Below are positions 1-64,000 of a DNA stretch of 64,000 nucleotides, piece by piece. Numbering within the stretch: the first letter of the stretch is position 1; each line of letters opens with the position of its first letter. A program made the translations under genes and the position numbers. The stretch is taken from assembly GCF_003991155.1 (NCBI RefSeq), contig NZ_CP031293.1. The stretch is one strand, 5' to 3'. Under the pieces are notes generated by a model, which saw nothing but the letters and a program-made list of their open reading frames with translations, was not told the DNA's origin and did no database searches. The stretch comes from Escherichia coli. Its GTDB lineage: Bacteria; Pseudomonadota; Gammaproteobacteria; Enterobacterales; Enterobacteriaceae.

Positions 1-1335
1 TTCAACAGATGCATCGGTGATCACCTGCCAGCGCGTTTTATTATCCAGCGTGGCGTCAGGATGCTGGTGCTGCCACTCTTCCAGCCGTTTATGCGCATTC
101 TCGATCATGACGATAGCGGCATCGACCATCGCCCCGACGGCAATCGCAATGCCACCCAACGACATAATATTGGCGTTCAGTCCCTGAAAGTGCATGACAA
201 TAAAAGCAATACACAACCCCAGCGGCAACGAAATAATCGCCACCAGCGCCGAGCGCACATGCCAGAGAAACAGCGCACAGACTACCGCCACCACAATAAA
301 CTCTTCCAGCAACTTGCCACTGAGGTTGTCAATGGCGCGGTCAATGAGCTGGCTGCGATCGTATGTTGTAACTATCTCCACGCCTTCCGGCAGACTGCTT
401 TTCAGCGTTTCCAGTTTGTCCTTCACGGCAGCGATCACTTCACGGGCGTTTTTGCCGGAACGCAGGATCACCACCCCGCCCGCCACTTCGCCTTCGCCGT
501 TCAGTTCGGCAATGCCCCGGCGCATCTCCGGGCCAACCTGGACCTTCGCAACATCACGCAGATAAACGGGCACGCCATTTTCACTGGCTTTTAAAACGAT
601 GTGATTAAAGTCGTCGAGCGTTTGCAGATAGCCGCTGGCGCGCACCATATATTCCGCTTCCGCCAGTTCGATCGACGAACCGCCCGTTTCCTGGTTTGAA
701 GCATCCAGCGCGCTTTTTACTTCGGCGAGACTGATGCCATACTGCGCCAGGCGCTGAGGATCGATAACCACCTGATACTCTTTCACCACACCGCCCACCG
801 ACGCCACTTCCGCAACGTCAGGGATGGTTTTTAGCTCATATTTGAGAAACCAGTCCTGCAATGAGCGTAAATCGGCCAGATCGTGCTTACCGCTGCGATC
901 CACCAGTGCATATTCATAGATCCAGCCAACACCCGTGGCATCTGGCCCCAGCTCGGCGCTGACTCCCGCAGGCAGCTTACCCTGTACCTGGTTGAGGTAC
1001 TCCAGCACCCGCGAGCGCGCCCAGTACGGATCGGTGCCATCTTCGAAAATGACATACACATAAGAGTCGCCAAACTGCGAGAAACCGCGCACAGTCTTCG
1101 CGCCAGGCACCGACAACATGGTGGTGGTTAGCGGATAAGTCACCTGATTTTCAACGATTTGCGGTGCCTGACCGGGATAGCTGGTTTTAATAATCACCTG
1201 TACATCAGAGAGATCCGGCAGTGCATCCACTGGCGTGTTAATGATAGTCCAGGTGCCCCAGATACTCAGAAACAACGCGCCCATCAGCACCAGAAAACGG
1301 TTCGTCACCGAGCGACGAATAATCCATTCAATCAT
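1..1335 (-). CDS. cusA: CusA RND Cu(I)/Ag(I) efflux pump, N-terminal 445 codons (continues beyond window start)
   Basis: Reverse translation from the ATG at 1335 reads [24 protein letters not shown]... with no stop before position 1. It starts 11 nt after the cusB stop. cusCFBA synteny. Confidence 0.95.
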
Positions 1336-1346
1336 TGGCTATTCCC

Positions 1347-2570
1347 TCAATGCGCATGGGTAGCACTTTCAGAGCGCATCCGCTCCAGTGCGCCAGAAAT
1401 ATTGGCTTCAGAATCAATCAGGAACAGGCCGCTGGAAACCACCTTTTCACCTTCCGCCAGACCAGAGCGTAACGCGGTGACGCCTTGCGATGCCTGGAAA
1501 ACGGCAACGCGTTTCGGTACAAAGCATCCGTCAGCATCAACGGTAATCACCCGCTGTTCACTGCCGGTATCAATCAGCGCCTGTGACGGAATGAGCAGCA
1601 TCGGTTCGCTGGCGGTATTGAGTTGCAACCAGGCGTTCATGCCCGGTTTTAGCGCCTCGTCGGCGTTGTCGATTTCCAGACGCAACTGCAGCGTGCGGGT
1701 CGCGGCATCCACGCCGGGTAGCAGGGTCCATTTGCGAATGGTGAGTGTTTTATCAGGTCGCGCCGGAACGGTGAGCGTAAACTGCGAGGCATCTTTCACC
1801 AGCCAGGCGATGGACTCCGGGATCGCAGCAGTGACCCACACCGGGTCCATACCCTGAATTTTCGCGACCACGTTATCTTTGGCGATATTCATTCCCGCGC
1901 GCAGATCAAACGCGGTGATCACGCCATCAATGGGCGCTTTGAGCGTAAAGCGAGTCTGGATTTTTTGCGTGGCGATCAGGCGGCGAATATCCGCCTCCGG
2001 CATTCCCGCCAGTCTCAGCCGCTCAAGAATGCCTTCAGTCTGGGTCGCCGTACCGCCGGTTTCGCGCAGCAGTAAATACTCACTCTGCGCTTCCACCCAG
2101 TCGGGAATGGTCAGGTCGAGAAGCGGCGCGCCCTTTTGCACTTTATCGCCCACGGTAAGCGGATACACCTTGTCGATAAACCCGGCGGCGCGGGCCTGCA
2201 CAATGGCAAACTGATACTCGTTGTAACTGACATTAGCGGGGAAACTCTGGGCAAAAGTCAGCGGCCCGCGCGTGACGGTCGCCGTTTTCACCCCCAGATT
2301 CTGCGTCTGGGTCGGGTCAATGCGTACACCAGACGCAGAACTCTCTTCATCGGCATATTTCGGCACCAGATCCATATCCATAAACGGCGATTTACCTGGT
2401 TTATCGAACCGCGTATTGGGATACATCGGGTCGTACCAGAATAAGATTTTACGTTCTGCGGTCGGCGTTTTTTCTGCGGGCGGTTCAGCCTTTGCAAACC
2501 AGGTAAAACCTGCCGCAGAAATAATACCGCCCGCGATCATGCTGCCGATAATAAGCGCGATTTTTTTCAT
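1347..2570 (-). CDS. cusB: CusB periplasmic membrane-fusion adaptor of the Cus efflux system
   Basis: 407-aa ORF with N-terminal anchor MKKIALIIGSMIAGG. Positioned between cusF and cusA. Confidence 0.95.
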   Translation of the reverse strand: MKKIALIIGSMIAGGIISAAGFTWFAKAEPPAEKTPTAERKILFWYDPMYPNTRFDKPGKSPFMDMDLVPKYADEESSASGVRIDPTQTQNLGVKTATVTRGPLTFAQSFPANVSYNEYQFAIVQARAAGFIDKVYPLTVGDKVQKGAPLLDLTIPDWVEAQSEYLLLRETGGTATQTEGILERLRLAGMPEADIRRLIATQKIQTRFTLKAPIDGVITAFDLRAGMNIAKDNVVAKIQGMDPVWVTAAIPESIAWLVKDASQFTLTVPARPDKTLTIRKWTLLPGVDAATRTLQLRLEIDNADEALKPGMNAWLQLNTASEPMLLIPSQALIDTGSEQRVITVDADGCFVPKRVAVFQASQGVTALRSGLAEGEKVVSSGLFLIDSEANISGALERMRSESATHAH

Positions 2571-2585
2571 CTCATTAAACCTGGG

Positions 2586-2918
2586 TTACTGGCTGACTTT
2601 AATATCCTGTAATAAAGAAAGGTTGCCCTGCTGGACAAAATTAAACGCCACTTTGTCGCCAGTTTTAATTTCGCTCATTTTCGTCTGCGGGGTGATGGTA
2701 AAGCGCATGGTCATCTCCGGCCAGTTCACGGCAGCAATCGGAGCGTGATGGATGGTGATTTTTTTGCTTTCCAGATCAATACCTTTTACCACGCCAGTGG
2801 CGCTAATAACCTGTGGTTGTGCTTCGCTCATGGTTTCATGATGATGTTCGTTAGCCTGGGCATTAAAGCCAATAACGGTAAACAGACTGAACATTGCGAC
2901 TTGCAGTGCTTTTCTCAT
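2586..2918 (-). CDS. cusF: CusF periplasmic Cu/Ag chaperone
   Basis: ORF trimmed to the internal start MRKALQVAMFSLFTVIGFNAQA (signal peptide), giving 110 aa. Contains the NEHHHETM region. Lies after the cusC stop at 2942. Confidence 0.9.
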   Translation of the reverse strand: MRKALQVAMFSLFTVIGFNAQANEHHHETMSEAQPQVISATGVVKGIDLESKKITIHHAPIAAVNWPEMTMRFTITPQTKMSEIKTGDKVAFNFVQQGNLSLLQDIKVSQ

Positions 2919-2941
2919 ATATTCTCTCCTGGAGTTAAAAA

Positions 2942-4324
2942 TTATTGCTGCCAACCGCCGCCTAAGGCGGCATATAAAGAAATTTCGTTAACCTGACGGG
3001 CATAATTCAGGTCAAGTAAAGTTTGTCGGGTTGCAAATAAAGAACGCTCAGCATCCAGCACTTCCAGATAACTTACCGCGCCGTGCTGATATAATGCCCG
3101 CGCCCGTTGCAAAGTAATTTGCAGCGACGCAAGATAACGCTGCTGGGCGCTGATTTGATCGTTCAGGCTTTGACGTAATGCCAGCGCATCTGCCACTTCT
3201 TTAAAGGCGTTCTGGATTTTCTGTTCATAATTCACCACCGACTGCTGCTGGCGAATTTCGGCGATATCCAGATTGGCCTGGTTGCGTCCGGCATTAAAAA
3301 TGGGGATCTCAATTTTAGGAATAAAATTCCACATCCCGCTGCTGGCGTTAAATAATGACGACAGATCGCTGCTGGCGGTTGATATTTCGCTGGTCAGGCT
3401 GATAGACGGGAAAAATGCCGCACGCGCAGCACCAATATTGGCATTAGCCGCCATTAACGCGTGTTCAGCTTCCATAATATCCGGGCGCTGCAATAAGATT
3501 TGCGACGACAAGCCCGCCGGTAATTTAACGCTTTGCAGGCTGTCGCTGTTTACTGTCTGCGCTTGCGGCAGCTTGCCGTAGCTTCCCAATAACAGTTGCA
3601 ATGCATTATTCGCCTGCGCCAGTTCCCCCTGACGTTTAGCGATGTCGCTGCGGGTACTTTCTATCACCCCGCGAGCCTGTTCCAGCGCCAGAACATTGCT
3701 GCTACCGGTCAACAGTTGTTTTTCGACAAACGCATATGACTGCTGATAATTACGCAGCGTTTCTTCGGCTATTTGCAATTGCGCATACGCCAGTTGCTGA
3801 TTGAAATAGCTTTGTGCGACATTAGAAACTAGCAAAATATGCACCGCGCGCTGAGCTTCCTCAGTGGCTAAATAATTTTGGCGCTCGGCTTCGCTCATGT
3901 TCTTTAAGCGACCGAAAAAATCGAGATCAAAGCTGGCGTTAAGGCCAGTCGAGAACTCCCGCGTCGTGGCTGAATCGCCTTTAAGATTGCCGCTCCAGCT
4001 GCCGCTGCCCTCGCCATTGAGCTGTGGGTAGCGGTCGGCATCGGTCAGACGATATTGCGCCCGCGCTTCCTGCACTTTCAGCGCCGCCATGCGCAAATCC
4101 CGGTTATTCACCAACGCCTCGCTAATCAGCGTCTTCACCCGATTATCAACAAAAAAGGTGCGCCAGCCCGCGTTCTGGTAGTTATCTGCTGCGTTAACCA
4201 GGCCGTTCTGGCTGAGTGAGAACTGCTGCGGCACGGGCATTGCCGGACGCTGATAATCCGGTGCCAGTGAACAACCGGTTAGCGCAAGGGCCACACAAAA
4301 TGGCAGAAGTTTACAAGGAGACAT
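2942..4324 (-). CDS. cusC: CusC outer-membrane factor lipoprotein
   Basis: 460-aa ORF with lipobox LALTGCSL. OMF-type repeats. First gene of cusCFBA. Confidence 0.95.
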   Translation of the reverse strand: MSPCKLLPFCVALALTGCSLAPDYQRPAMPVPQQFSLSQNGLVNAADNYQNAGWRTFFVDNRVKTLISEALVNNRDLRMAALKVQEARAQYRLTDADRYPQLNGEGSGSWSGNLKGDSATTREFSTGLNASFDLDFFGRLKNMSEAERQNYLATEEAQRAVHILLVSNVAQSYFNQQLAYAQLQIAEETLRNYQQSYAFVEKQLLTGSSNVLALEQARGVIESTRSDIAKRQGELAQANNALQLLLGSYGKLPQAQTVNSDSLQSVKLPAGLSSQILLQRPDIMEAEHALMAANANIGAARAAFFPSISLTSEISTASSDLSSLFNASSGMWNFIPKIEIPIFNAGRNQANLDIAEIRQQQSVVNYEQKIQNAFKEVADALALRQSLNDQISAQQRYLASLQITLQRARALYQHGAVSYLEVLDAERSLFATRQTLLDLNYARQVNEISLYAALGGGWQQ

Positions 4325-4393
4325 AGGCTCATAATTTCTGGTGATTTTATGCCGCCAACTTTACTCGCCAGGCTCTGATTTTCCGGTGACAGG

Positions 4394-4415
4394 AAAATGA
4401 CAAAATTGTCATTTT
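4394..4415. promoter_or_regulatory. CusR box in the cusC-cusR divergent intergenic region
   Basis: AAAATGACAA-AA-TTGTCATTTT, with perfect 10-bp inverted arms, lying between the divergent cusC and cusR starts. Confidence 0.8.
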
Positions 4416-4480
4416 GCCAATAAGCGATTGCCATCTGATCCCGCTACTCTAGAATTGCCCGGGCAACATGCGGAGGAAAT

Positions 4481-5164
4481 ATGAAACTGTTGATTGTCGA
4501 AGATGAAAAGAAAACCGGAGAATACTTGACCAAAGGGTTAACCGAAGCCGGTTTTGTGGTCGATTTGGCCGACAACGGGCTGAATGGCTACCATCTGGCG
4601 ATGACCGGTGATTATGATCTGATAATCCTCGATATTATGCTGCCGGACGTGAACGGCTGGGATATCGTGCGCATGTTGCGTTCCGCCAATAAGGGGATGC
4701 CGATTCTGTTGCTTACCGCGCTTGGCACCATTGAACATCGCGTCAAGGGGCTGGAGTTGGGGGCCGATGACTATCTGGTGAAGCCGTTCGCTTTTGCTGA
4801 ACTGCTGGCGCGGGTGCGCACTCTCCTGCGGCGCGGGGCGGCGGTGATTATCGAAAGTCAGTTTCAGGTTGCCGATCTGATGGTCGATCTCGTCAGCCGC
4901 AAAGTCACCCGCAGCGGCACGCGCATCACTCTGACCAGTAAAGAATTTACTCTGCTGGAGTTTTTCCTTCGCCATCAGGGCGAAGTGCTGCCCCGCTCGC
5001 TTATCGCCTCGCAGGTATGGGACATGAATTTCGACAGCGACACTAACGCCATTGATGTGGCGGTGAAGCGGCTACGCGGCAAAATCGACAACGACTTTGA
5101 GCCGAAGCTGATTCAAACCGTGCGCGGCGTGGGTTACATGCTTGAGGTACCGGATGGCCAGTAA
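4481..5164 (+). CDS. cusR: CusR OmpR-family response regulator
   Basis: 227 aa. Receiver domain (MKLLIVEDE...[15 protein letters not shown]) plus a winged-helix C-terminus. Confidence 0.95.
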
Positions 5165-6596
5165 GCCATTTCAGCGCCCGTTTTCGCTGGCAACCCGCCT
5201 GACCTTTTTTATCAGCCTGGCCACCATCGCGGCGTTTTTCGCCTTTGCATGGATCATGATCCACTCAGTAAAAGTGCATTTTGCCGAGCAGGATATTAAT
5301 GATTTAAAAGAGATTAGCGCCACCCTTGAACGGGTACTAAATCACCCTGACGAAACGCAAGCCCGACGCTTAATGACGCTGGAAGATATTGTCAGTGGTT
5401 ATTCCAACGTGTTGATTTCCCTGGCAGATAGCCACGGCAAAACGGTGTATCACTCCCCCGGTGCGCCTGATATCCGCGAGTTTGCACGTGATGCCATACC
5501 CGATAAAGACGCTCGGAGCGGCGAGGTGTATCTCCTTTCCGGCCCGACAATGATGATGCCAGGCCACGGTCACGGGCATATGGAACACAGCAACTGGCGG
5601 ATGATTAACTTGCCGGTTGGCCCGTTGGTGGACGGCAAACCGATTTATACGCTCTACATCGCGCTTTCGATCGATTTTCATCTTCATTACATAAATGATT
5701 TGATGAATAAACTTATTATGACCGCATCGATCATCAGCATCCTGATCGTCTTTATCGTGCTGCTGGCGGTACATAAAGGCCACGCGCCAATTCGCAGCGT
5801 CAGCCGTCAAATCCAGAACATTACCTCGAAAGATCTCGACGTTCGCCTCGATCCACAGACCGTGCCCATTGAACTCGAACAACTGGTGCTGTCGTTCAAC
5901 CATATGATCGAGCGTATCGAGGATGTCTTTACCCGCCAGTCCAATTTCTCAGCGGATATCGCTCACGAAATTCGCACGCCGATTACGAATCTCATAACGC
6001 AAACGGAAATCGCCCTCAGCCAGTCGCGCAGTCAGAAGGAGCTGGAAGATGTGCTCTACTCTAATCTCGAAGAGCTGACTCGAATGGCGAAAATGGTCAG
6101 CGATATGTTGTTTCTCGCCCAGGCCGATAACAACCAGTTAATCCCCGAAAAGAAAATGCTCAACCTGGCGGATGAAGTCGGCAAAGTGTTCGATTTTTTC
6201 GAGGCGTTAGCGGAAGATCGCGGCGTGGAGTTGCGGTTTGTTGGTGACGAGTGTCAGGTTGCGGGCGATCCGCTGATGTTGCGTCGGGCGTTAAGCAACC
6301 TGCTTTCGAACGCCCTGCGTTATACGCCACCCGGAGAGGCAATTGTTGTGCGCTGCCAGACGGTCGATCACCAGGTGCAAGTTTCCGTCGAAAACCCCGG
6401 TACGCCCATTGCGCCCGAACACTTACCGCGATTGTTTGACCGTTTCTACCGCGTTGATCCTTCCCGCCAGCGAAAAGGCGAAGGTAGCGGCATTGGGCTG
6501 GCGATAGTGAAATCAATTGTTGTCGCGCATAAAGGCACGGTTGCAGTAACTTCAGATGCGCGCGGAACAAGGTTTGTTATCATATTACCCGCTTAA
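5154..6596 (+). CDS. cusS: CusS copper/silver sensor histidine kinase
   Basis: Start trimmed to [10 protein letters not shown], giving 480 aa. Two TM segments, H-box [14 protein letters not shown] and HATPase motifs. Overlaps the cusR end by 11 nt. Confidence 0.9.
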
Positions 6597-6745
6597 TCCT
6601 TCAGCAAACGGCAACTTTTATAACCAGTGTAAAAATAACGTGCCGCAATAATCCTACCTATTAATGATAAAAAGCTGTCACAATTCATAAAAAACTTTAA
6701 TATACGCCACCCTAAACATAACCAGCGTTAATGTAAGGTTTTTGT

Positions 6746-8983
6746 GTGGACTGGCTTCTTGATGTTTTTGCTACCTGGCTCTACGGCTTAAAAGTAATCG
6801 CGATAACGTTAGCGGTCATCATGTTCATCAGCGGGCTGGACGATTTTTTTATTGATGTCGTCTACTGGGTACGCCGCATTAAACGCAAGTTGAGTGTTTA
6901 TCGCCGCTACCCGCGAATGAGTTACCGCGAACTGTATAAACCAGATGAAAAACCGTTAGCGATTATGGTTCCGGCGTGGAATGAAACGGGCGTCATCGGC
7001 AATATGGCCGAGCTGGCGGCGACCACGCTCGACTACGAAAACTATCATATCTTTGTTGGCACCTACCCCAACGACCCCGATACTCAGCGTGATGTTGACG
7101 AAGTGTGCGCTCGCTTCCCGAACGTGCATAAGGTAGTCTGCGCGCGTCCTGGCCCCACCAGCAAAGCCGACTGTCTGAACAACGTGCTGGACGCCATCAC
7201 CCAATTTGAACGTAGCGCCAATTTCGCTTTTGCTGGTTTTATTCTGCATGACGCCGAAGATGTGATTTCACCGATGGAATTGCGTCTGTTCAACTATCTG
7301 GTCGAGCGTAAAGATCTGATTCAGATCCCAGTGTATCCGTTCGAACGCGAATGGACGCACTTCACCAGCATGACTTACATTGATGAGTTTTCAGAACTGC
7401 ATGGCAAAGATGTTCCGGTGCGTGAAGCCCTCGCCGGACAAGTGCCCAGCGCAGGCGTCGGCACCTGTTTCAGCCGCCGCGCCGTGACCGCTCTGTTAGC
7501 TGACGGTGACGGTATTGCTTTCGACGTGCAGAGTCTGACTGAAGATTACGATATTGGCTTCCGCCTGAAAGAAAAAGGTATGACGGAAATTTTTGTCCGT
7601 TTTCCGGTGGTGGACGAAGCCAAAGAACGCGAGCAGCGTAAATTTTTACAGCACGCGCGGACGTCAAACATGATCTGCGTGCGCGAATATTTCCCCGATA
7701 CCTTTTCGACGGCGGTTCGACAAAAATCTCGCTGGATCATCGGCATTGTTTTCCAGGGCTTTAAAACCCATAAATGGACCTCCAGCCTGACGCTGAACTA
7801 CTTTCTCTGGCGCGACCGCAAAGGGGCAATCAGTAACTTTGTCAGCTTCCTCGCGATGCTGGTGATGATCCAGCTTTTGCTGTTACTGGCGTATGAAAGT
7901 TTGTGGCCCGATGCCTGGCATTTCCTTTCTATTTTCAGCGGCAGCGCATGGTTAATGACCCTGCTGTGGCTAAACTTTGGTTTGATGGTTAACCGCATCG
8001 TGCAGCGGGTGATTTTTGTCACTGGCTACTACGGTCTGACGCAGGGGCTGCTATCTGTCCTGCGTCTTTTCTGGGGCAACCTGATTAACTTCATGGCCAA
8101 CTGGCGCGCGTTAAAACAGGTACTTCAACACGGCGATCCACGTCGCGTCGCGTGGGATAAAACAACGCATGACTTCCCCAGCGTGACTGGCGATACCCGC
8201 TCGTTGCGCCCGTTAGGCCAAATTCTGCTGGAAAATCAGGTCATCACTGAAGAACAACTCGATACAGCACTGCGTAATCGCGTCGAAGGTCTACGCCTGG
8301 GCGGTTCAATGCTGATGCAGGGGCTGATTAGCGCCGAACAGCTGGCACAGGCGCTGGCAGAGCAAAACGGCGTGGCGTGGGAGTCGATCGACGCCTGGCA
8401 GATCCCTTCATCACTGATTGCCGAAATGCCGGCTTCCGTGGCGCTGCATTATGCAGTACTGCCGCTGCGTCTGGAAAATGATGAGTTAATTGTCGGCAGT
8501 GAAGATGGTATTGACCCGGTTTCGCTGGCAGCCCTGACGCGTAAAGTCGGACGCAAAGTGCGTTACGTCATTGTTCTGCGGGGACAAATTGTCACCGGAT
8601 TACGCCACTGGTATGCACGCCGACGCGGTCACGATCCGCGGGCAATGTTGTACAATGCAGTTCAGCATCAGTGGCTCACGGAACAGCAGGCCGGTGAAAT
8701 CTGGCGGCAATATGTGCCGCATCAGTTCCTGTTCGCCGAAATACTGACCACGCTCGGTCATATTAATCGTTCAGCAATTAACGTGTTGTTATTGCGCCAT
8801 GAACGCAGTTCTCTGCCGCTCGGCAAGTTTTTGGTCACCGAAGGCGTTATCAGCCAGGAAACGTTGGATCGCGTCCTGACAATTCAACGCGAATTACAAG
8901 TTTCGATGCAATCACTATTACTCAAAGCAGGTTTAAACACAGAAAAGGTTGCGCAACTGGAGTCCGAAAATGAAGGAGAATAA
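6746..8983 (+). CDS. nfrB: NfrB inner-membrane family-2 glycosyltransferase (phage N4 adsorption protein B)
   Basis: 745 aa with a GTG start. N-terminal TM, GT2 core (HDAEDV) and multiple TM segments. nfrB-nfrA-ybcH synteny. Confidence 0.9.
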   Translation: MDWLLDVFATWLYGLKVIAITLAVIMFISGLDDFFIDVVYWVRRIKRKLSVYRRYPRMSYRELYKPDEKPLAIMVPAWNETGVIGNMAELAATTLDYENYHIFVGTYPNDPDTQRDVDEVCARFPNVHKVVCARPGPTSKADCLNNVLDAITQFERSANFAFAGFILHDAEDVISPMELRLFNYLVERKDLIQIPVYPFEREWTHFTSMTYIDEFSELHGKDVPVREALAGQVPSAGVGTCFSRRAVTALLADGDGIAFDVQSLTEDYDIGFRLKEKGMTEIFVRFPVVDEAKEREQRKFLQHARTSNMICVREYFPDTFSTAVRQKSRWIIGIVFQGFKTHKWTSSLTLNYFLWRDRKGAISNFVSFLAMLVMIQLLLLLAYESLWPDAWHFLSIFSGSAWLMTLLWLNFGLMVNRIVQRVIFVTGYYGLTQGLLSVLRLFWGNLINFMANWRALKQVLQHGDPRRVAWDKTTHDFPSVTGDTRSLRPLGQILLENQVITEEQLDTALRNRVEGLRLGGSMLMQGLISAEQLAQALAEQNGVAWESIDAWQIPSSLIAEMPASVALHYAVLPLRLENDELIVGSEDGIDPVSLAALTRKVGRKVRYVIVLRGQIVTGLRHWYARRRGHDPRAMLYNAVQHQWLTEQQAGEIWRQYVPHQFLFAEILTTLGHINRSAINVLLLRHERSSLPLGKFLVTEGVISQETLDRVLTIQRELQVSMQSLLLKAGLNTEKVAQLESENEGE

Positions 8984-11942
8984 CCTTAATCGCGTCATCG
9001 GATGGTCTGGTTTACTGCTGACGTCTTTATTGAGTACCAGCGCACTCGCAGACAATATCGGCACCAGCGCAGAAGAGCTGGGGCTGAGCGATTATCGCCA
9101 TTTCGTTATTTATCCCCGTCTCGACAAGGCGCTGAAGGCACAGAAAAATAACGACGAAGCAACCGCCATCCGCGAATTTGAATATATACACCAACAGGTG
9201 CCGGATAATATTCCACTAACTTTATACCTTGCGGAAGCCTATCGCCATTTTGGTCATGATGACCGGGCGCGGCTGTTGCTTGAGGATCAACTGAAACGTC
9301 ACCCAGGAGATGCCCGACTTGAGCGCAGTCTGGCGGCTATTCCAGTTGAAGTGAAAAGCGTTACGACTGTTGAAGAACTGCTGGCCCAGCAAAAAGCGTG
9401 CGATGCTGCGCCGACCCTGCGTTGTCGCAGTGAAGTTGGGCAGAATGCCCTGCGGCTGGCACAATTACCTGTCGCCAGAGCGCAACTGAACGATGCGACG
9501 TTTGCTGCATCGCCGGAAGGAAAAACGCTGCGAACCGATCTGCTGCAACGGGCAATCTACCTGAAACAATGGTCCCAGGCAGATACGCTATACAATGAAG
9601 CACGCCAGCAGAACACATTAAGCGCGGCAGAACGCCGCCAGTGGTTTGATGTGCTTCTTGCCGGGCAGCTGGACGATCGGATCCTGGCGCTGCAATCACA
9701 GGGGATCTTCACCGATCCTCAGTCATATATTACTTACGCGACCGCGCTGGCTTATCGTGGCGAAAAAGCACGCCTCCAGCGTTATCTCATTGAAAATAAG
9801 CCGCTGTTTACCACGGACGCACAAGAGAAAAGTTGGCTCTATCTGATATCTAAATACAGCGCCAACCCCGTTCAGGCGTTGGCGAATTATACGGTACAGT
9901 TTGCCGATAACCGCCAGTATGTTGTTGGCGCGACGCTACCGGTGCTGTTAAAAGAAGGTCAGTACGACGCAGCGCAAAAACTGCTCGCCACCCTCCCCGC
10001 CAATGAAATGCTTGAGGAGCGTTATACCGTTAGCGTAGCGACCCATAACAAGGCTGAAGCTCTGCGTCTGGCACGATTGCTGTATCAGCAAGAACCGGCA
10101 AATCTTACCCGCCTGGATCAACTGACCTGGCAACTGATGCAGAACGAGCAGTCACGCGAAGCTGCCGATTTATTGCTGCAACGCTATCCTTTCCAGGGCG
10201 ATGCGCGTGTCAGCCAGACGTTAATGGCGCGACTGGCGTCTCTGCTGGAAAGTCATCCTTACCTGGCAACGCCGGCGAAGGTGGCGATTTTATCGAAACC
10301 CTTACCGCTGGCGGAGCAACGTCAGTGGCAAAGTCAGTTGCCGGGTATTGCAGATAATTGCCCGGCTATAGTTCGCTTGCTGGGCGATATGTCGCCTTCC
10401 TACGATGCCGCCGCCTGGAACCGTCTGGCAAAGTGTTATCGGGACACGCTACCCGGTGTGGCGTTGTATGCATGGCTTCAGGCCGAACAACGACAACCGA
10501 ACGCCTGGCAACATCGTGCGGTAGCCTATCAGGCGTATCAGGTTGAGGACTACGCCACCGCACTGGCGGCCTGGCAGAAAATCAGTCTTCACGACATGAG
10601 CAATGAGGATCTGCTTGCTGCTGCCAATACCGCCCAGGCGGCAGGAAATGGTGCGGCTCGCGATCGCTGGCTTCAGCAGGCAGAACAACGTGGGCTGGGA
10701 AACAATGCCCTCTACTGGTGGCTGCATGCGCAACGTTACATTCCTGGTCAGCCGGAACTCGCACTGAACGATCTCACGCGCTCAATCAATATTGCGCCTT
10801 CTGCCAACGCTTACGTTGCGCGGGCGACAATTTATCGCCAACGTCATAATGTCCCGGCGGCGGTGAGTGATTTGCGCGCCGCGCTGGAACTGGAACCGAA
10901 TAATAGCAACACCCAGGCAGCGCTCGGTTACGCCTTGTGGGATAGCGGTGATATCGCACAGTCGCGGGAAATGCTCGAACAGGCGCATAAAGGGCTACCG
11001 GACGATCCGGCACTTATCCGACAACTGGCCTACGTGAACCAGCGTCTGGATGACATGCCTGCGACGCAGCACTACGCCCGGCTGGTGATTGATGACATTG
11101 ATAATCAGGCGCTGATAACCCCACTGACCCCAGAGCAAAATCAGCAACGCTTCAATTTCCGCCGTCTGCATGAGGAGGTCGGTCGCCGCTGGACGTTCAG
11201 TTTCGATTCTTCTATCGGCTTGCGTTCCGGCGCAATGAGTACCGCTAACAATAATGTCGGCGGCGCAGCGCCAGGGAAAAGCTATCGTAGCTACGGGCAA
11301 CTGGAAGCCGAGTACCGCATCGGACGCAATATGCTGCTGGAAGGCGACCTGCTCTCGGTTTACAGCCGTGTATTTGCCGATACCGGTGAAAACGGGGTGA
11401 TGATGCCGGTGAAAAATCCGATGTCCGGCACCGGTCTGCGCTGGAAGCCGCTGCGCGATCAGATCTTTTTCCTCGCCGTCGAACAGCAGTTGCCGCTGAA
11501 CGGCCAAAATGGCGCATCCGATACCATGCTGCGCGCCAGCGCCTCATTCTTTAATGGCGGCAAATACAGCGACGAATGGCACCCGAACGGTTCAGGCTGG
11601 TTTGCCCAAAACCTGTACCTCGATGCGGCGCAATATGTCCGCCAGGATATTCAGGCGTGGACGGCAGATTATCGCGTCAGCTGGCATCAGAAGGTGGCTA
11701 ACGGACAGACTATTGAGCCTTACGCTCACGTTCAGGACAACGGCTATCGTGATAAAGGCACTCAGGGCGCGCAGCTTGGCGGAGTCGGGGTCCGCTGGAA
11801 TATCTGGACCGGCGAGACGCACTACGACGCCTGGCCGCACAAAGTCAGTCTCGGCGTCGAGTATCAACATACCTTTAAGGCGATTAATCAACGTAACGGA
11901 GAGCGCAACAACGCGTTTCTCACCATTGGAGTGCACTGGTAA
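8970..11942 (+). CDS. nfrA: NfrA outer-membrane protein (phage N4 receptor, TPR plus barrel)
   Basis: Start trimmed to MKENNLNRVIGWSGLLLTSLLSTSALA (signal peptide), giving 990 aa. The C-terminus ends in the beta-barrel-like FLTIGVHW. Confidence 0.9.
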   Translation: MKENNLNRVIGWSGLLLTSLLSTSALADNIGTSAEELGLSDYRHFVIYPRLDKALKAQKNNDEATAIREFEYIHQQVPDNIPLTLYLAEAYRHFGHDDRARLLLEDQLKRHPGDARLERSLAAIPVEVKSVTTVEELLAQQKACDAAPTLRCRSEVGQNALRLAQLPVARAQLNDATFAASPEGKTLRTDLLQRAIYLKQWSQADTLYNEARQQNTLSAAERRQWFDVLLAGQLDDRILALQSQGIFTDPQSYITYATALAYRGEKARLQRYLIENKPLFTTDAQEKSWLYLISKYSANPVQALANYTVQFADNRQYVVGATLPVLLKEGQYDAAQKLLATLPANEMLEERYTVSVATHNKAEALRLARLLYQQEPANLTRLDQLTWQLMQNEQSREAADLLLQRYPFQGDARVSQTLMARLASLLESHPYLATPAKVAILSKPLPLAEQRQWQSQLPGIADNCPAIVRLLGDMSPSYDAAAWNRLAKCYRDTLPGVALYAWLQAEQRQPNAWQHRAVAYQAYQVEDYATALAAWQKISLHDMSNEDLLAAANTAQAAGNGAARDRWLQQAEQRGLGNNALYWWLHAQRYIPGQPELALNDLTRSINIAPSANAYVARATIYRQRHNVPAAVSDLRAALELEPNNSNTQAALGYALWDSGDIAQSREMLEQAHKGLPDDPALIRQLAYVNQRLDDMPATQHYARLVIDDIDNQALITPLTPEQNQQRFNFRRLHEEVGRRWTFSFDSSIGLRSGAMSTANNNVGGAAPGKSYRSYGQLEAEYRIGRNMLLEGDLLSVYSRVFADTGENGVMMPVKNPMSGTGLRWKPLRDQIFFLAVEQQLPLNGQNGASDTMLRASASFFNGGKYSDEWHPNGSGWFAQNLYLDAAQYVRQDIQAWTADYRVSWHQKVANGQTIEPYAHVQDNGYRDKGTQGAQLGGVGVRWNIWTGETHYDAWPHKVSLGVEYQHTFKAINQRNGERNNAFLTIGVHW

Positions 11943-12833
11943 ATGCGTAAGTTCATTTTCGTATTGCTGACACTGCTTTTGGTCAGCCCTTTTTCCTTTG
12001 CGATGAAAGGTATTATCTGGCAACCACAAAACCGTGATAGTCAGGTTACCGATACCCAGTGGCAGGGGCTGATGAGTCAGTTACGTTTGCAAGGCTTCGA
12101 TACCCTGGTTTTGCAATGGACTCGTTACGGCGATGCATTCACCCAGCCAGAACAGCGCGCGTTATTGTTTAAGCGTGCCGCAGCTGCGCAACAGGCTGGC
12201 CTGAAGCTGATTGTCGGGCTGAATGCCGATCCGGAATTTTTTATGCACCAGAAACAGTCGTCTGCAGCGCTGGAAAGCTATCTTAACCGCCTGCTGGCTG
12301 CCGATCTCCAGCAAGCCAGATTATGGAGCGCCGTACCTGGCGTAACGCCGGATGGCTGGTACATCAGCGCGGAAATTGACGACCTGAACTGGCGCAGCGA
12401 AGCCGCCCGTCAGCCTTTGCTAACATGGTTAAACAACGCGCAGCGGTTGATTAGCGATGTTTCAGCAAAACCGGTTTATATCAGTAGTTTTTTCGCCGGA
12501 AACATGTCGCCCGATGGCTATCGCCAACTGCTGGAACACGTTAAAGCAACCGGCGTTAATGTCTGGGTACAGGATGGCAGCGGCGTGGATAAACTGACCG
12601 CTGAACAGCGTGAACGTTATCTACAGGCCAGCGCCGATTGCCAAAGCTCCGCCCCAGCAAGCGGCATTGTTTATGAACTGTTTGTCGCCGGCAAAGGCAA
12701 AACCTTTACAGCGAAACCGAAACCGGACGCAGAAATTGCCTCGCTGTTAGCGAAACGTTCCTCTTGCGGTAAAGACACGCTCTATTTCTCTCTGCGCTAT
12801 TTGCCCGTCGCGCACGGCATTCTCGAGTATTAA
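11943..12833 (+). CDS. ybcH: YbcH, secreted protein of the nfr locus
   Basis: 296 aa with signal peptide MRKFIFVLLTLLLVSPFSFA. The start abuts the nfrA stop (TAA-ATG). Confidence 0.85.
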   Translation: MRKFIFVLLTLLLVSPFSFAMKGIIWQPQNRDSQVTDTQWQGLMSQLRLQGFDTLVLQWTRYGDAFTQPEQRALLFKRAAAAQQAGLKLIVGLNADPEFFMHQKQSSAALESYLNRLLAADLQQARLWSAVPGVTPDGWYISAEIDDLNWRSEAARQPLLTWLNNAQRLISDVSAKPVYISSFFAGNMSPDGYRQLLEHVKATGVNVWVQDGSGVDKLTAEQRERYLQASADCQSSAPASGIVYELFVAGKGKTFTAKPKPDAEIASLLAKRSSCGKDTLYFSLRYLPVAHGILEY

Positions 12834-13015
12834 ATCTCCTCCAGGTAAGTCGGGTACGACCTGGCTTACCTCTTTCGCTCTCGTCAGAATTCCATCAAGA
12901 TTAATTGCTAAAAAGCGTGCTAAAGAAAGAAGATCGTTATCGGCGAACGGGCCGATCACTCATGCAGGAAGCATAGATCCTTTGAGCGGAGTTTCTGATA
13001 TCTGAGGAGTGCGAA

Positions 13016-13777
13016 ATGCAATTGAGCAGCAGTGAACCTTGCGTGGTGATCCTGACCGAAAAAGAGGTAGAGGTAAGCGTCAATAACCATGCTACGTTTA
13101 CCCTTCCGAAAAACTACCTGGCCGCCTTCGCGTGCAACAATAACGTCATTGAACTCTCAACGTTAAATCACGTATTAATCACCCACATCAACCGTAACAT
13201 CATCAACGATTATCTGTTGTTTTTAAATAAGAACTTAACCTGTATAAAGCCCTGGTCGCGGCTGGCAACCCCGGTTATCGCTTGTCATAGCCGTACACCG
13301 GAAGTGTTCCGGCTAGCCGCCAACCACAGCAAGCAGCAACCCAGCAAACCCTGCGAAGCGGAGTTGACGCGCGCATTGCTTTTTACCGTATTGTCTAACT
13401 TTCTTGAGCAATCGCGGTTTATTGCCCTACTGATGTATATCTTACGCAGCAGCGTCCGCGACAGCGTCTGCCGCATTATTCAAAGCGATATTCAGCATTA
13501 CTGGAATCTGCGAATTGTCGCCAGTTCGCTATGTTTAAGCCCCAGCCTGCTCAAAAAGAAATTAAAAAACGAAAATACCAGCTATAGCCAGATTGTCACA
13601 GAGTGTCGTATGCGTTACGCCGTACAGATGTTATTGATGGATAACAAAAATATCACTCAGGTAGCGCAATTATGTGGCTATAGCAGCACGTCGTACTTTA
13701 TCTCTGTTTTTAAGGCGTTTTACGGCCTGACACCGTTGAATTATCTCGCCAAACAGCGACAAAAAGTGATGTGGTGA
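13016..13777 (+). CDS. envY: EnvY AraC-family porin thermoregulator
   Basis: 253 aa. C-terminal AraC HTH (ITQVAQLCGYSSTSYFISVFKAFYGLTP). Sits between ybcH and ompT, as in K-12. Confidence 0.9.
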   Translation: MQLSSSEPCVVILTEKEVEVSVNNHATFTLPKNYLAAFACNNNVIELSTLNHVLITHINRNIINDYLLFLNKNLTCIKPWSRLATPVIACHSRTPEVFRLAANHSKQQPSKPCEAELTRALLFTVLSNFLEQSRFIALLMYILRSSVRDSVCRIIQSDIQHYWNLRIVASSLCLSPSLLKKKLKNENTSYSQIVTECRMRYAVQMLLMDNKNITQVAQLCGYSSTSYFISVFKAFYGLTPLNYLAKQRQKVMW

Positions 13778-13820
13778 AGGGCAAAGCGGAAACGGATAAG
13801 ACGGGGATAAATGAAGAAGA

Positions 13821-13867
13821 AATGGCGCGCCCTGCAGGATTCGAACCTGCGGCCCACGACTTAGAAG
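13821..13867. repeat. att repeat (distal copy): duplicated 3' end of argU
   Basis: AATGGCGCGCCCTGCAGGATTCGAACCTGCGGCCCACGACTTAGAAG is identical to 62545-62591. Identity ends at the next base (T versus G). Confidence 0.9.
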
Positions 13868-14289
13868 TTCCTAGAACGACATTTTAAGTCAACAACTTAC
13901 CGCGCCATCTCTGCGCTCACACGTCCCACTACCTCAAAACATGTAAAGCCTTGCAAGCCATTGTGAGGCCTTATGTGTCTCAGTTTTGTCCCTCTTTTTT
14001 GTACCAAAAAACATAGCAATTGAGGATAAACCTCATGCTATTTTCGCTTATATGCCTCTAAAGGCATGGCGCTTAAATAGATAAAAACACCACAAAAGCA
14101 TAAAAAACCACACAGTAAAACCGCAACATAAAACAATAACAGATAATTAAACCAAAAACAGATAGCGCATTGTGATAATCATTCAATACTAAACAAAATA
14201 TAAACAGTGGAGCAATATGTAATTGACTCATTAAGTTAGATATAAAAAATACATATTCAATCATTAAAACGATTGAATGGAGAACTTTT

Positions 14290-15243
14290 ATGCGGGCGAA
14301 ACTTCTGGGAATAGTCCTGACAACCCCTATTGCGATCAGCTCTTTTGCTTCTACCGAGACTATATCGTTTACTCCTGACAACATAAATGCGGGCATTAGT
14401 CTTGGAACTCTGAGCGGAAAAACAAAAGAGCGCGTTTATCTAGCTGAAGAAGGAGGCCGAAAAGTCAGTCAACTCGACTGGAAATTCAATAACGCTGCAA
14501 TTATTAAAGGTGCAATTAATTGGGATTTGATGCCCCAGATATCTATTGGGGCTGCGGGCTGGACTACTCTCGGCAGCCGAGGTGGCAATATGGTCGATCA
14601 GGACTGGATGGATTCCAGTAACCCCGGAACCTGGACAGATGAAAGTAGGCACCCTGATACACAACTCAATTATGCCAACGAATTTGATCTGAATATCAAA
14701 GGCTGGCTCCTCAACGAACCCAATTACCGCCTGGGACTCATGGCCGGATATCAGGAAAGCCGTTATAGCTTTACAGCCAGAGGTGGTTCCTATATCTACA
14801 GTTCTGAGGAGGGATTCAGAGATGATATCGGCTCCTTCCCGAATGGAGAAAGAGCAATCGGCTACAAACAACGTTTTAAAATGCCCTACATTGGCTTGAC
14901 TGGAAGTTATCGTTATGAAGATTTTGAGCTAGGTGGCACATTTAAATACAGCGGCTGGGTGGAAGCATCTGATAACGATGAGCACTATGACCCAGGAAAA
15001 AGAATCACTTATCGCAGTAAAGTCAAAGACCAAAATTACTATTCTGTTGCAGTCAATGCAGGTTATTACGTAACACCTAACGCAAAAGTTTATGTTGAAG
15101 GCGCATGGAATCGGGTTACGAATAAAAAAGGTAATACTTCACTTTATGATCACAATGATAACACTTCAGACTACAGCAAAAATGGTGCAGGCATAGAAAA
15201 CTATAACTTCATCACTACTGCTGGTCTTAAGTACACCTTTTAA
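14290..15243 (+). CDS. ompT: OmpT outer-membrane aspartyl (omptin) protease
   Basis: 317 aa, MRAKLLGIVLTTPIAISSFA...TTAGLKYTF. Lies inside the att repeats. Confidence 0.95.
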   Translation: MRAKLLGIVLTTPIAISSFASTETISFTPDNINAGISLGTLSGKTKERVYLAEEGGRKVSQLDWKFNNAAIIKGAINWDLMPQISIGAAGWTTLGSRGGNMVDQDWMDSSNPGTWTDESRHPDTQLNYANEFDLNIKGWLLNEPNYRLGLMAGYQESRYSFTARGGSYIYSSEEGFRDDIGSFPNGERAIGYKQRFKMPYIGLTGSYRYEDFELGGTFKYSGWVEASDNDEHYDPGKRITYRSKVKDQNYYSVAVNAGYYVTPNAKVYVEGAWNRVTNKKGNTSLYDHNDNTSDYSKNGAGIENYNFITTAGLKYTF

Positions 15244-15263
15244 CGAAGTTAACCAGATTTTCT

Positions 15264-15299
15264 CCCCGGTGGTATTGTATAACCCCGGGGAATTTGTTT
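15264..15299 (+). terminator. Putative ompT terminator hairpin
   Basis: CCCCGG...CCGGGG stem followed by AATTTGTTT, 20 nt after the ompT stop. Confidence 0.45.
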
Positions 15300-15429
15300 A
15301 CAGTTACAAGTAGACAATATCCACTAATTTTGTAAGCATTTAACCTATGTCATAACGTGTAATCTCTTACCGCAACACAAGACCTCAATATATTCAAATC
15401 TTATCTTTATTCCGATATTCAGAGACACA

Positions 15430-16914
15430 ATGCGAAAAATAATTACTCATTTCAAAGTTGTTTTAACGTTACTTCTACCAGTAACCGTATCTGCCCAGCA
15501 GATACAGTGGCAATCCTGTATGGCCAGTCAATTCAACCACTGGTTTGGTGAGGAAAAACCGTCTCCTGACTTACTATGTGGTTATTTGTCTGTTCCATTA
15601 AAATATACAGACACAGGCGGAGATGCTTCTTATGAAAAAAAATCACAAGTCAAACTAGCGTTGACAAAATTGCCGGCAAAAAGCAAGCATAAAGGAAGTA
15701 TCCTGATAATAAGTGGTGGTCCCGGGTTACCAGGCATAAATCCTTATATTAACTTTGACTGGCCAGTCACAAATCTTCGTGAGTCATGGGATATTATTGG
15801 ATTTGATCCTCGAGGCGTCGGACAGTCCACTCCGACAATAAACTGCCGGCAATCAGATACAGAGACTCAGGAAAACATAACCGAAAAGCAACAAGTATTA
15901 AATAAAATTAATGCCTGTATCCATAATACCGGAGCCGAAGTCATTCGCCATATCGGCTCTAACGAGGCTGTATACGATATTGATCGTATTAGGCAAGCCT
16001 TGGGGGATAAACAACTGACAGCCGTGGCGTATTCGTATGGAACTCAAATTGCAGCCTTATATGCAGAACGTTTTCCCTACAACGTAAGATCTATCGTTCT
16101 TGATGGAGTCGTCGATATCGATGACCTGGAGGACAACTTCACATGGCAACTCAAACAGGCACAGAGTTATCAGGAAACGTTTGATCGCTTTGCATCCTGG
16201 TGTGCGCGTACAAAAAGTTGCCCGCTTTCTTCAGACAGAGATAAGGCAATAACTCAGTTCCATGAGCTATTATCAAAATTACATCACAAACCTTTATTAG
16301 ACAGTAAGGGAGAAAATATATCTTCAGATGAACTCATATCATTAACAACAGACCTTCTGCTATGGCGTTCATCATGGCCAACCCTTGCAACTGCCATACG
16401 CCAGTTCTCTCAGGGGATTGTCAGTAATGAAATTGAAACTGCGCTCAGTGCTCCGATAGCCTCAGAAGAGTCAAGCGATGCTTCGGGGGTAATCCTCTGT
16501 GTAGATCAGGGGGATGAGCAATTAACACCAGAAGAGCGAAAATCCCGAAAAGACGCTCTTGCGAATGCCTTCCCGGCTATTAACTTTGACAATGGACGTT
16601 CCGATTCACCTGATTTTTGTGAATTATGGCCAATACATAGCGACCTGAACAAAACTCGCCTGAAAAATACTGTTCTGCCCTCTGGTTTACTGTTTGTAGC
16701 ACACAAATACGACCCAACAACGCCCTGGATTAATGCCCGTAAGATGGCAGAGAAATTTTCCAGCCCGTTACTAACAATAAATGGTGATGGGCATACATTA
16801 GCTCTCACCGGAGTTAATTTATGTGTAGATAAAGCAGTTGTACATCACCTGATCACTCCACAAAAAATAGAAAATATATACTGCCCAGGAAATTCTGAAG
16901 CAGAAATACAATAA
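15430..16914 (+). CDS. Secreted alpha/beta-hydrolase, S33 tripeptidyl-aminopeptidase (TAP)-like
   Basis: 494 aa with signal peptide ending VSAQQ. Contains GGPGLPG and DPRGVGQS, nucleophile elbow AYSYGTQ, and C-terminal NGDGHT. AT-rich. Confidence 0.7.
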   Translation: MRKIITHFKVVLTLLLPVTVSAQQIQWQSCMASQFNHWFGEEKPSPDLLCGYLSVPLKYTDTGGDASYEKKSQVKLALTKLPAKSKHKGSILIISGGPGLPGINPYINFDWPVTNLRESWDIIGFDPRGVGQSTPTINCRQSDTETQENITEKQQVLNKINACIHNTGAEVIRHIGSNEAVYDIDRIRQALGDKQLTAVAYSYGTQIAALYAERFPYNVRSIVLDGVVDIDDLEDNFTWQLKQAQSYQETFDRFASWCARTKSCPLSSDRDKAITQFHELLSKLHHKPLLDSKGENISSDELISLTTDLLLWRSSWPTLATAIRQFSQGIVSNEIETALSAPIASEESSDASGVILCVDQGDEQLTPEERKSRKDALANAFPAINFDNGRSDSPDFCELWPIHSDLNKTRLKNTVLPSGLLFVAHKYDPTTPWINARKMAEKFSSPLLTINGDGHTLALTGVNLCVDKAVVHHLITPQKIENIYCPGNSEAEIQ

Positions 16915-16935
16915 TTTCAAAATATTCCGCTATTT

Positions 16936-16985
16936 GCTCCCAATGCAAAACATATATTGCATTGGGAGCATATTCATATTTTTGT
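16936..16985 (+). terminator. Rho-independent terminator after the hydrolase gene
   Basis: 13-bp perfect stem GCTCCCAATGCAA/TTGCATTGGGAGC (16936-16969), followed by a T-rich tract. Confidence 0.6.
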
Positions 16986-17180
16986 TATTCTTGTATGAAA
17001 TCGTCTCATGTACACGGTCCTTTTTTCGCCGAAAACTGATATTACTTTAATCAAAAGTTGACGTGCCAGATTCGAAGTAAATTTATAAAATATCAAATCA
17101 ATATACATTTTGCACCTTCGAGATAGTAATTGCTGTTACTGTAACATGAGTTACAAACAGCTTCATACCCAGAGCTACTG

Positions 17181-17396
17181 ATGTATCAACACGATTCAAC
17201 AATACCCGATATTTATTCCATGCCTCCAGCAACGATCTTTCTTCCTCCGTTGCGATTTCCCAGCATCCTGCAGTGGCGCAATATACTCACTGAATTCCTG
17301 GATGTAGAACTGTGTGGTGACGGTCTTCCAGCCATTCGGCTCCTGCTGTATCGAAGCATACCAGGCTATTTCAATATCGCTATGCTGCGGCAGCAT
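17181..17396 (-). pseudogene. Tail-fibre assembly (tfa) remnant, frameshifted (tfaX-like)
   Basis: Reads MLPQHSDIEIAWYAS...PLQDAG. The Tfa C-terminal motif [27 protein letters not shown] continues in another frame. Homology stops at about 17181. Confidence 0.7.
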
Positions 17397-17452
17397 TTAA
17401 CCCCTTGTAATTCATCGCCATAATTGATTTAATTCACAAATAAAACTATAAC

Positions 17453-18121
17453 ATGGTGAAATTAATGAAAAAAAACACAGATGATGGGGCTAAAATTTAC
17501 ACACCACTTACCCTAAAGCTTTATGACTGGTGGGTTTTGGGAGTATCAAATCGGCTTGCATGGGGATGTCCTACAAAGGAACACCTTCTTCCACACTTTC
17601 TGGAACATTTAGGTAACAACCATCTGGATATTGGTGTTGGAACTGGGTTTTACCTTACTCACGTACCTGAGAGCAGTCTGATATCTTTAATGGATTTGAA
17701 CGAAGCTAGCCTGAACGCGGCATCTACAAGGGCTGGGGAATCAAAAATTAAACATAAAATTAGCCATGATGTTTTTGAACCTTATCCCGCGGCGTTACAT
17801 GGTCAATTTGATTCCATTTCCATGTTTTACCTTCTTCACTGCCTGCCTGGAAATATATCTACAAAAAGCTGTGTAATACGCAATGCGGCGCAGGCCTTAA
17901 CTGACGATGGAACTCTATACGGAGCCACAATTCTTGGCGATGGAGTTGTGCACAATAGCTTCGGTCAAAAACTGATGCGCATTTACAATCAGAAAGGCAT
18001 CTTTTCAAACACAAAAGATTCCGAAGAAGGCTTAACACATATACTCTCAGAGCATTTCGAGAATGTTAAAACCAAGGTTCAAGGTACTGTAGTAATGTTT
18101 TCCGCTTCAGGGAAAAAATAG
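17453..18121 (+). CDS. ybcY: SAM-dependent methyltransferase (YbcY-like)
   Basis: 222 aa with class-I MTase motif HLDIGVGTGFY. Sits between two tfa fragments, as ybcY does in DLP12. Confidence 0.7.
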   Translation: MVKLMKKNTDDGAKIYTPLTLKLYDWWVLGVSNRLAWGCPTKEHLLPHFLEHLGNNHLDIGVGTGFYLTHVPESSLISLMDLNEASLNAASTRAGESKIKHKISHDVFEPYPAALHGQFDSISMFYLLHCLPGNISTKSCVIRNAAQALTDDGTLYGATILGDGVVHNSFGQKLMRIYNQKGIFSNTKDSEEGLTHILSEHFENVKTKVQGTVVMFSASGKK

Positions 18122-18128
18122 CATCCAA

Positions 18129-18161
18129 CCGCAGCACGTTCTTGCTTAAGACGTGCTGCGG
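18129..18161. terminator. 11-bp perfect hairpin between the convergent ybcY-like gene and tfa fragment
   Basis: CCGCAGCACGT-11 nt-ACGTGCTGCGG. No clear T-run on either side. Confidence 0.4.
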
Positions 18162-18175
18162 CATAATCCCAATGA

Positions 18176-18304
18176 TTACTCCCTGACAGGGTTCGTAGGC
18201 CACTCAATATCAGGTGCAGTTGATGTATCAACACGGTTCAGCAACACCCGATACTTCTTCCAGGCTTCCAGCAACGAGGTTTCTTCCTCCGTTGCATATA
18301 CAGC
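18176..18304 (-). pseudogene. C-terminal tfa fragment without a start codon
   Basis: Reverse frame reads [42 protein letters not shown]-stop. There is an in-frame stop immediately upstream at 18305-18307. Confidence 0.75.
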
Positions 18305-18313
18305 TCACTTTTT

Positions 18314-18607
18314 TCACCCACGATTAACCAACAGCCAGACCAGCAGACACGCCACCACCGGCACAGCAAAATCCATCAGACTTGCTACATCCCACGCGCG
18401 CGGATCAAAACCGCCCCACCACGGCATATTCATTCGCTTGCCATGCCCGAACATTTCAATCCAGCGATATTCTGCCTGGGTGTGTTCACGCGCAATGAAG
18501 AACGTACAACCGGCTATCGCCCCGTAAACCCAGTTTCCGGTAAAAAGACCAATCAGTACCTGCGCAGCCACAGCACAAAGCGCATGAAGAAAAGGTGTTA
18601 TATCCAT
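18314..18607 (-). CDS. Small hydrophobic (multi-TM) protein of unknown function
   Basis: 97 aa with hydrophobic stretches LHALCAVAAQVLIGLF, YGAIAGCTFFIA and VPVVACLLVWLLV. Occupies the place of the N-terminal part of a tfa gene. Confidence 0.5.
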   Translation of the reverse strand: MDITPFLHALCAVAAQVLIGLFTGNWVYGAIAGCTFFIAREHTQAEYRWIEMFGHGKRMNMPWWGGFDPRAWDVASLMDFAVPVVACLLVWLLVNRG

Positions 18608-18617
18608 TACTCCTCCT

Positions 18618-19322
18618 TTATCTAATATCGCTTCGGGAAGTTAATAACAACTTTAATTCTGACTCAAGTTCATCAACTCTTTCAGTCAGTTTCTGGATAT
18701 GGTGAATCAGTGGAACAACCAGACGTTCGTACATTACACCTTCGGCAACAAGGCCATTGCTGGAAATAGCTTCAGGAGCATCATCTTCGTTAGCTGGTCG
18801 CCAGTGTACAAACTGAGGAGCAATTTCTCCTACTTCCTCGGCAATCAATCCGTAGAATCCCCAGTCACGCCTGTCATTTTCGCATTGCGACCTGTACCAC
18901 ACAGGGCGCATCCTGAAAATGAGATCGGCGTGCTCTGAATCTATTGTCTCTACTGAATGTTTATAGCGGATAGACGATGTTGACCGCAGCACAGACGAAA
19001 TTGCAGGGTCAGGATTAAGATAAAGGTTTGCCGCCGCTGTAGTCGTGGCCAAATTCCATAAATAAAACGCTTCACGACCTGTCAGTGGATAAAAATCTCC
19101 GCCATAACGACCACTTTCCAGATCGTTCACTTCCACTTTGTTTTTCAGCTTATTATCAACTTCAGTTTTTGTGTATCTGGAGCTGATATCCTGCTTTGCA
19201 CTGGTCATCTCAGTCTGAAGCGTTGATACTTTTCTGCTAATTGATGAAATATCTTCCTTAGCTTTACTGACATCTCCCTTTAGCTTGGTGATATCTCCTG
19301 GAATTACTGTCGATGTAGCCAT
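18618..19322 (-). CDS. Short fibre-like protein with a C-terminal S74 intramolecular-chaperone domain
   Basis: 234 aa with an N-terminal coiled coil. Contains SSIRYKHSVETID...WGFYGLIAEEVGEIAPQFV...MYERLVVPLIHHIQKL, an S74-type Ser/Lys autoprocessing signature. Confidence 0.65.
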   Translation of the reverse strand: MATSTVIPGDITKLKGDVSKAKEDISSISRKVSTLQTEMTSAKQDISSRYTKTEVDNKLKNKVEVNDLESGRYGGDFYPLTGREAFYLWNLATTTAAANLYLNPDPAISSVLRSTSSIRYKHSVETIDSEHADLIFRMRPVWYRSQCENDRRDWGFYGLIAEEVGEIAPQFVHWRPANEDDAPEAISSNGLVAEGVMYERLVVPLIHHIQKLTERVDELESELKLLLTSRSDIR

Positions 19323-19331
19323 TTTTCTGCC

Positions 19332-19613
19332 TCACATCCAGCCACGAAGTTGATGCTCAACAACAACCGCGTATTTATCGAATATTGACGATTTTTTTGC
19401 ATCATTAATGATGCGCACGTTTACAAAATATCCATCTTCCTTAACACATACCGGTTCGCCATCTTCAGTCAGCTCTCCGGTTTCTTTGTACACGTTACCT
19501 ATCACGTCAATAAGAATATCATCCTGCATCGACTCGTCATCATAATAACCAGCACTCTCCATAAAGGTCGAAAAGTCGGCCCTGTCGGCAAATTTGAGTG
19601 TTAAATCTTTCAT
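19332..19613 (-). CDS. 93-aa acidic protein translationally coupled to stf (possible fibre accessory/chaperone)
   Basis: Its ATG overlaps the stf stop (TAATG at 19611-19615). No recognised family. Confidence 0.5.
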   Translation of the reverse strand: MKDLTLKFADRADFSTFMESAGYYDDESMQDDILIDVIGNVYKETGELTEDGEPVCVKEDGYFVNVRIINDAKKSSIFDKYAVVVEHQLRGWM

Positions 19614-21991
19614 TAGATTGACTCCCCCACCTGAGCATCAGTCAATGCCTTGTGCCATATTCTGAAATTCCTGACATGACCAAATAAATGACGTAACCCG
19701 GCTGTAGTCTGGCCTCCAATACGGATAATTGCGGTGTTCTGAATATAGGACCATGTGGTTTTTGTTTCGCTGGATATACGCCCGTTACTTACTGAGCACG
19801 TAGACTGATCTGACTTTACACGCATCCCCATAACCATTTTTTCAAGCAATGCGTTTTCGTTTACCCGTCTGTTAGCTCCTCCAATATCGCAATAAGGAAA
19901 TCCGTCGTAATCTGTTGAATGACCGAAGCCAAGAATAATAGCCGCTCCGGTTTGATGACCGCCGGTATCAAAAACACGCGGTGCTGCATTTGGCGTTTTA
20001 TACCAGTTCTTATGTACCTCACAAAGAACCGTAAAAGGAAGATTATAAAGGTTATTCTTGATTGGGACTGTCACCATATCGCTTGCGCGGGTCGCTGCCG
20101 TCGTTTCTGATATAATAAAAGATGATGCGCAAGGGCCATTTTCAACCTGAGGGGTGGACAGGAAAATATAATCTCCCGATTCAACGACACCACCTTCTTT
20201 TGGTGCGTATTGTATTGCCGAGGTTATGCAGGACTCGTCAATTGCCTGAATCGTTGCCTCTGCAAAAATCCAGCCCGTAACCTCATCCTTGTTAACTCGA
20301 GCAGTGAGCCTGTCGGCAGCTACACCGGTGATTTCAACCGATAAAGACCGCGTATTAACAATGGCATATCCAAGATTAGATGAAGCGCTGCCATCGAAGG
20401 CTTCAAACCTGATCCTTAACCGGAGTTCCAAATCCGTTTTAAATCTGCACGATGTCGTCACACACTTATTATCGCCTGATACATCGACAGCCCCGGTTAC
20501 TGTAACTGACGCCATGTTAACAGGAGAGGTTTTCCCAATCAGAGAATCGTTACAGACAAATTTTCCATAAGTAAAACCAAAACTATCCGTCCCGGTTTCG
20601 GGCACATCCATATTTACCGACTTGCCCCAACTGGCAGGGGTTTCCGAATTGAGCATGTAGTTCGTTCTCTGACCCTCAATAAGCAGGCCATCACGTTCAA
20701 ATCGTGGCTCGTCAATGGCAGCCTCTGTCAGCACACCAGATTTATTAATATAGGTTGCTTTCGATGCGCGTTTAAACTTTACAACCTTATCGCCAGGCAT
20801 CGTTATTTCATCATCACCAATAACAATCTTTTTATATGATGGCGAAAACCCCGTAATCATATCCAGTGAATCGTTAAACGGTATCCACACATCAGGCAGT
20901 GGCTGTAAGACATATTTATACGGCTCTGCTGCCTGACTTGCATACTCTCTGGCTGCGTCTTCACTTGCTTTTGCAGCGGTCTGGCTTGCAGCGGATGCTT
21001 TCGCCGAGTTCGCCGCTGCAGTCTCGCTTGTCTTTGCATTGGTTTCACTGGTTTTTGCTGCTTTTTGACTGTTGGCTGATGCAGTGGCAGAAGCAGCCGC
21101 CGCACTTGCAGAACCAGCTGCGGCACTCTCGCTTTGGGCTGCTGCATCCTGACTGTTTTTCGCCGCAGTTTCGCTGGCTTTAGCATTCGTTTCGCTGGTC
21201 TTCGCTGCCGTCTGGCTGGACTTTGCGTTGGTTTCGCTCGTCTTCGCTGCTTTCTGACTGTTAGCCGCAGCAGTTGCTGATCCAGCTGCTGAAGTCGCAG
21301 AACCGGCTGCTGCGCTCTCGCTTTCAGCTGCTGCAGCCTGGCTGTTTTTCGCCGCAGTTTCACTGGCTTTAGCATTCGTTTCGCTGGTCTTCGCTGCCGT
21401 CTGGCTTGACTTTGCGTTGGTTTCGCTCGTCTTTGCTGCTGTCTCGCTATTTTTCGCGTTGGTTTCTGATTTTTTGGCTGCTGTCGCGGAATTTGCCGAT
21501 GCAGTCTGTGAGGTCGCTGCCGCCTGTGCGCTGTTAGCTGCATTCGTTTCTGAGGTTTTCGCCGCGTTCTTCGATGATGCCGCTGCAGTTTCGGATTTCT
21601 TTGCCGCCGCTGCGCTCTGAGAGGCGGCTTCGGCGTTGCGTGCCACTTCTTCCACCATTGCCTCAAAACGACGCAATGCCTCCGGCATGACATCATCTTC
21701 CGTCATGGCACCGAGAAAATCATTCAGCGTACCTGGTCTGGAGCCTTCATAGACGGTAATGGTCCCAGCATGTGAAGGCGGAAAACCTTCAACCAGCAGG
21801 GTGACGCTGTACTGGCCATACTCAACATCCATGCTGTAACGTCCGGCTTCATCCGGATTTTCAGAAGCCACCGTGTTCACCAGTACCGTGGTGCTGTTAC
21901 GCTTTGCCTTCAGTTGAATAGTGCAGTTCTGTATTGGTTTTCCCGCACCATCTTTCAGCACACCTGAGATTTTTACTGCTGCCATATCCAC
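19613..21991 (-). CDS. stf: Side tail fibre protein (lambda Stf N-terminus, different distal domain)
   Basis: 792 aa. AVKISGVLKDGAGKPIQNCTIQLKAKRNSTTV matches the lambda Stf start. Ala/Ser/Thr fibre repeats follow. The C-terminus ends in the lectin-like NFRIWHKALTDAQV. Confidence 0.85.
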   Translation of the reverse strand: MDMAAVKISGVLKDGAGKPIQNCTIQLKAKRNSTTVLVNTVASENPDEAGRYSMDVEYGQYSVTLLVEGFPPSHAGTITVYEGSRPGTLNDFLGAMTEDDVMPEALRRFEAMVEEVARNAEAASQSAAAAKKSETAAASSKNAAKTSETNAANSAQAAATSQTASANSATAAKKSETNAKNSETAAKTSETNAKSSQTAAKTSETNAKASETAAKNSQAAAAESESAAAGSATSAAGSATAAANSQKAAKTSETNAKSSQTAAKTSETNAKASETAAKNSQDAAAQSESAAAGSASAAAASATASANSQKAAKTSETNAKTSETAAANSAKASAASQTAAKASEDAAREYASQAAEPYKYVLQPLPDVWIPFNDSLDMITGFSPSYKKIVIGDDEITMPGDKVVKFKRASKATYINKSGVLTEAAIDEPRFERDGLLIEGQRTNYMLNSETPASWGKSVNMDVPETGTDSFGFTYGKFVCNDSLIGKTSPVNMASVTVTGAVDVSGDNKCVTTSCRFKTDLELRLRIRFEAFDGSASSNLGYAIVNTRSLSVEITGVAADRLTARVNKDEVTGWIFAEATIQAIDESCITSAIQYAPKEGGVVESGDYIFLSTPQVENGPCASSFIISETTAATRASDMVTVPIKNNLYNLPFTVLCEVHKNWYKTPNAAPRVFDTGGHQTGAAIILGFGHSTDYDGFPYCDIGGANRRVNENALLEKMVMGMRVKSDQSTCSVSNGRISSETKTTWSYIQNTAIIRIGGQTTAGLRHLFGHVRNFRIWHKALTDAQVGESI
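21000..21640. repeat. Intragenic tandem repeats in stf (189-bp period plus shorter AAKTSETNAK-type units)
   Basis: TTTTTCGCCGCAGTTTC(G/A)CTGGCTTTAGCATTCGTTTCGCTGGTCTTCGCTGCCGTCTGGCT recurs at 21156 and 21345. Confidence 0.8.
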
Positions 21992-21996
21992 TCCAC

Positions 21997-22022
21997 AAAA
22001 AAGCCCGCCTGAACCGGCGGGC
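21997..22022 (-). terminator. Rho-independent terminator downstream of lom
   Basis: Minus strand reads GCCCGCC-loop-GGCGGGC followed by TTTTTT, 28 nt after the lom stop. Confidence 0.65.
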
Positions 22023-22049
22023 TGTCATAACACTGTGTTACCTGGCTAA

Positions 22050-22649
22050 TCAGAATTTATAACCGACACCCACGATGAAACCGTCAGTGCGCCAGTCGCC
22101 ACTGCCGGAGCCTTCATAAGCAATATCAATGGCCACGGATTCGGTCGGGTTAAACTGCACGCCAGCTCCCCACGCCAGAGACGTGTTGCTGTGGCGATCG
22201 TCATCACTTCCGGTCAGCACATCGTGCGTTTTCCCCTTGTTGTCAGTTACGCGGAGATAATCCCCGGAGAACGTCGAAACACGGCTGTAAGCCACACCTG
22301 CCATCGCATAAGCACTGAACCATTCATTCACGCGTACAGATGGCCCCGCCATCATGCTGAACCAGCGGTTACGCACTGAATCTTCATGCCAGCGGGTATC
22401 GCTGTAATGCGTTTTTTGCTCATCTTTGGCATTGGCATAACTGAATGACGTCACCAGCCCCAGCGTGTCCGTAAATTCATAACGGTATTTCACGTTAATG
22501 CCCTTCAGGTCATCACTGCCTGGCATATCAGTATGGGTCTGAAGATACCCGGCGCTTAGTGTGGACTGATGCTCTGCTGCGCTCGCTGGCGTACCAGCGG
22601 CAACCAGCCAGACTACTGCGGACAGAATAACAGCACATAATTTACGCAT
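22050..22649 (-). CDS. lom: Lom outer-membrane protein (Ail/Lom family)
   Basis: Trimmed to MRKLCAVILSAVVWLVAAGTPASA (signal peptide) with an upstream GAGAGG SD. Ends in the barrel terminus VGVGYKF. Confidence 0.9.
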   Translation of the reverse strand: MRKLCAVILSAVVWLVAAGTPASAAEHQSTLSAGYLQTHTDMPGSDDLKGINVKYRYEFTDTLGLVTSFSYANAKDEQKTHYSDTRWHEDSVRNRWFSMMAGPSVRVNEWFSAYAMAGVAYSRVSTFSGDYLRVTDNKGKTHDVLTGSDDDRHSNTSLAWGAGVQFNPTESVAIDIAYEGSGSGDWRTDGFIVGVGYKF

Positions 22650-22716
22650 AATTACCTCTCGCTTTTCTGCAATAAAAAAGGCGTCATTTCTGACGCCCAT
22701 ATTGGGGTTATAAAAT

Positions 22717-25700
22717 TCAGCTGATACTGATGCCTGCGGTGGCTTTCTTCATCACCACAACCAGCAAATCGCTGATACTTGCTGTGGGATACCAGCCATT
22801 TACCAGCCATGCCGATACAGAAAATTCCAGTGTCATGACACCACTGCCTGCAGGCATATCAATAACACCCGTATATATCAGCGTATTATCCAGAGCCGTT
22901 CGGTTATAAATTTCAGCACCGTTTTTTCGTACTATCAGACGGCATGAGGAGTAGATATCAGTATGATCTTGCTCATGTTTAGCGCCACTGAATGCCACCG
23001 CCGGGATAACAATTTGCCGGTCAAACGGCTGATCGTCATAAACCCTGACGGTAATGGTTCCTGATGGCCACCGCTCCGGTGCACGGGAGTCCCGGGGGAA
23101 AGCTTTGCCCACCGTTTTAACAATATCGCCTTCAATCTGGTTGGCTGACAGTTTTCCCAGAATCCGGCAGTTCTGATTAATCGTGACATTGTTGAGCGTC
23201 CCGGAGTTCGCATTCACGTTACCGCTGATATCGGCATTTTTCGCCGTCAGCCGCCCGTCCGGTGTCAGGGAAAATGCCGGAGGATTACCGCCGCTGGTAA
23301 TGGTGGGAGCCGTCAGGTATTTCAGGAACACTTCGTTCATGAATATCTGATCGCCCTGACCAACAAACATCGGCTTTGTGTTGCCATTCGCAGGATTAAT
23401 CATCGCAATCCTGTCTGCCGCCAGCAGCACCTGACTCTGCATGCCGTCAGGGGTGTTTTCAATACCGGCACCAATACCCGCGATATAAAGGCGTCCGTCC
23501 TGCATCTGCTGCAGCTTCACAGCCCACATGCTGTTCAGGTTATTATTTGTATCAACCTGAACCTTCTGTATCTGCTGGATCGCTGCACTCTGGTCTTCCA
23601 GTTTCTTATTGACGGTCTGCGTGATTTCATTACTGACATCCGTGATGGACGTTCTGATTTCCGCCAGGTCAGGCGCAAGCTGACCGTTATCAATCTGCGT
23701 CCACAACTCCTGAGCCAGATGGGTTTTCCCTATCTCTCCTTTGAAAAAATCCAGATAGCCGGATGCATCATCACTCGGCTGGCCAACAGCCTCCACGAAT
23801 GCCGATTTGCCAACGGTGTTCACACTGCGGATGTAAAAATAATAATCATGGCCCGGCCTGATATTGATACTGGCAGCTATCCAGTACAGCGCCGTGCCAA
23901 GATAGCGCGCTGTGGTTTCAACCTGTCTGATATCCGCAATCCGCTTTTCCGAGAACCAGAACTCAAACTGTACCGTCGGGTCATAAACGGCAAGATGCGG
24001 CGTGGCGGTGATCTGAAAATAGCCCGGCGTCAGCTCAATCTGTGACGGCGCTGCCGGTGCGGCAATCCGGAACGATACCGATGCAGGATCGCCCTGCTGT
24101 CCCCACGCATTTACCGCCCGGACTGTCAGCCTGTAGTTCCCCAGCGCCAGTTGCGTGAAGCGGTATGTGGTTTCCGCCGTCCGGGCCGTGCTGACCAGCC
24201 GCTCACTGCCGTCATCCGCTGCCACGGTCAGGCGAAGCATGAAACTCACGCCCTTCACCACCTTCGGCGTGTCCCAGCGGGCCAGTACCTGATACTCCCC
24301 GCTGTCTGCGGTGACTTCGGCAGTCAGGTGCTGCACCGCTGGCGGCGTGACACCATTCACCGTGCCGCTCTGGTCGCCGTCAAAGTGCGCCCCGTTATCC
24401 ACGATGGCTTCTTTTTCCGGTACATGCTGCACGGCGGTGATGGCATACGTGCCGTCGTCGTTCTCACGGATACTCACGCAGCGGAACAGGCGCTGGCGCA
24501 GCGTCGGCAGCTTCAGCCCCCACACGCTGTATTCGGCTATCCCGTCAGGAAACCGGCTCACTTTCACCTTCACGCCGTCGGTGACGGACTGGACTTCCAC
24601 GCTGACCGGATTGCCCTGCCCGTCAACCAGGCTTATCAGCGTGGTACCGGAGGATGGCAGCGTGATTTCACGGTCGAGCGTCAGCGTCCGGGTCTGGCTG
24701 TTCACCGCCAGCACGCGCCCGCCAATGCTGATCCCCGCATAGTCATCATCGCAGATTTCAATAACATCACCCGGTACATGGCGAAGCCCTTCTGCGCCGA
24801 CGCTGAAATCCACGGTCTGCGTTTCCAGCAGTTCTGTTTTAATCAGCCACAGCCCGGCGCGGTGTGCCTGCCCCCGGCTGGTACAGCCAAAGGCATCCAT
24901 CTTCGTGACGTTACGACCGTAACGGGCAATGGCCTGCGTGTCCTCCACAAGCTCTGTCGCCGTCTCCCAGCCGTTATTCGGGTCAATCCAGTTCACCTCA
25001 ACGGCATTATGACGGTCCTTCAGGGCGCTGAAGCTGTAGCGGAACGGCGCGCCATCATCCGGCATCACCACATTACTACGGTTATAGGTCCACACCTTAT
25101 CCGATGGCCGGTCCTGCACGAACGTCAGCGTCTGCCCGTTCCATACCGGCATACAGCGCATCGCCGAGCAGAAATCACTGAGCACATCCCACGCCTTGCG
25201 CTGCGTGGTCAGCCAGGCATTACAGGTGATGCGCGGCTCCGTGCCACCAAAGCCATCCGGCACCGACTGGTCGCAATTCTGGCCGATGACATACAGCGCC
25301 CATTTGTCCACATCCGCCGCACCGAGACGCTTCCCCATGCCGTAGCGCGGATGGGTCAGCATATCCCACAGACACCAGGCCATGTTGTTGCTGTATGCCG
25401 GTTTAAACGTCCCGTCCCAGATACCGCTGTATTGCCGCGTCTGCGGGTTATAGTTCGACGGCACCTGCAGAATACGCCCGCGCAGATGATAATTACGGCT
25501 CACCTGCTGGCTGCCGAACTGCTCCGAGTCCACCTGCACGCCGACCAGTGCCGTGTTCGGGTAGCACTGTTTCACATCGATGATTTCGGTGTATGACGAC
25601 CAGAGCGTTTTGTTCTGCAGCTGGTCTGTGGTGCTGTCCGGCGTCATCCTGCGCATCCGGATATTAAACGGGCGCGGCGGCAGGTTATCCACCACCACTG

Positions 25701-26196
25701 AGGCCAGATACTGCGAGGTGGTTTTACCCTTAATGGTGATGTCTTTTTCCGTCACCCAGCCACCGTTACGTTGTATCTGAACCAGCAGGCGGACTTCCGA
25801 TGGATTCCTGTCCCCCTTTGAGGTGGTTTCCACCAGTGCCTGCACACCGAAGGTAAAGCGCAGACGGTCGATGTTTGCCGACGTGATGGTGCGGGTGATC
25901 GGCGTGTCATATTTCACTTCCGTACCCAGCACCGTCTCGGAACCGGAGGATTCAAATCCCTCCGGCGGAGTCTGCTCCTGCTCACCGGCCCGGAACACCA
26001 CCGTGACGCCGGATATATTGGTATTCCCCTCACTGTCCAGCACCGGCGTACTGTTCAGCAGCACGCTTTTTAATCCATCCACCGGACCTTCAACCGGCCC
26101 TTCGCTGATGGCATCGATCACACTCAGCAGCTGCGTGGACTTCAGGTTGTCCTTCGCTTCGCGCGGGGTATGCCCCTTACTGCTGCCTTTACCCAT
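22717..26196 (-). CDS. J: Tail tip/host-specificity protein J
   Basis: 1159 aa, [22 protein letters not shown]...[21 protein letters not shown]. Collinear with lambda J. Confidence 0.95.
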
Positions 26197-26256
26197 TCGT
26201 CATGCTCCATAAACGATAAAACCGCCCGGAGGCGGTTTCACATAAAACGTTTTTCA

Positions 26257-26898
26257 TCAGCGACCAATCACCACAACCTGACCACCATCACCTTCATCTG
26301 CTGTGCTGATCTCCTGAGATACCACACGTGATCCCACGCGCATTTCACCGTACAGAACGGGCAGAACATTGCCCTGGGCAACCATATTATCCAGTGAAGA
26401 AAAATAGGTGTTCTGTTTGCCGTTATCCGTTGTCTGTGTGCGGGGGGTTTTGGGTTTAGGGGCCAGCATCTGTGCAACACCGCCAAGCGTCATACTGGCA
26501 CCGAGAGAAAACAGCAGATTACTCGCCATAATTCCTACCCCCGGCATCCATATAGCAACCGCCATAACAGCCGCCCCCAGCACAGCCTGAAACACACCGC
26601 CACTTTTGGCTCCTGCCAGACGCGGCACGATATGGATCACAGCACCATTTGCCAGCGGTTCATTAAGACGGGCTGATAATTCCGTTTCACCTGTATCACG
26701 CCCGGCAATCCGTACCTGATACCAGCCGTCGCTCAGTTTCTGACGAAACGCCGGGAGCTGTGTGGCCAGCGCCCGGATGGCTTCAGCCCCCGTTTTCACA
26801 CGAAGGTCGATGCGGCGACCAAATCGTTGTAAATCCCCGTAAAGGCAGATGCGCGCCATGCCCGGTGACGCCAGAGGGAGTGTGTGCGTCGCTGCCAT
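26257..26898 (-). CDS. I: Tail assembly protein I
   Basis: 213 aa, MAATHTLPLASPGMARICLYGDLQRF...DGGQVVVIGR. Overlaps the K end by 103 nt, as in lambda. Confidence 0.9.
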   Translation of the reverse strand: MAATHTLPLASPGMARICLYGDLQRFGRRIDLRVKTGAEAIRALATQLPAFRQKLSDGWYQVRIAGRDTGETELSARLNEPLANGAVIHIVPRLAGAKSGGVFQAVLGAAVMAVAIWMPGVGIMASNLLFSLGASMTLGGVAQMLAPKPKTPRTQTTDNGKQNTYFSSLDNMVAQGNVLPVLYGEMRVGSRVVSQEISTADEGDGGQVVVIGR

Positions 26899-27539
26899 TT
26901 GTCGGTATACCTCTCTCGTTTGCTCAGTTGTTCAGGAATATGGTGCAGCAGCTCGCCATCACCACAGTAAATGGCGGCATGATTCGGCACCGATGAACCA
27001 AAACAGCACAGCAGCACATCGCCCGGTTGTGCTGATGACAACGGCACCTGATACAGCCCTGTGGCCTCCAGATTATCCAGATAGAGATTCTGACCGTGAC
27101 GCCACCAGTCATCCTCGCGATGAAAATCCGGCATCTCAATCCCCGCCAGATGATAAGCATCCCGGAACAGCGTGTAACAGTCCGTCACCCCGTGCTCAAA
27201 GCGCCGCCCGGTGAGATGCGGCACACAGCGGAACTTATGAATCGCCCCCCGGCAGACCAGCAACCACGGCAAATCACTCTGCACCTGCAGCCGCCGGTCA
27301 GCCTCACTCAGCCAGGGCAGACCACCGGGGTGGCTGTGGACCAGCGCCACAATCTCACCCTGCATTTCTGCCTGCAGCCAGTCCTCCGGAGCCATCCGGA
27401 AATAATCCTCCGGCTCACCGGAGATATTCACGCAGGGGAAATATCTTTCCCCCTCCGGCGTGCTTACCACGAAGCCGCACGACTCCGCTGGCGCACATCG
27501 CCGGGCGTGCGCCAGAATCGCTGATTCTGTCTCTGTCAT
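26796..27539 (-). CDS. K: Tail assembly protein K (MPN/JAMM plus NlpC/P60 domains)
   Basis: Trimmed to MTETESAILAHARRCAPAESCGF, 4 nt after the L stop. Contains HSHPGG. Lambda annotation uses a later start (199 aa). Confidence 0.85.
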   Translation of the reverse strand: MTETESAILAHARRCAPAESCGFVVSTPEGERYFPCVNISGEPEDYFRMAPEDWLQAEMQGEIVALVHSHPGGLPWLSEADRRLQVQSDLPWLLVCRGAIHKFRCVPHLTGRRFEHGVTDCYTLFRDAYHLAGIEMPDFHREDDWWRHGQNLYLDNLEATGLYQVPLSSAQPGDVLLCCFGSSVPNHAAIYCGDGELLHHIPEQLSKRERYTDKWQRRTHSLWRHRAWRASAFTGIYNDLVAASTFV

Positions 27540-27543
27540 GGGA

Positions 27544-28242
27544 TTACTGCGAAAGTTTGTTAATGGAAAGGAAGCCGCCAAAGTTGCCGACGTTATTGCG
27601 GAACTTACAACCGCTCAGGCATTTGCTGCATTTATCCTTCGTGATATCGGACGTTGGCTGGTCATATTCATCCGCGACCGCCGGACCGTGATAACCGCAC
27701 TCATCGCCGCGATAGGTCCAGGTGCAGGTGTTGGCCAGCATGATACGTCCCGGAAAAACAGCGCCGTCCGTTTCCGTCGGCGTGGACAGTACAAAGGAGG
27801 CACTGACCGCGCTCAGTTCGCTGCACTGCTCAATGCGCCAGCGGCTGATCACCTCCTGCTCCGAATCGGCGTCTCTGTTTCCGTTGACGAAGTTCACCGC
27901 ATCCAGAAAACGGGCGTAAACCTTACGCCTGACCACCGTTCCGCCGACCAGACTCTGCAGATCTTCCGCCATCCCGGTGACCATGCCGTACAGGTTAGAA
28001 ACCGTCAGCGTGGGGCGCGTACTGGTGCCTTTGCCATTCAGTTCAAAACCACTCCCCTGAATGGGATACGCCTGATACTGCCGCCCCTGCCAGGTGACCG
28101 GCTCACCTTTTTCGTTCTGCTCATTACAGAAAAAATAACGTTCTCCACCAACCTCTGTCAGATCGATTTCCCAGAGCACCACGCTGGCCGACTGCTCCGC
28201 ACGGGTGCATTCATTCAGTGTTTCCTGCCGGATATCCTGCAT
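27544..28242 (-). CDS. L: Minor tail protein L
   Basis: 232 aa, MQDIRQETLNECTRAEQSASVVLWEIDL. Lambda L order and length. Confidence 0.95.
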   Translation of the reverse strand: MQDIRQETLNECTRAEQSASVVLWEIDLTEVGGERYFFCNEQNEKGEPVTWQGRQYQAYPIQGSGFELNGKGTSTRPTLTVSNLYGMVTGMAEDLQSLVGGTVVRRKVYARFLDAVNFVNGNRDADSEQEVISRWRIEQCSELSAVSASFVLSTPTETDGAVFPGRIMLANTCTWTYRGDECGYHGPAVADEYDQPTSDITKDKCSKCLSGCKFRNNVGNFGGFLSINKLSQ

Positions 28243-28571
28243 CAGTTCACCACCTGTTTAAACTCTGCGCTGAACTCAACACGCAACATACTGACCTGCG
28301 ACGACCATTTTGCGCAGGTCACCTTTATCTGCCTGTAACCATAAGGCGGCGTCCACAGAAAGGCCTTCCAGCCCCCGTGCTCAGCCAGAAACGACTCCAG
28401 CGCCGTGGCCTCCTCACGGGAGACAGACAGCGTCACGCTGTACGTTTTCAGGTCAGCGTTCAGCCCGGCAGGCGCACGCTGGGAATAGCCATCACCAAAG
28501 CGCACCTCCCTGACGGAAGGAGCCGATGTCACATCCATACCGGGTTTCACTTTCCAGCGGAAGGTCTTCAT
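28242..28571 (-). CDS. M: Minor tail protein M
   Basis: 109 aa, MKTFRWKVKPGMDV.... Lambda M order and length. Confidence 0.95.
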   Translation of the reverse strand: MKTFRWKVKPGMDVTSAPSVREVRFGDGYSQRAPAGLNADLKTYSVTLSVSREEATALESFLAEHGGWKAFLWTPPYGYRQIKVTCAKWSSQVSMLRVEFSAEFKQVVN

Positions 28572-31129
28572 CGTCCACCTCCGGAGAACAGGCCACCATC
28601 ACGCATCTGTGTCTGAATTTCATCACGGGCACCCTTGCGGGCCATGTCATACACCGCCTTCAGAGCGGCCGGACCTATCTGCCCGTTCGTGCCGTCGTTG
28701 TTAATCACCACATGGTTATTCTGCTCAAACGTCCCGGACGCCTGCGACCGGCTGTCTGCCATGCTGCCCGGTGTACCGACATAACCGCCGGTGGCATAGC
28801 CGCGCATCAGCCGGTAAAGATTCCCCACGCCAATCCGGCTGGTTGCCTCCTTCGTGAAGACAAACTCACCACGGTGAACAATCCCCGCTGGCTCATATTT
28901 GCCGCCGGTTCCCGTAAATCCTCCGGTTGCAAAATGGAATTTCGCCGCAGCGGCCTGAATGGCTGTACCGCCTGACGCGGATGCGCCGCCACCAACAGCC
29001 CCGCCAATGGCGCTGCCGATACTCCCGACAATCCCCACCATTGCCTGCTTAAGCAGAATTTCTGTCATCATGGACAGCACGGAACGGGTGAAGCTGCGCC
29101 AGTTCTGCTCACTGCCGGTCAGCATCGCCGCCATATTCTGTGCAATACCATCAAAGGTCTGCGTGGCTGCACTTTTTACCTGCGACATACTGTCCGTGGC
29201 GCTCTCTTCCCACTCACTCCAGCCGGACTTCAGGCCTGCCATCCAGTTCCCGCGAAGCTGGTCTTCAGCCGCCCAGGTCTTTTTCTGCTCTGACATGACG
29301 TTATTCAGCGCCAGCGGATTATCGCCATACTGTTCCTTCAGGCGCTGTTCCGTGGCTTCCCGTTCTGCCTGCCGGTCAGTCAGCCCCCGGCTTTTCGCAT
29401 CAATGGCGGCCCGTTTTGCCCGTTGCTGCTGTGCGAATTTATCCGCCTGCTGCGCCAGCGCGTTCAGGCGCTCCTGATACGTAACCTTGTCGCCAAGCGC
29501 AGCCAGCTGGCGTTTGTACTCCAGCGTCTCATCTTTATGCGCCAGCAGGGATTTCTCCTGTGCAGACAGCTGGCGACGTTGCGCCGCCTCCTCCAGTACC
29601 GCGAACTGACTCTCCGCCTTCCACAAATCCCGGCGCTGCTGGCTGATTTTCTCATTTGCTCCGGCATGCTTCTCCAGCGTCCGGAGTTCTGCCTGAAGCG
29701 TCAGCAGAGCAGCATGAGCACTGTCTTCCTGACGATCGCCCGCAGACACCTTCACGCCGGACTGTTTCGGCTTTTTCAGCGTCGCTTCATAATCCTTTTT
29801 CGCCGCCGCCATCAGCGTGTTGTAATCCGCCTGCAGGATTTTCCCGTCTTTCAGTGCCTTGTTCAGTTCTTCCTGACGGGCGGTATATTTCTCCAGCGGC
29901 GTCTGCAGCCGTTCGTAAGCCTTCTGCGCCTCTTCGGTATATTTCAGCCGTGACGCTTCGGTATCGCTCTGCTGCTGCGCATTTTTGTCCTGTTGAGTCT
30001 GCTGCTCAGCCTTCTTTCGGGCGGCTTCAAGCGCAAGACGGGCCTTTTCACGGTCATCCCAGTAACGCGCCCGCGCTTCATCGTTAACAAAATAATCATC
30101 CTTGCGCAGATTCCAGATGTCGTCTGCTTTCTTAAACGCAGCCTCTGCCTTAATCAGCATCTCCTGCGCGGTATCAGGACGACCAATATCCAGCACCGCA
30201 TCCCACATGGATTTGAATGCCCGCGCAGTCCTGTCTGCCCAGGTCTCCAGCGTGCCCATGTTCTCTTTCAGGCGGCGGGTCTGGTCATCAAACCCTTTCG
30301 TTGCGGCCTCGTTCGCCGCCTGCAATGCCCCGGCTTCATCGCCGGAACGCTGCAACTGAGCAACATACGCAATCTGCTCCGCCGTCACGTTATGGAACTG
30401 GCGTGCCATCGCCGTCAGCCCCGACGTCGGGTCTGTGGTCAGCTTCCCGAAGGCTTCAGCGACCTTGTCCACCTCCACGCTGGATGCAGAGGAGAAACGC
30501 GCCACACTCTGGCTGATGGACGCAATCTGAGCCTCACCGCTTACCCCCGCCTTAACCAGTGCGCTGAGTGACTCGCTGGTCTGGTCAAACGTCAGCCCTG
30601 CCGCCTGCCCGGCTCTGGACAGGACCAGCATGCGATCTGCCGTCAGCCCCGACTGATTGCCGGAAAGGACCAGCGTTTTGTTGAAATCGGACAGGGTTGA
30701 GTTGCCCTGATACCAGGCATACGCCAGCGCACCGGTCGCCACCGCCAGCGAGGTGGCCCCGACCATCGGCAGGGTGAGCGCACCGGCAAGCCCCCTGAAC
30801 ATGGGGATCATCCCGCCGAAGGAGTCCTTCACCTGACCACCCTGTTGCAGCAGGATCAGCCACGGACTTTGCCCGCCTGCAAGCTGCGTGGCCACGTCAG
30901 TGAACTGCGCAGGCAGCATACGCATGGCAGCTTTATACTGCCCAACGGAAATCCCCGCTTTCTGTGCAGCCAGCGCCTGTCGGCTCAGCGACTGTTCAAC
31001 GACTGCCGCTGTTTTTTTCGCATCACTTTCCGTACCGGAAAAATGACGCCTGACTCTGGCCATCTGCTCGTCAAATCTGGCCGCATCCAGACTCAAATCA
31101 ACGACCAGATCGCCTACCGGTTCAGCCAT
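28568..31129 (-). CDS. H: Tail tape-measure protein H
   Basis: 853 aa, the same length as lambda H, MAEPVGDLVVDLSLDAARFDEQ.... Confidence 0.95.
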   Translation of the reverse strand: MAEPVGDLVVDLSLDAARFDEQMARVRRHFSGTESDAKKTAAVVEQSLSRQALAAQKAGISVGQYKAAMRMLPAQFTDVATQLAGGQSPWLILLQQGGQVKDSFGGMIPMFRGLAGALTLPMVGATSLAVATGALAYAWYQGNSTLSDFNKTLVLSGNQSGLTADRMLVLSRAGQAAGLTFDQTSESLSALVKAGVSGEAQIASISQSVARFSSASSVEVDKVAEAFGKLTTDPTSGLTAMARQFHNVTAEQIAYVAQLQRSGDEAGALQAANEAATKGFDDQTRRLKENMGTLETWADRTARAFKSMWDAVLDIGRPDTAQEMLIKAEAAFKKADDIWNLRKDDYFVNDEARARYWDDREKARLALEAARKKAEQQTQQDKNAQQQSDTEASRLKYTEEAQKAYERLQTPLEKYTARQEELNKALKDGKILQADYNTLMAAAKKDYEATLKKPKQSGVKVSAGDRQEDSAHAALLTLQAELRTLEKHAGANEKISQQRRDLWKAESQFAVLEEAAQRRQLSAQEKSLLAHKDETLEYKRQLAALGDKVTYQERLNALAQQADKFAQQQRAKRAAIDAKSRGLTDRQAEREATEQRLKEQYGDNPLALNNVMSEQKKTWAAEDQLRGNWMAGLKSGWSEWEESATDSMSQVKSAATQTFDGIAQNMAAMLTGSEQNWRSFTRSVLSMMTEILLKQAMVGIVGSIGSAIGGAVGGGASASGGTAIQAAAAKFHFATGGFTGTGGKYEPAGIVHRGEFVFTKEATSRIGVGNLYRLMRGYATGGYVGTPGSMADSRSQASGTFEQNNHVVINNDGTNGQIGPAALKAVYDMARKGARDEIQTQMRDGGLFSGGGR

Positions 31130-31960
31130 ACCGGACTCCTCCTGCGATCCCTTCTGATACTGTCATCAGCATTACGTCATCCTCCGTCATGTCCGCCACA
31201 TCCGTGGAAGTAGGGATAACTTCATTCCCGTCCGGGCCAAAGCGGACACCTCCGGCAAGCCCTGCCGCTTTCTGCATCAGCACATCATCTTCAGGCTCTT
31301 CGTCAGCCTCGCGCCGGTTCAGCAGACTGAAATCCAGCGGATGCATATCCGGATCGCTGAAAAACAGGCTGAGCACGGTGTACGTCAGCCCGGAAAAGTG
31401 CATATCCAGCAGAACATCATGAAAATAATGGGTACTGTAAAAGCGGTGCCAGTCGGCATACTCCGTGGATGACATCCCGGCAAGCATGGCACGCCAGTCG
31501 GGTCGCCCCATCTCACGCGCCAGTTTCAGGGCAAAACTCAGCTCACCGTCGAACGCTTTCCCGCAGAAACAGGCTCTGCAGGCCCGGAGTCCTCTGCCTG
31601 TTCAGGGGCATCATTCACCACAAACTCATACATACCGGACAGCCGGTACACCACGTTTTCAGCATGAGAAATTGCCTCCGTGGGCCAGGTGGTAAGCACT
31701 TCCTGCTCAATCTGTTTAACGGCTTCATTCATGGAAGGCAGCTTTGTCTTCTGCGGATGGTTATGCCACAGGGACATCGCCACCACAAAAGCACCGGTTC
31801 TGATGGCGTCTTCCACAGTAAACTTCCGGTTGCTGTCTGACTCCGCCTGTTCTGCCTGCCGTTTCATCAGGGCGAGATGCTCAATACGCTGCAGGGCTGA
31901 CAGTTCAGAAAGCGTGACGGTCACACCGTTATGTTCAAATGATTCGGTTTTCAGGAACAT
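31122..31960 (-). CDS. T: Tail assembly chaperone G-T fusion made by programmed -1 frameshift
   Basis: Slippery GGGAAAG lies at 31556-31562 (minus strand). The -1 frame continues KAFDGELSFALKLAREMGRPDWRAMLAG... to the stop at 31122. Confidence 0.9.
31538..31960 (-). CDS. G: Tail assembly chaperone G
   Basis: 140 aa, MFLKTESFEHNGVTVTLSELSALQRIEHL...AGKRSTVS. Confidence 0.95.
   Translation of the reverse strand: MFLKTESFEHNGVTVTLSELSALQRIEHLALMKRQAEQAESDSNRKFTVEDAIRTGAFVVAMSLWHNHPQKTKLPSMNEAVKQIEQEVLTTWPTEAISHAENVVYRLSGMYEFVVNDAPEQAEDSGPAEPVSAGKRSTVS
31556..31562 (-). promoter_or_regulatory. G/GT -1 ribosomal frameshift heptamer G GGA AAG
   Basis: Plus strand CTTTCCC equals minus strand GGGAAAG, 6 codons before the G stop. 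Confidence 0.9.
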
Positions 31961-31975
31961 CGCTGACTCTCCGGA

Positions 31976-32716
31976 TTAACTGGCGGTGACGTTGATTTCT
32001 GCAACCGCAGCAAGTTCACCATTACCGGATACGACCGGAATGTTGACCTTGCCTGCAGCAACACCTTTCACGGTGATGGTCATACCACTGACCGACACGG
32101 TGGCTTTTGTTTTATCCGCAGACACCGCACGGAAGCTCTTGTCGGTTGCGCCTTCCGGCTGGAATGCCACGGTCAGCGTCGTGCTCTTCCCTTTCACCAC
32201 CGAGGTGCTGGCAGGCGTCACGGTCATGCCGGTTGCCGCTGTTACCGTGCTGCGATCTTCTGCCATCGACGGACGTCCCACATTGGTGACTTTCACCGTG
32301 CGGGTGATCACTTCCTTCGCCGTCACCGCCTTACCGATACTGCTGACCCAGCCGCGGAACACATCGATCGTGCCGTTCGGGAAGCGGATTTTATAGGCAC
32401 GGGTATCACCTTCATTAAACCACGCCAGCAGCGCCTGCTGCCCCTGCTCTCCGGGCATCCACGCCAGCGTGAAGCTGGTATCTCCGGCAGATTTCTGCCC
32501 CTGTCCGGTCGCGGTCCAGTCCGCATCTTCATCATCGAGATAACTGTCGTCATAGGACTCAGCGGTCAGTTCGCCGGGCGTCAGGTCTTTAACCTTTGCC
32601 AGACGCGACCAGTCATTGTCTGAAAGCGGGTTTGCATAAGGGTCGCCGCTCCCGTTATAAACCCACAGTGTGGTCCCGGCCCCTTTCACCGGTGCCAGAG
32701 GATTTGGTGTTGGCAT
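31976..32716 (-). CDS. V: Major tail tube protein V
   Basis: Trimmed to [20 protein letters not shown], giving 246 aa. Has a C-terminal Ig-like domain. Confidence 0.95.
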
Positions 32717-32723
32717 ATCGTCC

Positions 32724-33119
32724 TCACATTTCATAGGTAATGACATAAGTCAGATCGGCTGAACTCCACAGGCCCGCATCATCGTCGCGCCGGTAGTCAT
32801 AGCCACTGGCCACCATACTGGTGATCAAATCTGACAGTGCCGGGATATCGCTCATCACCGGATAAATCCGGGACTCCATCCACGAATCCAGCTCTGAATC
32901 CGGCACCTGAGCAGGCAGGAAAACTTCAATATGCAGCTCCGCCTGCCAGGTATCGCTGTCCAGCTCTTCGCCCGTGTATTCAGCGCCGGTGAGATAAACG
33001 GCAATTGCCGGAAAATCTTCCTCATCAAAAACAGCAGGGCGACCATCAAAAAGCGTCGCCCCGGTGTCATGCTTCTCCAGTGCATCCAGTACGGCTGCAC
33101 GGAGTTCAGTATGTTTCAT
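32724..33119 (-). CDS. U: Tail terminator protein U
   Basis: 131 aa, [20 protein letters not shown].... Confidence 0.95.
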
Positions 33120-33694
33120 CGCTTTATTACCATTCTCAGTTGATGCTGCAGCGCATAGCCCAGCTCTTTCGGAAGACGCTCACGCCGTATCCGCTCAATA
33201 TTCTGTTTAAACGCCGTGGTCAGCGGCACCGCCATCGGGATTTTCACCACATCAATGGGGTAACGGTTTTTCCCGGCCACACGCTGCATGACATGCCACC
33301 GGCCATTTTTCAGTTGCTGAATAAACGCGCCGGGAATACGACGGTTTCCCACCACAAGCACGCTGCCGCCACCTTTCAGGGATGAACGCTGCCCCTTTTT
33401 ACGACGCCTGCGTCGGGACAGGACAACCCGCGCGTTACCCAGCCTGATTACGGGCAAATCCCCCCGGTTAACCTTGATTCTGGCCTGCGGATTTTTGACC
33501 GTGGCCCTTTTCAGCCTGGCCCTTTCCTTTACCAGTTTCCGGCGTACCTTTGTCTCACGGGCAACCTGTGACGCCGACTGCGATATCGCGGATGAAGCAA
33601 CGCGGTTAATGGCCATTGCGGCGGCACCGGGCACCGCCGTTCTGCTGATACGGCTGAGGTTTTCAACGGCCTGCTCAAGACCTTTTATGGCCAT
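33116..33694 (-). CDS. Z: Tail completion protein Z
   Basis: 192 aa, MAIKGLEQAVENLSRISRTAVPGAAAMAINRV.... Confidence 0.95.
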   Translation of the reverse strand: MAIKGLEQAVENLSRISRTAVPGAAAMAINRVASSAISQSASQVARETKVRRKLVKERARLKRATVKNPQARIKVNRGDLPVIRLGNARVVLSRRRRRKKGQRSSLKGGGSVLVVGNRRIPGAFIQQLKNGRWHVMQRVAGKNRYPIDVVKIPMAVPLTTAFKQNIERIRRERLPKELGYALQHQLRMVIKR

Positions 33695-33705
33695 ACATCC
33701 CCCTT

Positions 33706-34059
33706 TCAGCGGCGACGGTTAACGGCAGGCGGTACGCCCCGCCCAAGCCAGAGATGACAGCTTCCGCCATCATCCGGCGAAATCCGGTCTATCCAGAAGT
33801 TTTCCTCACCGATGGTCAGCGTGTCGCCGCGCCGCAGCTGCCGCACATCATCAGTCCGGACAAACAGGGACGGGCTGGAGCCTTCAACGCGCACGCCCTG
33901 TCCGGCATAGCTGATATTTTCAGGGTCATCAAAAACACCACGTATCACAGCACCGGACTGCTCACCGGATGTCATGGTGGCTGACGTTCCCATGTACCCG
34001 CGTATCGTTTCATCGGCGCGGGCAATGGCAGCATCGAACAGGTTATCGAAATCAGCCAC
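33706..34059 (-). CDS. FII: Head-tail joining protein FII
   Basis: 117 aa, MADFDNLFDAAIARADETIRGYMG.... Confidence 0.95.
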   Translation of the reverse strand: MADFDNLFDAAIARADETIRGYMGTSATMTSGEQSGAVIRGVFDDPENISYAGQGVRVEGSSPSLFVRTDDVRQLRRGDTLTIGEENFWIDRISPDDGGSCHLWLGRGVPPAVNRRR

Positions 34060-34070
34060 AGCGCCTCCCG

Positions 34071-34469
34071 TTATTGCATTCTGGCCAGGCCGCGCTCTGT
34101 CATTTCAGCTGCCACACCGGCAGAGACACGGAACGCCGTTCCCGGCAGCACAAATGCCACAGGTTCATCCCGCGTGGCGTGAAGTGCATCAGTATGCAGC
34201 GTCACCAGTGCCACAACCGTGACCAGTTCAGCCGTATCCTGAATCACGGTATCCGGCTGCGCTGATACCACCTCATTTTCATGCCCGGTCAGCACATTTT
34301 CCCGGCTGAGAGGGGTGTCCTGACCGGCAGTTTCATCCGTGTCATCAAGCTCTTCTTCCAGCTCTGCCACACGAAGCGCCAGTTCTTCTTTCGTTCCCGT
34401 CAAACTGACATCGCGGTTCAGTTGCTCACCCAGCTCCTGAAGACGGGCAATCAGTTCATCTTTCGTCAT
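34071..34469 (-). CDS. FI: DNA-packaging/head-completion protein FI
   Basis: Trimmed to MTKDELIARLQELGEQLNRDVSLTG, giving 132 aa. Confidence 0.9.
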   Translation of the reverse strand: MTKDELIARLQELGEQLNRDVSLTGTKEELALRVAELEEELDDTDETAGQDTPLSRENVLTGHENEVVSAQPDTVIQDTAELVTVVALVTLHTDALHATRDEPVAFVLPGTAFRVSAGVAAEMTERGLARMQ

Positions 34470-34510
34470 GAACTCCTCCACAGAGAGAAAATGGCCCCGA
34501 AGGGCCATGA

Positions 34511-35536
34511 TTACGCCAGTTGTACAGACACGAACTCATCAGGATCAGCCAGCAGCATCAGCGGTGCTGACTGAATCATGGTGAACTCACGCGCCGGATC
34601 GCCGGTGGTCACCCAGTTTTTCGGGTAACGGGCAGAGGCGTTAATGCCTTCGCGCTGTGCGTCCGCATCCTGAATGCAGCCATAGGTGCGCAGACCGCGT
34701 GCCTGAGTGTTCCCCAGCACCATCGTGTTGTCCGGCAGGAAGTTCTTTTTGACGCCGTTTTCCACGTACTGTCCGGAATACACGACGATGGCCACATCGC
34801 CATACATCCCCTTGTAGGACACCGCTTTGCCCAGGTCTTTCACCGCTGTCTCCAGCTCGGAATGAGAGCCGCGACGAGTATCCAGCTTCTCCTTGACGGC
34901 TTTGAAGGAACGGAACAGCGCCCAGCCTTTCGGATCAAACACGATGATATTCACCACTCCGCTGGCGTTCAGCGCGTAGGCTTCGATATCGTCGGTCGGG
35001 TCATACGTGGACTTGTCACGCTTGCTCCACTCCGTGCCGCCGGACTGCGTGATGTTGTTGGCCGCACTGCGGCCCATATCCACCTCAACCGGATCGAAAG
35101 CTTCACCGGTCATGGTGTATTTGCCCTTAAGCACGGCAGAAACTGCCTGCATCTCTTCGACCTGGGCAATGGCCAGCTCTTCGTCACGCATGTTCTGCAT
35201 AATGATGCGACGGCGGCGGTAAGCCGGGTCCGCCAGATTCTGCGGATCTTCATCCGGCAGGCGACGCAGGGTCATCTGCGGATTCACCTCATGCTTCGGC
35301 TTGACATATCCCGGCGTAAATTCAGAGGTGGAGCCGCCACGGGAGCGGATAACCTCACCGGAAACAATCGGCGAAACGTACAGCGCCATGTTTACCAGCC
35401 CCGGAATTTGTGAGAGATAGACTTTCTCCGTGGTGAAGGGATAGCTCTCACGGAAAAAGAGACGCAGAAACAGCGGATCAAACTTAAATTTCTGCTCATT
35501 TGCCGCCAGCAGCTGGGCGGTTGTGTACATCGACAT
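34511..35536 (-). CDS. E: Major capsid protein E
   Basis: Trimmed to MSMYTTAQLLAANEQKFKFDPLFLRLF, giving 341 aa, the same as lambda E. Confidence 0.95.
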   Translation of the reverse strand: MSMYTTAQLLAANEQKFKFDPLFLRLFFRESYPFTTEKVYLSQIPGLVNMALYVSPIVSGEVIRSRGGSTSEFTPGYVKPKHEVNPQMTLRRLPDEDPQNLADPAYRRRRIIMQNMRDEELAIAQVEEMQAVSAVLKGKYTMTGEAFDPVEVDMGRSAANNITQSGGTEWSKRDKSTYDPTDDIEAYALNASGVVNIIVFDPKGWALFRSFKAVKEKLDTRRGSHSELETAVKDLGKAVSYKGMYGDVAIVVYSGQYVENGVKKNFLPDNTMVLGNTQARGLRTYGCIQDADAQREGINASARYPKNWVTTGDPAREFTMIQSAPLMLLADPDEFVSVQLA

Positions 35537-35591
35537 AAAAAAATCCCGTAAAAAAAGCCGCACAGGCGGCCTTTAGTGATGAAGGGTAAGG

Positions 35592-35924
35592 TTAAACGAT
35601 GCTGATTGCCGTTCCGGCAAACGCGGTCCGTTTTTTCGTCTCGTCGCTGGCAGCCTCCGGCCAGAGCACATCCTCATAACGGAACGTGCCGGACTTGTAG
35701 AACGTCAGCGTGGTGCTGGTCTGGTCAGCAGCAACAGCAAGAATGCCAACGGCAGCACCGTCGGTGGTGCCATCCCACGCAACCAGCTTACGGGTGGAGG
35801 TGTCCAGCATCAGCGGGGTCATTGCAGGCGCTTTCGCACTCAATCCGCCTGGCGCGGTTGCGGTATGAGCCGGGTCACTGTTGCCCAGCGGCTGGTAATG
35901 GGTAAAGGTTTCTTTGCTCGTCAT
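35592..35924 (-). CDS. D: Head decoration protein D
   Basis: Trimmed to [27 protein letters not shown], giving 110 aa. Confidence 0.95.
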
Positions 35925-35933
35925 AAACATCCC

Positions 35934-36539
35934 TTACACTGGTGTGTTCAGCAAATCGTTAACGGCATCAGATGCCGGGTTACCTGCAGCCAGCGGTGCC
36001 GGTGCACCCTGCATCAGACGATCCAGCGCAGTGTCACTGCGCGCCTGTGCACTCTGTGGTGCTGCGGCCAGAATGCGGCGGGCCGTTTCCACGGTCATAC
36101 CGGGGGTTTCTGCCAGAACGCGCGCCTGTTCTTCGCGTCCGTGAGCCTCCTCACAGTTGAGGATCCCCATAATGCGGCTGTTTTCTGCCGCAACCGCTGC
36201 AGTGATCTGCGCGTTCACGTCCGGCTGCGCCGCGCTGGCGTTTTCGCCCTCCGTCGCTGGCACCACCTCAGTAACGTCAGCCTGCGAAGCAGTGGCTGAA
36301 ACAGTTGTTGATTGAGTCTCTTTGGTCATTCGCCCTCCTGAGAGACGGGATTTATGTGCATCCAGTGCATCACGCATGACGGTGATCGCATCGGTGCTGT
36401 TAACAAGTTCATCAGCCAGTCCGGCATCAATGGCCTCCTGACCGCTGTACACTGCAGCCTCGGTATCCAGCACAGCCTGCACAGACAGGCCGGTATATGC
36501 CGACACCTTCTGCGCAAACATCCGGCGGGTTGCGTCCAT
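35934..36539 (-). CDS. Nu3: Scaffold protein Nu3 (in-frame internal start within C)
   Basis: The internal ATG at 36539 reads MDATRRMFAQKVSAY, giving 201 codons to the shared stop. This is the lambda C/Nu3 nested arrangement. Confidence 0.75.
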   Translation of the reverse strand: MDATRRMFAQKVSAYTGLSVQAVLDTEAAVYSGQEAIDAGLADELVNSTDAITVMRDALDAHKSRLSGGRMTKETQSTTVSATASQADVTEVVPATEGENASAAQPDVNAQITAAVAAENSRIMGILNCEEAHGREEQARVLAETPGMTVETARRILAAAPQSAQARSDTALDRLMQGAPAPLAAGNPASDAVNDLLNTPV

Positions 36540-37233
36540 CCGGGACTGCAGTGTCTCCCGGACGTCATCCGGAAGATGGCTGTAAGGATTGCCATCCACC
36601 TTATGGCTGCCGCTGTAAATCAGCGTGATTTCCACGCCCTGTTTCTCCAGGGCAGCACCGTAATTACTGTGAGCCATCATGACGCCGATGGAGCCTGTCC
36701 GGGCGGTCTGCGTGACCAGACGCCGGGAGGCGGCACTGGCAAGCAGCTGACCTGCACTGCAGTTCATGTCGTTGGCCAGCGCCCATACCGGTTTTATGTC
36801 ACGCACACGGGCGATGATGTCAGCGCAGTCAAATGCCCCCGCCACCATTCCGCCTGGCGTGTCCATATCGAGCAGAATGCCGTCCACCATCGGGTCGCTG
36901 GCGGCCTGTTGCAGACGGGCGATAATGCCGTTGTAACCGGTCATCCCCGAGTACGGCTGCAGCGCCCGCGTCCGGCTGACCAGCGTGCCGGACACCGGCA
37001 GCACGGCGATGCCGTTCATGACCTGATAACTGCGGGCCTGTCGTGGTCCGTCATCATCACCGGATAATGCCAGCGTCGCGAGTGCCTCCTGGGCAGTCAG
37101 GCTGTCGCCGGACACCGCATCCGTCAGGCGGCTGATCCCAAGCTGGCCTGCAAGCGCACAAAAGAAAACCCGCGCATAGGCGGGTTCAAGCATCAGCGGC
37201 TCATTAAAGGCCATGCTGGCAATATGCGGGAGA

Positions 37234-37253
<20 letters not shown>
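35934..37253 (-). CDS. C: Head maturation protease/scaffold C
   Basis: GTG start at 37253 gives (M)TAELRNLPHIASMAFNEPL, 439 aa. Overlaps the B end by 20 nt, as in lambda. Confidence 0.9.
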
Positions 37254-40934
<3,681 letters not shown>

Positions 40935-40960
<26 letters not shown>

Positions 40961-41480
40961 TCAGCAACCCCGGTATCAGTTCATCCAGCGCGGCTGCTTT
41001 GTTCATGGCTTTGATGATATCCCGTTTCAGGAAATCAACATGTCGGTTTTCCAGTTCCGGAAAACGCCGCTGCACCGACAGGGGGATCCCGTCGAGAATA
41101 CTGGCAATTTCACCTGCGATACGCGACAGCACGAAAGTACAGAATGCGGTTTCCACCACTTCAGCGGAGTCTCTGGCATTTTTCAGCTCCTGTGCGTCGG
41201 CCTGCGCACGCGTAAGTCGATGGCGTTCGTACTCAATAGTCCCTGGCTGGAGATCTGTCTCGCTGGCCTGCAGCAGTTCTTCAACCTCCCGGCGCAGCTT
41301 TTCGTTCTCAATTTCAGCATCCCTTTCGGCATACCATTTTATGACGGCGGCAGAGTCATAAAGCACCTCATTACCCTTGCCACCGCCTCGCAGAACGGGC
41401 ATTCCCTGTTCCTGCCAGTTCTGAATGGTACGGATACTCGCACCGAAAATGTCAGCCAGCTGCTTTTTGTTGACTTCCAT
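40935..41480 (-). CDS. Nu1: Terminase small subunit Nu1
   Basis: 181 aa, MEVNKKQLADIFGASIRTIQNWQEQGMPVL (winged HTH). Confidence 0.95.
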
Positions 41481-41657
41481 TGCTCATTCCACGGACAAAA
41501 ACAGAGAAAGGAAACGACAGAGGCCAAAAAGCTCGCTTTCAGCACCTGTCGTTTCCTTTCTTTTCAGGGGGTGTTTTAAATAAAAACATTAGGTTACGGC
41601 GAAGAAGAACGGAAACACCTTAAACCGGAAAATTTTCATAAATAGCGAAAACCCGCG

Positions 41658-41669
41658 AGGTCGCCGCCC
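41658..41669. other. cosN cohesive-end site (within the cos region, ~41500-41760)
   Basis: AGGTCGCCGCCC is the complement of the lambda 12-nt cohesive end GGGCGGCGACCT. Flanking sequence reads like lambda cosB and cosQ. Confidence 0.9.
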
Positions 41670-41868
41670 CGTAACCTGTCGGATCGCCGGAAAGGACCCG
41701 CAAAATGATAATAATTATCATCTACATGTCACAACGTGCATCTACGCCATCAAACCACGTCAAATAATCAATTATGACGCAGGTATCGTATTAATTGATC
41801 TGCATCAACTTAACGTAAAAACAACTTCAGACAATACAAATCAGCGACACTGAATACGGGGCAACCTC

Positions 41869-42063
41869 ATGTCAACGAAGAACAGAACCCGCAGAACAAC
41901 AACCCGCAACATCCGCTTTCCTAACCAAATGATTGAACAAATTAACATCGCTCTTGAGCAAAAAGGGTCCGGGAATTTCTCAGCCTGGGTCATTGAAGCC
42001 TGCCGTCGGAGACTAACGTCAGAAAAGAGAGCATATACATCAATCCAAAGTGATGATGGATGA
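41869..42063 (+). CDS. Ribbon-helix-helix-like small protein (lambda orf64 equivalent)
   Basis: 64 aa, MSTKNRTRRTTTRNIRFPNQMIEQINIALEQKGSGNFSAWVIEACRRRL. Same position next to cos as in lambda. Confidence 0.8.
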   Translation: MSTKNRTRRTTTRNIRFPNQMIEQINIALEQKGSGNFSAWVIEACRRRLTSEKRAYTSIQSDDG

Positions 42064-42425
42064 ACATCCCGGTTTCTTCCACCATCGCACCGGAAAAGCG
42101 ACTATGAGGGTAACCCTGCGTCTGTCAGCACAGTAAAACCCGGTGTGCATCGTTTTTGATTATTCCCGCACACTCACGCAGAAGGAATTCCCCGTCGGGC
42201 TACGGTCATGGTTAATGCGGGAATACGGCGACGATACAGCGCAGCTAAAAGGGTAATAGACGGATAGACCGGTTTATTTCATTCCACAGGATTCTGAGTG
42301 TCCCCAACTTCCTCCAATAGTCTGAGCGTACACCTATATAGTTTTAATTTTCATCAATCCATTTAACTATCGTTTAATTGTTGTCACATAGGATTCTGCC
42401 GTTTTTAACAATGCAGGATAATAAG

Positions 42426-42719
42426 ATGAAAAAAATGTTGTTTTCTGCCGCTCTGGCAATGCTTATTACAGGATGTGCTCAACAGACGTTTACTGTTGGA
42501 AACAAACCGACAGCAGTAACACCAAAGGAAACCATCACCCATCACTTCTTCGTTTCGGGAATTGGACAGGAGAAAACTGTTGATGCAGCCAAAATTTGTG
42601 GCGGCGCAGAAAATGTTGTTAAAACAGAAACCCAGCAAACATTCGTAAATGGATTGCTCGGTTTTATTACTTTAGGCATTTATACTCCGCTGGAAGCGCG
42701 TGTGTATTGCTCACAATAA
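42426..42719 (+). CDS. bor: Bor serum-resistance lipoprotein
   Basis: Trimmed to MKKMLFSAALAMLITGCAQQ (lipobox), giving 97 aa. Opposite strand to the lysis genes, as in lambda. Confidence 0.95.
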   Translation: MKKMLFSAALAMLITGCAQQTFTVGNKPTAVTPKETITHHFFVSGIGQEKTVDAAKICGGAENVVKTETQQTFVNGLLGFITLGIYTPLEARVYCSQ

Positions 42720-42750
42720 TTGCATGAGTTGCCCATCGATATGGGCAGCT

Positions 42751-43212
42751 CTATCTGCACTGCTCATTAATATACTTCTGGGTTCCTTCCAGTTGTTTTT
42801 GCATAGTGATCAGCCTCTCTCTGAGGGTGAAATAATCCCGTTCAGCGGTGTCTGCCAGTCGGGGGGAGGCTGCATTATCCACGCCGGAGGCGGTGGTGGC
42901 TTCACGCACTGACTGACAGACTGCTTTGATGTGCAACCGACGACGACCAGCGGCAACATCATCACGCAGAGCATCATTTTCAGCTTTCGCATCAGCTAAC
43001 TCCTTCGTGTATTTTGCATCGAGCGCAGCAACATCACGCTGACGCATCTGCATGTCAGTAATTGCCGCGTTCGCCAGCTTCAGTTCTCTGGCATTTTTGT
43101 CGCGCTGGGCTTTGTAGGTAATGGCGTTATCACGGTAATGATTAACCGCCCATGACAGACAGACGATGATGCAGATAACCAGAGCGGAGATAATCGCGGT
43201 TAATCTGTTCAT
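42751..43212 (-). CDS. Rz: Rz i-spanin
   Basis: 153 aa, [38 protein letters not shown].... Confidence 0.95.
42810..42992 (-). CDS. Rz1: Rz1 o-spanin lipoprotein embedded in the +1 frame of Rz
   Basis: 60 aa, [24 protein letters not shown]...[29 protein letters not shown]. Confidence 0.9.
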
Positions 43213-43685
43213 ACCTCAATCTCTCTGACCATTCCGCCCGCTTCTTTGAATTTTGCAATCAGGCTGTCAGCCTTATGCTCGAACTGACCATAACCAGCGC
43301 CCGGAAGTGAAGCCCAGATATTGCTGCAACGGTCGATAGCCTGACGAATATCACCGCGATCAATCATCGGTAAAGCGCCACGCTCTTTAATCTGTTGCAG
43401 TGCCACAGCGTCCTGGCTTTTCGGAGAGAAGTCTTTCAGGCCAAGCTGCTTGCGGTAAGCAACCCACCAGCGTGAAAGAAGTTGATAACGGCCTGCAGCT
43501 GTTGATTTGAGTTTCGGGTTTAGCGTGACAAGTTTGCGAGGGTGATCGGAGTAATCAGTGAAGAGTTCTCCACCGACAATAACGTCATAACCGTGGTTAC
43601 GTGTCGGTTGTCGCCCGTTATCCGTTCCCTCTGACCATGCCACCATATCAAGGAAAGCTTTACGCTGGGAATTTAGTACCTGCAT
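43209..43685 (-). CDS. R: Endolysin R (lambda-type lytic transglycosylase)
   Basis: 158 aa, ...[41 protein letters not shown].... Confidence 0.95.
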
Positions 43686-43688
43686 AAA

Positions 43689-44015
43689 TTACTCCTTAGA
43701 GCCACCAAACTTGTTACCGATTACTCTCATTGCAGCCCCACGAATAGCATCAACACCGATCAGCCCCACCCCACCACCAATGGCAACAGATAGTGATTTA
43801 GGCCATCCGACATACTCAAGAGCGGATGCAAAAGTCAGCGTCAGAGCGCCACAGAGTAGAATTTCGAGTGTTTTTCGCTTCCAGCCGCCACCACCGCCAA
43901 AATAGGCAATACGTAAACCAGCCATAACAATCGACATAATCACTGCGCCCAGCGGTGTGTCTCCACGCCACCAGCTCTGGACCAACTCCAGCCATGTATT
44001 TGGGTTATGAGGCAT
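43689..44015 (-). CDS. Holin, non-lambda type (about three TM segments, HP1/holin-3-like)
   Basis: 108 aa directly upstream of R. Hydrophobic segments GAVIMSIVMAGLRIAYF, ILLCGALTLTFASAL and AIGGGVGLIGV. No similarity to lambda S. Confidence 0.75.
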   Translation of the reverse strand: MPHNPNTWLELVQSWWRGDTPLGAVIMSIVMAGLRIAYFGGGGGWKRKTLEILLCGALTLTFASALEYVGWPKSLSVAIGGGVGLIGVDAIRGAAMRVIGNKFGGSKE

Positions 44016-44154
44016 TTGTAGTTATCTCTCACCTCGCTGATACAGCAGGTGCAAATTGAGGAAACATCATGTACCGCAAATCAGAAGCGGAAACGTCAAA
44101 GAAGCCGAGTCAATGGATAACTGCGGGATAGGCTAGGACCAAGGAATCCCCAGA

Positions 44155-44189
44155 CCCAGAAACGACAAAACCCGCTCGATGGCGGGTTT
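44155..44189 (-). terminator. tR-prime-like intrinsic terminator upstream of the holin
   Basis: Minus strand reads AAACCCGC-CATCGA-GCGGGTTT followed by TGTCGTTTC. On the plus strand there is no T-run. Confidence 0.5.
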
Positions 44190-44306
44190 AAGCTGTGTGG
44201 CGAAGTGAGCACACTTAACAGATTACGATATTTTTTGCGTACGCGTTAGTGTTTTGATAGAATTTTCAGCCACATAAAAATTCATTCTTATAATTCGGGA
44301 TATATA

Positions 44307-45481
44307 ATGGATATAACTTGTTTAGAATGTGGCAATGTTCTTGACGACCCAACTGTAGCTTGCGATAAATGCGGTGCCACGCCTCATGTTGTAGTGCTGG
44401 GCAAACAATCGTACTTTCCTATTGGTGCTGTAACAGCAAATCTTGAAAAAAATGATTCAAGAGCATTTGATTATCGATTAGGTGAAGTTTGGGATCTAAA
44501 AAATGAAGTCACATCTGAATTCATAACCAGAATTGAGAAAAAATTTAGCCGAAAAAACAAATTTCATAACTTCCTAGACTCAGATCACAACCCTTCATCC
44601 ATTCCTACGATCCTAAAAAAATACATTAATAAGAATAATGAATTCATTGATTTATCTAGAGCTATAATAGAGAAGCTTAAACATAATGCTAATAACGAAT
44701 CGAGAGTTGCCCAACTTCAGGGGGGGAGCGTTGTTTTCATCCACTATAAGTCTACCGAACCAGAGGATTTGGGGAAACTTCTAATCGTAATGGTTGATAA
44801 ACAAAGCGCCTATGACTTTGATTCGGATAAGTTGACCCCAACAAGATTAAATCCAATTAATACCGATGCCTTACGGCAGGCTGCGATGTTCGATTTAACT
44901 TTATTCGAAGCCAGTTATCCAGAAAACAAGGGTGACTCATATGTACATTTCTTGCAAGGTAAATCTAAAAGCGATTTTTTCAAAGACTCATTAGGTTGCC
45001 GACATGATTCGGACAATAAAAGAAGCATTCAGCAATTATTCAGTGCTATAGATATTTTTGCTAGTAAAAACTCACTCGGTCGTGTACTGCGTGATACTAT
45101 TGACAATGAAGTTAAATCCTTACTGGAAAAAAATCAAAAGATAAACACGGAAATAAGTCCGTTAAGATAGAGGATATTTCAAAAATAATTGACTCATGCC
45201 TGACTGATTCACACAAATGTAAGGGAACGTTTGTCGATTTTGTTAATCTTAATGGTTTCCAGATTGACCCTCAATTTGAACCAACTCCTAAAGCAGCTGA
45301 AAGCGCGCTTACAATTGAAGTGGCAGATAACGACAATAATTTTAAGTTGAAAATAATGCGTGGAGCTATTGGAGACGAAAAGTCAAATAAGCCTGTAATT
45401 CTCACTGACAACAAATGCGAAATTGTGATAAAATTGAGTCAGGCAAATTATGATGAACTCAAAAGATATAGAGACAGCTAA
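44307..45481 (+). pseudogene. Zn-ribbon plus YejK/NdpA-like (NA37) nucleoid-associated-type protein, split by a frameshift at an A7 tract
   Basis: The first frame (44307-45170) has CLECG...CDKCG, GGSVVFIHYK, LLIVMVDK and HFLQGKSKSDFFKDSLGC. The -1 frame is open from 45116 to 45478 and carries the family-like C-terminus (...CEIVIKLSQANYDEL). Confidence 0.6.
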
Positions 45482-45483
45482 TA

Positions 45484-46698
45484 ATGACAATTGCTGATGA
45501 CTTATCAAGATTAGCGCAGATTATTAACGGAGCCTCAAGCAGAGTTGAGGGCTACTACACTGTCATAAGTCTTGAAGAAAGCATTGTTATTGTAAATAGT
45601 TCTGAAATAATTAGACTGTTACAATCTATAGGTTATAAAAAGGCAACAACCTGCATCGAAAATAATGAAATTTGGCTAGATCGCCAAGCTTCATCTTGGG
45701 ATGATGCTATAATTTATGAGAATGTTGAGTCTTTTTGGTCTAGAGTAAACACCCAAAACGCTCTTCCGAAAAATTATATCATCGGAACGCCGTTAATACT
45801 CCCTACTTCTAAGAATGAAAGCATCGAAAAAATCCATATTTTCTTTATGTGGAAAGATATCCTTTCATTAATTGCTGATCATCATAACAGTGACTGCTCT
45901 GTCTTATTTTTCACCAATGAAGACAAAAGTTATACAGTCGAACTCACGCATTTTTTACAATATAGCGAGATTAATCGCTTATCGAACTCGTCTCTTAAAT
46001 ATGAAATTATAAAGGAGCTTCTCGACACAATAAAAATCAATGATTTACACAAAAGCGAGCGCAAGCTCGTTATACGCTCAGCCATAAACGAAGTATTTAA
46101 AGCAAATGGTACGTTCAATTTCTTTGACTTGCTTAACTCTACTGAACTCGTCAGGAAAAAATATGATGAACTATATGAGATTTACACAAAGAGGTTTTCT
46201 GTAAATAAAATTCTTAACGAACTCGATGAGAAAAATCTTGAGTTCACGAGTAAAATTAACGAATTCATATCATCTAATCAGACAAAAGCATTGACTATTC
46301 CCGGTGCATTAATAGCAGCTGGTGGCTTAGTGAAGGCTAATGAAACAACCGAAGCAATATTGATTATCGCAGGACTTTGGATGATAAAAAAAGTCAATTA
46401 CATTTCTATTGAGATATTCAATGAAACATTCGACAACTTACGTTCTCGAGTGGAGTCCGCTTTCGATAAGTATTTAAAGTTTGAAGAAAATAAAGAAATC
46501 AAAGATAATGCAGATAGTATTAAGAGTAGCATTACAGGTTTGATTGATAAAGCTAAAAAAAGGATGAGAACTGTTAAATATCTCGCATCAGCCATGTTTT
46601 ATGGAGGCCTTATTTACGTTGGATATAAACAGTTCCCAGTCTTTTTTGAAAAATCGGCAGTAAATCTATTTTATTTTTTATGCCATACTATAAGCTAA
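45484..46698 (+). CDS. 404-aa protein of unknown function with C-terminal transmembrane helices
   Basis: The ATG is 2 nt after the upstream stop. Hydrophobic ALTIPGALIAAGGLV, AILIIAGLWMI and YLASAMFYGGLIYVGY. Very AT-rich. No recognised domain. Confidence 0.6.
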   Translation: MTIADDLSRLAQIINGASSRVEGYYTVISLEESIVIVNSSEIIRLLQSIGYKKATTCIENNEIWLDRQASSWDDAIIYENVESFWSRVNTQNALPKNYIIGTPLILPTSKNESIEKIHIFFMWKDILSLIADHHNSDCSVLFFTNEDKSYTVELTHFLQYSEINRLSNSSLKYEIIKELLDTIKINDLHKSERKLVIRSAINEVFKANGTFNFFDLLNSTELVRKKYDELYEIYTKRFSVNKILNELDEKNLEFTSKINEFISSNQTKALTIPGALIAAGGLVKANETTEAILIIAGLWMIKKVNYISIEIFNETFDNLRSRVESAFDKYLKFEENKEIKDNADSIKSSITGLIDKAKKRMRTVKYLASAMFYGGLIYVGYKQFPVFFEKSAVNLFYFLCHTIS

Positions 46699-47034
46699 CA
46701 TTGCTAAACAGCCGTCAACAAACCCCATTGCAGTTTGCAGTTCCTTCCTAATTGTGCCATCAGAGCATTTTCTCTTCTTCGCAATAGTGCGTAATGAGAT
46801 ACCGATAACAAAGTGGGCGATGATGAGCTCATATTCCTCTGGTTTATACCTTCTCAACCGAGCCACACAACTGTCTATCATGATGCCTTCGTCATCATCA
46901 CACTGAATCCGTGACTTTTTGCCATGAGGTAAAAGTCCCTTGAAACCAGCCGCTATCGGCTGCCAGTCCACTCCGCTATTGTCTGAAGCAGCCCAAGCTC
47001 CCCAACGATCCATTACTTCATACATATCACGCAT
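46678..47034 (-). CDS. quuD: Late antiterminator Q (DLP12 QuuD / phage 82-21 type)
   Basis: Trimmed to MRDMYEVMDRWGAWAASDNSGVDWQPIAAGFKGLL, giving 118 aa. Gene order rusA-ylcG-Q, as in DLP12. Confidence 0.8.
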   Translation of the reverse strand: MRDMYEVMDRWGAWAASDNSGVDWQPIAAGFKGLLPHGKKSRIQCDDDEGIMIDSCVARLRRYKPEEYELIIAHFVIGISLRTIAKKRKCSDGTIRKELQTAMGFVDGCLAMLAYSMA

Positions 47035-47118
47035 CAACTTTCTCCACAAAATCAGGCCAGAACGCCAATTACAAGCAAAAATCAACAAAACAGTATTAGT
47101 TGATTGTTATCTCTGACT

Positions 47119-47259
47119 TCATACTCCTGCTCCTGTCAGGGTTTTGGCGTAATTCTTCAGTATTCGGTAATCGGTCAAAACAGAACCGGGGAAACGATAT
47201 AAGCGCAGACGCCCCCAGCGGTGGCGAAGAAATTCTGCCATATTAAACTCAAACATCAT
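47119..47259 (-). CDS. ylcG: YlcG-like small protein
   Basis: 46 aa, read by hand: [46 protein letters not shown]. Its ATG overlaps the rusA stop (ATGA). Confidence 0.7.
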
Positions 47260-47618
47260 TCATTCCCCATTTCGGTGATGGTCAGTTCCAGCCTCCCACC
47301 TTTGGTAACAGGCATCTTCACAACGCGGTAATCAACGACCTGAGCATCATCCAGCCAGAAACCTGCTTTAGTGAGTGCGTCAAAAGCGGCTTTTTGCAGA
47401 TTATCCAGGTCACGGCGACGGCGATCCGGCATGTGGCACTCAATGCGGATTTTCACAGGCATAGCTAGGCCGATATCCAGCATTGCGTTTTTAATGATTC
47501 GGGCGACGTTATCGCGGTATGCCTGCCCCTCTGCGCTGACGTGCGTGCGCCCGCGATTATGGCGGTAATAGCGATTATTGCTCGGAGGCCAGGGTAATGT
47601 GATACTGTAGGTATTCAC
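47256..47618 (-). CDS. rusA: RusA Holliday-junction resolvase
   Basis: 120 aa, [36 protein letters not shown]...[13 protein letters not shown]. Confidence 0.95.
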
Positions 47619-47905
47619 GCCTTAATAACCCCCTCTTTCAGCCAGATAACCTGTGTTCTCGCCATACCTTCCAGCGCGCATTCTTTTGCATATGCAGCAT
47701 CGACAAAATGTGTGCGGCGGTCGATTTCGTCGTGGCAGGCAGAACATGCAATGGTGGCAATCAGGTCTGGCGGTTTGATACCGGTACCGCACAATCCAGC
47801 CAGCCGGATATGTGCCAGTACAGACGTTTCAGAATTGCCATTACATACGCCAGGGATTCTTACCTGGCATTCCCGACCACGCGCTGCTTTTCTCAAATCA
47901 GCCAT
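47615..47905 (-). CDS. ybcO: YbcO (DUF1364 nin-region putative nuclease)
   Basis: Trimmed to [34 protein letters not shown], giving 96 aa. Confidence 0.85.
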
Positions 47906-48068
47906 GATTCCTCCTTGCTGCCAGTCGCAACCATTTTTTATCAACCAGGCTAGCGGTATATCCGAGCAGTGTTGGTATTTCGGATGGCTTCGGCTCAGGC
48001 TTACGCTTACGACGATTTGATACTCTGTAGATGTGTCCGTTCATGACACGAATAAGCGGTGTAGCCAT
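47898..48068 (-). CDS. ninE: NinE
   Basis: 56 aa, read by hand: [56 protein letters not shown]. Overlaps the ybcN stop and the ybcO start. Confidence 0.85.
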   Translation of the reverse strand: MATPLIRVMNGHIYRVSNRRKRKPEPKPSEIPTLLGYTASLVDKKWLRLAARRNHG

Positions 48069-48523
48069 TACGCCTCCTGCTTGTCACGGAGCAGCTGGAA
48101 CTCGCAGCTCTGCGGAATAGTCAGGTGGCAGCCAATATTCACCGCCCAGGCTTCAACCTTACACAGGAAGACATACATCTCTCCGGTATCAAGATCGGAG
48201 GTATGGCGTAACGACTGGATAGTGGTGATATCACCGGTTACGACATCAACCAGGTCTTTGGTTTCATAACCGAGATATGTGTGTTTGAGAGCATCTTTTA
48301 CCCAAGCTGGAGTGGCGAACGTTTTACCCCTGTTGATGAGGTATTCACTGATTTCGCTGTACCACATGTGGCTGAGTGCATTCTGGGAAAGACTGCGTTT
48401 CTCACGCCACGGTTTAAGCACCATGCGAAAGCATTTGCCCTCCTCCAGATAAGGCTGGATCTGCCGACCGATAGCGGTGAAGTTACCGCGATGTAATTTG
48501 ATGCCATCTTGTGGGAGATTCAC
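48068..48523 (-). CDS. ybcN: YbcN (NinB-family DNA-binding recombination protein)
   Basis: 151 aa with a GTG start, [50 protein letters not shown].... Confidence 0.9.
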
Positions 48524-48621
48524 GCTTCACCTCCGCAGAGGTCAAACGCTGGATGCAAAAAATCGCAGGTGCATCTCTGCATCTGTGAAGGGAGAAGAGA
48601 GTTTGGATTGTATGTGCGCAT
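48520..48621 (-). CDS. ylcH: YlcH-like 33-aa peptide
   Basis: Read by hand: [33 protein letters not shown]. Its stop overlaps the ybcN GTG (GTGA). Confidence 0.6.
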
Positions 48622-48719
48622 AAACGTCCCCGTTTAGCGCAGAAGTCACCGGAGTTGTTCAGGCTCCGATGACATGATTATGGCAAAATGATTATGTAAA
48701 ATCAAAAGCCAAAAAACAA

Positions 48720-49649
48720 TTATGGTTTATTTTCTAGCTCTGATTTTTTGAAAGCTTCTATCAGACGATTAGCATCTTCTGTACCACCAGGAAGCACGTT
48801 TGATTTTTTAAGAATATACGGTGGGAACTTTGTGGTTAAATATTCATGCTTAAACCATCTACGAAACTCTGACAATGCAGAATCAGGATAGGCATTAATG
48901 ATCTGAGGATTGGAACTTGCCTGAAGAAAATCTTCAGGGTAATAATGCTCACAGTCTACTCTTTCTCCAAATTCTGTTGCTAACCCCTTTGCTTTCCAGT
49001 GACGCGCCCAGCAAGAACCAACACTGCCATCAGGTACGGTATGCTGATTAATCGCTAATCCAGCATTGATGAGATCTACCATCATACCTGCAATTTCATT
49101 AAATATAATGAAATACCCATCAGGTATGGTTCCCTTATCTTTTAATAAAGATACTCTGTCATGGTAATGCCTCCACGGGTCCTCCGGTTGATATTTTAGC
49201 GCCTCGTATATAAATGTCTTGAGGCCTTTTTTAGCAAGCTCTCTGTAAGATCTAATTGCAGTCTCACTTTCTGCTTGTTTTGCTTCAAAGGCATAGTATT
49301 CAAGTATAGCCATGCATACAACATCTGGATAAGCATGGTACTCAACACCATTTCGAATTATTGGTATATAAAGTTTTTCATCTGTAAAACCTTCATTAAG
49401 AAGATATGTACCAATAAAAGTCATTCTTCCTTTTTTGAAAATACCGTTCTCAACAGATTGAGCCCACTCATCGGTAATTTCCTTGATTCGCAAACGCTGA
49501 ACACCACAAACATTTGCCAACCCATTCTGAGTAAGGTACGGAATTCCGTTATCGAGTACCCCCATTTCTATACCGTTAATGACAGCCTCTTGCTTAACAT
49601 CTAAGTCTAAAGGTATGGATCTGAGGGAGGTAGTTCTCTGTTGTGCCAT
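48720..49649 (-). CDS. 309-aa protein of unknown function (weak by-eye resemblance of the N-terminal half to P63C-type phage proteins)
   Basis: The ATG at 49649 has an AGGA SD. The track start at 49664 is TTG. AT-rich. Contains motifs HAYPDVVCMAILEYYAFEAK and KTFIYEALKYQ. Confidence 0.5.
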   Translation of the reverse strand: MAQQRTTSLRSIPLDLDVKQEAVINGIEMGVLDNGIPYLTQNGLANVCGVQRLRIKEITDEWAQSVENGIFKKGRMTFIGTYLLNEGFTDEKLYIPIIRNGVEYHAYPDVVCMAILEYYAFEAKQAESETAIRSYRELAKKGLKTFIYEALKYQPEDPWRHYHDRVSLLKDKGTIPDGYFIIFNEIAGMMVDLINAGLAINQHTVPDGSVGSCWARHWKAKGLATEFGERVDCEHYYPEDFLQASSNPQIINAYPDSALSEFRRWFKHEYLTTKFPPYILKKSNVLPGGTEDANRLIEAFKKSELENKP

Positions 49650-49853
49650 TTTTGATCCTATCAATTTGAATTCATTGAAAAAATTAGGTGTTCCCTATGC
49701 ATTAGAACACTCATCATAGTAACCCCACTCGTTTGTGAAAAAAACTAATTTCACAATCAGTTAACTCTCAAAATAACTGATATTCATACTCTCGCTATCC
49801 CATATATAGACATCCTTGTTTTAATACAACACTCATGGCTGGCGGCTATACTC

Positions 49854-50171
49854 CTAACAGATTTGACGCAAATACGGCAATACTCGACTCCACTTATCAT
49901 CCTGCCACGGCTGAAGTTTTACATGTGCCGTTTCTCGGACGAGGATTGCTCGCGCTCTGTTGAGTATCTGGGGATATTCTTGCTCGATGGAAGTGAAGTG
50001 ACCAGCTTCACCATGCTCCGCATCCTGAAGAAGATGAGTAACGTTCTGGTAGGCAATTAACATCACATTCCCTGCTCGCCATAACCAGGCGAGTGTGCAA
50101 AGTTCGTTATCAGTGAATTGTTTTGTGATTGGGGATTGTTGAACTGCTAGAACGAGAACGCCAGCATCCAT
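49854..50171 (-). CDS. 105-aa hypothetical protein
   Basis: Intact ORF between the ybcK-like gene and the 309-aa gene. No recognised motif. Confidence 0.4.
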   Translation of the reverse strand: MDAGVLVLAVQQSPITKQFTDNELCTLAWLWRAGNVMLIAYQNVTHLLQDAEHGEAGHFTSIEQEYPQILNRARAILVRETAHVKLQPWQDDKWSRVLPYLRQIC

Positions 50172-50282
50172 TGGCAGTCCCTATAGTAAAACCATAGCTC
50201 AGGACGCTTCGTTCAGGATAGATAATTTTATTGTACTTACCTAACTTTCTTACTATAGCACGGTTGAAAAAGTGATTATTAC

Positions 50283-51809
50283 TCAAAAATAAACCTCACC
50301 ATCAACCATATATTTGAGAGTACTTATCGCCTGCTGGGCGGATATTGTTTTCATTAAAGGATAGTGTTTAAAAACAATGCCATTCATAAAATAGATATCA
50401 CAGGTTTTATTATCTGTATTGATTATGATTTTTTCGAATGTTTTATAGGCAAGTGTACGACATAGCTCTCGCCCATTTTTACTGGTTAAGTCAATAGCAT
50501 GAAAATCACCAAGTGAGCTCACCGCTTTACTCTTCAAAGTTTTTAATGATACAGAAGCCCTTCGTAATTCCTTATCTAATACTCTGATTTTTTCTGCTAT
50601 AGCGGTAACTTCAGGCGCAACAGATAATGCAGCAATTAAATTATTAATTTTCATCTGGAGCTCAATAATTTTCAACTCTAAAGTTTCATTAGCATCTTTC
50701 TTGTTTTCAACTGGTTGGATTTTACTACAATTAAAAAGCAACTCATTAATGATATTATAATCAACCAAATCTCTCTTTATTGATGGCCTGTCACATCGAT
50801 GCAGTCTTCTCATCGGACAAACATAATAGCCATGCAAACTTCCAGATACCGCATGAACAATCATGGTATTACCACAAGCCTCGCACTTCATAACTGTTCG
50901 AAGTAGATTTATCAACATAGGATTTTTGCTACTATTGCTAATACCAAAAGGTGCCAACCGAATTTCCTGCACAGCGTAAAACAAATCATCTGATATGACT
51001 CTGGGATAATAGCCAGCGATTTCACTTATTCCTTTACCTCTTGCACGATATGAAGGTACGCATATACCTATCAGAGCTTTATTCGCTAATAATTTTTCAA
51101 TTACAGAAGGTCCCCATGCACTTTCTTTTCCTGAGAAATTCTTTACAGCATGATCATTTAAATACTTGGCTATTGCATTCAATGAGCGCCTTTCCATCCT
51201 GAGTTTAAAAATTAGCTCAATAGTTTTCACCCTGTCGGGGTCTGGAACAAAAGCCGTTCTTTTGTCATCTAAGGAGAGCCATCTCGGACAAGACGCCGTC
51301 ATAATCGTGCCTGACTCCAGTGCATCCTGCCGTTTTTTCTTCCATGATAATTTAACCCGACTTGACTTTATCTCGCTTTCTTCATTTGCCCTTTGTGCTA
51401 TAAGTATGGCTTTTATTAATGAATATGGATCATTCAAAGAGTCAATATTATAGACTGTATTATCGCAAAGAGTTATAACATCAATACCGTGATTCAAAAT
51501 CAATTTCAGACGCTCAATCGCTTCACCGACTTTTTCTCTTGAAAGTCTGTCCAGACTTTCAACTAACAATGTAGTTCCTGGCAATATATAACCATGCTCT
51601 ATAGCATCTAAAAATTCCGAAAAAGCTCCTGATTGTGCATGCTTTCCTTTGAATGCACTTAATCCTAAATCTTCATATGTTATGGTATCAAGATAATAAT
51701 CACTATTTACCTTTAACCATTCAGCAATAAGTCTTCTCTGTCGGTTTAATGAGTCGCCAGACATCTGACCTGGTGATGAAAATCGCATATATGCTATGGC
51801 TTTTTTCAT
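50283..51809 (-). CDS. ybcK: Large serine recombinase (YbcK-like)
   Basis: 508 aa with resolvase N-domain AIAYMRFSSPGQ...LLVESLDRLSR. Recombinase domain, Zn-ribbon CEACGN...YYVCP...HRCD, and a coiled coil. Confidence 0.85.
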   Translation of the reverse strand: MKKAIAYMRFSSPGQMSGDSLNRQRRLIAEWLKVNSDYYLDTITYEDLGLSAFKGKHAQSGAFSEFLDAIEHGYILPGTTLLVESLDRLSREKVGEAIERLKLILNHGIDVITLCDNTVYNIDSLNDPYSLIKAILIAQRANEESEIKSSRVKLSWKKKRQDALESGTIMTASCPRWLSLDDKRTAFVPDPDRVKTIELIFKLRMERRSLNAIAKYLNDHAVKNFSGKESAWGPSVIEKLLANKALIGICVPSYRARGKGISEIAGYYPRVISDDLFYAVQEIRLAPFGISNSSKNPMLINLLRTVMKCEACGNTMIVHAVSGSLHGYYVCPMRRLHRCDRPSIKRDLVDYNIINELLFNCSKIQPVENKKDANETLELKIIELQMKINNLIAALSVAPEVTAIAEKIRVLDKELRRASVSLKTLKSKAVSSLGDFHAIDLTSKNGRELCRTLAYKTFEKIIINTDNKTCDIYFMNGIVFKHYPLMKTISAQQAISTLKYMVDGEVYF

Positions 51810-51990
51810 GGTGACACCTGCTAACGTATGCTTTTATAAACCTTAGTGGTGAGATATAATTTTTGTTTAATTTTTATTTAAAAAGACAATTAAGGTCACA
51901 TTATCTTGAATATACAACAATAATCGTATTGCAATTTTCTTACGCCATAATCTTGAAAGCACAAAAGAATACATAAAAAAATAAAGACAT

Positions 51991-52034
51991 TAACAAAAAG
52001 CATAAAACGAGGCTCATATAAATATAAGAGCCTC
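51991..52034 (-). terminator. Rho-independent terminator after emrE
   Basis: Minus strand has stem GAGGCTC/GAGCCTC (52009-52034) followed by GTTTTATGCTTTTTGTT. Confidence 0.55.
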
Positions 52035-52065
52035 CATATTTTAGTCGTTTAGAAACAAATTATTT

Positions 52066-52398
52066 TTAATGTGGTGTGCTTCGTGACAATAAATTAATAA
52101 CCAACACACCGGCACAAATCAACATCATGCCTATAATGGCTGGCAGGTCCAGCCGTTGGCCGAAAAATCCCCATGACAGTAAGCTAATCAGGACAATACC
52201 GACTCCTGACCAGATAGCATAAGCAATCCCTGTAGGAATATAAGCCAGCGTCTGAGCTAATAACCAGAATGATGCACAATAACAAATAATTGTACCAACA
52301 GATGGCCATAACCGTGTAAAACCTTCTGAAAACTTCATTAAGGTTGTACCAATGACCTCTGCAAGTATTGCACCACCAAGATAAATATAAGGGTTCAT
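52066..52398 (-). CDS. emrE: EmrE small multidrug resistance (SMR) transporter
   Basis: Trimmed to MNPYIYLGGAILAEVIGTTLMKFSEGF, giving 110 aa with four TM segments. Confidence 0.95.
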   Translation of the reverse strand: MNPYIYLGGAILAEVIGTTLMKFSEGFTRLWPSVGTIICYCASFWLLAQTLAYIPTGIAYAIWSGVGIVLISLLSWGFFGQRLDLPAIIGMMLICAGVLVINLLSRSTPH

Positions 52399-52465
52399 AG
52401 CATATTCTTTCCTGTTCAAACTGGAGAGAATTGTACTACAGTTTGAAATCAACTCACCTGTTTCA

Positions 52466-52768
52466 TCATTGTGTACCCATTGATGTTCTTTTATATACCC
52501 TCAATAAGCGTTTCATCGCGGCACTCTGGCGACACTCCTTAAAAATCAGATTCGTGCTCACCTTTCCTTCCCGTTCTTCTCTGGTAGCGAACCGGTAATA
52601 CACCGTTCGCCAGACCTTACCATCAACGACCAGGATTCCTGCCCGCGCCATTTTAGCCGCAGCCTGATTTATGCTGGTTACGGTTGCGCCTGTTACCGCG
52701 GCAACGTCCTGTGCACAGAAGCTCTTATGCGTCCCCAGGTAATGAATAATTGCCTCTTTGCCCGTCAT
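52466..52768 (-). CDS. ren: Ren (Rex-exclusion escape protein)
   Basis: 100 aa, MTGKEAIIHYLGTHKSFCAQDVAAVTGATVTSINQAAAKMARAG.... Directly follows P. Confidence 0.9.
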   Translation of the reverse strand: MTGKEAIIHYLGTHKSFCAQDVAAVTGATVTSINQAAAKMARAGILVVDGKVWRTVYYRFATREEREGKVSTNLIFKECRQSAAMKRLLRVYKRTSMGTQ

Positions 52769-53466
52769 ACACTTGCTCCTTTCAGTCCGAACTTAGCTTT
52801 AATTTCTGCGATCTTCGCCAGAGCCTGTGCACGATTTAGAGGTCTACCGCCCATAACAGGAAGTTGTTTTACTGGTTCAGGGATCGCCTCACCACGGTTA
52901 ATTCGCGCGGTCATACAAGTCAGTTCATCGGCAGCCTTGCGCCGTAATTCCGTATCAGTAAGCGCATTGGCCCGCATATTCTGGTACAGGCTAGTAACCA
53001 GCCAGTAGTGCGCGTTTGATTTCCACGGATAAGACTCTGCATCCGGATACAGGCCACGCTTCCGGCAATACTCGTAAACCATATCAACCAGCTCGCTGGC
53101 GTTTGGCAGTCCGGCAATAACGGATACTTCTTCACGGCACCATGCAACAAACTGCCCGGGTGATGGCAGGAATGGTCGATTCTGCCGACGGGCTACGCGC
53201 ATTCCTGCGTTAACCTGTTCCATTGTGGTGATCCCGTTTTCCCGGAAAGCCAGAACCCACTGGCGGCGGATTTCGTTCAGTTCGTTCTGGTCCCGGTTAG
53301 CCAGGCTCGCCGGGAAAGTTGCCAGTAACTGGCTGAACACACCATTGATGATCTGCGCTACCTGCTGTACCTGAGGCTTTTCGTCGTACTGTTCCGGCAT
53401 GTTGTTGGCGATCCGACGCATCTGCTCACGGTCAAAGTTAATCATCTGTGCGGCGATGTTTTTCAT
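52765..53466 (-). CDS. P: Replication protein P (DnaB loader)
   Basis: 233 aa, MKNIAAQMINFDREQMRRIANNMPEQYDEKPQVQQVAQII.... Confidence 0.95.
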   Translation of the reverse strand: MKNIAAQMINFDREQMRRIANNMPEQYDEKPQVQQVAQIINGVFSQLLATFPASLANRDQNELNEIRRQWVLAFRENGITTMEQVNAGMRVARRQNRPFLPSPGQFVAWCREEVSVIAGLPNASELVDMVYEYCRKRGLYPDAESYPWKSNAHYWLVTSLYQNMRANALTDTELRRKAADELTCMTARINRGEAIPEPVKQLPVMGGRPLNRAQALAKIAEIKAKFGLKGASV

Positions 53467-54392
53467 AAATCCACCCCGTAAATCCAGTCTGTGTTTGTCA
53501 GGTCGAGTTTTGGTTTGCTAGCTGTCACGCCTGCCTGTTGCTTGTTACGGTTGATTTCGAGTTGGGTCCACTTGTCGCGGAGTTTGGCCGGACTTAGCAC
53601 GTTACCGGACCAGAAGTTGTCCTGGCATGCCCAGCGGAACAGCACGCACATGTCGCGGTGGTTACGTCCGTCACGTTCACGCATCAGGCGGATATCGTTA
53701 GCCCACCCTGCAAAATTCGGTTTTCTGGCTGATGGCGCGATGGTCTTCACCATGTCAAACATCCACTCTGCGGCGGTCAGGTCTTCTGCTGTCCCCCACC
53801 TGCTGCCGCTCTGAATTGCAGCATCTGGTTTCTCCACAGGAAGGTCGTTTTCTGGCTGGTCAGAGGATTCGCCAGAATTCTCGGACGAAAAAGGTTTTAT
53901 ATTGTCTTTTGTTAGTTTGTCTTTTGTGTTTACCTGATTCGGGTAAACGTCTTTACCTGATTTGGGTAAACTTTTTTTACCTGATTCAGGTAAATTTACC
54001 TCTTTCAGGTAAACTTTATTTTTCTTACCTGATTCGGGTAATGTTGACCATTCACTGACCACATTATTAATGCCGATATTCCGCCCGCTCTGAATAAAAA
54101 TCCCACGCTTTACCAGAACACTTTTTGCAGCAGAACACTTGTGCGGCAATATCCCGGTTAACTCGGAAAGTTGCTCGTTGCTCACCCAATCCATTTTTTT
54201 ATTAAAGCCATATGTTTTGCGCATGACAGCCAGGAAGACCAGAAGCTGGTGCTGTGTTAATCCGGCCAGCATCACAGCTTCCAGCAACTCATTTGCAATG
54301 CGCGTATAACCATCATCGAGATCTGCCACGCGCCGCTCCTTTTGTGCCGCATCCGGCACTGGAAAATTGAATATCTCAGCAGTGTTTGCCAT
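53463..54392 (-). CDS. O: Replication initiator O (non-lambda N-terminal DNA-binding half, lambda-like C-terminal half)
   Basis: Trimmed to MANTAEIFNFPVPDAAQKERRVADLDDGY with a GGAGG SD. The C-terminal ...SSENSGESSDQPENDL...TNTDWIYGVDL is as in lambda O. Confidence 0.85.
   Translation of the reverse strand: MANTAEIFNFPVPDAAQKERRVADLDDGYTRIANELLEAVMLAGLTQHQLLVFLAVMRKTYGFNKKMDWVSNEQLSELTGILPHKCSAAKSVLVKRGIFIQSGRNIGINNVVSEWSTLPESGKKNKVYLKEVNLPESGKKSLPKSGKDVYPNQVNTKDKLTKDNIKPFSSENSGESSDQPENDLPVEKPDAAIQSGSRWGTAEDLTAAEWMFDMVKTIAPSARKPNFAGWANDIRLMRERDGRNHRDMCVLFRWACQDNFWSGNVLSPAKLRDKWTQLEINRNKQQAGVTASKPKLDLTNTDWIYGVDL
53930..54041. repeat. Replication origin iterons inside O (five copies), with an adjacent AT-rich tract at 53891-53928
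   Basis: TTACC-N7-GGTAA 17-mers begin at 53930, 53953, 53977, 53996 and 54025 (TTACCTGATTCGGGTAA and variants). Confidence 0.8.
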
Positions 54393-54478
54393 AATTCCTC
54401 CCGCAATGAGTGTGTTACGATTTGCACCTGAAAGTCGGTTCTGTTCCAGCAGACCGGCTTTCGCCATTTCTGAACCTG

Positions 54479-55018
54479 TCATATTGCCCCCAGCATGGTG
54501 GTGACCATCGCCATCAGTGGACCAGCCAGATCTGGGTCCACACGAAACATCGACACAATACCTTCACTAATTTCCTTCAGTTTCTGGTGGCGTGGTGCGT
54601 TGAGAATGACAGCCTGTTTTGCCTCACTGAGTTCCTTTTCCATTTCAGCCAACCTAGCCATAAAGCTATCCTGCTCAACCAGGTAACCGCGATATTCCAG
54701 CGGTAGTACCGCCAGAATTGCCGGGGTCAGTTCACGCACGTTATTTCGGTATTTTTCAGAATCGAATTTGTTATCGAGGAAGCGGAACAGCTTCTGGCGT
54801 GCACGGCTGACATCATCAGGGAAATCGATGGTGCCGCCGCCCAGCTCCCGATACTCATTCACAATGAGTGCGGCAACAACATCCTGATTATCTGCAGCCG
54901 ACCAGGCGCGAACGGCATCACGGATTTTTTCGTGGCCTGGCGCCTGTTTTGTTTGAGAACGATTTATCACCGCAGTCGGGGTAAATCCGCTAGTCTGTTG
55001 GTATGTAATTGGTTGCAT
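54479..55018 (-). CDS. YdaT-family protein in the cII position
   Basis: 179 aa. Alignable by eye to Rac YdaT (EY..GGG, L.PAILAVLP.E.R). Follows the YdaS-like cro. Confidence 0.6.
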   Translation of the reverse strand: MQPITYQQTSGFTPTAVINRSQTKQAPGHEKIRDAVRAWSAADNQDVVAALIVNEYRELGGGTIDFPDDVSRARQKLFRFLDNKFDSEKYRNNVRELTPAILAVLPLEYRGYLVEQDSFMARLAEMEKELSEAKQAVILNAPRHQKLKEISEGIVSMFRVDPDLAGPLMAMVTTMLGAI

Positions 55019-55041
55019 AATTGATTCCTTTAGTTTGAATT

Positions 55042-55087
55042 GACTGTTAATCAGTCTGTTAAGTTGATTGCTTATTGTTAAAGAGCG
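55042..55087 (-). promoter_or_regulatory. nutR-like site: boxA plus a small boxB-like hairpin
   Basis: Minus strand CGCTCTTTAACAA (55087-55075) lies 13 nt after the cro stop. GACTG-ATTAA-CAGTC (55056-55042) follows. Confidence 0.45.
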
Positions 55088-55099
55088 TGAAATGGAAAT

Positions 55100-55330
55100 T
55101 TAAGCTGCGTTCTTTTCGGTGTGTGGAAACAACTTCGGAAGATCCGGGCGAATCTGGTATGCCTTCACAACTCCACCAGTAGCCGTAACAATGCTGCCGA
55201 CATGTTCAGGGGATACCTTTGCTTTGTTGTGAAGCCACTTATAGACGGCCTGCTGTGAAACTTCGCAGGCATCGCCCAGTTTCTTTTGTGAACCAACTAT
55301 ATTGATCGCTGTTTTGATTGCTGGGTTCAT
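55100..55330 (-). CDS. cro: Cro-like HTH regulator (YdaS family)
   Basis: 76 aa with HTH KKLGDACEVSQQAVYKWL. Divergent from the CI repressor. GGAGG SD. Confidence 0.8.
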   Translation of the reverse strand: MNPAIKTAINIVGSQKKLGDACEVSQQAVYKWLHNKAKVSPEHVGSIVTATGGVVKAYQIRPDLPKLFPHTEKNAA

Positions 55331-55357
55331 AACAACCTCCGTGGTTAATCTGAACCA

Positions 55358-55386
55358 AGATTAAAACTATGGTTGTTTTTAGTCAA
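55358..55386 (-). promoter_or_regulatory. PR promoter (rightward early, drives cro)
   Basis: Minus strand TTGACT-17 nt-TAATCT, embedded in the 25-bp inverted repeat ATGGTTGTT-N7-AACAACCAT (55369-55393). Confidence 0.6.
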
Positions 55387-55399
55387 CAACCATTTTCGT

Positions 55400-55428
55400 T
55401 TGATGGAATAAAACCTTGGTTGTACATT
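55400..55428 (+). promoter_or_regulatory. PRM-like promoter giving a leaderless cI mRNA
   Basis: TTGATG-17 nt-TACATT. The -10 hexamer ends 6 nt before the cI ATG at 55435. No SD upstream of cI. Confidence 0.5.
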
Positions 55429-55434
55429 TGGTCT

Positions 55435-56124
55435 ATGAAAACAACACTCTCAGAAAGACTTAAAGAAGCCAGATCAGCGCGAGGCCTTACACAAAAGGCA
55501 CTTGGGGATTTGGTTGGGGTTAGCCAGGCTGCTATTCAGAAAATCGAAACAGGGAAAGCTAACCAAACAACTAAAATCGTGGAGATCGCGAACGCTTTGG
55601 GTGTGCGCGCAGAATGGTTATCTTCTGGCATTGGAAATATGTCAGACAGTACAGTGCAACCAATACAATCAACTCTCAGCCATTCCAAATACTTCAAGAT
55701 TGACGTTCTTGATATAGAAGTCAGTGCTGGGCCGGGAGTCATCAACCGTGAGTTTGTAGAAGTTCTACGCTCGGTTGAGTACTCGTTTGACGATGCTCGT
55801 CACATGTTCGATGGTAGGAAAGCGGAAAATATCCGCATCATTAACGTGCGTGGTGACAGCATGTCAGGAACGATCGAACCAGGTGATCTGCTGTTCGTTG
55901 ATATCACTGTTAAATCTTTCGACGGTGATGGTATCTATGCGTTTCTGTACGACGACACAGCCCATGTAAAGCGCCTGCAAATGATGAAGGATAAGCTGCT
56001 GGTCATCTCTGATAACAAAAGCTACTCACCGTGGGACCCGATCGAGAAAGACGAGATGAACCGGGTGTTCATCTTCGGTAAGGTTATTGGGAGCATGCCG
56101 CAGACGTACAGGAAACACGGATAA
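55435..56124 (+). CDS. cI: CI-type prophage repressor (HTH plus S24/LexA-like autopeptidase)
   Basis: Trimmed to MKTTLSERLKEARSARGLTQKALGDLVGVSQAAIQKIETG. The C-terminus has VRGDSMSGTIEPGDLLFV...AHVKRL (Ser/Lys dyad). Confidence 0.85.
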   Translation: MKTTLSERLKEARSARGLTQKALGDLVGVSQAAIQKIETGKANQTTKIVEIANALGVRAEWLSSGIGNMSDSTVQPIQSTLSHSKYFKIDVLDIEVSAGPGVINREFVEVLRSVEYSFDDARHMFDGRKAENIRIINVRGDSMSGTIEPGDLLFVDITVKSFDGDGIYAFLYDDTAHVKRLQMMKDKLLVISDNKSYSPWDPIEKDEMNRVFIFGKVIGSMPQTYRKHG

Positions 56125-56204
56125 TCAGCTGCGTGCTGATGAGGCTTTAGGGTAATGCGCTGAAAGAATTCTTTATAAAAATAACATTACGGGAAAGGCA
56201 AAAA

Positions 56205-56474
56205 ATGAGTGATAAAAAACTTATTAAAAAATCAAATAACTGTGTAGATGCATATGCTGATGCATTTGGATATTCATCTTTTGGGGAAGATGACGATCGC
56301 TTAGGCTCCATATCTTTCTTTCAGCATGTTACAGAATGGGACGCTGATGGTAGTAATGACACTGAAAGCGTAAAGTACAACATTGCAACAATTCGCATGA
56401 CGGAAGATTTAATGCTTAAACTCGCTGACTTTATTCGCGATCAGCATGATAGAGCTAAAACCAATAAGTCATAA
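56205..56474 (+). CDS. 89-aa acidic hypothetical protein downstream of cI
   Basis: GGAAAGG SD. Same strand as cI. AT-rich. No recognised motif. Confidence 0.5.
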   Translation: MSDKKLIKKSNNCVDAYADAFGYSSFGEDDDRLGSISFFQHVTEWDADGSNDTESVKYNIATIRMTEDLMLKLADFIRDQHDRAKTNKS

Positions 56475-56482
56475 TATTAACA

Positions 56483-56923
56483 ATGAAATACGGTTATTAC
56501 GAAGCTCCAAACCTAACTGAAAAGCTTGAACAAGCGGCAAGATCATCATCTTTGCACACCGCAGCATTTTCTCAATCAGCTGGTATGTCTGGCGATAATG
56601 TACCTATGCTACAATCAAGTGGTAGCGGTGGCTCTGGGAGTAATAATGTGCTTGAATCAAAAGTTGCAAAGCTTGAGTCTGATGTGTCCTACATCCGACG
56701 TGACGTTGATGAGCTTAAGACAGATGTCAAATCTATCGACAGAAACATGATCGCTGTTCTGGAGCGACTCGATTCAATAAAAGAGTCACTAGCCAAAAAA
56801 CCATCCATCGATGCTATCGATAAAAAGATTTCAGACGCAAAGCTTGCGGTATTGCTTGGTGTTCCAGCAATCATCGCTGCAGGAACAGGGCTTTATAAGC
56901 TATCAATGTACTTTTTTCTTTAG
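56483..56923 (+). CDS. 146-aa tail-anchored coiled-coil membrane protein of unknown function
   Basis: Gly/Ser linker SSGSGGSGSN, heptad-like LESKVAKLESDVSYIRRDVDELKTDVKSIDRNMIAVLERLDSIKESL, and C-terminal TM LAVLLGVPAIIAAGTGLYKL. Confidence 0.55.
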   Translation: MKYGYYEAPNLTEKLEQAARSSSLHTAAFSQSAGMSGDNVPMLQSSGSGGSGSNNVLESKVAKLESDVSYIRRDVDELKTDVKSIDRNMIAVLERLDSIKESLAKKPSIDAIDKKISDAKLAVLLGVPAIIAAGTGLYKLSMYFFL

Positions 56924-57002
56924 TGCTTAAGAAACTGCTCGCCACCTCGCATTAGGCAAAGCGATTTTTCATTCCCTATTACCCTTTCTTAACCAATCAT
57001 CT

Positions 57003-57031
57003 AAACCCGGCCCCGTGCCGGGTTTTCTTTT
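57003..57031 (+). terminator. Rho-independent terminator ending the cI-side transcription unit
   Basis: AACCCGGC-CCCGT-GCCGGGTT followed by TTCTTTT. Confidence 0.75.
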
Positions 57032-57158
57032 GCCCTCCCCTCATCACACACACCGTTAAAAAAACCACCATAACCTCGCTTCAGTTATCGCTATGCGATT
57101 CAAGTCACAAAATAAATCCATCCTAAATACAACCAGTTATATCTAAAACAACCAATAA

Positions 57159-57202
57159 AACAACTTTTGTTGTTGACGATAAAACAACTATAGTTTTAAA
57201 TA
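57159..57202 (+). promoter_or_regulatory. PL promoter with OL operators
   Basis: TTGACG (57173)-17 nt-TTAAAT. AACAAC-TTTT-GTTGTT palindrome at 57159-57174. The spacer AAAACAACTATAGTTTT nearly repeats the PR spacer. Confidence 0.6.
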
Positions 57203-57274
57203 AGTTCATCGCAACAACACAACGATACGGCAACCACCTGATTCACCGTTGCGATGACCGCTTAGATCCGCAGC

Positions 57275-57685
57275 TTGAATTTCAGCAGGCTCCGGGGAGT
57301 GCGAGGGGTGAAGCGGACGCGTGAACGTCGGTGTGACCAGCTGAAATCAACTCAACACTTCATACCTCAGTCGCTTCAACGAGGCGGCTTAGTTATGACA
57401 ACCGGCGGCCATCCACCGCCTGAATACGCGCAGAAGTCTCTATATGTTCAGCAGCCCAGCTTACGGGCAGGAGTTTTTATGGTTCATCAACATTACGGTA
57501 CGCAGACCGTTAATCGCGGTGCGGTCATGCCAGGAATGCTGGTCAAACACAAAGATGGTACCTGGACTGCATCGGCTAATTTACGCGGACGGCTTTATCT
57601 GCATCGCGGCGTCGAGCGCACTTATACCCGTGACTTGCTCGTGGAAATTTTTCTCGACGGACGCGGCAACGGCCTGAATCACTAA
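57275..57685 (+). CDS. ORF in the N position; possible N-like antiterminator, start uncertain
   Basis: First ORF after PL. Arg-rich [13 protein letters not shown] resembles N-type ARMs, but only TTG/GTG starts (57275, 57299, 57308) include it. ATG options at 57395 and 57479 exclude it. Confidence 0.3.
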
Positions 57686-57760
57686 TCCCCTTTCCTGTTT
57701 TCCTAATCAGCCTGGCATTTCGCGGGCGATATTTTCACAGCCATTTTCAGGAGTTCAGCC

Positions 57761-58057
57761 ATGAACGCTTATTACATTCAGGATCGTCTTGAGGCTCAGA
57801 GCTGGGCACGTCACTACCAGCAGATCGCCCGTGAAGAGAAAGAGGCAGAACTGGCAGACGACATGGAAAAAGGCCTGCCCCAGCACCTGTTTGAATCGCT
57901 ATGCATCGATCATTTGCAACGCCACGGGGCCAGCAAAAAAGCCATTACCCGTGCGTTTGATGACGATGTTGAGTTTCAGGAGCGCATGGCAGAACACATC
58001 CGGTACATGGTTGAAACCATTGCTCACCACCAGGTTGATATTGATTCAGAGGTATAA
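57761..58057 (+). CDS. gam: Gam (RecBCD inhibitor, 98-aa GamS form)
   Basis: [44 protein letters not shown].... The upstream extension of lambda long Gam is interrupted by an in-frame TAA. Confidence 0.95.
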
Positions 58058-58062
58058 AACGG

Positions 58063-58848
58063 ATGAGTACAGCACTCGCAACGCTGGCTGGGAAGCTGGC
58101 TGAACGTGTCGGCATGGATTCAGTCGACCCACAGGAACTGATCACCACTCTTCGCCAGACGGCATTTAAAGGTGATGCCAGCGATGCGCAGTTCATCGCA
58201 TTGTTGATCGTCGCCAACCAGTACGGCCTTAATCCGTGGACGAAAGAAATTTACGCCTTCCCTGATAAGCAGAACGGCATCGTTCCGGTGGTGGGCGTTG
58301 ATGGCTGGTCCCGCATCATCAATGAAAACCAGCAGTTTGATGGCATGGACTTTGAGCAGGACAACGAATCCTGTACATGCCGAATTTACCGCAAGGACCG
58401 TAATCATCCGATCTGCGTTACCGAGTGGATGGATGAATGCCGCCGCGAACCATTCAAAACCCGCGAAGGCAGAGAAATCACGGGGCCGTGGCAGTCGCAT
58501 CCCAAACGGATGTTACGGCATAAAGCCATGATTCAGTGTGCCCGTCTGGCCTTCGGATTTGCTGGTATCTATGACAAGGATGAAGCCGAGCGCATTGTCG
58601 AAAATACCGCATACACTGCAGAACATCAGCCGGAACGCGACATCACTCCGGTTAACGATGAAACCATGCAGGAGATTAACACTCTGCTGATCGCCCTGGA
58701 TAAAACATGGGATGACGACTTATTGCCGCTCTGTTCCCAGATATTTCGCCGCGACATTCGCGCATCGTCAGAACTGACACAGGCCGAAGCAGTGAAAGCT
58801 CTTGGATTCCTGAAACAGAAAGCCACTGAGCAGAAGGTGGCAGCATGA
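58063..58848 (+). CDS. bet: Bet single-strand annealing recombinase
   Basis: 261 aa, [44 protein letters not shown].... Confidence 0.95.
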
Positions 58849-59525
58849 CACCGGACATTATCCTGCAGCGTACCGGGATCGACGTGAGAGCTGTCGAACA
58901 GGGGGATGATGCATGGCACAAATTACGGCTCGGCGTCATCACCGCTTCAGAAGTTCACAACGTGATAGCAAAGCCCCGCTCAGGAAAGAAGTGGCCTGAC
59001 ATGAAAATGTCCTACTTCCACACCCTGCTGGCTGAGGTTTGCACCGGTGTGGCTCCGGAAGTTAATGCTAAGGCGCTGGCATGGGGAAAACAGTACGAGA
59101 ACGACGCCAGAACTCTGTTTGAATTCACTTCCGGCGTGAATGTTACTGAATCCCCGATCATCTATCGCGACGAAAGTATGCGCACCGCCTGCTCTCCCGA
59201 TGGTTTATGCAGTGACGGCAATGGCCTTGAGCTGAAATGCCCGTTTACCTCCCGGGATTTCATGAAGTTCCGGCTCGGTGGTTTCGAGGCCATAAAATCG
59301 GCTTACATGGCCCAGGTGCAGTACAGCATGTGGGTGACGCGAAAAGATGCCTGGTACTTTTCCAACTATGACCCGCGTATGAAGCGTGAAGGCCTGCATT
59401 ATGTCGTGGTTGAGCGGGATGAAAAGTACATGGCGAGTTTTGACGAGATGGTGCCGGAGTTCATCGAAAAAATGGACGAGGCACTGGCTGAAATTGGTTT
59501 TGTATTTGGGGAGCAATGGCGATGA
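58845..59525 (+). CDS. exo: Exo (lambda 5'-3' exonuclease)
   Basis: 226 aa, [49 protein letters not shown].... Confidence 0.95.
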
Positions 59526-59680
59526 CGCATCCTCACGATAATATCCGGGTAGGCGCGATCACTTTCGTCTACTCCATTACAAAGCGAGGCTGGGTATTTC
59601 CCGGCCTTTCTGTTATCAGAAATCCACTGAAAGCACAGCGGCTGGCTGAGGAGATAAATAATAAACGGGGGGCTGTATGA
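59522..59680 (+). CDS. 52-aa protein (lambda orf60a-like)
   Basis: Read by hand: [56 protein letters not shown] overlaps at both ends. Confidence 0.6.
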
Positions 59681-60234
59681 CTGATTTCACCGGAAGCAAT
59701 ACTCCTGCCGAACATCGCGACAGCTGGCGCACACCACCAGAGATTTTTGCTGCGCTTAATGCAGAGTTCGTTTTTCAACTTGATGCTGCAGCCAGCGAAA
59801 AAAACCGACTATGTCGGCTTTTTATCTCACAGGAGCAGAACACATTAACCACTTCATGGCCTGAAGCAATGGGATATGCCTCTGGTTATGTCTGGTTGAA
59901 TCCACCATACAGCAATATTTCCCCTTTTGTGAAAAAGGCAGCCACTGAAAACAAATTCAGTAGTGTGGGATGTGTAATGTTATTGCCTGCTGACACATCT
60001 GTCGGATGGTTTCATGAAGCGATACAAACCGCCAGTGAGGTCAGATTCATCACGGCAGGACGACTGGCATTTATTAACCCACTCACCGGGAAACCCGTCA
60101 GTGGAAATAATAAAGGCTCGATGCTCATTATCTGGCACCCATACCCCCGTACACACTGCCACTTTACGACCGTTGATCGTGGAGAGTTGATGGCGTTCGG
60201 CTCAAGGATTCTTGCCCGTCGGGAGGCTGCATGA
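59677..60234 (+). CDS. Phage-type DNA N6-adenine methyltransferase
   Basis: 185 aa, WRTPPEIFAALNAEFVFQLDAAAS...YVWLNPPYSNISPFVKKA (NPPY catalytic motif). Confidence 0.8.
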   Translation: MTDFTGSNTPAEHRDSWRTPPEIFAALNAEFVFQLDAAASEKNRLCRLFISQEQNTLTTSWPEAMGYASGYVWLNPPYSNISPFVKKAATENKFSSVGCVMLLPADTSVGWFHEAIQTASEVRFITAGRLAFINPLTGKPVSGNNKGSMLIIWHPYPRTHCHFTTVDRGELMAFGSRILARREAA

Positions 60235-60314
60235 CAACCACGGAATGCATTTTTCTGGCAGCGGGCTTCATATTCTGTGTGCTTATGCTTGCCGACATGG
60301 GACTTGTTCAATGA
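60231..60314 (+). CDS. 27-aa hydrophobic peptide (tentative)
   Basis: MTTTECIFLAAGFIFCVLMLADMGLVQ. ATGA-coupled to both the methylase stop and the next ORF start. Confidence 0.35.
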   Translation: MTTTECIFLAAGFIFCVLMLADMGLVQ

Positions 60315-60526
60315 CACCTCAGCAGGAAAACGCCCTTCGCAGCATTGCCCGTCAGGCTAATTCTGAAATCAAAAAAGCCAGACAGCAGTTTCCGGATAAA
60401 AACGTCGATGACATTTGCCGTAGCGTACTGAAGAAGCACCGCGAAACGGTAACGCTGATGGGATTCACACCGACTCATTTAAGCCTGGCGATCGGCATGT
60501 TAAACGGCGTCTTTAAGGAGCGATGA
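60311..60526 (+). CDS. 71-aa early-left hypothetical protein
   Basis: MTPQQENALRSIARQANSEIKKARQQFPDKNVDDI.... The ATG is coupled to the upstream ORF. Confidence 0.5.
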   Translation: MTPQQENALRSIARQANSEIKKARQQFPDKNVDDICRSVLKKHRETVTLMGFTPTHLSLAIGMLNGVFKER

Positions 60527-60624
60527 ACATGAAAAGCAAAATCATCAGGGAGCTACAGGCTCCTTTTTTATTGTTCGCATTCATCCTCAAGCGTATTAAC
60601 CAACAATTCAGGGATTAATGGAAG

Positions 60625-60843
60625 ATGGCAGACATCATTGATTCAGCATCAGAAATCGAAGAATTACAGCGCAATACAGCAATAAAAATGCGTCGTCTGA
60701 ACTACCAGACTGTATCCGCAACTCATTGTTGTGAGTGTGGCGATCCGATAGATGAGCGAAGACGCCTGGCTGTTCAGGGTTGTCGGACTTGTGCAAGTTG
60801 CCAGGAGGAGATCGAACTTAAGAACAAACAATGGGGACTGTGA
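60625..60843 (+). CDS. TraR/DksA-family C4 zinc-finger protein
   Basis: 72 aa with CCECGDPIDERRRLAVQGCRTCASC (CxxC-N17-CxxC). Confidence 0.8.
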   Translation: MADIIDSASEIEELQRNTAIKMRRLNYQTVSATHCCECGDPIDERRRLAVQGCRTCASCQEEIELKNKQWGL

Positions 60844-60890
60844 TGGCCTCAAAGCAGCAAATTTCAACATCGTCCAACTGAGGTGTAAAA

Positions 60891-61169
60891 ATGTTCAGAA
60901 TCATTTTTCCTAACACCTGGTACGTCGACCACCACGGCACTCCCTGCAAAATCCTGCGTTCTACCCACAACAAAGTTCACTACATCCGAAAAGGCAGAAC
61001 ATGTATCGCCAGCATGTTCCGCTTTAATCATGACTTTGAACCTGTGAATAAAGCTGATGCAGATCGGATAGCAGAAGAGATCGAAACGGCAGAACACATT
61101 AAGAAGTTACGTGACATGCGTTCAAAAAGCAGAGGTAACCATGGAATCATACAGCCTCACACTCGATGA
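60891..61169 (+). CDS. 92-aa hypothetical protein (DUF4222-like by eye)
   Basis: Intact ORF upstream of xis. Motif HHGTPCKILRSTHNKVHYIRKG. Confidence 0.45.
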   Translation: MFRIIFPNTWYVDHHGTPCKILRSTHNKVHYIRKGRTCIASMFRFNHDFEPVNKADADRIAEEIETAEHIKKLRDMRSKSRGNHGIIQPHTR

Positions 61170-61512
61170 GGCCTGTCAGTTTCTTAAGATATCCAGACCA
61201 ACCGCCACCAACTGGATACGAACAGGCCGCCTACAGGCAACACGTAAAGATCCAACCAAGCCAAAATCTCCTTACCTCACAACACGGCAAGCCTGCATTG
61301 CGGCGCTTCAGTCTCCGCTGCATACTGTCCAGGTGAGCGCGGGTGATGGCATAACAGAGGAAAGAAAATGTCACTCTTCCGCAGAAATGAAATATGGTAT
61401 GCCTCGTATTCGCTCCCGGGCGGGAAACGAATTAAGGAATCTCTTGGCACAAAGGACAAGCGGCAAGCTCAGGAGTTGCACGACAAGCGAAAAGCAGAAC
61501 TCTGGCGAGTAG
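61141..61512 (+). CDS. xis: Excisionase-like HTH protein (DLP12 XisD-like)
   Basis: Trimmed to [35 protein letters not shown]. The ORF runs 145 nt past the int ATG. Confidence 0.6.
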
Positions 61513-62531
61513 AAAAGCTAGGGGATTTACCTGATGTCACTTTTGAAGAGGCCTGCCTAAGATGGCTTGAGGAAAAAGCTGATAAAAAATCTCTCGATTC
61601 AGATAAAAGCCGGATTGAGTTCTGGCTTGAACATTTTGAGGGTATAAGGCTTAAAGATATCTCGGAGGCAAAGATTTACTCTGCTGTAAGCAGAATGCAT
61701 AACAGAAAGACGAAAGAAATATGGAAACAGAAAGTTCAGGCCGCCATCAGGAAAGGTAAAGAACTGCCTGTTTATGAACCAAAGCCAGTATCAACTCAGA
61801 CAAAGGCAAAGCATCTTGCCATGATAAAGGCCATTCTCCGTGCTGCAGAACGCGACTGGAAGTGGCTGGAAAAAGCGCCTGTCATCAAGATACCAGCGGT
61901 CAGAAACAAGCGAGTCAGATGGCTGGAAAAGGAGGAAGCAAAACGCCTTATTGATGAGTGCCCCGAACCACTGAAATCTGTCGTCAAGTTTGCGCTGGCA
62001 ACTGGTCTGAGAAAGTCGAACATCATAAATCTGGAATGGCAACAAATCGACATGCAGCGACGAGTTGCCTGGGTGAATCCAGAAGAGAGCAAATCAAACC
62101 GCGCCATTGGTGTGGCGCTGAACGATACCGCCTGTAAAGTGTTGCGTGATCAAATAGGCAAGCATCGCAAATGGGTGTTTGTACATACCAAGGCGGCTAA
62201 GCGAGCAGATGGAACATCAACGCCTGCGGTCAGGAAGATGCGCATCGACAGCAAGACATCATGGCTATCAGCTTGTCGTCGTGCAGGAATTGAAGATTTC
62301 CGTTTCCATGACCTCAGACACACCTGGGCAAGCTGGCTGATTCAGTCAGGCGTCCCATTATCAGTGCTTCAGGAAATGGGCGGATGGGAGTCCATAGAAA
62401 TGGTTCGTAGGTATGCTCACCTTGCGCCTAATCATTTGACAGAGCATGCGAGGAAAATAGACGACATTTTTGGTGATAATGTCCCAAATATGTCCCACTC
62501 TGGAATTATGGAGGATATAAAGAAGGCGTAA
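61368..62531 (+). CDS. intD: Tyrosine integrase (IntD / phage-21 type)
   Basis: 387 aa. [20 protein letters not shown] and VRRYAHL (R-H-R-Y catalytic set). Ends 15 nt from the argU 3' end. Confidence 0.95.
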
Positions 62532-62544
62532 CTGATTGAATTGT

Positions 62545-62591
62545 AATGGCGCGCCCTGCAGGATTCGAACCTGCGGCCCACGACTTAGAAG
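62545..62591. repeat. att repeat (int-proximal copy) overlapping the 3' part of argU
   Basis: Identical 47-mer to 13821-13867. Confidence 0.9.
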
Positions 62592-62623
62592 GTCGTTGCT
62601 CTATCCAACTGAGCTAAGGGCGC
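62547..62623 (-). tRNA. argU: tRNA-Arg (anticodon UCU)
   Basis: The reverse complement reads GCGCCCTTAGCTCAGTTGGATAGAGCAACGACCTTCTAAGTCGTGGGCCGCAGGTTCGAATCCTGCAGGGCGCGCCA, 77 nt, with CT-TCT-AA in the anticodon loop. Confidence 0.97.
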
Positions 62624-62654
62624 GTTGATACCGCAATGCGGTGTAATCGCGTGA

Positions 62655-62682
62655 ATTATACGGTCAACCCTTGCTGAGTCAA
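62655..62682 (-). promoter_or_regulatory. argU promoter
   Basis: Minus strand TTGACT-16 nt-TATAAT, with the -10 hexamer ending ~31 nt upstream of the tRNA 5' end. Confidence 0.55.
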
Positions 62683-62864
62683 TGGCTTTTGATCTGGTTG
62701 CTGAACAAGTGAACGACCGCGTCTGATTTTCTGATTTATTTCGTTATAGCGGCAAACAAACGCACACCGCTGCGCGTCTGAATCAAGAAAACCCGTATTT
62801 TCATGTATCAAGTACAATTTCCCGCCCTAACGGAAAATTGTCCGATCCAATGAGACTGGTAACT

Positions 62865-63497
62865 ATGAAACCAACGTCGGTGATCATTATGGATACTCAT
62901 CCTATCATCAGAATGTCTATTGAAGTTCTGTTGCAAAAAAACAATGAATTGCAAATTGTCCTGAAAACGGATGATTATCGCATAACCATCGATTATCTCC
63001 GAACCCGTCCTGTTGATTTAATCATTATGGATATAGACTTGCCCGGAACAGACGGTTTTACCTTCCTGAAAAGGATCAAACAAATCCAGAGTACAGTGAA
63101 AGTATTATTTTTATCATCGAAATCAGAATGCTTTTATGCTGGCAGAGCGATACAAGCTGGTGCTAACGGTTTTGTCAGTAAATGCAATGATCAGAATGAT
63201 ATTTTTCATGCCGTTCAGATGATCCTCTCCGGATACACTTTTTTTCCCAGCGAAACGCTCAACTATATAAAAAGCAATAAATGCAGTACGAATAGTTCAA
63301 CGGTCACGGTGCTATCTAATCGTGAAGTAACCATATTACGTTATCTGGTTAGCGGATTATCTAATAAAGAAATTGCCGATAAGTTATTACTTAGCAATAA
63401 AACAGTTAGTGCACATAAATCTAATATTTATGGCAAGCTAGGTTTGCATTCAATTGTAGAGCTTATCGACTACGCCAAATTATATGAATTAATATAA
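62865..63497 (+). CDS. fimZ: FimZ (SfmZ) LuxR/NarL-family response regulator
   Basis: Trimmed to MKPTSVIIMDTHPIIRMSIEVLL, giving 210 aa. C-terminal LuxR HTH LSNREVTILRYLVSGLSNKEIADKLLLSNKTVSAHK. Confidence 0.9.
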   Translation: MKPTSVIIMDTHPIIRMSIEVLLQKNNELQIVLKTDDYRITIDYLRTRPVDLIIMDIDLPGTDGFTFLKRIKQIQSTVKVLFLSSKSECFYAGRAIQAGANGFVSKCNDQNDIFHAVQMILSGYTFFPSETLNYIKSNKCSTNSSTVTVLSNREVTILRYLVSGLSNKEIADKLLLSNKTVSAHKSNIYGKLGLHSIVELIDYAKLYELI

Positions 63498-63499
63498 TA

Positions 63500-64000
63500 T
63501 TAATTATAATTGATCATAAATATCGCATCCGCTTTCGCCACACCAGGCTGAACACCGCTGGCTAACGCTCGATAATTGGCAAAAAAGTTTAGTGTGACAT
63601 TGCCATTAGCATCAACTTCCTCAGTCGAGCTCGCCTCCCCCAGTGCGAGCCGGGAGCGATCGCTATTACGTAATTCGATGGCGACGGTTTGTGCCATTGC
63701 GGGATCATCCAGAGCCAGCAGGTTGGCATCAGATGCCGGCGTTCCCGTAAATAAAATCGCAACTGAACCCGGAGGACATCCCTCCAGCCGCAGGCTAAAA
63801 GGGACGAGTGCCGTGGTATCGCCAGCGCTCAGTAATTGTGTCGTAGGCCATCTGCCTAAATCTACCGTCTTATCCTTATCCGCTGTGTTTACGGTACAGG
63901 AGAAATCAACAACGTTACCGTGCAAATTGATATTAATCGTTCCTAAAGGGTCAACTGCCCATCCACTGGAACTCCACAGTAGCCCGCAGAAACAGCTAAA
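63500..64000 (-). CDS. sfmF: SfmF fimbrial subunit-like protein, C-terminal part (start beyond window end)
   Basis: The reverse frame ends ...GVAKADAIFMINYN, a fimbrial subunit C-terminus. The frame stays open to position 64000. Confidence 0.8.
   Translation of the reverse strand, partial: FSCFCGLLWSSSGWAVDPLGTININLHGNVVDFSCTVNTADKDKTVDLGRWPTTQLLSAGDTTALVPFSLRLEGCPPGSVAILFTGTPASDANLLALDDPAMAQTVAIELRNSDRSRLALGEASSTEEVDANGNVTLNFFANYRALASGVQPGVAKADAIFMINYN

Follow-up and report, generated by a model that had tools for sequence, protein, structure and literature searches.

A probable untranslated leader with a conserved hairpin pair upstream of kil in an N-less lambdoid prophage of Escherichia coli

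Introduction

What lies between the leftward promoter PL and gam in a lambdoid prophage in which N is not recognised, and does an arginine-rich open reading frame in the N position stand for a divergent N? The question is raised by an N-less lambdoid prophage of Escherichia coli that is integrated at argU, beside tRNA-Arg(UCU). It lies in a stretch of 64,000 nucleotides, which is called the window here; the plus strand of the window runs in lambda's leftward direction. An initial annotation, made from the letters alone, had placed an N-like arginine-rich motif inside a structured leader at this point, and had proposed a divergent N with a non-canonical start, a put-like RNA element or an unrelated small protein.

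The interval is, in our reading, the start of the PL operon, and consists of an untranslated leader of ~270 nt (57209-57478), then an ordinary kil gene, then gam-bet-exo. The leader has a family-specific 5' portion (part A) and a two-hairpin element (part B, 57360-57420), which is likely a translational operator. We put the probability of this reading as a whole at roughly 0.78. The RefSeq annotation used for comparison was that of NZ_CP029747.1 (E. coli 2016C-3878), and the leader alignment comprised 39 distinct variants.

The early-left operon

The gene order is cro-like, cI-like, two genes in the rex position, a terminator, PL, leader, kil, gam, bet and exo (Table 1). The start of the predicted PL transcript, as read from the sequence, falls at ~57208-57209. 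PL nearly duplicates the PR promoter/operator upstream of cro, and is absent from the output of a strict consensus promoter scan. In phages of a second immunity type (4A7 and Perceval) homology starts at 57209, with TATTAT at the same -10 position, while in a third immunity type (L053/O157) it starts near 57242, ~35 nt further in, the first ~35 nt being replaced. Of the two genes in the rex position, the second, which may have an exclusion function, gave only weak matches to coiled-coil families, and the C-terminus of its product looks hydrophobic in translation.

The whole 270-nt leader is present in 2230 of 5426 complete E. coli genomes (~40%). Perceval, a phage with the same leader, forms plaques and is therefore viable (PMC9928086). 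No feature is annotated over 57209-57478 in the records listed. Further along the early-left operon, on the plus strand at 60547-60575, is a good intrinsic-terminator-like site (AGGGAGCTACAGGCTCCTT followed by TTTTATTGTT), which lies upstream of DksA-like, xis and int genes in a phage without recognisable N or put.

Table 1. Coordinates of features in the window and, in the last line, of a compared RNA
Feature	Position	Strand	Description
cro-like gene	55330-55100	-	
cI-like gene	55369-56124	+	
rex-position genes	56205-56474 and 56483-56923	+	between cI and PL; phrog_4231, phrog_3556
terminator	57003-57035		upstream of PL
predicted PL	57173-57201	+	-35 TTGACG 57173-57178, 17-nt spacer, -10 TTAAAT 57196-57201
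leader part A	57209-57358	+	family-specific 5' leader, non-coding; starts at predicted PL start; CA-rich 5' end 57212-57223, arginine-rich reading 57293-57349, weak hairpins 57267-57296 and 57313-57332
hairpin 1 (part B)	57360-57398	+	helices UCAUA/UAUGA, CU/AG, AGUCGCUUC/GAGGCGGCU; buries GAGG 57381-57384 and AUG 57395
hairpin 2 (part B)	57404-57420	+	GGCGG-CCAUCCA-CCGCC
leader frame from masked AUG 57395	57395-57478	+	MTTGGHPPP...; no stop, in frame into kil, giving 96 aa
kil	57479-57685	+	68-aa KilR-family predicted FtsZ/cell-division inhibitor; AGGAG 57469-57473, 5 nt ahead of ATG
gam	57761-58057	+	Pfam PF06064 Gam, E = 3.4e-65; RefSeq agrees; followed by bet and exo
KilS	4003-3906 of L154 (E. 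coli K-12 Rac)	-	annotated

The arginine-rich reading frame

The open reading frame that suggested an N is real, and runs from a TTG at 57275 to 57685 (136 aa). It had been described as the only one between PL and gam, which is not strictly so because another frame holds a 77-aa ATG ORF at 57444-57677. The 19-aa arginine-rich translation of its 5' part, including RTRERR, can be read as reported; no in-frame ATG precedes it, and in-frame GTGs are found at 57299 and 57308. The ribosome-binding sequences of these starts had been called poorly spaced, and for GTG 57308 this is untrue because GGAG at 57295-57298 sits 9 nt upstream. The in-frame ATGs at 57395 and 57479 were confirmed together with their GAGG and AGGAG sequences.

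The arginine-rich extension is non-coding. Among the 39 leader variants, a C to T change at 57368 places an in-frame TAG in 15, a 5-nt insertion after 57346 shifts the frame in three, and a 1-nt insertion after 57304 does so in one. The substitutions in or beside the arginine motif include R to C (within RTRERR), G to E, V to G and R to W, and over the extension roughly 11-12 changes are nonsynonymous and 5 synonymous by our own classification of the listed variants. Diversity is flat across the codon positions (0.034/0.022/0.044), with no codon periodicity. When the upstream 68 aa were compared with 5.8 billion proteins, 38 matches were returned, nearly all of which span only the last 28 residues; the three that span the arginine motif are all rearranged or aberrant gene calls. 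A tblastn search of the same residues against phages gave only family members and the shared MTTGGHPPP segment. No homologue of N was found (Pfam, 0 matches; PHROGs and NCBIfam, Kil only; 5.8 billion proteins), nor any N-like PHROG in either early operon.

The likeness of the motif to the arginine-rich region of N is itself no more than expected by chance. Of dinucleotide shuffles of the leader, 11.5% encoded 7 consecutive residues of which at least 5 were basic, together with a segment holding at least 4 R, and 13% reached the basic-residue criterion alone. Of the window's 270-nt tiles, 9% satisfied both criteria. The 136-aa ORF would thus be an artefact, the kil frame being open by chance upstream through the leader, and RTRERR would be a chance reading of a G+C-rich leader stretch.

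The partner sites of N are equally hard to find. The leader has no boxA, and hence no nutL; the region's only boxA comes after cro. This boxA is of the consensus rrn type (CGCTCTTTAACAA; 55087-55075, minus strand) and is conserved in phages of the same immunity. A boxB-like hairpin (GACTG-ATTAA-CAGTC) stands beside it at 55062-55042, is the product of a 12-nt tandem duplication (TTAACAGACTGA), and is absent from IdasGreatGrand and its relatives. A nutR after cro was considered and rejected: its boxA is real, and the adjoining hairpin is a local, strain-specific duplication. Phage 4A7 has the same leader, yet neither boxA nor the boxB-like hairpin after cro. The boxA after cro could serve boxA-only, Nus-factor antitermination in the right operon. 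The locus thus resembles the lambda N/nut system in having a leader site right after PL, an arginine-rich stretch and a consensus boxA after cro, and differs from it in that the ORF is not conserved, the leader lacks boxA, the boxB-like hairpin is strain-specific and there is no homology to N.

The reading in which translation at TTG 57275 or GTG 57299/57308 yields a divergent N, or a short peptide rich in arginine, therefore has a probability close to nil. It would profit from the place of RTRERR in the N position, from the GGAG 9 nt ahead of codon 57308 and from the fact that this codon is ATG in 6 of the 39 variants, and a 31-aa version is entered as a hypothetical protein in one phage record, but the stop, the frameshifts, the changes within the motif, the lack of codon periodicity, the missing homologue and boxA/boxB partner and the appearance of the motif in about one in eight shuffles all speak against it. 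Lambda N has NusA- and RNAP-binding regions, which a peptide of 20-31 aa would be without. The record in question is IdasGreatGrand (L001, 2675-2770), which carries the TAG-57368 variant and in which the arginine-rich ORF was annotated automatically; the entry is probably a spurious call.

kil and its start

The last 68 codons of the frame, from ATG 57479, encode a Kil of the KilR family, and the statement that kil is absent is therefore wrong; of the possibilities first proposed, the small protein unrelated to N was the correct one, for the 68-aa product. It matches PHROG_294 'Kil' (E = 7.7e-37) and NCBIfam NF008465 'FtsZ inhibitor protein' (E = 5.8e-17, profile positions 1-70 of 73), the latter with 61.5 bits against a curated cutoff of 92, which marks it as a family member and not as the equivalog of K-12 KilR. 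By BLASTP it aligns residue 1 to residue 1 with the 73-aa Rac KilR (34% identity, E = 1e-12), and from residue 1 over all 68 aa with the 68-aa HK639 Kil (37% identity, E = 8e-16). The RefSeq CDS WP_061092790.1 covers exactly 57479-57685, with nothing annotated over the leader, and diversity within kil is 0.059-0.076 at third codon positions against 0.004-0.013 at positions 1 and 2. These comparisons establish both the identity of kil and its start at 57479.

The position of the gene fits as well. Like Kil of the Rac, HK639 and phi80 type, it lies upstream of recombination genes in the early-left operon: the window has the order kil-gam-bet-exo, and Kil stands beside gam and the recombination genes in the annotated phage records compared, among them HK639, 4A7, Perceval and KO-TP1. 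It differs from Rac KilR in scoring below the NCBIfam cutoff, and its inhibition of FtsZ is predicted by homology; by the same token Kil, like Rac KilR, would stop induced cells from dividing. The window's Kil is not known to be related to the 47-aa lambda Kil.

Related phage records name the gene 'Kil' with three different starts (68, 96 and 139 aa), which shows uncertainty among annotators and not a longer protein. The 96-aa calls are explained by the frame of AUG 57395, which in this phage family happens to enter kil. In most relatives the same AUG opens an ORF of 16-21 codons, and the frame in which a conserved downstream motif (GCGCAGAAGTCT) is read changes from phage to phage, all three being represented. 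Codons 2-4 are hit by deletions of 1 and 2 nt, the family variants L050/L122 do not share the frame of kil, and diversity over 57395-57478 (0.020/0.004/0.010 by codon position) is not coding-like.

Since the frame is kept in most variants of this family, AUG 57395 with its invariant GAG could yield a genuine 96-aa isoform. Kil might then be made from AUG 57395, alone or along with the 68-aa form, with hairpin 1 controlling the start; we consider this unlikely. It would account for the invariance of GAG(G) and AUG while the remainder of hairpin 1 covaries, and several gene callers chose 57395, which is in frame with kil in most family variants. On the other hand, L050/L122 (a 2-nt deletion) and L162 (a 1-nt deletion) lose the frame with kil intact, in other phages the ORF ends before the next gene, neither KilR nor HK639 Kil has anything that corresponds to the 28 extra residues, and the codon positions between 57395 and 57478 do not vary as those of a coding sequence. 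Translation of kil from 57479 remains the preferred reading.

A two-hairpin element in the leader

Covariation and stability show that hairpin 1 is real. In a comparison of 37 distinct sequences, pairing is kept in 96.6% of its cells (97.3% for both hairpins together), and seven pairs are altered on both sides, in 80 cells; controls in which the structure was slid along the alignment were 28-50% paired. Its stability exceeds that of shuffled sequences (z = -4.48; 0 of 200 shuffles as stable), and the structured region 57360-57420 gave z = -4.5 and -3.9. Neither the GAG(G) nor AUG 57395 varies, and both are base-paired within the hairpin. Hairpin 2 is kept in loci that were retrieved via hairpin 1 alone, and shows one compensatory variant (GGCGC...GCGCC) beside wobble variants that are still compatible with pairing.

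The ~60-nt part B is common to phi80, HK225, HK639 and prophages of Enterobacter, Klebsiella and Citrobacter. Among the other loci fetched, most have a variable gene followed by an intrinsic (tL1-type) terminator directly ahead of it. In HK639 (L152, 33132-33104) the counterpart of hairpin 2 has a trailing U-run and carries a terminator annotation; hairpin 2 of the window has no such U-run.

The structured leader of the initial annotation thus stands for 57360-57420, and does not for part A, for the region of the proposed stem or for the leader as a whole, which fold no better than shuffles. The comparison of covariation in homologous leaders that had been suggested as a check had a similarly divided outcome, with hairpin 1 changed on both sides of seven pairs and part A showing no compensatory change.

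Part B is most likely a translational operator. Hairpin 1 would hide a site of ribosome entry ahead of the toxic kil, and part B would limit the entry of ribosomes onto the leader, and so Kil synthesis and possibly the access of Rho. In its design it resembles operators that bury a Shine-Dalgarno sequence and AUG, such as the MS2 replicase operator and RNA thermometers: the GAG(G) and AUG are paired and invariant, and other pairs covary. It is unlike them in that the frame behind AUG 57395 is not conserved, and the likeness is one of design only.

Non-coding RNA in the leader of a kil gene has a precedent in KilS, an sRNA derived from the 5' UTR upstream of Rac kilR (PMC8175672), which serves as an example that kil leaders can carry RNA functions. 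No sequence similarity was found between the leader and Rac KilS or the kilR 5' UTR, and KilS ends in a hairpin and U-run, which we read as an intrinsic terminator, whereas the leader is without one. The svsR sRNA of NC-SV prophages was also compared and set aside as unrelated, because it sits at the 3' end of cI.

The 5' portion of the leader

Part A is of a different kind. It is no more stable than its shuffles (z = -0.44; whole leader, z = -0.52), and its sub-windows give differing folds. Its variants differ by only ~3%, with changes that are wobble-compatible and never compensatory, with 1-nt and 5-nt indels inside it and the TAG at 57368 just downstream. The long-range stem proposed for this region exists as complementarity between 57275-57286 (TTGAATTTCAGC) and 57340-57350 (GCTGAAATCAA), with one bulge, and as a fold does no better than shuffles (z = +0.31). 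Nucleotide diversity is 0.043-0.059 where third codon positions of gam and kil are compared, and 0.027 in part A; this rate of about half hints at a function, and the value is close to the 0.033 of the kil-gam spacer.

Searches with part A found little beyond the family. An nhmmer search with a part-A profile against ~240 related loci returned no weak homologues, and no homologue was found outside the phage family. None of 4227 Rfam models matched over the leader (56900-57800 gave only noise, E ~1-10), and the sole match in a gathering-level Rfam search of the whole window was tRNA-Arg. By blastn-short there is no second copy of part A in the window that could be an analogue of putR. The PL leader and the region just after cro do share two short motifs of 15 and 13 nt, CGCAGCTTRAATTTC and AATCAACTYAACA, with their order preserved (57269-57283 / 55109-55095 and 57345-57357 / 55069-55057); the motifs were not found in the PR region of 4A7.

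The proposal of a put-like RNA was examined with a profile HMM and a covariance model, built from HK022 putL and putR, the putL-like RNA of HK639 (as given in the HK639 GenBank annotation) and relatives from at least 27 fetched loci, with 10 put sequences in the model. In the window, nhmmer gave no match at E <= 10, and the best score of the covariance model was 5.5 bits (E ~4), outside the leader. With no model match, no stability signal and no compensatory change in 57209-57358, a put-like element finds no support. RNAs of the HK022/HK639 put type are common among phages that carry part B, and were seen in L018, L021 and ~25 further loci.

Alternative functions of part A

Two other roles for part A can be weighed against that of an ordinary untranslated leader. 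It may be a processive antiterminator RNA of a new class that works in cis, replaces N or put and acts on RNAP leaving PL; 57209-57358 would then be an unrecognised RNA for terminator read-through, and part B a second, separate regulatory RNA module. We regard this as quite improbable. It is the position of part A alone that makes a new RNA class conceivable here, and a new antiterminator RNA is possible because putL fills the slot elsewhere, the family is viable without N, and a terminator-like site lies inside the operon (60547-60575), but there is no positive sign of one. In L018 (6154-6237) and L021 (8564-8481) an HK022/HK639-type putL lies precisely between PL and part B, abutting the latter. 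Part A also begins at the predicted transcription start under two immunity types, the third joining ~35 nt in; HK639 shows that a single put in the left operon can suffice; and diversity is below that of third codon positions. Like HK022 putL/putR and the putL-like RNA of HK639, then, part A stands at the 5' end of the PL transcript, in putL's slot, in a phage without N. It differs from them in that no match in sequence or structure, no stability signal and, among variants only ~3% apart, no covarying two-stem architecture was seen: the best put score falls outside the leader and nhmmer gave nothing, the folding energy equals that of shuffles with folds that differ between sub-windows, compensatory changes are not seen, neither a second copy in the window nor a weaker relative in the fetched loci was found, the L053/O157 type has another sequence in place of the first ~35 nt, and the diversity of 0.027 is near that of the kil-gam spacer. 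If the antiterminator were real, an RNA would stand in for N or put in a lambdoid family whose leader is in ~40% of complete E. coli genomes.

Alternatively, the 5' end of the PL transcript could pair with the sRNA GcvB, as target or sponge, and so link leaky or induced PL transcription to GcvB, which appears very improbable. The CA-rich tract CAACAACACAAC at its 5' end is complementary at all 12 positions to GcvB nt 72-83, a segment that we take to lie within the G/U-rich R1 seed. The tract is the only such site in 64 kb. On the predicted transcript it spans +4 to +15, which the folding predictions leave unpaired. A prophage-encoded anti-GcvB RNA, AgvB, provides a precedent (PMC4104026). Yet the match is a post hoc observation, it is ~255 nt away from the kil start, it is missing in the L053/O157 leader variant, and the tract may be just an unstructured 5' end. 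An anti-sRNA of the AgvB type itself was rejected, AgvB being located 3' of PR' and not at PL. The interpretation we retain is that of an untranslated leader, with a probable regulatory element in part B.

Implications

For annotation, the start of kil is fixed at 57479, where existing records give 68, 96 or 139 aa. Finding an arginine-rich ORF where N would stand does not count as evidence for N, and a tempting misreading is corrected here. A very common and viable lambdoid family of E. coli without N, put or nutL raises the question of how its early-left operon meets terminators. The conserved hairpin pair is the only new item in the leader: a strongly covarying hairpin, absent from Rfam, that buries a Shine-Dalgarno sequence and AUG at a mosaic junction of many enterobacterial prophages.
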